The notes under the pieces are model-generated. The model saw only the letters and a program-made list of their open reading frames with translations, was not told the origin of the DNA and ran no database searches. From the NCBI GenBank assembly GCA_051362555.1, contig CM120640.1, positions 22,368,225-22,432,224 on the forward strand: a stretch of DNA of 64,000 nt, written 5' to 3'. This DNA comes from Lingula anatina. Lineage: Eukaryota; Animalia; Brachiopoda. The stretch's first letter is position 1. Every line of letters begins with the position of its first letter. This document shows positions 1 through 64,000 of this stretch, in pieces. A program made the position numbers and the translations under genes.

Positions 1-362
1 ATAAATAAATTATAATTAAATATATTGTTTGCACGTTATTGACAACGGAATATTAAACACGTTAGAACGATACATTTTTATTGTCATTCAATAATGGTGT
101 AATACAATAAATGAAGACCAAAGAGGTCACAAGATTTAGCATGGTTCACTTTAGCTTGTCACGGTTGTATGGACATGTCCTATATGTCTTCTGTTACTTA
201 TCCAGCAACAATATAATATGTAAGGTAAAGCCAATTTACGAACCTAAAGGATAATAAAAGTGCAACGCAAATGATGTGCATGTTTAAGATGAGTAGGTAC
301 ATGTAGGCCTACATGTAACTAAGATAACAACAAAGTAAAGAATCACTGCTTACTGATTTCAG

Positions 363-3300
363 ATGTCAGGTACCGGGGCTTGATAATGACACATGGGTTA
401 TTCAGGGACCTGGCCACGAGGCACTTATCAATGCTAGCATACCTCGGGACAGGCGAGGGAAGTATGCCGAGTGCACAGTGCGGACCAGCAACGGGACCGA
501 AGTGAAATGCTCCAATTGGGTCTATGATACATCTACATTCACAACTACATATCCCTCCCAGGTACTAAGAGAGAGGGGGGGAGGGAAAGAGAGAGGAGGT
601 TTTTGGGGCTGGATTTCAGCGTCATCTCCAAAAGTCAAACGTTGCTTCTGGTTATTTGTTTATATAAAGAAAGCGGTGTCAGCATATGATAATAATAGTA
701 ATAATAACAATAATAACGTACAGTGATTTCATGGCGTATTTTTCTTTTCAGTTTAATTTGGTCTGCGATAAAGCCGAATTGCTATCTGTGACTTCGATGG
801 TTTTCTTTGGTTCCGCCTTGGCGGGGGGACTGTTTCTCGGGATATTGTCCGACACGTAAGATTTCTTTCCGAATTTTCATCCACAAATATAATCACATAC
901 CAACTGTATTTGAGAGATGCTGTTTTCAGAATATATTGCACTCCTTCAAAATTTTATTTAAAACAAGTTTACTTTCTAGGGTTGGTCGCAAGACCACGCT
1001 GGTGATTGCATTACTGGGACAGGGAATCACCGGGGTTGTAGCCATATTTGCTCCCACCATTGAAGTATACATGATCATACGATTCCTGCTTGGAGCGTTT
1101 TCTTCGGGAATTTTCAATCCTTGTTTTACTTTAGGTAAAGGTTTTATTTAATCATTATATAACATTAGGTAAAAATCATTTAATCCTTGTGTTACAGTAG
1201 GTAAATATGTTGTTTTATTAAATAATCCACATCAATATTGCTAAAGCCATCTGTTCGTTCCATTGCCAATGACGACAATCACATCTTAAAACGTGCTACT
1301 ACTGTTAAGAAAATTTTTATTATGTTTTTTTATCCATGAGCTTTTATGCCAACTTTTTGTATAACTCTTTGACGATTTATGGTATTTATACAAACAACAT
1401 TTGGACAACAACTGTAATTGCCAAGTATGGTTTTACAAAAATCATTCCTGTTCAGCTTTGGAATTTTATGGTCCGAAACAGCGCATGGTGGCCGGTTCGG
1501 TGATAAATTTCTTCTGCGCCACTGGTGGGCCACTTACGACACTCCTGGCTTACTTTCTACGAGATTGGAGACACTTCCAGCTAGCAGTAACGCTGCCTAC
1601 GTTTTTAGTACTTGTAACAATGTGGTAAGATTAATTTTATGAATGTGAGAAAAAATTTGTGAAATAGAGCAATATATGTTACATCTTGTCATAACTATGG
1701 TCATAACTATGTCATCATCTTGTATAAAACCAAGCCCCTTCCTTTTATGTTTGTACGAATTCGTATATTGAAGATCAATAAGACTGATAGGGATAGGTTT
1801 GCATTTATTCTAGTATTATCCCACGAACAGATAAGTATCTGATTAGATTGCTCTTTTCAGCATATCTTTCAGACTGTTTGGTTTGCCAAAGCGTACTGAT
1901 TGTCACTATGTCGCACCATGATGAAAATGTTCCAAATAGATTAATAATGTAATACTTAGTAACTGAATGATAAAACCCCTCCTTACGAGACTAGCCAGGC
2001 AGAATAATAGTTTCTGTAATTATTTTCATGGGCAGCTTTGAAGCTTATTGTTGCAAAGTCGCTCTGATTTTAAAGGTACGTTCCTGAATCTCCGAGATGG
2101 CTTCTGAGCAGAGGAAAGAGGCGCAGAGCTGAGAAAATTCTGAGAACTGCTGCGAGAGTGAATGGACGGGTTTTGGCGCCAAATGTGTTAAAAAATGTTG
2201 TCATCGAAGAAGAGTCACCTAGCGTTAGTTTCCGGGAACTTTTCCGCGCGCCAAAAGTAATCTTAAGAATGCTGATGTTGTCCTATGCTTGGTAAATAAT
2301 TTAACTGTTCTGTAGCCTATTTCGGCTTTTGTTGCTTTCCATATAAAAAAATTCTTAAGTCGCATTTTTTAAAGTGGCCCACTCATCATTTATAACGAGT
2401 AATTCGTATTTACCATACCAATGTATTGATTTAACAGACAACTTTAATTAGTACTGTATTGACTATTTCAATCTCTGTATGCACACAACCTATCGTGGTG
2501 AGTAGATAGGTCTAGTTGCTTACTGGATAATATAGACCAATGAACGTTATTTTACTATATTCCAGGTTAATAGTTGACACTACATATTATGGAATAGGAC
2601 TTCATACGGGAAATCTTGGAGGCGATATATTTGTGAACTACCTTTGTCTGGGTTTAATTGAATACCCAGCCTTCGTTATCTGCTTTACCATAGACAGATT
2701 CGGGCGCAAAAAGCCTTATATTCTCTGCATGCTTCTTGGTGGACTCGCGTGTGTCTGCTCTATCTTTGTGGAATTGTACGCAAATGAAGGTAAGCAAAAC
2801 CAAGTTATTTTCGTAATGTGGCATTGTTTGTTCCAGTTCTGAATTATTCCGTTATATTCAGCGTGAAAAAAATGCGATACACGTATAGGCAATAAATTGG
2901 CAAAACTAGACATTGAAAAATATCTTATTATCTTTTCCAGAATTAAAATGGTTACATGTAGTACTCGCTGTGGCTGGGAAGTTTGGAGCAGCTGCAGTGT
3001 ATGGTATTCATTTCATATGGGCTGCCGAAATCTATCCCACTGTGATCAGGAACTTTGCGATGGGGGTTGGAGCCACAGTTGCTAATATAGGGACAATGGT
3101 TTCCCCATTCATTGTGGTAAGATATTTGATATAAGTTACTTGTGAGTGTGTGTGCGTGTTAACATGCATGAGTAGAGGTATTTGCGTGCACTCAACAGGT
3201 GCGAAAAATCGGTGGCATGTATGAGTACGGGTACTTGTGTGTTCTCAAGAAAATGATGCGTTGAATGAAAGAATTAACAATATTTACTTGATGATTTATT

Positions 3301-3745
3301 TAGAAAATATTTGTTCGATTTTTCTCACAGAGGAATATAAAAGTCGACTCTATTGGTCCAAGCACAATTCCAATGATAATATTTGGGGCGGCCAGTATTT
3401 CAGCTGCTATCTTAGTTGGGTTTCTCCCAGAAACAACAAACATCAATCTACCTGAAACTCTCGAGGACGCCCAAAACTTGGGAAGGTAATATAGTTTTGT
3501 CAATAGGAAAGACATTGCTTATCTTGTGGTTCTCAGTGATGTTTTCTCTGTTGTTAAATAAAAGTCAAATTTGAGCTCTCTTTTGTTTTACAGGTGTATC
3601 TTTTTCTGTTGCCAGTGATTTTCGAATAAGAAAAATAACTATATTTCTGACCGTTATTTATTACAGAAAGCAATCTACACATAAGAAAAAGATACGACAT
3701 GACGAAGATAAGGATCTGATAGCGCAAAAAGAAACTCAACTCTAA
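363..3745 (+). CDS. SLC22 family organic cation/anion transporter (MFS), 5'-partial; 9 coding exons in window
   Basis: GT-AG exons with consistent phases: 363-561, 752-855, 980-1134, 1456-1624, 2076-2291, 2566-2789, 2941-3116, 3331-3485, 3667-3745 (TAA). SLC22 motifs: Cys-containing loop [11 protein letters not shown]...[49 protein letters not shown]...[13 protein letters not shown] near 4064. The first exon lies upstream of the window. Confidence 0.92.
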
Positions 3746-5581
3746 TGTGCGTTAACGCCTTGAAAGAAAGAATATAATTCCAAAGACGCCATTCAGACAA
3801 TTAATGACAATTCACTGTGGACATAGAATGTTTTTGAAATACCTTCTTAGGACCTTATCGTTTCATTTATGTAATTAAATGTTTAGAGTTCGAAATGATG
3901 TCGATGACATGTTGTTGACGAGAACGTGCCTTACTTGCGCAACTGTTATCATATAGCGACTGCACATTGCAATCTAGACTTGTGTTAAATAGTTTGAAGG
4001 AAAAACTGTTTCTAAGTATTGTCTGTATCATATTATATACTTGTTTGTCATAACTTATTATTCAATAAAAAGTGAAAATGAATGAAAACATATAACTTGG
4101 AAAGTTCAGTTTAGTTACTTCGCTGCTTCTTTTCTTTCTTTTGCATTATTATATCTCGTAAAAAGCAATTTTGGGTGCGATGCAGGCATTAAAGGTTGTA
4201 ACCAGCCTTCAGGACAAAGGAGAAAAATGACACAAAGAAAATCCCTCAACGGATTTTATTGTTAAGTCCATCAAGGAAGGCAAAGTCATAACACAAATTT
4301 TTACGGCTTTTATATGTCCCTTTGAAGAAAACAGAAAAATGAAATAGTCTAAAATAAACATTATGAGACTTAAGACATCATACGCAAGTTGCAAATTTTC
4401 TAAAAACAAACAAGACCAATTGGAGAATGTGAGATGGTGCTGCGACCGACTGTAATAAGGTTTAAATTTTATGTTTTTTGTGTAAGATCAGATAAATCTA
4501 GTAATTAATTTTTTTCAGTGATTTAAGTTTCAAGGCTGAGATAAGTTAAGTTTCAGCTGGACAAACAATTCTTCCGCTCGCTTACTTTTAATAATCTATT
4601 AAAGTTAAATAGACCAAAATTATTTATTGAGATTCAGTGATAACGCTTACTGGACCCCACTCACCAGCGCAACAGGTCTGGTGCAGTCATTGCGTTTGTT
4701 GCGACAGCAGTGGCCTGTATGTAGGTTACGGTCCTCGGTCAAGTTTCGGTCAGAATGTGAAGCACTGAAAAAATAGGTTTTAGCCGGGCGTCAACTGCAG
4801 CGACACCTTCGTCCAAAAACTAGGTAAGAACATTTTGAAATATGCTGGTTAATATTAATGATAGTTTCTCCATTTACACCTGTTTATATCGTTACCAAGC
4901 ATCCTTTGGGCGAGTGTTTTCTCTTGCACGCCTTGTTATAGTTATAGCATAAGTTATGCATGGCTGGATATTACAATACTGACTATATATGCAAAACGAT
5001 AACGTTTACCATGCTGTGTAAACAACAAGCATGCATTACCACACTACTGATATTATCCTCACTTTATTAATTTGAAGGCATTTCTACTGTAATGCATCAG
5101 TATTTACAAAATTACAAGCGTGGTGTAATATACATTAACAGTACCTGAACAGTATATTTTTGTTACACTTTTCAGTGGTCAGTTCTACAGTATAATGATT
5201 GTTGTGAAGGGAATGCAAAAGTGCCTGACTTAATATTTAGGTGCAGTGTTGCGTTGATTACAAACTTGAACTTACAGTCTCTACTGATAACTCTGTTAGT
5301 GTTTCCATAGGACACCTGTGTGGGAATATGCATAAAATTTGCATGCATATAACAGCAACAGTATACTCCTAAACCATTTCTACTGGTTACTTAAACAACT
5401 AATATCTAAAATAAAGTCAACTTGCCAAGTCATAAAAGTCAAATTAATTCCTTGTTCTGCAAAAAAAGAAAAAAAAATGCTTCATAGAAGTACAAAAATG
5501 TTGAATTTCTTCACAGATTGGGAATACAACGTTGGTGTTTAGTCACACTTAATTATACAACTGTATGCTTTCAGAAAAACA

Positions 5582-7758
5582 ATGGGCAACAAATCGCACA
5601 AAGGAACTGTGATTTCAGCTGGACCAGGAGGCAGTCAGCAGGCACAGGGAACAGCAGTGCAACAGCGACCATATCTTGGATCACAATGTCAGTACTACTT
5701 CCTGGAGATGTCAGTGCCCTTTCGGCAGAATGTATTACAATTTACACATGGTCATAATATGATCAGTACCAACATAGACAGCTACTACCCTGCTCTAGCA
5801 CAACCATATCAGCAGGGCTGGAGAATGACAACATTCTACAGGATACCAGGAGTGGCTCAGCAGCAAGGACTTTTTAGTACAGCAGTAAATGTACCTTTCC
5901 AAGGAATATTTGTCAGGCTAGCCAGTGATCCAGTGTTTTGTAGTGAACAGTATCAGCTGAAAGTGGAGAAGTCTATCATGCTTATGACAGGTTTTAGAGG
6001 AGGTAAATTAGCTTTATACACATTTTTGCAAGGGATGTCACTCATGAAAGACATGATTACCATGAAATGTTGACATGTCTGACATTTAATTTTTGTGTTG
6101 TTCAAAGGGTAACCACTGGGTAGCCATAGAAAACAAACACATTCTTTGAGATATAGACATACTCTGGAAGTATTGATCACATTCCATAATAATTTAAGTT
6201 TAAGTGGAACTAAGTTACTTTAATCTTGGCTGTTGTTTTGACACTAACTGAATATACTGGGTATATATACAACAAATTTGAAATTCTTCACTGAGTATTT
6301 TTATGTACATACCGAGTATAGCCATGCGTCACTTGTGTCTGTCGTCTGCATTGTTGCAAAGCACTTTTCACTGTAAGCTTGGAAAACTGCCTTATTATCC
6401 CCACACTTACTGGAGTAATTTATGCTAAAAGAATACAGGCAGCTTTATTGGATCATTTTTCATGGAATTAAGCATTTTTTGTGAAGTAGTCTTTTTCTCA
6501 TATTTGCATTTTCAGTGATAATTAAATGTATGAGTATGAAATACTGTGTGACATTTTCTGAATGTCCATGAAATATCTCGTACATAATTGAAAATTGATG
6601 GTGTTTATGCTGTTAATCATTTTGTAATAATTGCATCAAACTTGATGAAAATCTCAATTTGTGCATAGCCATCATTAACACTATTAAAAGCAATCCATGT
6701 TATTTTTTATTCTCTAACTTCCAAGAATGATTCTGCAGATTAAATTATAGCTCCTATTGGAAAATCAAATTTAAAATCAATAAATATTAATAAGATATAT
6801 TTTTATCATTTATTTTTGACAAAATTGTTTTATAGGTATCCTATCATTGACGGGGCCACAGGGTGTCCAGGGTGATATGTCAGATATCCAGATGAAGATA
6901 GCTCAGAACACTCAGCATGGTGGCAGGCTAGTATGTGTTGAGATGTCAGGACAGTATGTGACACAGGGAATGGGAGCAACTATGATGGGAGTGCCTCCAG
7001 GTATGTGACAGTTTATGTCACAGGGAATGGGAACTGTCTGGGGGGAGGGGGATGGGAGTGTCTCCAGGTAAGAGAGTGTATGTGTCAAAGCGAAAGGGGA
7101 CTGCCTTAAAGGGAGTATCTCCAAGTATGACATAAGAAGTTGTTGAAGATATGATTAATTTCTTAAGTATTAAACTTTCAACACTTACTTCTTCAGCAGC
7201 AGGAGTATACCAAGGTATTCTTAAACATGCAGTTTGAATTTTCCAGGTATAGGGGTTGATGTGTTCTTTAATATGCCTCTCCATCCCAACCCAAGGCAGT
7301 ACATATATCAAGCAGTCAACGTACCAATTATGGTGGACGTCACAAGTTTCTCCAGAGATGTTCAAGTCCAGTGCAATTGGGCTCTCCATTTTGACACATT
7401 CTTGCATCAAGGCTGGCGATTGGTGGAAATATTTTTGGATCATTCTTACATGCATTCTGGCGCTGTTCATACATCACACACCATGAACTCAGTGTGGTTC
7501 TTTGAAAAGCCTGCTGATACTATGAATGATCCAACCCCAGTCTATGAGGGGACAGTGATGGAGTTTCAGCATGAAATCACAACTGATATAGGAGGAACTC
7601 ACGGAGAAGCTGGATGGAACCCAGTTGTACAGAGCATGGGAGCCAGCGGCTGGGAGCTGGCATGTATTCTGGCTACTCCAGAAGTATGGACAACAGGTGT
7701 TGGCAGGTACAAGACCATGAGGTTGATGCTATTTTTTCAGAGGAGAATAATCCGCTAG
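5582..7758 (+). CDS. Raftlin-like protein, paralog A (about 365 aa)
   Basis: Coding exons 5582-6002, 6836-7000, 7247-7758 with compatible phases (1098 nt). Probable non-coding first exon ends at the donor AG|gtaag at 4823. N-terminal MG. The C-terminal GWELACILATPEV...LMLFFQRR resembles the raftlin GWxLxCxLxTP...FxQR motif (recognised from memory). Confidence 0.8.
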
Positions 7759-7806
7759 TCCCATGTGGTTTAAGGCCAACTTCTCCTGGTTCTACTGTAC
7801 CCCTCA

Positions 7807-8020
7807 CCCCATTCTCATAGATTAGATCGACCTACATTGGATCGACCTAACTCCCTGGGGGTTCACGCTAAATAGCTGTCAGCCGGGCGGACACGAAAGT
7901 TAATTACCCCTTAAAGCTTGTAGTAGGCGGGGACGGACACTTAAGGGGGATTATCTGACAGTAATCTAGTGAGACTCCCCGCGGTGATAGATCGATCTAA
8001 AAGTTGTGAGAACAGAGCCC
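7807..8020. mobile_element. Degenerate MITE in the 3' UTR of raftlin paralog A
   Basis: Imperfect inverted termini (ttctcatagattagatcgacct ... agatcgatctaaaagttgtgagaac). A related degenerate fragment lies at about 49299-49350 (gatcgatctatctcagcagggattctc). Confidence 0.55.
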
Positions 8021-8534
8021 CTGTTGCAGAGAGTACCAAACAATGATGATTTGAATACACTGTAGGGTGTTTAACAAAATAAGAGGTGTTTTTTGTAAAA
8101 GGGTGCAATGCATATAAATTAATATGCTGTTATGGTGTGGAAATCTCTTTTCGAATGGATAAAGAAAGATTTGTAATGTTTAATGTTTTTTTTTTCTTTT
8201 TAATACCTTGCATGTTTTCAATATACAAATGGTACAAATAGCGCATGTTAACCTTTTACATAGTTTATATTGACATATACGGTTAATTTTATTGGTCTGC
8301 AATGGTTTCTCATTTAAGACATTATTATAATATAATGTATGTTCTCTTTTTATAAATACACATTGGCATTTAGAGTTGTTACCTTTTAACAAAGTTTCTA
8401 AATTTTAGAAACATTTTATTTTATAACAAAAAGAGTGAGAAAAATCAATATGACAAACGATGTATATGGGTCATTCAGAACAGAAGATCCGAGGATCAAA
8501 TATGGCGAACTCTACATGAAAGAAGTGCCGACTA

Positions 8535-8657
8535 ATCTGCTGATGGTCTCCCCGCCTCCACATGCGCCATCCTTGCAGGGGTCTAGCAATTAAACCTCGG
8601 AGCCATGATTTAATCCGTTGAATGGTGCGTGTGAAGGCTGGAAGACCATCAGCAGAT
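8535..8657. mobile_element. Short MITE with ~36-bp imperfect TIRs and TA flanks
   Basis: atctgctgatggtctccccgcctccacatgcgccat pairs with atggtgcgtgtgaaggctggaagaccatcagcagat; TA on both sides. Confidence 0.7.
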
Positions 8658-9241
8658 TAAAAATTAAACCAAGATCATACTTTTAGGGATCATTTCTATA
8701 GTAAAGTCTTGCATATTCGTGGATCTGTTCTGAATGGCCACAAACACACACATATCTTCATATTTCTCTGAACAATAAATGTTTTTATACATAGAACACA
8801 ATCTGTTTTGTGCCTGATGATTGTAAACAGTTAAAAGCATAGAAATTAAACCAAGACCCCTTTTTTGTTTCCAATGAATTATTTCTTTTAAGTATAATGG
8901 AATGATCCAATACATAACGTACCTATTGAAGGTCGTAAAAACTCGAGTTGGGTAGCTTAATTTACAGGTAGCGAGTAGAAACCTAGGTCGCTAGGATGCT
9001 ACGCGATATTTTTACATCAATTAAGTTTCTTTTTAAAAAAGCAATTTTGTCCTCATGTTTCATCATTCCAGTTGTTCAACCCCTTAAACGCTATGAAACG
9101 TCCCTGAACTTGGCTTCGATGGTTTATACTATTTTTAGAGGGACTTAATTCAACGGGAATCGTGATTTATTTAGACCGCTATATATGTCTTTCTGACATT
9201 TCGGAAAAGGAAAAGGAAATGTCAACAACCTATACTGGGTG

Positions 9242-9524
9242 CAGGGCCGTAGCCTCCGGGGGGGGCAGGGGGGGCAGTTGCCCCCCCTGGGATTTGAGGT
9301 GCAAAAAAAATAATCGCAAAGGTAAAAAAAAATAATTGCAACGTTGGTATCAATTCTGTGAAAAAATACACTCATGTTAAAATGCACCAGAATGCAGTAT
9401 TATACATACAGTTTTAAAAAATTTTCCACACCGTGAGAGGGGGACACCCCCTCCCCCCTCGGGGGCTTCGCCCCCTTGTGTCCGCTTACTGCCCCCCTGG
9501 CATTCTGCTCAGGCTACGGCCCTG
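9242..9524. mobile_element. MITE with CAGGGCCGTAGCCT TIRs and 5-bp TSD (hAT-like)
   Basis: TIRs cagggccgtagcct ... aggctacggccctg; GGGTG duplicated at 9237-9241 and 9525-9529; G/C-run-rich subterminal regions. Confidence 0.85.
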
Positions 9525-9931
9525 GGGTGTGGCCTATTTTCAGGGTTTTGTCGTATTTAAGATTAAATTTTGCAAACATGAGTAGCTTTGCTGAATATTT
9601 AGACATAAGAATATGACTGGATCATTTTCAAAAGTTTATAGAATATCTTTAACGTTTACATATAGTTTCTTGGTTTTAACTTGGATATAATAATGTCCAA
9701 TGTTTTAATTAGCTCTTTCAATATATATTTAATAGTTTCAAGAACATCTTTTTAGTGAATTACTGTATGAAAACGAAAAATCATCAAAGGGCGCGTGGAC
9801 AAGAAGCACATTCTGAAGATACCAGTAGCAGATATAGATTCTAACTTTTTGACAGGTTTTAATTGCGATTGATTTTCTGATTTTTTAGACTGCGCTGTCA
9901 CATTAAGCGTAAAAAAGTGGCACGTATATAA

Positions 9932-10040
9932 AACCTTCGGACCAATGAACCCTTGATTAAAAAATCGATGAAAATGTTACCACTTTTCGGACCAATGAAC
10001 CTTCGGACCAATGAACCTTCGGACTATCGAGACGCCCCCG
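9932..10040. repeat. 16-bp minisatellite (CTTCGGACCAATGAAC)n, likely a transposon subterminal remnant
   Basis: One copy near 9935 and about 2.5 tandem copies near 9985-10025, ending in gacgcccccg. Confidence 0.6.
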
Positions 10041-11113
10041 TATGGGGAAATTTTCCGGTATTTAGTAACGAAGGTGTCAGCTGTTTAAGTAACGACAGTT
10101 TTAAAAATAACAACCCTTTTGGGTAATATTATCAAGTTATTAATACTAAGAATAATTAGACTTTGCTCAAGGGGTATTCCAAGATCCACGTTTATTCAAC
10201 TGACACATTTTGTCCTCAACCTCGAATATATTTCAAAATGCCTGGTAACGAAGGTTTTGAAAATTACTTTTCAAGAGAATGCAGTTTGACCTATGTTTCC
10301 TGTAAAACATTTAACTGTACCGTGTCACGGTGTCACTACATGTATATATCGTCTAGTAAATCATGAACGTAACTGGACTGAAGATTTTACTAATAGCTAA
10401 AATATTGCACAATCATCAAGCAACTAAAATAGACGTAACGAAGTTTTTTTCCAACTTTTAAAAACCCGGCGCCACCGCAAAAGAAGATGTTATTGATTAA
10501 TTTATTTAAAAGAAACATTCTAAACCTTTTTAGAGACGTTAGACATTATACCCGCTTTCAAACAAGATGCAGATGTTCTACTTTACTAGTAAAAATAAAC
10601 TAGAAGAATGAGAGATGGTGTTGTGAACTTGTGACAGTAACTTACGTGGGCCCTACGAAGGTTTAAAGTTTAAATTTATTCCGTTTATTTTTTTAAATAT
10701 GTTTTGTTTATTTATTTTTTGTGTGAGAACTGATAAATAAACGTTTTTAAGAAGCTAGACTGATGTTCGTTAAGGTCTACTTGGGACAAACAATTCTTCC
10801 GCTTGCTTACTTTTAATAATCTTTTATAAATTTTAATTGGGTCTATAGGCCTAGAGAGAGATGTAGCGTCTTTATTTCTGCACATGCGCAAACGTTAGAT
10901 TCCTGTGGCTGTAGCAACTACTAGGAAGTGCGGGTGGGAGGGAAGCAATTTATCACCGACTGCTGCATACAGATCTTACGGGACCGTATAGTAAAGGGTG
11001 ATGTAAGTACAATGTAGCTTAAGTTTTTTTCCAAGGATCATGACCGTAATTTAATGGAAGCAAACCCCCACTGACTGTGTATACTGTAGGCTCGATCAGT
11101 GTAAGCGGATTTT

Positions 11114-11683
11114 GGTACTTTTGTAGTATACCCCCCCACCCTGTAACTTCCTGAAACTTTCATTTTTCAAACATTTTTTTACATTGTCTTTTTCACCTAT
11201 GTCAAAGCTGTTGAAATAAAATGTTTTTGTAATTACCTGTGGTCTTTTTATTAGTTTTAATCACGTTTAATCCACCCCATTGAAATACAATGTGAAAATT
11301 TACAATGTACCCGCAGTCAATAACTTGCCGCGTTTTAGTTGGCTAACTCTACCTTATTTTATGTGAACATAGGATTGACACATTGTATACTTGGACTTCC
11401 TCTGTGAAATTATTATGAGCTACTTGTTCACATAAAATTACCTTAGAGTTAGCCAACGAAAACGCGGCAAGTTATTGACTGCGGGTGTAAATTGAAGATT
11501 CCAACATTGTATTTCAATGGGCTGGCTTAAACGTGATTAAAACCAATAAAAATCCCACAGGTAATTACAAAAGCATTTTATTTCAACAGCTTTGACATAG
11601 ATGAACAAGAAAATGTAAAAAACTGTTTGAAAAGTGAAAGTTACAGAAAGTTACAGGGTGGGGGGGTATACTACAAAAGTACT
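11114..11683. mobile_element. Foldback MITE with ~255-bp imperfect TIRs and 8-bp TSD (Merlin-like GG terminus)
   Basis: Arms about 11114-11370 and 11424-11683 are diverged reverse complements (ggtacttttgtagtatacccccccaccctgtaac / gttacagggtgggggggtatactacaaaagtact). CGGATTTT is duplicated at 11106-11113 and 11684-11691. Confidence 0.88.
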
Positions 11684-11888
11684 CGGATTTTTATACGACT
11701 GTCACTGCATGGTCAATTTAGCACGAAATCCGTGATCGAACATGATCCATGCGTCAGCATGTGCACTCTCTAATATATAAACTATACTCTCTGATATATA
11801 ATATATATACTATACATTTTTCAGAAAACGCAACGGTCAATTCAACTGAACGTTGGAAAGCAGCAAAGTCTGATATGTACCATTGTAT

Positions 11889-12697
11889 CACGCTCGGCTG
11901 TCACCTTGATTGGATAGTAAACGATTGTCGTAAAATCGCTAAATGATATTAAAATCGGGTACATAAACTTAAAAACCACCTAGGACAACCTCAGACTGCC
12001 ACATTAATCCAATACAATGCAAAAATAAACTATAACAAGTGGTTAAAGCCTTCAAACCGAATGTCGTAAAGTCCCCATATACCTCCATAGAGACAATAAA
12101 ATAGAGTAAGCTTCTGAAACAAGAAAAATCCAGTTCCAACATAATAATCGAAATAAAATACTGCCGGGCATCGGAGCGGCCTAAAACTTGGCACGCTTAC
12201 CGCTAATACTGCAGGCTACATCATCCCGTCGCTCGTTTGTAAATTCCGTGCATGGCATACGCACAATCAAACCGTATATCCAAATTCCACCTCTGATGTT
12301 TGAATTGGTCCTCTCTACAATCCAATTCAGGAAATGACGGAATTTACAAACGAGCGACGGGATGATGTAGCCTGCAGTATTAGCGGTAAGCGTGCCAAGT
12401 TTTAGGCCGCTCCGATGCCCGGCAGTATTTTATTTCGATTATTATGTTGGAACTGGATTTTTCTTGTTTCAGAAGCTTACTCTATTTTATTGTCTCTATG
12501 GAGGTATATGGGGACTTTACGACATTCGGTTTGAAGGCTTTAACCACTTGTTATAGTTTATTTTTGCATTGTATTGGATTAATGTGGCAGTCTGAGGTTG
12601 TCCTAGGTGGTTTTTAAGTTTATGTACCCGATTTTAATATCATTTAGCGATTTTACGACAATCGTTTACTATCCAATCAAGGTGACAGCCGAGCGTG
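11889..12697. mobile_element. Young foldback element with 361-bp apparently perfect TIRs, 87-bp spacer and 8-bp TSD
   Basis: 11889-12249 is the reverse complement of 12337-12697 (no mismatch seen by eye). CATTGTAT is duplicated at 11881-11888 and 12698-12705. No coding capacity. Confidence 0.95.
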
Positions 12698-13123
12698 CAT
12701 TGTATTTATTACAGCGTAACTGAAACTTACAATACGGCACTGTATTGCGCAATTTACGGAGACCCCATAAGGCTGAAAAAACACATATTTGTATCAGTAC
12801 TATTATCCTGTAAATAAGTTATTGAAAAATCCAAATTTCAGCAAAAATATTATGAAAAATAAAGGTTTATGTCATGGTTTTACATTGTATGGAAAATTGA
12901 GCATGACCGCCAATACCTATATTACATTAATTTTGTCTGTTAATAGTTGTTAAAAGTGATGATTCTAGATCTAAAAAAGCAATATCAGGTCACTTTGATG
13001 CCCACTGATGGCATATTGACTTGTTAAGCAAAGGAAGTTTAGTGACATATTTTGAAATTTAAATTGTTTTCAGCTGCTTCTGTCAACTACTGCTCTTTAT
13101 TTGATTACAGGTGTTAGGGGAAA

Positions 13124-13921
13124 ATGGGCAATAAATCCCACAAAGGAACTGTAGTATCAGCTGGATCAGGAGGACACCAGGACCAGCAGGCAGTGCAACT
13201 CCCACCATATCATGGATCACCTTGCCATTATCAGTTGCTGGAGATGTCAGTGACATTCCAGAACAACATGGCTTTTAACTTTTCTCCTGGTCAGAATATG
13301 ATTAGTACCAACATAGACAGCTACTACCCTGCCCTAGCACAACCATATCAGCAGGGCTGGAGAATGACATCATTCTACAGGATACCAGGAGTGGCTCAGC
13401 AGCAAGGACTTTTTAGTACAGCAGTAAATGTACCTTTCCAAGGAATATTTGTCAGGCTAGCCAGTGATCCAGAGTTTTGTAGTGAACAGTATCAACTGAA
13501 AGTGGAGAAGTCTATCATGTATGTGGCAACTTTTAGAGGAGGTAAATTATTTTTCTAAATAAGTTATAGTTATTTTATTGGTTGATGTGGTGAACTAGTA
13601 GTATTTGGCCACAGCAGCCTATGCCATTTTCCATTCAAATACTTGCAGTCCAAACATCTCAGTGTTTGGCATGTGTATCTTTTATTGTCATTGATGGGAT
13701 TTTGTAAGAATATGAAATTATGAGTGAATTTGTTCCTTGTGATATTTTATCTTTTATTTTTCCTTGTGATATTTTATCTTTTCTATATAAAGAATTTAGC
13801 GAAAATTCACCCTAAAATAACATACATAACCATTCTGGGTACACTTCTAAAACTGAGAAAATGTGTTACAGTCAGTACAATCATATACTGGTACAGCTGT
13901 TTGTCATTAAACAAATAAGAC

Positions 13922-13958
<37 letters not shown>

Positions 13959-15474
13959 TAAACTTTCACAAAAATATTTTCAGCTATTCAGATTTATAAA
14001 GACTAAATTCTAATTGGAGCTTGTATATAGATGTACTAGCATAATTTTTGTTTAAAAGATAGTTATTTGGGTTATTAGGCCTTGTTTTCAAGGTGCTTTT
14101 AGATATTTTGGATGAACATTGTCGACAGTAATGCATACTTTATTTAACCAAGGTACTTTAGTACTTATGTTTGATGAACATTAAAAAAAAAATGTTTTAT
14201 AGGTATGCTGTCATTGACGGGGCCACAGGGTGTCCAGGGTGATATGTCAGATATCCAGATGAAGATAGCTCAGAACACTCAGCATGGTGGCAGGCTAGTG
14301 TGTGTCGAGATGTCAGGACAGTATGTGACACAGGGAATGGGAGCAGCTATGAGGGGAGTATCTCCAGGTAAGACAGTATTACTGGGAATGAGAGCAATTC
14401 AGAGGGGAGTATCAGCTTGTAAGTTGTACAAATAAGACACAGTGAGTGGCACAGGGAATGGGACCAGCTATGACAGGGATGCCTGCAGGCCTGAAAGTAC
14501 CTTTGTGGCACTGTGTATGGGGATGGCCACGAATTAAGGTTTATAAAGGACAGCCATACATTTTTGTTCAGGGACGTTGCAATTGAAAATTGATTATGTC
14601 CCTGTTTTTCAATTTTGCTCCAACATGACAGCATTAAAAACATTTTATTTGCACATGAATATTTATTTTGAGTTGTTTCTGAGACCACATTTTGACACTA
14701 TTTTACAGGGGTGTCTGCATTTGTGTAACCCATATTGCCTTTTTTTTGTATCAAGTTTTTTCAAATTCTTATAAGAAAAAGTAAAAAAAAAGGGGATAAA
14801 TGGAAATGTATAATACTGTTATTCTCAAACTTGCCATTAAATTTTTTTCAGGTATTGGAGTTGATGTTTTCTTTAACATGCCCCTCCATCCCAACCCAAG
14901 GTGTTACACTTATCAAGCAGTCAATGTACCGATTGGAATCCGCTCCAAAATGGGTTTCACTCCAACTATTCAGGTCCAATGTGATTGGATGAGTCATTAT
15001 GCAGCTTTTTTACAGCAAGGCTGGCGATTGGTGGAAATATTTTTGGATCAATCTTACATGCGATCAGGTGCTTTCAGTACTTCAGCCACCATGAACACAG
15101 TGTGGTTCTTTGAAAAACCAGCTGATGCTTTGAATGATCCAACCCCAGTCTATGAAGGGACTATAGTGGATTTTGAGCATAAAATAACAGGTGGTTTTGG
15201 AGGAGCTAGAGGAAGTGCTGGATGGAATCCAGTATTAGAAGACATGGGAACCAGGGGCTGGGAACTGGCTTGTATCCTAGAGACACCAGAAATAAGGACG
15301 ACTGGCATTGGTCAAATCAAGATGAAGCTGTTGCTCTTCTTTCAGAGGAAGATCGTTAGGCAATATCCTGGGTCTGCAGAGGCAGCACCTCCCCCACCAG
15401 GTTTTGCTGTCCCCCCCACTGCAGAGAAGGCAGAGCCAGTGATGACTGAAAAACCAGAGCACTTTAATCAATAA
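13124..15474 (+). CDS. Raftlin-like protein, paralog B (about 401 aa)
   Basis: Coding exons 13124-13541, 14203-14367, 14852-15474 (1206 nt), with the same intron positions as paralog A. Probable non-coding first exon ends at a gtaagt donor after 11002. Motif GWELACILETPEI...LLLFFQRKI followed by a Pro-rich tail. Confidence 0.82.
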
Positions 15475-16302
15475 GAGATGCTGTGGGAGCGTAGCTATAA
15501 ATTATTCACCTTTGTGACTGCATCGAGATAGCATAATTTCATGCACAAATTGCATTCCAGACACTTTTAAATGTTAATCAAGTTACATATCAGTGTTTGG
15601 TAAAATTATTTAGGTATCTGAGGTATAATCTCATTACCTTAATCTCTAAATGTATGTTATTAAATAAAACTACCTGTAATACAATTTAATAGAATGTTTA
15701 CAGTTGTGAAAGAATTGAGGCTTCATCTTTTAGCATAATTTTACATATGTAGTTATATCTTTGCCACTAAAACTCAACCAAATGCCATCATATAGTTTCA
15801 AATAGCATAACGTTAAAGAAATACCAAAGGGCATATTATGTCTTAAAAGAAACAAGTAGAAGTTGTTTATGTGTGTTACAGGGAATTTACAATCATTTCA
15901 TAAATAACTTTGTTTAAATTAGTGTTTAAAAGGTCTCTAGTCAATGTAACTTAATTGGATTCAATGCATCTTGCTATAGGAATAGCTTTTACTTGTTTAT
16001 TTATGTTTGTACTTCATCTTGTACATAGTTTGTAGAGATATATATTTTTTATTGTCAGAAATTGGTCAGTCACACCATTAGCTGGACTTCCTAGGCCATT
16101 TTAGGAAGCTCCAGATCTCTGCCACAAAAAAATATTGGGGTCAGTCATCAAATAGATAGGCTGCCATCTTCTAAGCAAAACACATTATGATAACAGTAGG
16201 ATACAGATTGGTGTGTATGGCCATAATTAATGACAAGCATAACGGTCAGTAATGCTAGTAACATAAAGCATTGAAAGTCAGTTTTTGTACGTTTATTCTC
16301 TT

Positions 16303-16304
<2 letters not shown>

Positions 16305-16363
<59 letters not shown>
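16305..16363. repeat. (TA)n microsatellite
   Basis: Uninterrupted AT dinucleotide run. Confidence 0.95.
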
Positions 16364-16366
<3 letters not shown>

Positions 16367-17556
16367 TGTCTTGAAACTAGGAGTAGAGGTATTTATGTCT
16401 TAGTTTTTAGAATTATGTATAAATGCTTCCATCAGTGTTGAGCACTCTGGAAACTATACACTTCATATCAATACACATTCGTAAATGAACTTCTAAGAGA
16501 TGCTTAAAGGTAGTGGTTTTTCTGCAATAGTAATTTGTTTGACATTTTACTTCAAATATTTGTATTATTAATTTTTACCAACTTGTTTCTCAAACCCCTC
16601 TAACCTAAAAACGGCCTTAATAGAAAAGAAAATTGAATGACATAAAATGCATTGATAATCAAGGGGAGGTAAAGACATAAGTTTTAAACCAACATGATTA
16701 TTGTATGTCACCAGTAATTAAGACAAAAAAGTTCAGTGAAAAGGAGTCACTGCTTACTATTGTCCAAAAGGTTTTTAAAAAGTAACAAAAAACATTTTTG
16801 AACTTTTGAAATCCCCCACCTCACAATTCTTATTTTCTTAAGAAAATAAGAATTGCTTGTAAAACAAGTTATTTTAAAAAATCCAACTCAAATATTTCAA
16901 AGGGAAGGAGAATCATTTTTAATATTAGATTACACTCTTTTATCAGGTTTCAAAGGAATACATATATAAAGGAATACATATATATATAAAGGATCAAAAG
17001 CTTATATTTTACAAGCATATATTATAAGTGGCATTTTAATTGTGCTTCTCATTATTTATTCACAATAAATGTGTAACAAGGAATATCATTTATGTGTTAG
17101 ACCTAAATTCAAAATATTAACACTTTCAAACCAATTTTTTTTTGTCCTTACACAAGTCCATCAGTTGTATTCTTTTCCATGCAACAATTTTGTCTCTCTT
17201 CTTTATCAAACACAATTTCTCAATAAACTGTTTGAGACTGTTAGTCTGCATGAGCCACATAAGCTTTCCAAATGACCTTCACTCATTTGACTTCTAAAGA
17301 AATTTGAAACAAATTATATAACTCTTTGGGACTGATATTTGCCTGAAAATAGTTTTCTCAAAAGACATAAAAAATTGTGGATAATGTGAATGATTTTTGA
17401 TACATTTTAGAATATTTTGTCAATTCTTGACCTGGGTCTTTGACACTTCAGATTATTGCCCTTGGTATCCATTAATGCTTGGTCACAGCATGAAGATGGT
17501 TGACACAGGATTTCCTGCTTGGAAGAATAAGTCTTTCAAGAAGACCTACACATAGT

Positions 17557-19221
17557 TCATTCTTTAAACTTCCATTCTTGTCTGCACATTGGACAAAGCT
17601 GGTTTATCTGTTGGGAGTTCAGCCATTTCACAATGCAGTGGATGTGGAAACAATGTGAGCACTGGCCCCAGACTGAAATTTTCAAAAGTAATTTTAATAC
17701 CATAAATTGTAATTAGTCAAATCGATAAGACTGTGATGCATTTTGATTTCTTAATAAATTATATTCAAAACAATTGTCTTTGACATATCCTGCCCTCATT
17801 TAAACAAGAAAAAAACTTAGCAGTTAAGATTCCATTTCCACTGATTTCCACTTATTTTTAAATCAGTGAGTGAAATTTGAAATCATTATCCTTCACAAAA
17901 TGTGCACTTATTTAGTTATTTTCTTTCCCTCAGTTTACCTCTGAGCAAAATCCACTGCACATACCTAGGGGACAGTCATCTCCTGGCAGTTTACAGTCGG
18001 GGCAGCATCCATCAAATGGCATTCGACATATCCCACAATTGTCATCATTGGCTATCCACTTCCAAGTTGCAACTGCAGTCCAACTGAAAATAAAACAGCA
18101 AAATATTTGACACTTTGTTCCAGTATATTTTCATATACATATACATATTTTTGTGTACCGATTTTTTAAAGGAGATCTTACCAACATGTGCAAAAATGAA
18201 ATTTATTATAAACATGTTATATACAAAGGACAAGGTCTACAGAATAAAGAGTGAACAGTAAATCAGAATAATGCTACAAAAATGAGTCCTTGTTACAAAC
18301 CTCTCCTACCCCAAAAAATGTAGACACATGAGCAGTTGTCCCATACATAAGGAAAATTAAGGTTTGCCTGATGAAAACATGTACCACTTGTAGCAAAACA
18401 ATGGTAAGAAATCCAGGCAAAAAAAGATGCTGTATATTTTCTTTTTACTAAGTTGATCTAGATATGATATGATATAACATTTATTTTCTGAATGTTTCAG
18501 TATGCGTTTTCATGAGAAAAACAGCAGAAGTTTTAGGGAAAATAATTTTTTTATATATAACCATGGGCATCTAAATCCGAAGACCTGCTTCCAGCATCTT
18601 CATATTTCAATTTACTTTTGACTCCTCTTGTAACACTTTTAATTCGCAAATGCAAAGATGGATTACATTAATGGTTTTGCTTTGCTAAAAATCACTGAAA
18701 TTGAAATGACATGATTGGGCAAAGAGGTTGGACACATTCTCGAATGGATATGCTCAACACTGTCTTCTCTCCAATTTCCTGGATGACACGATTACTAACT
18801 TACCCTAAATAAAAGGAAACACAGGGCCATGTGAACATGAAACAAAGAACCATATATTAATATAAATGTCAAAATATTAATGATAACCAATACTTTATTT
18901 TAATAATAAATAATGAATAAATAATAAAGACACTGCGCAGTAGGTAAATGCTTCAATTTTTTTTTGATAGCACTATGTTTCTTTAACTGATGTAAAAATT
19001 TCCAAGTTGCTTCAGTTTTCGGCTTAAAAGCCTACGCTTTAAGTACCTAATATGTAACTGTACGGCAGAAATACTGACAGTGAAGCTGAAGCCAGTGAAG
19101 GTCTGGCGGAGTTGACCAGTTGCAATTCATCTATTCTTTGCATATCAAAGAGCAAATAAAATTGCACTTGCGGTAAAGTTGAATATGTTTGCTACTACTT
19201 GCCTTTGATCTTGACCTTCAT
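17557..19221 (-). CDS. ANAPC11: Anaphase-promoting complex subunit 11 (RING-H2), 84 aa
   Basis: Minus-strand exons 19221-19203 (ATGAAGGTCAAGATCAAAG, GC donor gcaagt), 18804 (1 nt, G), 18083-17965 and 17672-17557 total 255 nt. Translation: [84 protein letters not shown], clearly APC11. Not in the ORF track because the exons are short. Confidence 0.96.
18804..18804 (-). other. ANAPC11: Putative single-nucleotide microexon (G) of ANAPC11
   Basis: Minus strand reads gtttccttttatttAG|G|GTAAGT: polypyrimidine tract plus AG (18806-18805), one base, then a consensus donor (18803-18798). It supplies exactly the base needed between a phase-1 exon end and a phase-2 exon start. Confidence 0.78.
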
Positions 19222-19597
19222 CAGTGTTCTCGAAATATTCCGTGTTTTAGTTGTATTTTTTCACCATTTGAAAAAAGTGCGGAAAATAAGAGATTCTATA
19301 TTTAAGGTTTTAGTGTGTTACGTTAGGTGTCGCTGTGCCCAAGATAAACCACAGTCTATATAACGATGTAATATAATTCATAATTGCATTTCTATTGTAC
19401 AGCCCATTTTTAAAATTCTAAATTGAAATCAATGATATATTGATTACGTCACTGGAAAGAGAAATTTGGAACATTTATAAAGGCTTTTATTGCATGCGGC
19501 ATCTACCGGTAATTTTCTCATTCTTGGAGCGCCATTGTTTTTAGAGCAAATTCGCCAGCGATGTAGTATTATTTTTCTTCCTAATTTAGGTGCAAGT
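19222..19597. promoter_or_regulatory. Probable bidirectional promoter, ANAPC11 / zinc-finger gene
   Basis: Divergent start codons about 376 bp apart; CRE-like TTACGTCA near 19444 and YY1-like GCGCCATTG near 19529. Confidence 0.55.
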
Positions 19598-22500
19598 ATG
19601 GATAGGTCAATAAATGCAGGACAGGATGCAAATTTTGTCCTCTTTAAAAACCAGGTATGTGACTTGATGGCATTAAGGGCTGTTGAATCAATTAAAAATA
19701 AGGTTTTTCATTTTGCAGGGGTGTCACCATATGGTGCCTCACGCCAAAATCGGCGTATTAGTTCTGGGGCTATCTAAGTGGGGTATAATAATCAAAACAG
19801 GCGATTTTAAGTTTTTTGTCTTATGCATTAAAATTTCTTTATTGAAAATGAATCTTACTGTTGTGTTTTTGAAACTTTATTTTGGACCTTTATGAGTAAA
19901 ATGTGTAATTAAATATGTTTGATTTAAGTGGGTGGGGTCAGAGAATGGGGGTCGCAACCGAGACACATGTACAAATTGTGTTACTAAATGAAACCCCCTT
20001 GAATGTAAACAAATACTTAAGTCGAAGGAGGGTTAGGAGATGATGATTAAGGCGGTGAAAACGTCATTAGATAAGTCAGCTAAATTCAATCAATGTGCTC
20101 AAAACCATTTTTTACTTTGTAAATTTTGTATAGCTACAGTTAACTGAGGTGCTGACATTTTACGTTTTATTTTCCCATTCCTTTTAAAATGTACTCCAGT
20201 CTATAAGCACTCGTTTTGAATGGGGAAGCAAACTATTCTATCAATGGAATTCAAATAAACAAAATAAAATAATTTTTCAGCTGCTTCATAATTTCCAGTT
20301 TTTATAATTTTTTTCTATATCTGTACATATCTACTTTGAAATCAATGAGAGTGTAAATAGATAAATGAAAAAGTGTATTATGTGCCGAGTAATATACCTA
20401 TTTATTTTTTTCTAATGTGTAATCCATCTGCCTAAATTTGAAAAATGTCAAATGAAAATGAGGCATTTTTTAAAACATATTTAATACATTGCAATATTAC
20501 ACAGTATTATACAAATTTCCATGTTTTACTCAATTTCAGTTGATGACTTCTATACAGGAAGTATATAAAATGAAGAGTAAGGAACAAATACAATGTCTTG
20601 ATCTGCTAAAAGTGGTCACTGTGCAGTTAGAACAACTGCTCAGGCTGCTTGGAGCAACTGGAGTTTGGGTACATGGTGACAGCGCAGGGTGCGATGGTAA
20701 AACTTTACCTGGATTTTCAGCTGATAGTAAAATACAAGGAAACTCAGATGGAGAAAATGAGAGCAATAAGTGTTTCAGTAAAATCATTGACATTATATCA
20801 GAGCAATCTTTATTATCCCTCCCCACACCATCTACCTGCCAGATATCACACGATGTAAAGGATTGTACAGAGTTCCCTTACACAGCCAGGCAGAGATATG
20901 TGGGGGATACTAGTGTTGGTGCTGTGTGTGGCATACTGGATGAACTTGTAGACCAAGCCGTTAACCTCAGTCAGTTGGCACTTGCAGCTTCAGAGACGTT
21001 TACAACTCAGAGAGGCAGAGTTGTATCAAAACCTAATCTGAAGAAAACCATGGAAGGAAATGATGCTGATGTGGAACCCCGACCTAAAAGAAGACGTGGG
21101 CGGCCACCGAAAAATAAAGATAGTCAATACTGCAAGACGGACACAGTGACAAAGAAGATCAAAATGAAGGCATTAAAGACAGCAGGTGATAGGCAGCGTG
21201 TCAAACAGCAGAGACAGACAGTTTCCAGCAAAAGAAAAAATCCACATCCAAGAAAGCTCACTCAGTTGGAAAATAAGGAGACCAAAGCAGTGGAAGAAGA
21301 TCCTTCATTGGCTGTTGATGAATTAAATGAAAAAGAAAATGATGAAGCAAATGATGTAGATTACAGTGCATCTGTAGACCAAGGCTCAATGTCTGAAAAT
21401 GAAGATGATGATGATGATTACAAACCAGATAGAAAAATGAGGAAAAGGCGTTGGAAACACAGACGGAAAATTGTACATGTCTGTAAGATTTGCAAAGAAT
21501 GGTTTACCCATGGACGTTCCTTTAATGCTCACCTCCAGACTCATGTTGAAAACCAGGATCATGGTGCAAGCTGCCGTGCTTGCAAAACAGAGTTTCCAAA
21601 CACAGTGCAGTATATTCATCATGAATGCAAGGCTCTAAAGGAGAAGATCAAGGGTAAGCAACGGGACTGCAAGTATTGCAATCGTGTGTTCACCAACTAC
21701 AAAAAGTGGCAATATCACATGAAGACAGTACATCATCAAAGGGTGCTGGATCCAACCTTGTTATACTGCTGTCTGTACTGTGGCAAGGGCTACTCCAGGA
21801 AATCCTCTCTCTACATCCACTACAAAGACCATGCCTTGGAGGGACAGGTTGTTTGTCAGAAGTGTGGTGAATTTCTGGATAATGAAGCAGCTTTCATAGA
21901 ACACAACAAAGGCCATGAAGAGGAGGCACAGTTCTTCTGTGACCTGTGCAATATGAGTTTCATCCGTCGTCAGCAGTATAAGCAGCATCTGGAGGCTCAC
22001 CAGAAATACACGTGCAATGTTTGTCAACAGTCATTTTCAATCAATAAACAGCTGATAAAACATAAGAAGATCGCCCATCGTATTAAGGGTCCATCTGAAC
22101 CAAAGAAGTATGCTTGTCTGGTGTGTGACAAAAGATTTGTGAGACCTGGACTACTGGATATACACATAAGACTTCACACAGGTAATGAAAGGCTCTTAAT
22201 TTGTAATTTTTTTTAATTTGTTATTGAGTTCAGTATTTTTTTCTTTTATGACACATTAAATCTTGGATACAGTGCTTTGATTTTAGTATGCTAAATGAAT
22301 AGAAGAAAATATTATTTGATGACCAATTTCTGTGGTTAGCATTGTCTATTGGAAAATGTTATTCAGCAGTTTAACTTCAAAATCTATGAAAAACTTTATT
22401 TGAGACCCTGTCCTTGTGTTCTAGGTGAGAAGCCCATAGAGTGTCCAATTTGCCACATGTACTTCAGGACTCCCAAAGCATTTGCCAAACACAAGCAAAC

Positions 22501-23977
22501 ACGCACGCATCTCCTGAGAGCTGGAGAGTTACCCAGGGAGAGAGACCATCTCTGCTCAATATGTGGGAAGGCATTCTTTAGGTAGGTCTCTCCTTAGGAC
22601 ATCAAATCTTGATTTTTTTCAGGTACATATCATTTCATACATATGCTTGCTTGGTCTTTGTCTTCTTCACTTCATTGTAAGCAAAGGGGCTCTTAGGCAC
22701 TCTATTCTGTGGTGCTCTTTTCACACATGGGTATATATTTGTATTGCTTTTAAAAACATACACATGTAACCCCATACACAGCAAATAGGATCATACAAAA
22801 TTGAAAGAAGTAAGCATGCACAGTTTAAAAAAATGAACTGTACATTTATGTATTTCATGTATTTTTCACTTACAGAAAGCATGCCCTCCAGAGGCATATG
22901 CAGTACCACAGTGAAGACCGCCCTCACTGTTGTCCACACTGTGATTTCAAGTGTAAGGAACCAAACAACCTGAAGCGCCACATTGCACTGCATTTCTCCT
23001 CTGAGAGGAACTTTGTTTGTGATGTTTGTGGTGCAGCCTTCCACACCAAGAAAACCTTGCAGACACATCATGTGTATAAACACTCAGAGCAGCGAGAGTT
23101 CCCATGCAGTGACTGTAACCTCTCCTTTAAGACCCCAAATGCTCTGAAAAGGCATGAGCATGTTCACAGTAATGACCGTCCTCACAAGTGTTACTGTGGT
23201 CAAGCTTTTCTCCGCCTGTATAACCTGAGGAGACACATGAAGCATCTGCATGGCACTGATGCCCCTCTACCCCCTGTGAGGAGACTGAAAACTGTGGACA
23301 TGCCTGAGGGGGAGGCTGGCAAGGGATCCTCCAAGGATTTTGATGAGAGATCTTTTAATGCCAAGATAGCTGCTGATAGATCCCTGGCTGAGCAAGCGAT
23401 GGCCAGTATTCCTGTGAGGGGTCAGGTGGGTGATCCACAGTTCACAATGCTGGGGGTCATTGTACCAAACTCTGAGTCCAGTACTGCTACATATGTTCCT
23501 AATGGCTCAGGGACACTGCTCTCTGTGCAGCCTGCCATTCAGCAACAGCAACCACAACAGCAGCAGCAACAACTCCCTCAACAGCAGCAAACACAGCCAC
23601 CACATGGGATCCAGGTTCACAAGGTGATACCTACTGCTGCATCCCACACAGAGAAACAAGAACAGTCTTTTGTGGAACCAACAGTTAGCCTGTCCCAACA
23701 GCAAGGACACATAGTGGAGCACATCCCTATATCAACGGGCAGTGTTCCATCTGTGCAGGAGACTTATCCCACTATTAACCTCCAGCATCTCCACCCACAA
23801 CACGTGGTGTACCAGCCGTATCCTCCCCCTCCACACCAGCAGGCTATCTCACAAGATGGCCACCCTGTGGTGCACCAGTTCTCAGAGCAGCAGGTGCCCC
23901 AGGAACGTGTGGACTACTCTCCAGAGGTGTATGCTGCCATGACAAGTCTGGTCCACTTCATGCACAATGCTCAGTAA
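19598..23977 (+). CDS. AT-hook and multi-C2H2 zinc-finger transcription factor (about 985 aa, ~14 fingers, Gln-rich C-terminus)
   Basis: Exons 19598-19654, 20540-22181, 22425-22581, 22876-23977 with compatible phases (2958 nt). AT-hook RRRGRPPK, acidic tract, repeated CxxC-12-HxxxH fingers with an HTGEKP linker spanning an intron, and polyQ near 23540-23590. The first exon is less certain. Confidence 0.88.
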
Positions 23978-26900
23978 TGAAGGACTGGTCAGGGATACGA
24001 GTTCTTGGAAGACCTGGTTTGCTGTGAGAGTTTTGCATGTGAATTAGTGTATAGTTAGTGAAAAGTTTTGTCTTCATGGCCAAACAAGAATACCAATGAC
24101 CTTGTATATCAATTACGCCTTCATGACAATAACAAGAAACAAGAATGCCAATAGCCTAGTATATCAGTTATATCAGTATTTTTTCCTTATTGAATAGGAT
24201 ATTCGTTGGTACAATTTTTCATTGGAGCAACAGTTGTGTTGTCATCATTTATTAGATCATAAGTGAATATATTTATACTCTTATTTTAAGCACTTGTGTT
24301 TCATACCTCACTTTGTTTGAGTGTTTTTCACATATAGAATGTTTTAGCTGTTAAAGTATGGATTTACTACTGATGTGAACAAATGAAGAATAAGCATAAA
24401 CATTGTGACAGTCTTGTAGGGTCCTTTTATTTGGATACTCTTTTTTATTTATTTATTTATTTTTTCATCAAAAAGTGATAATCTTGTGTCTAGCTTTTGT
24501 GTATATTAAGTACAACTATTTAATTAATGATATTATCGTTATGTTATAATAATTTTATGTATAATCTACCTGATGTAGGTAATGGAATGTTCATGCAGAT
24601 GTATTTAATTAGTGAAAAATCTTTTGGATGGAGGATATTTCACACATTTGGAATGTGGTGTTTGTGTTAATTTTCATATTTGAAGTTTTCAAATGTTGCA
24701 TGTGTTTAAAGGTGTATCTTATAATGACAGACTAGATTATAAAAAAGATAGATAGGTAAATATAGTTTTTTATGAAAGGTTTCAGAATGTACATGGGATT
24801 TCATGTTTTCTGTTTTTTTCAGTCAAGTATTTTTAGTGTTTTATGTGGCTAAGGGTATGGGAAGGGCTGCTTTTAGAAAAATCACAGATATTTTTGTTAA
24901 AGCTATACCTAGTTGATATGATAGATATTAATTGCCCGTTTAAGTATAAAATAGATGTTTATTACATGCAGCATGTAATTAGCTTTTGAATGTTGGACTA
25001 CCTACCTGTTGGATTGTCATTTTTTTTTCTTTTCACACCATGTTCTATGATATGGATAGGTCCAAACAGATCATTTCATATGATAAAAATATTTCACTTG
25101 GACATGAATCAGATCACTGTGATGCCCATTGAAATGAGTGCCATAAAATAAGGATATGATTTCAATACTCAATGATTTAAAAACTGTCCTGCATATTTAA
25201 CAATAATCTCATTTATCTGTGTTTGAAACCATGTGTAAAGTAGCATGTCCTAATAAAGCTTTCATTATAAAGTTAAGTAACATTTAAAACAAATAAATGA
25301 ACTCTGGGGAGCAAAGCTGTTTTAACAATAAAATAGTGGATATAGGTTTTTTTTGTTTAGAAGACATTGTTTTGCATCTACCTATTTTTCTGTGGTGCAA
25401 ATAAATTGCCCAGCTTATGGGTCCTTTGGTTCTTGGTGATGGGAAAGAGTTACGCAGTTCTATTGTAAAATGGATTTTTTATGCAGAAAAAAGTAAGAGC
25501 AGGTTTTGACAATTTATTTGCTGCCATTTGTAGAATTTCTGTTATTTACACATACAATAAAGTAATCACGGTGGTGACTTTAATGGTTATTACATATTGG
25601 CAGGCTTTAGATTACTGTTCCATTTATTTATCTATACCAACCTCTGAAAGTATGACTCAATCATTGGAGCACAGCAAAATGTTCAACAGTGAGCACCAAT
25701 AACAAAAGCTGTGCAGACATTCCTTCCTCTGACACTACAAACATTTTCAAAATTTCAAGTTTACACAAGTCTTGCATGTTCACTGCACATTAGAACACAT
25801 CTACACTTTAAAAACCAAATCTTAAATCCTCATATCATTCAACCATTTAAAAATGACAAAATTTCTTGTACACCACCAATCTCAGATATCTTCAACCGAA
25901 ATTATACAATATCCCTCATAACTCGCCATAGTAACTAATTATTTATGGGTAATGATCAAACAAAAGTATGTTTTCAAGGCCATACTGTTTGAGTACAAAA
26001 GTAACTATAATTCCACTGCATTGGAAGTTACATCTAGGAAGGAACTATGTATGACTTCTCACTAAAACAGATTTGAAAAAATATTTTAATATTAAAATGT
26101 AAACGGCAAACAGGTCAAAATTATGTAAAAAATTATATGTATATATAAATAAGTCGGCATAATGGTTTGAAGTGGAAAATAAAAAAAAGGAATTTAAAAA
26201 TGTTTAAATGTACACACATACAAAACCAATTTCACTGAACTATACAAACAGTTCTTGTGGTACAAATATTCAAACATTTCATGGGTGTCACTACAGCATT
26301 GTAAGTACCATTTATTGGGGAAAAATATAAACAGGAATGGTATAAAGTAATCTGACGTCTTGGCTACCATTTCCCTGAGATCTACACTGTACAACATCTA
26401 CTGTTTATCTGCTATCCATTATGAAGAATTTACAGTTGCTGCCTCAAGAAAGACTAACATTATTAATACACTTATACCTGACTTAAATATACTTTTATAG
26501 CATTAAATGTTTAAAGTGCAGACCACCTGGGAAGTCAAACAGCACCAATATTTTAGTCACAATATGGAACTTTGAATTTAGATATTGTTGCCTTTAAAGT
26601 GTCTCTCTCTTAGGTGTGTGAAATATTAATCTTTCTCACTTTTTATAGATATCTGAATCCTAAGTAAACCAATTATATTCTTCAGAGATGCAATGTTATA
26701 ACACGAGATTAAGAAAAAGCAAAACCACTTTAGAAAGCAAAATTGTTTATAAAACATTACAGCAAATCAAACCAATAAAAATATCTCAAGTAAGAAATTA
26801 TTTAAGAATTTAAAGCCATATATCTATTTTCTGTTCTAGTAGAAAAATATGCATTCATAAAAAATTAATTGATATGAGATTATATATATTGAATTAAAAG

Positions 26901-27033
26901 GTGTAGTCAAATACCCAACCTGGAACTCTCTGAACACATCTTTTAGTGATTGTCTTCCTTATCACATGCTTCATTTCTCTTCCTATTTCAAATTAAAATC
27001 ATATTTGTATGGTGCATCCCTTGCAATAATCTT

Positions 27034-47879
<20,846 letters not shown>

Positions 47880-48352
47880 GTTGGACTGGTGGGAGGAACC
47901 CAGAGTACTCCCTTCCTAAAAATAAGTGTATTAATGTTTTAACTGAACATATGGCAAGATATGTTTTGTTACTTAATGTGCAATTATTAAAATGCACATA
48001 CCCCGGTGGAGTAGGTCTATATACCCAAGCTTGAAGTTCAGGCAAAGTCTACAGTATGTACAGGGTACATGTACATTGCATATTAACCTGTAGGCTGTAG
48101 GTACAAAAACGCTTATATTATTGTAATATCTTTTATTGTAATATTTTTTTGGGACAATCTGTCTAAAATGACTCGCTGAAACTGCATTTTGTTTTCAAAT
48201 GCTGGCGTTTTAACGCAAACAAAGTTCCCTAATTCAAGTGAGGTTAATTGGCATTGTGACAAGTTCGGTTTGCCGTTGGCGTTGCATTGTCTTAACCAAG
48301 CTACTTATATCAACGGCAAGTGATGGTAAAAATTTTAGATGAGTAAACTTAC

Positions 48353-50120
<1,768 letters not shown>

Positions 50121-50955
50121 ATATGTTTGGAACTTTATAATCTTATAAAGGTGCTGTTAATTACAGTTTATTCATGAGACCTGTATATATTAATATATGT
50201 AAGAATATGATGTAACACACTAGTGACTTAATTACCAGATGTTTTTATACTTGGTGCAATCATTACAGAGACTGAAATGATGTTTTTTGAAGATACCTAT
50301 TTTACATAATGAAACCATATGATGTAAAGTACTCAATTTTATTGATTTAAAAAATATTCATCATGAGTAGATTGACTGTAACATAATTGTATGACATAAG
50401 TTATGATTCTTGTATATGTAATTACAAGTACTCTCAACTTAATAAGATAATGTGTAAGTTCATGTTTTCATGTTTTTTAATGGAATTTCCATATAAGAAC
50501 AGTCAAAATTGATGAAAAAACTTGGTAGACAAAATTTGTTTTTGTTATTTAGAAATATGAGGATGTTTGAGATGCATAGCAACTACAATTTAGGGTTGGT
50601 TATGGTGTTTAATTTTTTCAGGAGAAAGAAATGTCAATTAAATCCACAGTGTGGGTGATCTTTTAGCATGAATTAAAACATCAATTGTGAAACCAAACCA
50701 AAACCCAATGTTTAATTTCATTTGACAAAATGAAAAAGATTCCCTCAAAACCCAGGCTGGTTACACATGTTAATCAAGGAGGTGTAGTGCTAATAGTGGT
50801 TGGTTGTTGAGGATACTTGAAAAATTTGCTGATTGCCCTGAAGTACCATATACTGTACTGAAGTACTGTATATAGTCTTTTTAAATCTTATGCACAAAAA
50901 TTTTTAGAATAAACTTTGAGCGGGATTTTGAAGAAACTGGTAAAAATTCATATTA

Positions 50956-53433
50956 TTGTACCACCAGCGTTAGCGCTGGCGGTACACATGGTTTCGGTCC
51001 CGTCCGGATCGTTCTGCCGGCTCCGCCAGCTCCGCCGGCTCCGCCGGACGGCTACCGTTACCGCTTCTCCTCCTAGACGGTAAGGGCCCCCGTACCCATC
51101 TCATGGATTTAGGTCACCTATAATCTCAACTCGTTCCACGTAAAATTTGGGCTTTGTCGGTATTGGGGTCTGGGTGTGGCACTCATTACAATGCACCCTT
51201 GTCTAAAAATGGCAAAATTAAATGCTAATTATCTACCCTACGGAAGGAGTTATGGGAAAAATTTCTATAGACGGCTTTCCAAAAGTCATATGTGTAGATT
51301 CAAATATACCCTTGGATTTGACCTTTGACCTTTACTTCAAGGTCAAATGGGCCAAAATTTTCAAAAAAATGAAATTTTTTACGAAAAAATTTTTTTTTTG
51401 CCCTGTTATTCAGACACTACACAGACTTAACCAATAATATTATTGGAAAGTGTTACCCTTCAGGTCATCTTTCATCTCCATGAATTTGGGGTCAATCGGT
51501 GCATTTTCACGGGAGTAGCGGCCATAAGATACCGAAACTGAAAACTGTCTCTAATTCGGGAACCGTTAACGCTAGAGACCCATTCTTTTTTTGCATTTTG
51601 TAGAGCATGTAAAGCCCAACACTGGAGGTGGTCTCGTTTTTTTTTGTATTCCATACGGTTTTCGAGTTACGCTGTATCAAAAAGTACATATTGGTTGTAA
51701 AAGCAAAATGTGCAGTACGGTAATGGATAATAAATTTTGAACTCTGGAAAAATAAAACATAAGGCTTGGCAAAGCAGACAACTTGTGTTCAAAAATGACA
51801 TTATTTCATCAAATTTGAACTTCTGAAACTTCAGAGCACCTCCTATTTCAAGAATTTTGACCAAAATGACATTTTCTTTATTTTAATTAATTTTTTCTGT
51901 AAGAAATTTAAGGCACATTATGGTAACTCCAAAATTATAACATTTAGTCCCTTATATCTCCAAAACTGGCAGAGATAGGTCCATAGTTACTATTGAAGTT
52001 GAATAGGAAGTCATATACTGGCAATCTTACTGTGACCTTGAAATTGACCTTTGACCTACTTTTCACCATGAATTGAACTTTGCAAATTTTGCTTTCCTTT
52101 TATCTCCAAAACTGGCAGAGATAGGTCCGTAGTTACTTTTGAACTTGAATAGGAAGTCATATACTGGCAATCTATATGTGACCTTAAAATTGACCTTTGA
52201 CCTACTTTTCACCATGAATTGAACTTTGCAAATTTTGCTTTCCTTTTATCTCCAAAACTGGCAGAGATAGGTCCGTAGTTATTATTGAACTTGAATAGGA
52301 AGTCATTTACTGGCAATCTATATGTGACCTTAAAATTGACCTTTGACCTACTTTTCACCATGAACTGAACTTTGCAAATTTTGCTTCCCTTTTATCTCCA
52401 AAACTGGCTGAGATAGGTCCATAGTTAGTATTGAACTTGAATAGAAAGTCATATACTGGCAATCTAAATGTGACCTTGAAATTGACCTTTGACCTACTTT
52501 TCACCATGAATTGAACTTTGCAAATTTTGCTTTCCTTTTATCTCCAAAACTGGCAGAGATAGGTCCGTAGTTACTATTGAACTTGAATAGGAAGTCATAT
52601 ACTGGTAATCTATATGTGACCTTAAAATTGACCTTTGACCTACTTTTCACCATGAATTGAACTTTGCAAATTTTGCTTTCCTTTTATCTCCAAAACTGGC
52701 AGAGATAGGTCCGTAGTTATTATTGAACTTGAATAGGAAGTCATTTACTGGCAATCTATATGTGACCTTAAAATTGACCTTTGACCTACTTTTCACCATG
52801 AACTGAACTTTGCAAATTTTTCTTCCCTTTTATCTCCAAAACTGGCAGAGATAGGTCCGTAGTTACTATTGAACTTGAATAGGAAGTCATTTACTGGCAA
52901 TATATATGTGACCTTAAAATTGACCTTTGACCTACTTTACACCATGAACTGAATTTTGCAAATTTTTCTTCCCTTTTATCTCCAAAACTGGCAGAGATAG
53001 GTCCATAGTTACTATTGAACTTGAATAGGAAGTCATATACTGACAATCTAATATGTGACCTTAAAATTGACCTTTGACCTACTTTTCACCATGAACTGAA
53101 CTTTGCAAATTTTGCTTCCCTTTTATCTCCAAAACTGGCAGAGATAGGTCCATAGTTACTCTTGAACTTGAATAGGAAGTCATATACTGGCAATTTACTG
53201 TGACCTTGAAATTGACCCTTGACCTATCTTACGAAGAACTTAAATTTGATTGTACCATATATATTTTTTGCAAAAGTTTAAAAATTCTTGTTGATTGCAT
53301 TTTTACAGCTTGTCAAGCACAAAACTGGTGGCTGTGTCCCTTATTTTGTGTATGTGGGGGTCTATATGAATGCGCTTGCTCCAGCTGGTGGTACAATATT
53401 CGGAGGCGGTATTGCCTCTCTGATCCTCTAGTT
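50956..53433 (+). mobile_element. Non-autonomous Helentron-associated element (HINE/DINE-1/pearl-like) with internal satellite, copy 1
   Basis: 5' subterminal inverted repeat (subTIR) ttgtaccaccagc with hairpin (taccaccagcg-tta-gcgctggcggta), (GCTCCGCCG)n microsatellite, TGACCTTTGACCT motifs, central tandem array, 3' subTIR gctggtggtacaa, stem-loop gaggc-ggtatt-gcctc and terminal CTAGTT. Confidence 0.85.
51955..53225 (+). repeat. 146-bp tandem repeat, about 8.7 highly similar copies
   Basis: TATCTCCAAAACTGGC recurs at 51955, 52101, 52247, 52393, 52539, 52685, 52831, 52977 and 53124. Confidence 0.95.
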
Positions 53434-53844
53434 AAGTCATATTTTTAGTGGCTATTATTTTTTAAATGAAATTGGAACATACTACACATGAAATATTTGA
53501 TCTTTTCCATTTAGACAATACATTGAAGCAAATAATTTAACAAAGATATTTTTAATATTCTTCACATGCTCTGAAAGATTTTCTCTTATCTTAAAAACAT
53601 TAAACCGGCCGACTTGCAGATGACGGGTGTATGTCGGGTAGGTGGGAAACGACGTGGTCAAAGGGGGGGGGGGGGGGGGGCAAAGTGTCATTGTGACCTT
53701 GTAATGAGCAGCATTTTGCTGGCATTTGTAGTAAAACAGAAATTTACTGTATAATTCACATCGCATGTGTTGTTCTTTATTACAATCACTTCGTCTGCTT
53801 CGTCATTATTAACCTACAGCGTAGATGATAGCAAAAATTTGAAA

Positions 53845-54135
53845 CCGGTAAGCACCTGCCTCGTATTGATCAATGACGTCACTTTCAACATGGCGGAAGC
53901 CTTAGAAGGTAGCAGCAGAATTGAATTGGACATGTTACAAGGTTCTTTGTTAAACTAAAGAATTATCAGGAGGGGCTGTAAGCCAGGTAAAATTAATCCA
54001 GTGAAATTCTAAAAGTGGTGTTGCAATGTTATTTGAGCATCCAGAAACGCTGTTGGTAATGCAAATGGTACCGTAAACTGGTTTGTTTTGGCATTCTAGT
54101 CCAAAACCGCAGTCATAGTTGACGTCAGTGACTCG
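53845..54135 (+). promoter_or_regulatory. Candidate promoter / first-exon region of the OTUD7 gene
   Basis: CpG-enriched; two perfect CRE palindromes TGACGTCA (53874-53881, 54120-54127) and YY1 motif AACATGGCGG near 53888. Assignment to OTUD7 is inferred from position only. Confidence 0.45.
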
Positions 54136-54902
54136 TCCACTCTCTTTCATATCTAAAATTTATAGAATACCCAGAATCAAGGAAATTTTGATCGGGTATT
54201 CCTTGACAATGGAAGTATTTTAAGTGCGTCATCAATTACAACGTAATCTATCGAAAAGAGCCTAGACTACCACGAATCCGTCAATAGGTGTGTATTTCGT
54301 TCTAAGCCAAGACTAAAGCCATCGACATAGGCCAAGATATAGTCTTCAGAAACTGCACCAGGTATATATGCAGCTAGTGAAGATGAAAAGGGAAAAGGGA
54401 GTTCCATTTCAGATTGTGGGCGAAAGTTTCATTAGAATCATTTCCCTATAGTTGTCTGAGGGTGCATTCAAATTCAAATATACTAGCTTGGACGGTCCAA
54501 TTCAGAGCAGGGGATCTAGCTTTTAAAAGTGCAATAAGTGGAATCACCTTAATCAGCACACAATGTCTAATCACCACCTAGCTGCTCAAGAAGGCATGTC
54601 AGACAACTAAACTGATTCTACTAATTGCACTTTAGTGAGAATCTCCTGCAGAGTTCAATGTGTGAGTCTGAATGTGGTTTGAGAGATTTTTTATTGTGTG
54701 TGTGTGTTTGCAGTTTAACATAAAAGTCAAGAGAAAATATTAACAGAAGTGCAACATGGATTATTACAGCACACTAATGCCTTTGTAAAGCGGGCGGGTG
54801 GGGATGGGGTATTTTCATTTTTTAATTAGAACCATGACTTTATTCCACTGTCTCCCTGCTCCAGGAGACAGTGTATATCTGACCATTTTATTAAAAAAAG
54901 AG

Positions 54903-55065
54903 AAACTTTCAGAAACTTTAAGGGCTTCTACCGTACTAATCTTTTGGATAGTAAGGGTCTAAAAGTGGACTGGTGCTACTTTGTGAAAAAAGTTACAGAA
55001 ACTTTCAGAAACTTTTTAGGCTTCTACAATACTAACCTTTAGGGCCTAAAAGTGGACTAATGCTA
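54903..55065. repeat. Imperfect direct duplication of about 70-75 bp
   Basis: agaaactttcagaaacttt...ggcttctac...tactaa...ctaaaagtggact..tgcta occurs twice. Confidence 0.7.
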
Positions 55066-57286
55066 AATTCTTAGATTGCATTTCCTTCTTGGCCCTTGCA
55101 TAATGAAATCTGAAACTTCATTGCGGAGACATTGTTGATGTAGTGCAAATCAAAGCAAAGCTGTATTTTTTAAGCCATTTAGATTTGGTTGCTTTTTGAT
55201 AGCTGTATAAACCCACAGTGTGATACTGGTAAATATTGGTATATCTAAACAAAGGTTTATCATTGATAATGTTTGAACAACTTGTATCAATATGTGCCAT
55301 TCCTAAAATATTAAAAAATTCATTAGTGAAAATAAAACATTTAAGTTAAGTTGTCTTATCAATATGTAAAAAAAAATTATATATGGAAAGCACAGTATAT
55401 ATGGAAAGCACATCAAAGTTCCATGCAGTTCCATGCATGTAATAAGTCAGTAATCAGTTTTGATGCCTCTGCAAACAAGTGGTGGGGAATTATCTGAGTG
55501 GAACTTAAGCATTCACTGCCTTTCTACTAAGGTTATCACACTACATGCCATTATGTTATGACAGTCAATCCAAAAAGACCACAAAAGGATTGTGATCTAG
55601 CAGAAATCATAAGACCTTAAGGTTACAGGGTATTTTGCATGCATGTTCATGATTGCTGATATCTGACCTTGTTGTGGACAGCAGCCATTTACCTGCATTG
55701 TTAGGCTGTATGAATATGCATCATATGGATTTTTGATGCTATTTGTAAATAATATGAAAGAAGTAAGACTTGAGGACACATTGGAGAATCTTTACAGTTA
55801 TGTGTAGATGTGGTGGAAGTTCTCTTATTTAGTTGGCAGTTTGTGCACCGTGAAGTAATGGTGAAGGTGGGTTTATATTTCTCTTAAAAGAAATTGCAAA
55901 TAAGATTGAAGCTTGAGCAAGATATGAAAGTGGATAGGGCAATTTTTCATTTTTGGGATGTCTGAGTCCTGGATATGATATGGGATTAATTAGACCATTG
56001 ACATTAATTTCATAGATATGAGATGATCAGGGAATAAAAGTATACAGGTGCTGTTTTTAGGTATTTTTCATATGAGGAGTATTTATTCATTTGGAGAATT
56101 GTTAAGCAAATGGCCAGTAAATAAGTGATCTATTTGCTATGTGGAATGAGTCATGTTGGCAGTGATTACTGAAAATCTGCCATGTTTCCTTTTCACCTGC
56201 GAGCAGAGTTCAGAAGGCGAAGATACACTTAGCATGGGGCAGTTTATGCCCTAGACAGAAATATTTCTGTAGGCTCTGGTTTAATTTGATAGGTTCAAAA
56301 ATAAGGGACCAGAATTTGCATACCATATTCTGTCATTGCATCAAGTTTTAAGTACAAGGTTATGGATTGACATGCTGGGATGGAAAAATTCAAACCAGTT
56401 TTACTTCTTGACTAGTCATTCATTTTTTACATTAGCATTTATCATATTAACTGTCAGTGAAGTGAGGACACCCTATTATGTAACCTGTTTAAGCAAATAA
56501 TTTCAGGTGGAATGGGTAATCTTTCATTGAAATTGCAGGAAGTAGGGCTGCATGTTGTGACTTGGTAAATTCATTGCACAGGAAAATCCATATTTCTTCA
56601 AAGCATAACTTGAGACTGTGCCACACACCAGTGCAACATTATGAGTAGTAACACATCTATCCCATGACATTTAGCTGATGTTATTACTTGGAAATAATAA
56701 TATGGGCCCTGGAAGCCCTGTGAACACGACAGTAGGAGACAGTTGTGATGGAAGATTTTTGTAGGATAGAGGCTTAGCTCTGATGTAGTCATAAATCTTG
56801 TAAGAATTTTTTTGCAATATTTTAAGTCACTTGTTTAAAGTACGCCATAGTATACAGCCATTGTTTTGGGGTGTTAAACCCATTTAACCTTATATGGAAT
56901 TTTGTTTATCAAACCACAGTGACTCAAACATATGAAAGGTCTGCTAATAGCAATGCCTTTTGTTGACATAGGTTGTAAAACACCAGCAAATTATTTACGT
57001 TTCTATGAATGATTACATGAATAAACACAATGGAATCCTGGCCATGGAAATGTCAAGGAGACACCAAAAAAGTCAATGACATTAAGCTCAATCAGACAGA
57101 TATGTCTAACAAAACAATGTCACATTTGAGTAATTTGGATTTTTGTTTCATGCTTTAACTCTTTATACTGGCTTTGGTTTCTGTTGTCATTGGGACAGGA
57201 TCTGACACAGATATAAATCCTGTTAGTTACTTCTTTAATGTTGCCACTCAGAAATACCCCAAAAAACATTTTAACAGTTTATAAGG

Positions 57287-57308
57287 TGTGTGTATGTGTG
57301 TGTGTGTA

Positions 57309-57354
<46 letters not shown>
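57287..57354. repeat. Compound (TG)n(AG)n microsatellite
   Basis: Direct reading of the sequence. Confidence 0.9.
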
Positions 57355-57357
<3 letters not shown>

Positions 57358-57536
57358 CAGAGACTGTATTGTGAACACAGCATTACAAGGTGGGAGAATT
57401 GAATCAAAGACCTTTTAATATATATTGTTTATATCTATTTGCTAACATGTTATTGTGAGTCAGGGAAGGATTTATTTACCAAGCTGTGCTTGATTTCCAG
57501 CATGCTGTCTCCTTGTTAGTGTAGCAGCTGTGGACC

Positions 57537-60500
57537 ATGGATAAAAAATTGTCACAGTTCATAACAGAGACTGGGGCAGACCCAGGGCTGGCCAGGGATC
57601 TTCTAGAAGGTGAGTAAAGAGGGCCACTAAATTTGATGCACACCAGAGACTGGAACAGACCCAGGGCTGACCAGGGACCTTCTAGACTGTGAGTAAAGAG
57701 GGTCACAAAATGTGATGCCCGTCTGAGACTGGGGCAGACCCAGGGCTGGCCAGGGACCTTCTTGATGGTGAGTTAAGAGTTTCACAAAGTTTGATGCAGA
57801 CTCAGGATTGGCCAGGGACCTACAAGAAGTTGAGTAAAGATGGTCACAAAGTGTTATGGGACTGGGACAACGGAGGAATAGGTTTCTAAAGGTTTCATTT
57901 TTTGAAGTGAGCATATTTATTGACAAAATACTACCTTGGTTATTTATTAATGATTGTAAACTTATGTGGAGTTTATATAAATCATGTTTTATGCTACTGT
58001 TTGAAGTTTTTAATCAGTGAATATAGCTGAACCATATTAACCAACTTTTACAATTCTGTATCTAATAGGGAGAGCTTCAAGTTTAACCTTTAGATTATTT
58101 ATAATTCAGTAAGTTGAGTAATTTACACTTATTTTTTCAGTGTGGTGTTAAAATGCTACAGTTTAATGTTTTTCAAGAGTATAGGTTAATGTTGAATAAT
58201 CTTGGTTTAAATCAAAACTGAACTTGTTTTCCCCATTACTATATTTTATAGGTGCGAATTATGATTACATCCAAGCTCTAAAGGCATTTAACTCTATGAG
58301 GAGTGGCACACCGCCCTTTCCACGTGATCTGTCACCCGTTCTGGAAGAAACTAAACCTCATGTTGTGAGTCAGCGGCAGGTCTTTGGACAGCAAACCAAG
58401 GCAAACCAGTTCCCTGTGAATGATGGAGGGGTGGGATTCAGGCAGAGTGAAAATGATACGGCCAACAGCGGAGGGAAAATGAAGCCTCCTCTTGTCAAGG
58501 GCGAAGCTGTTGAAAAAGGTTCCATTTCAGGTTCCGATGCAGGTAAATATGAGGAAAAGTTCATGTGTAAATCACCATTGTTTGCTTATAAGACCTTAAA
58601 TGCTGTCTTCTTTTTCCCATCGACTTTCTCATTTAGGAGTTATTTCCAATATTTATTGCAGTATGCTTTTATCAAAAAGCAATTTTATTATCCACAACTG
58701 CTTTCAGAAAATCTCATTTGTCATTTATTTATCTGGTTGGTATTTCTAGCTGAATTCCTCAATTTTACCCAGTATGTTGTAGATGCAACTGATAATATTT
58801 GGTTCCCAGGAGTCTTTCATATATCATGACAAGCAGACATGGCATTATAGGAAAATATTGAGACTAAGCTAAATAAACAAGAAATATGCCTCTGAGAGAA
58901 ATAGGTAAAGTCATGTTTTAAATTGACTCGCCATTAGGTCAAAAGAAGCTGAAGCGAGGAATATCAGCAGCCACTCAGAATTTGAGTCTTGTGGATCATG
59001 CTCGTCAAGAAGTGCTCAGTGACATTAAGGAATCTCGGGATGATCAATTTCCACATCTAGTGGAGACGCCAGAGTTCACATTCATGCTTCCAGACCTGAC
59101 CAAATACACTGAAGACTACAGGGCTTTCCTTGAGAAAGATCTCATTGAAATGTCCACTTTAGTGTCACTAGAGCAGGCAGGTGAGTCATTTTTAAAGAGC
59201 CATGGGCACATTTTTGTAGTAAAGTTTTAAATTGAACTCATGTATGTTTTGTACCAATGAACCATGTAGAAAAAAGACAAGATAAATATAGACCTGTATT
59301 CACTTTCATGAAAAGACCTGGCAATTTTTTATGTTTATGACTCTGAATTATTATTACTTTTATTATGGATCTTTGCTTGATTTGATTGGTGTAAAATATT
59401 GCAAACCTGCATTAAGTGTAAGTTCCCATGGGTTCTGATTCTGCTTACCCACTGTGTCAGATAATAAATTGTGTAAATGCATTTTACCTTCTTGTACTTA
59501 TGTGCCTGCAGCCTTTGGGGGTTTAGGCTGCCAAGATGTCGTTGTGTACAACTTAATTTATATCACCTAATGGGGTGCTAGTATATGAGCAATCATTTCA
59601 AGGGCGCTCTGAATGACATTGGACAGTTTGAAGTAGTTTTGGTTCTAAATCTTACTGATGAACATCTGTGGTAAATTGACCATAAATAGAAGTAATGGAT
59701 ATTTTATGATGCCAAAAGATTTGTATTATGAATATATAATAACTGATCTATCTAAAAGGTTGACGGTATGCTACTAACACAATGATTAAAGTATGTTTGG
59801 GATATTCAATAGAATCAAAATATTTAGGACAATAGGACAAGTCATAATCAGAAACATACAACAAAACATTAATTATAAACAATGGGTTTGTTATAATCGT
59901 AAAACGGGGGGATGGCCTTTAGATAATCTTGTGATCAAAATTTGGCTCTCAATTCAACAAAAATTCCTGATAGATTAAGACTTATTGCTGATGTAAATAG
60001 GTGCAGAAAAATAATGGTTCCTTAGCCACATTTTATTGCTTTCAGAATTTGATACTATTGAAAAATCTTGTTCCTGGAATTTCCAGTTGCTATTAATGCC
60101 GCACCTAGGCAGCTCTCTAATTCTTGATCCTTTCTTAACCTTTTAACATGCCCATCTAAATATATTGTTTATCTCTTACATTTTTACCTGACATATTTGA
60201 TTAGGTATCGGGTTTGTATCATCAGTCCAATTGGACTGAAAAGTAATAGACTTTGTATTTAACACCTAGCTATTGAACTTTGTTCAGATTGTTCCCTGCC
60301 TCACATCATGTTGAGTTTCATGTCATCAAGATTGACAGAGAATATGCACCTCCTGGGTCTGACTGGGTGTTCTCATGTACTGCTGTAATTCATATCACTT
60401 AGACATGATTGCAGGATGCTTGAGAATATCCTTTCATATCAGAAATTGAACTAGCTTATATCAAGGGGAGAAAATTTTATGTCTAAGAGCTGCATCACAG

Positions 60501-63500
60501 TCTGCCTTAATATTGCATTTGATTGACTGAACTTATAATTTGCAAAGATCTCACAAACATGTCTGTAATGCTAAATGCATTTTATCTTGTATATAAATTT
60601 TTGAGGACTTGAGAAGTTCTGTGGGAAATGTTGCAACCTGATTTTGGCACGCTTTAAGACAACAAGGTCTGAGGAAAGCATGTACTGGCCTTAATGTAAC
60701 TTAAAAAAGTAACCCGCTTTCAAAAATGAAAAAAAAAAGAAAAAACTTTCACTAGAGTTCATTAGTACCACCAGCGTGTACGCTGGCGGTACTCATGGTT
60801 TTAGTCCCGACCCGTCTCGTACAGCTCCGCCGGCTCCTGCGGCTCCGCCGGCTCCTGCGGCTCCGCCGGCTCCTGCGGCTCCGCAGTCGGGCGCCGGAAA
60901 CAAGTCACCGTTACCGCTTCTCCTCCTAGACCACAAGGACCTGTGTCCCCATCTCTTGGATTTAGGTCACATATAATCTCAACTTGAACACCCTGGTTTT
61001 TTTGTCTCCATCGGTGCACTGGCCTGGGCATGACGCTTGTTGAAACGCACCCTTGTCAAAATTTTTGAAAATTCAATGCTTAATATCTCCCAAACCAAAG
61101 GAATTATGGGAAAAATTACTACAGAAGTCTGACCGAAAGTCATATGTGGAGATTCCAAATATGCCCTTGGATTTGACTTTTGACCTTTTTTTCAAGGTCA
61201 AACAAGCCAAAATTTTCTAAAAATGGGAATTTTCTGTAAAAAAATATTTGTTTGTGCTAATTTTAGGAAACTACACAGCCCTAAGCTCTCCTGTTATAAT
61301 GAGGGGTTACCATTGGGGACTCCTTTCATCTTTGGGAGTTTGGGGTCATTCGGTGCATTTTCACGGGAGAAGCAGCCATTAGATACCGAAACTGAAAACT
61401 CGCTCTAAATCTGGAACGGTAAATGCCAGAGACCTCTTTTTTATTGCATTTTGTAGACCTTGTCAAGTGCAATACTGGCGGTGGTGTCCATTTTTTTGTT
61501 TATGATATGGTTTAGGCGTTGCCCTATATCAAAAATTACAACATCACAATATTCAGTGGGGAAAATGTGAAATACTCCAAAATTAGCAGAGATACGCCCA
61601 TAGTTACTATTGAACTTGAATAGGAAGTCATATACTGATAATCTAACTGTGACCTTGAAATTGACCTTTGACCTACTTTTCAGTACTGCACTTTGCAAGT
61701 TTTCTGATCTATATATCTCCAAAACTGGCAAAGATACGCCTATAGTTACTATTGAACTTGAATAGGAAGTCATATACTGGCAATCTAAATATGATCCTGA
61801 AATTGACCTTTGACCTACTTTTCACCATGAACTGAACTTTGCAAAATTTTCAACCCTTATATCTCCAAAACTGGCAGAGATACACCCATAGTTACTGTTG
61901 AACTTTAATAGGAAGTCATATACTGGCAGTCTTATTGTGACCTTGGAATTGACCTTTGACCTACTTTTCACCATGAACTGAACTTTGCAAATTTTCTATC
62001 CCTTATATCTCGAAAACTGGCAGAGATAAGTCCAAAGTTACTATTGAACTTGAATAGGAAGTCATATACTGGCAATCTTACTATGGCCTTGAAATTGACC
62101 TTTGATCTACTATTTATGATGAACTGCACTTTGCATGTTTCCTGGCCTTCATATCTCCAAAATTGGCAAAGAAATGCCCATAGCTACTATTGAACTTTTA
62201 TAGGAAGTCATATACTGTGACCTTGAAATTGACCTTTGACCTACTTTTTCACCACAAACTGAACTCTGCATATTTTCTTGCCCCTCATATCTTCAAAGCT
62301 AGCAGAGATCTGCCCACTGTTGTCCCTAGGTTTTCTCTTTTGTCAGCAAATATGCAATACTGATAACGCATTTCAAGGAAAACCAATAGGCCTATTGTCT
62401 AGAAAATCACAGGAGTGATCAGTGTTAGGAAAATACAGCTCAATTTGAACAGCTGCTTGTTTTGAACAGTTATGTTTGTTCGATATATATATATTTTTTC
62501 ATATTTTGAGAACTCTTGTTTATTGCATTTCATAGAGCTTGTCAAGCACAAGACTGGTGGTGGTGTTCATTTTTTGGGGGTGGGGTTTCCATGAGAATGC
62601 GCTTACTCCAGCTGGTGGTACAATATCCAGAGGCGGTATCGCCTCTCTGATCCTCTAGTTTGATTTATCAATCTCCCCTTTGAGAATTACTCTAAAGAAA
62701 ATAACATCTTAAAGATTTGCAAGTAATTATACTTGCCAATGGTTGTATGTGCAGATGTGTGTTTGCAGACTCTTATGTGTAATAACGTAGGCCAGGAGAA
62801 TCACTGACCAATGATATATAGTGTTTGTACATGTATCTGCTAGCATAATGTTGCTAGTCAGGGAAGGGTTTATTTGCCATGTTCAGTCATGTAACCGTGC
62901 TTAATTTCCAGCATGTTGTCTCTTTGTTGGTGTAGCAGCTGTGAACCATTAAACCTGCTTTTATTTGATTTTTGAAAATCTCACTCCATGCCTTTATGAG
63001 AACTGGCCTTATGACTTACAAAGTAACCTACTTCAGAAAATCTAGGAGCCTTTGTGAGAGATTATATGATTTATCAAGGTCTTCATGTGAGATTCTCATG
63101 TGTATTTTTTCTGGTTATTTCCAGCATTATATGTCCATTTGTGCCATGGCTAAAGAGTAAGATGGATAACTGTTATCTTTTGTCAGCACACAAAGTGGCA
63201 TTTTTTTATGTTCCATAACACTGTTAATATTTCCAGGGTTGAAAATCCCAGGCACCTATAAGTGACAAAAAAAAAAAAAAAAAAAAAAAAAAGGCACATA
63301 ATTTCTGGTGCAGAAAATTGCAAACTGATCAGGTCAATATTATCACATTTCATGCAAACAAGAAAAATTAGAAGGGGGAAGAAAGAGAAACAGATAACAG
63401 TCTGTACATATAGAAACTAGAAATGATGATGATGCAGATGTGGTAATTATCAGGTGATTCCTATGTCCTCAGGTGTATTGAACTGGTGGGCAGAGATGGG

Positions 63501-63995
63501 AGCTTGCCAGCGTCTCTTACCAATGGTGACCAGTGGAGATGGGAACTGTTTGTTACATGCAGCTTCACTAGGTAAGCTATATCTCATATGTTATGCAGCA
63601 GTTGTTTACGTTTAGAGAAAGAGATATCAATTTGACAGTAATTATCCCTGTAAGTGTGAGCGCAGACACTGTAATTGTGCTTGAGAGAGAAGTGTTATGA
63701 TGTGATAATTGGCAATACAACAGAGGTTTTACCTCCTGTTAATATTTCATCAGTTTACTTGATCATTGTTGTTATGTGACATTTCTTAAATGGCATTTCT
63801 TACTAATCTGGACTTGGATTTGCTAGAGGAAAATGTTAAAAGCTTTCCTTTTTTTTTTTTTTTGAAGGAATGTGGGGTTTCCATGACAGACTTCTTACCC
63901 TCAGGAAAGCTCTGTATAATACTCTAGTCCACAGTGATTACAAACTGGCATTCTACAGAAGATGGCGCTGGCAACAGACACAGGCAAACAAAGAG
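57537..63995 (+). CDS. OTUD7B: OTU deubiquitinase OTUD7A/B (Cezanne) homolog, 3'-partial
   Basis: Exons 57537-57609, 58252-58542, 58938-59180, 63473-63571, 63868-63995, phase-consistent. UBA-like start [29 protein letters not shown], then [30 protein letters not shown], catalytic [20 protein letters not shown] and RRWRWQQTQ. Continues beyond the window; co-ortholog of vertebrate OTUD7A/B. Confidence 0.93.
57565..57870 (+). repeat. 79-bp tandem repeat spanning the OTUD7 first coding exon / intron junction (about 4 copies)
   Basis: Unit gagactggggcagacccagggctggccaggga..ttctagaag|gtgagtaaagag starts at 57565, 57644 and 57723, with a shortened copy near 57797. Confidence 0.9.
60762..62660 (+). 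mobile_element. HINE-type element, copy 2, in OTUD7 intron
   Basis: Same termini as 50956-53433 (gtaccaccagcg...gctggtggtacaatatccagaggcggtatcgcctctctgatcctctagtt), 18-bp GC-rich microsatellite, and about 5 diverged 146-bp units (61714, 61860, 62006, 62152). Confidence 0.85.
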
Positions 63996-64000
63996 GTGAA

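Follow-up and report, generated by a model that had tools for sequence, protein, structure and literature searches.

In Arabidopsis APC11, base changes proved a single-nucleotide exon, A333, which is constitutive and has a putative branch point 44 nt from the acceptor (Guo and Liu 2015, PMC4674806). The available text of a later study presents the APC11 one-base exon as a land-plant feature and describes another one-base exon in plant VPS55 (Yu et al. 2022, PMC8831610). Fusarium CYP621A also contains a one-nucleotide exon, which its authors (2026) call, in the part of the paper available, the second instance of an exon of this minimal size; it too is spliceosomal, and its G, enclosed in AG-G-GT with a phase-1 intron on one side and a phase-2 intron on the other, stands second in a Gly codon (PMC12940212). 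As far as the available texts of these papers go, CYP621A and VPS55 share spliceosomal one-base exons with the gene studied here, but they are unrelated genes confined to narrow taxa, with no homology across kingdoms. A one-base exon of an animal is known from placozoan cox1, where partly spliced transcripts demonstrated it; according to the available portion of that report, however, the gene is mitochondrial, the flanking introns are self-splicing group I introns, and the exon is not spliceosomal (Osigus et al. 2017, PMC5436844). A literature search of incomplete coverage found no one-base exon in an animal nuclear gene, and the available parts of two further papers (PMC3095333 and PMC12409088) add nothing on animal one-base exons.

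Here, we analyze the ANAPC11 gene of the brachiopod Lingula anatina in a 64,000-nt stretch of genomic DNA, hereafter the window. It is very likely that one G in the ANAPC11 mRNA derives from a constitutive one-base exon at position 18804, probably inherited from an ancestor shared by animals and plants; that the exon itself is real we regard as highly probable. Like the land-plant APC11 exon (PMC4674806 and the available text of PMC8831610), it lies in the same gene, belongs with a 19-nt first coding exon and provides the second base of codon 7, ahead of the conserved Trp; it likewise appears constitutive, was missed by annotation, and was lost in some lineages through intron loss. It differs in that the base is G rather than A, the host is an animal, and the upstream intron (1a) is a GC-AG intron of the major class rather than U12-like. 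Moreover, the Arabidopsis exon was proved by mutation, whereas that of the window is supported by sequence and RNA reads. Spliceosomal one-base exons as such were known already; the animal nuclear host, the different class of the upstream intron, and the deep age would be new.

ANAPC11 of Lingula anatina and its transcripts

The gene lies on the minus strand and is identified as an APC11/ANAPC11 RING-H2 gene by its 84-aa predicted product and by matches of exons 3 and 4 to Pfam zf-ANAPC11 (47.5 and 59.7 bits against a cut-off of 25). Exon 1 has a coding part of 19 nt (19203..19221, minus strand), which encodes MKVKIK plus G, comprising codons 1–6 and the opening base of codon 7, and is followed by GCAAGT; its 5′ UTR is transcribed to about 19300, with RNA depth over 19209–19342 in 4/4 runs. 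Exon 3 (17965..18083, minus strand; 119 nt), supported by sequence, RNA, and Pfam, begins T-TGG and encodes the first half of the RING-H2 domain. A last intron of 292 nt with GT-AG ends (17673..17964, minus strand; RNA joint 17672 to 17965 in 4/4 runs) separates it from the coding part of exon 4 (17557..17672, minus strand), which extends to a TGA stop and has the same three kinds of support. The position of this last intron is common to the window and to coral-, bivalve-, insect-, and plant-type loci.

As the preliminary description of this DNA had stated, the phases of exon 1, which has a GC donor, and exon 3 do not match, and the interval that separates the two holds an AG-G-GTAAGT site at 18804. 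Taken as an exon (18804..18804, minus strand; context TTTATTTAG|G|GTAAGT), this G provides the second of the three bases in codon 7, a Gly (G|G|T). It would be preceded by intron 1a (18805..19202, minus strand), a phase-1 GC-AG intron of 398 nt with the donor AAG|GCAAGT, and followed by intron 1b (18084..18803, minus strand), a phase-2 GT-AG intron of 720 nt with the donor GTAAGT. The predicted product is 84 aa if the G is kept, 16 aa if it is left out, and 85 aa if a GT donor at 19198 is used.

A canonical acceptor precedes base 18804, and a canonical donor follows it. Ahead of the base is an AG-free stretch of about 90 nt (18807..18892, minus strand), with branch-point-like motifs 53–73 nt upstream of the exon and pyrimidines at 19/25 positions. 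Six AG-N-GT sites occur in the 1119-nt interval between exons 1 and 3, and N is G in one of them; the other five were rejected because they offer the wrong base. When the interval was simulated 20,000 times with a second-order Markov model, 11 of the copies held a YAG-G-GTRAG site with a comparable pyrimidine tract, and neither strand of the 64-kb window holds another besides that at 18804. The 5′ end of intron 1a, GCAAGTAG, has mismatches at 6/8 positions to the U12 consensus RTATCCTT and therefore does not classify as U12-type.

RNA was sampled from 4 of the 9 runs that carry the species label, at about 6–25% of each, and a junction was listed if at least three reads supported it. The sole joint listed between exons 1 and 3 runs from 18083 to 19202, with 14, 10, 14, and 18 reads in the four runs. 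In all 56 of these listed junction reads, the mRNA reads AAAG-G-TTGG, one G beyond the canonical joining of the flanking exons, which is the cDNA junction that had been predicted. The aligner draws it as an intron that skips 1118 bases and ends in CA..AG, exactly the disguise that had been foreseen. Three other readings of the gene were rejected on the same data from four runs: no direct GC-AG joint of exon 1 to exon 3 (16 aa) reached three reads, compared with 56 reads including the G; likewise, none that starts at the alternative GT donor (19198; 85 aa) did so; and the reads carry no insertion at exon 1, where a base missing from the assembly would appear. The latter two had been named in the preliminary description as outcomes that would overturn its claim.

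At this sampling of the four runs (about 6–25% of each), read depth is zero over 18137–19007, and neither a half-spliced intermediate nor a lariat occurs among the reads; unspliced reads lie within intron 1a (19008–19208, depth 1–2, runs X1 and X5), and intron 1b has none. Since the extra base is a G, reads of this kind fit a one-base exon and a single noncanonical intron alike. The origin of the G is thus ambiguous in the window, and related loci decide the question; from both sources together, we infer that 18804 is used as an exon in Lingula anatina.

Further features of the window were noted. In run X4, four reads at 17674 continue upstream of exon 4 into pyrimidine-rich sequence absent from the window, which represents either the intron end of a different allele or an unrecognized exon. 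The RNA runs differ from one another in both UTRs (17400–17660 and 19220–19290) by numerous allelic variants and small insertions, and the host species is highly polymorphic. ANAPC11 is neighbored by an exon of NUDT2, the best named matches of both being from molluscs, and stands head to head with a C2H2 zinc-finger gene (20474–23977). Two tandem paralogues occupy 5543–7758 and 13118–15474, the second with a Raftlin-like/DUF4177-like domain. One 32-nt context recurs on opposite strands at about 12085–12115 and 12470–12500, which points to an inverted repeat spanning about 400 nt.

Phase mismatch and AG-N-GT sites in related loci

As relatives, we took the best 80 of 477 matching stretches in metagenome contigs. 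After removal of 19 duplicates, a script classified 57 of these loci, and 4 more were assigned by hand; 19 loci with a phase-2 acceptor in which exon 1 is absent from the locus were excluded from the counts. Among the best 80 of 477, 13 loci, in which a 19-nt exon 1 ends at a GT donor and the acceptor is in phase 2, have the mismatch of the window, 13 have phase 1 at both ends (including L006, an intermediate described below, and several others nearest to insect or mite proteins), and 7 are contiguous. The possibility of a 20-nt first exon was set aside, as such an exon with a GT or GC donor was present in 0/58 genes. No fungal or protist APC11 could be placed with certainty among the classified loci of the best 80 of 477.

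Loss of one intron is a separate pattern. In L007, L009, L012, L018, L019, L021, L025, L040, L042, L049, L062, and L073 the phase-1 intron alone is left, several of these loci being nearest to insect or mite proteins; here the base appears to be fused to exon 3, intron 1b having been lost.

The motif HAG-N-GT(RAG/ATG), which was picked after the sites had been seen, is present in 12/13 mismatched genes that represent about 6 lineages and are thus not independent (the window and 12 loci; L074 was left out as a near copy of L067). Counting related loci alone, it is found in 11/12, which is how the scan of APC11 intron 1 proposed in the preliminary description turned out; the failure is L050. At spacings of 0, 2, 3, and 4, the motif occurs in 1, 0, 1, and 1 of the 13 genes. 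In a weight-matrix shuffle test, for which the 13 genes overlap with those just counted, 9/13 reached P ≤ 0.05 at spacing 1, compared with 0/13 at spacings 0, 2, and 3 and 0/13 at spacing 1 in phase-matched introns; the failures were L035, L044, L058, and L065, three of which have AAG acceptors. In nine related animal loci, AAG-G-GT forms a conservation peak within diverged introns (858–3120 nt): column identity is about 0.8 at the site vs. 0.4–0.5 further downstream, and pairwise BLAST of these introns gives an alignment near AAG-G-GT alone. Upstream intron 1a has a major-type donor in all animal loci examined.

Variation among these sites was also observed. In one related animal group (L044, L047, L051, L054, L055, L058, L059, L064, and L065), the one-base exon is preceded by an AAG acceptor that lacks a pyrimidine tract; a motif upstream is conserved, and the conserved Trp8 is replaced by Leu or Met. 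L035:37-1101 has three AG-N-GT candidates with strong donors, and L029:963 is a second, higher-scoring site with G; these additional sites could provide alternative one-base exons that change residue 7.

Coral-type loci separate the two introns and have a different base. In L017 and L029, whose nearest named proteins are from corals, exon 1 ends in C, the site reads CAG-A-GTGAGT, and exon 3 begins G-TGG. Contig L006 starts with an exact copy of L029 470–629 and continues with exon 3 (119/119 identical); its sole loss relative to L029 is a 533-nt GT..AG piece, and the 126-nt upstream intron is kept. In L028, the matching 360-nt piece of L017 is gone, and intron 1a is again kept; several further introns have also been removed, so this contig derives from RNA. 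L006, in which the later intron is kept too, could be a genomic allele that has lost intron 1b. The base joined to exon 3 is A in both contigs, which cannot come from a flanking splice-site G and hence supports a separate one-base exon. Separate removal of a flanking intron is thus seen for intron 1b only, in coral-type L006 and L028, and the coral downstream intron appears to be a separate canonical intron with A as the joined base.

Named coral proteins were compared with these contigs. The start of the Orbicella model P0136 is a translation of the 1a-retained form, and other named coral models have Glu ahead of the Trp. No fully spliced coral mRNA was found, nor did a second protein search yield a full-length coral protein for codon 7. 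An intronic ATG as the true coral start was rejected because its frame is not conserved between L017 and L029.

Plant APC11 and its upstream intron

In Arabidopsis, one forward primer served for cDNA and genomic DNA alike; it is 19 nt long (Table S1, PMC4674806), the same length as exon 1 of the window. In plant-type loci L067 and L074 (poplar-like) and the more distant L075, an exon 1 of 19 nt is followed by an A exon and then by G-TGG, with the one-base exon in the same codon as in the window. Primer and layout together bear out the earlier suggestion that the animal exon occupies the place of the plant one. Spliced contig L071 and genomic L075 agree in their 19-nt exon 1; in L071 this is followed by A, the base of L075's one-base exon; with L006 and L029, this pair forms a natural comparison in which an A exon yields a joined A.

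Plant-type intron 1a (L067:972-1660, L074:9059-9747, L075:367-673, and L077:60-133) carries U12 signals. It begins GTATCCT in L067, L074, and L075, with 0–1 mismatches to RTATCCTT, and a CCTTRAC motif lies 39–43 nt before the one-base exon in L067, L074, L075, and L077. The minor-intron consensus, as given in the available text of PMC8199999, comprises RTATCCTT at the 5′ end and TCCTTRAC at a branch point 10–20 nt from the acceptor. Both the 5′ end and the branch motif agree with it, but the branch distance of 39–43 nt, which is conserved and about twice as long as usual, does not; judged by consensus match, plant-type intron 1a looks U12-type. Four named plant models translate through exon 1 as RIL or RIF, which fits a GTATCCT-type donor in those plants. 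The term “U12” is absent from the main text of PMC8831610, and literature and look-up searches of incomplete coverage found no U12 remark on APC11.

Between plants and animals, the lineages covered come down to one unplaced eukaryote, L050:1311-1700, which has the same phase mismatch and a last intron of 42 nt. Its one-base reading requires introns of 37 and 35 nt, and a GTATCCTT motif lies 4 nt into intron 1a, which allows a putative alternative reading with a single intron.

Splicing order and rival explanations

Acceptor and donor complexes cannot occupy one base together, as has been argued for Arabidopsis (PMC4674806), so the splicing steps must be sequential, and we infer that the two introns are taken out in turn by ordinary spliceosomes. 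Under the mechanism that we propose, the strong GT-AG intron 1b would go first, which would fuse the base to exon 3, so that a 120-nt exon starts with it, and would also delete the competing acceptor at 18084. Intron 1a, presumably the slower of the two (GC donor in the window, U12-type in plants), would then be left with one correct acceptor, and skipping would be avoided as the competitor is gone. Minor introns are spliced about twofold more slowly, according to the available text of PMC8199999. Both coral-type intermediates have lost 1b and kept 1a. In the available text of PMC8831610, a moss isoform has the base of the one-base exon as the 3′ end of a larger exon, which we read as the 1a-retained form, and soybean reads, in the source text available, mapped across the downstream intron of the APC11 one-base exon only; on this reading, both fit the downstream-first order. 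That order is on balance likely, with two contigs as its basis and with retained forms that need not lie on the pathway, and it would extend to Lingula anatina.

Several other explanations deserve weight. Recursive splicing uses zero-nucleotide AG|GT ratchet points, at which the upstream intron is removed first. ANAPC11 resembles this system in that acceptor and donor nearly touch and the steps are sequential, but it keeps one base in the mRNA (spacing 1, not 0), its introns are short, and the order seen is downstream first, so it does not qualify as recursive splicing. A real exon might nevertheless be spliced in the recursive order, with 1a removed first and the G plus GTAAGT then serving as a renewed donor, since AGG precedes the 1b donor both before and after 1a removal. 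The preliminary description had favored this order; L006 and L028 show the reverse, the 1a donors of the window and of plants (GC and U12-like) are both expected to be slower, and the few intronic reads of the window fall in 1a and none in 1b (depth 1–2, a weak indication). We consider it rather unlikely. A reading without any micro-exon, in which a single 1118-nt intron has the noncanonical ends CA-AG or GC-CA and the AG-G-GT site is unused, agrees with the joint drawn by the aligner; no read touches 18804, and with a G exon the mature mRNA fits a single intron with either pair of ends just as well as a one-base exon. Yet these ends are not normally used by either spliceosome, and here they would be used despite four canonical sites, while the same reading cannot yield the A of coral- and plant-type genes or account for an internal site that recurs in 11/12 relatives, which makes it highly improbable. 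The exon might instead act as a regulated off-switch, with skipping leading to a frameshift and message decay, as the preliminary description had supposed. The skipped form stops after 16 codons, 87 nt before the last junction; by the 50-nt rule, a stop that far ahead of the last junction would trigger nonsense-mediated decay, and decay could hide skipped reads. Against this stand the 56 included reads with no skipped joint among junctions of at least three reads in four runs, the constitutive exon of Arabidopsis, and the loss of one or both introns in many lineages; the form actually observed, if there is any regulation, is retention of intron 1a. Such a switch seems improbable.

The remaining alternative concerns age. 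Introns may have been gained independently in animals and plants on both sides of the same base; the class of the upstream intron differs (U2-like in animal loci examined, U12-like in plants), one or both introns are absent in many animals, and the sample of eukaryotes is thin. However, the window and the land-plant exon share the codon and the phases of both flanking introns, and three plant–animal intron positions coincide, namely both flanks and the last intron. The difference in class is explained by U12-to-U2 conversion, the one direction of intron class conversion reported in the available text of PMC7367187, which is consistent with conversion of an ancient intron in animals. The same phase mismatch also occurs in L050, a eukaryote whose last intron is 42 nt long. 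Independent gain is therefore doubtful, and ancient inheritance, left open against convergence in the preliminary description, is favored: with good confidence, the plant and animal one-base exons are homologous. We lean slightly toward a fuller history in which the exon was present in the ancestor that plants and animals last shared, between a U12 and a U2 intron, a pairing that fixed the splicing order and blocked skipping; plants would then have kept the U12 intron, many invertebrates would have converted it to the major class, and insects and others would have lost one or both introns.

Public gene models bear on annotation. P0019, P0023, P0033, P0044, P0047, P0049, P0052, P0136, P0142, and P0216, from corals, an anemone, molluscs, and a hemichordate, have an unusual N-terminus before Trp8, as expected if a one-base exon was missed, and such an omission would account for the wrong N-terminus in many coral, mollusc, and plant APC11 models. 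The Lingula gene would extend spliceosomal one-base exons to animals, in which splicing is usually explained by exon definition, something that a single base cannot support, and it offers a natural, essential gene for testing order-dependent splicing. A slow upstream intron, once U12-type, suggests a route by which such an exon may have survived for more than 1 billion years. If the ancestral U12/U2 reading is true, this would be the oldest known exon of the smallest possible size and the first nuclear one in animals.
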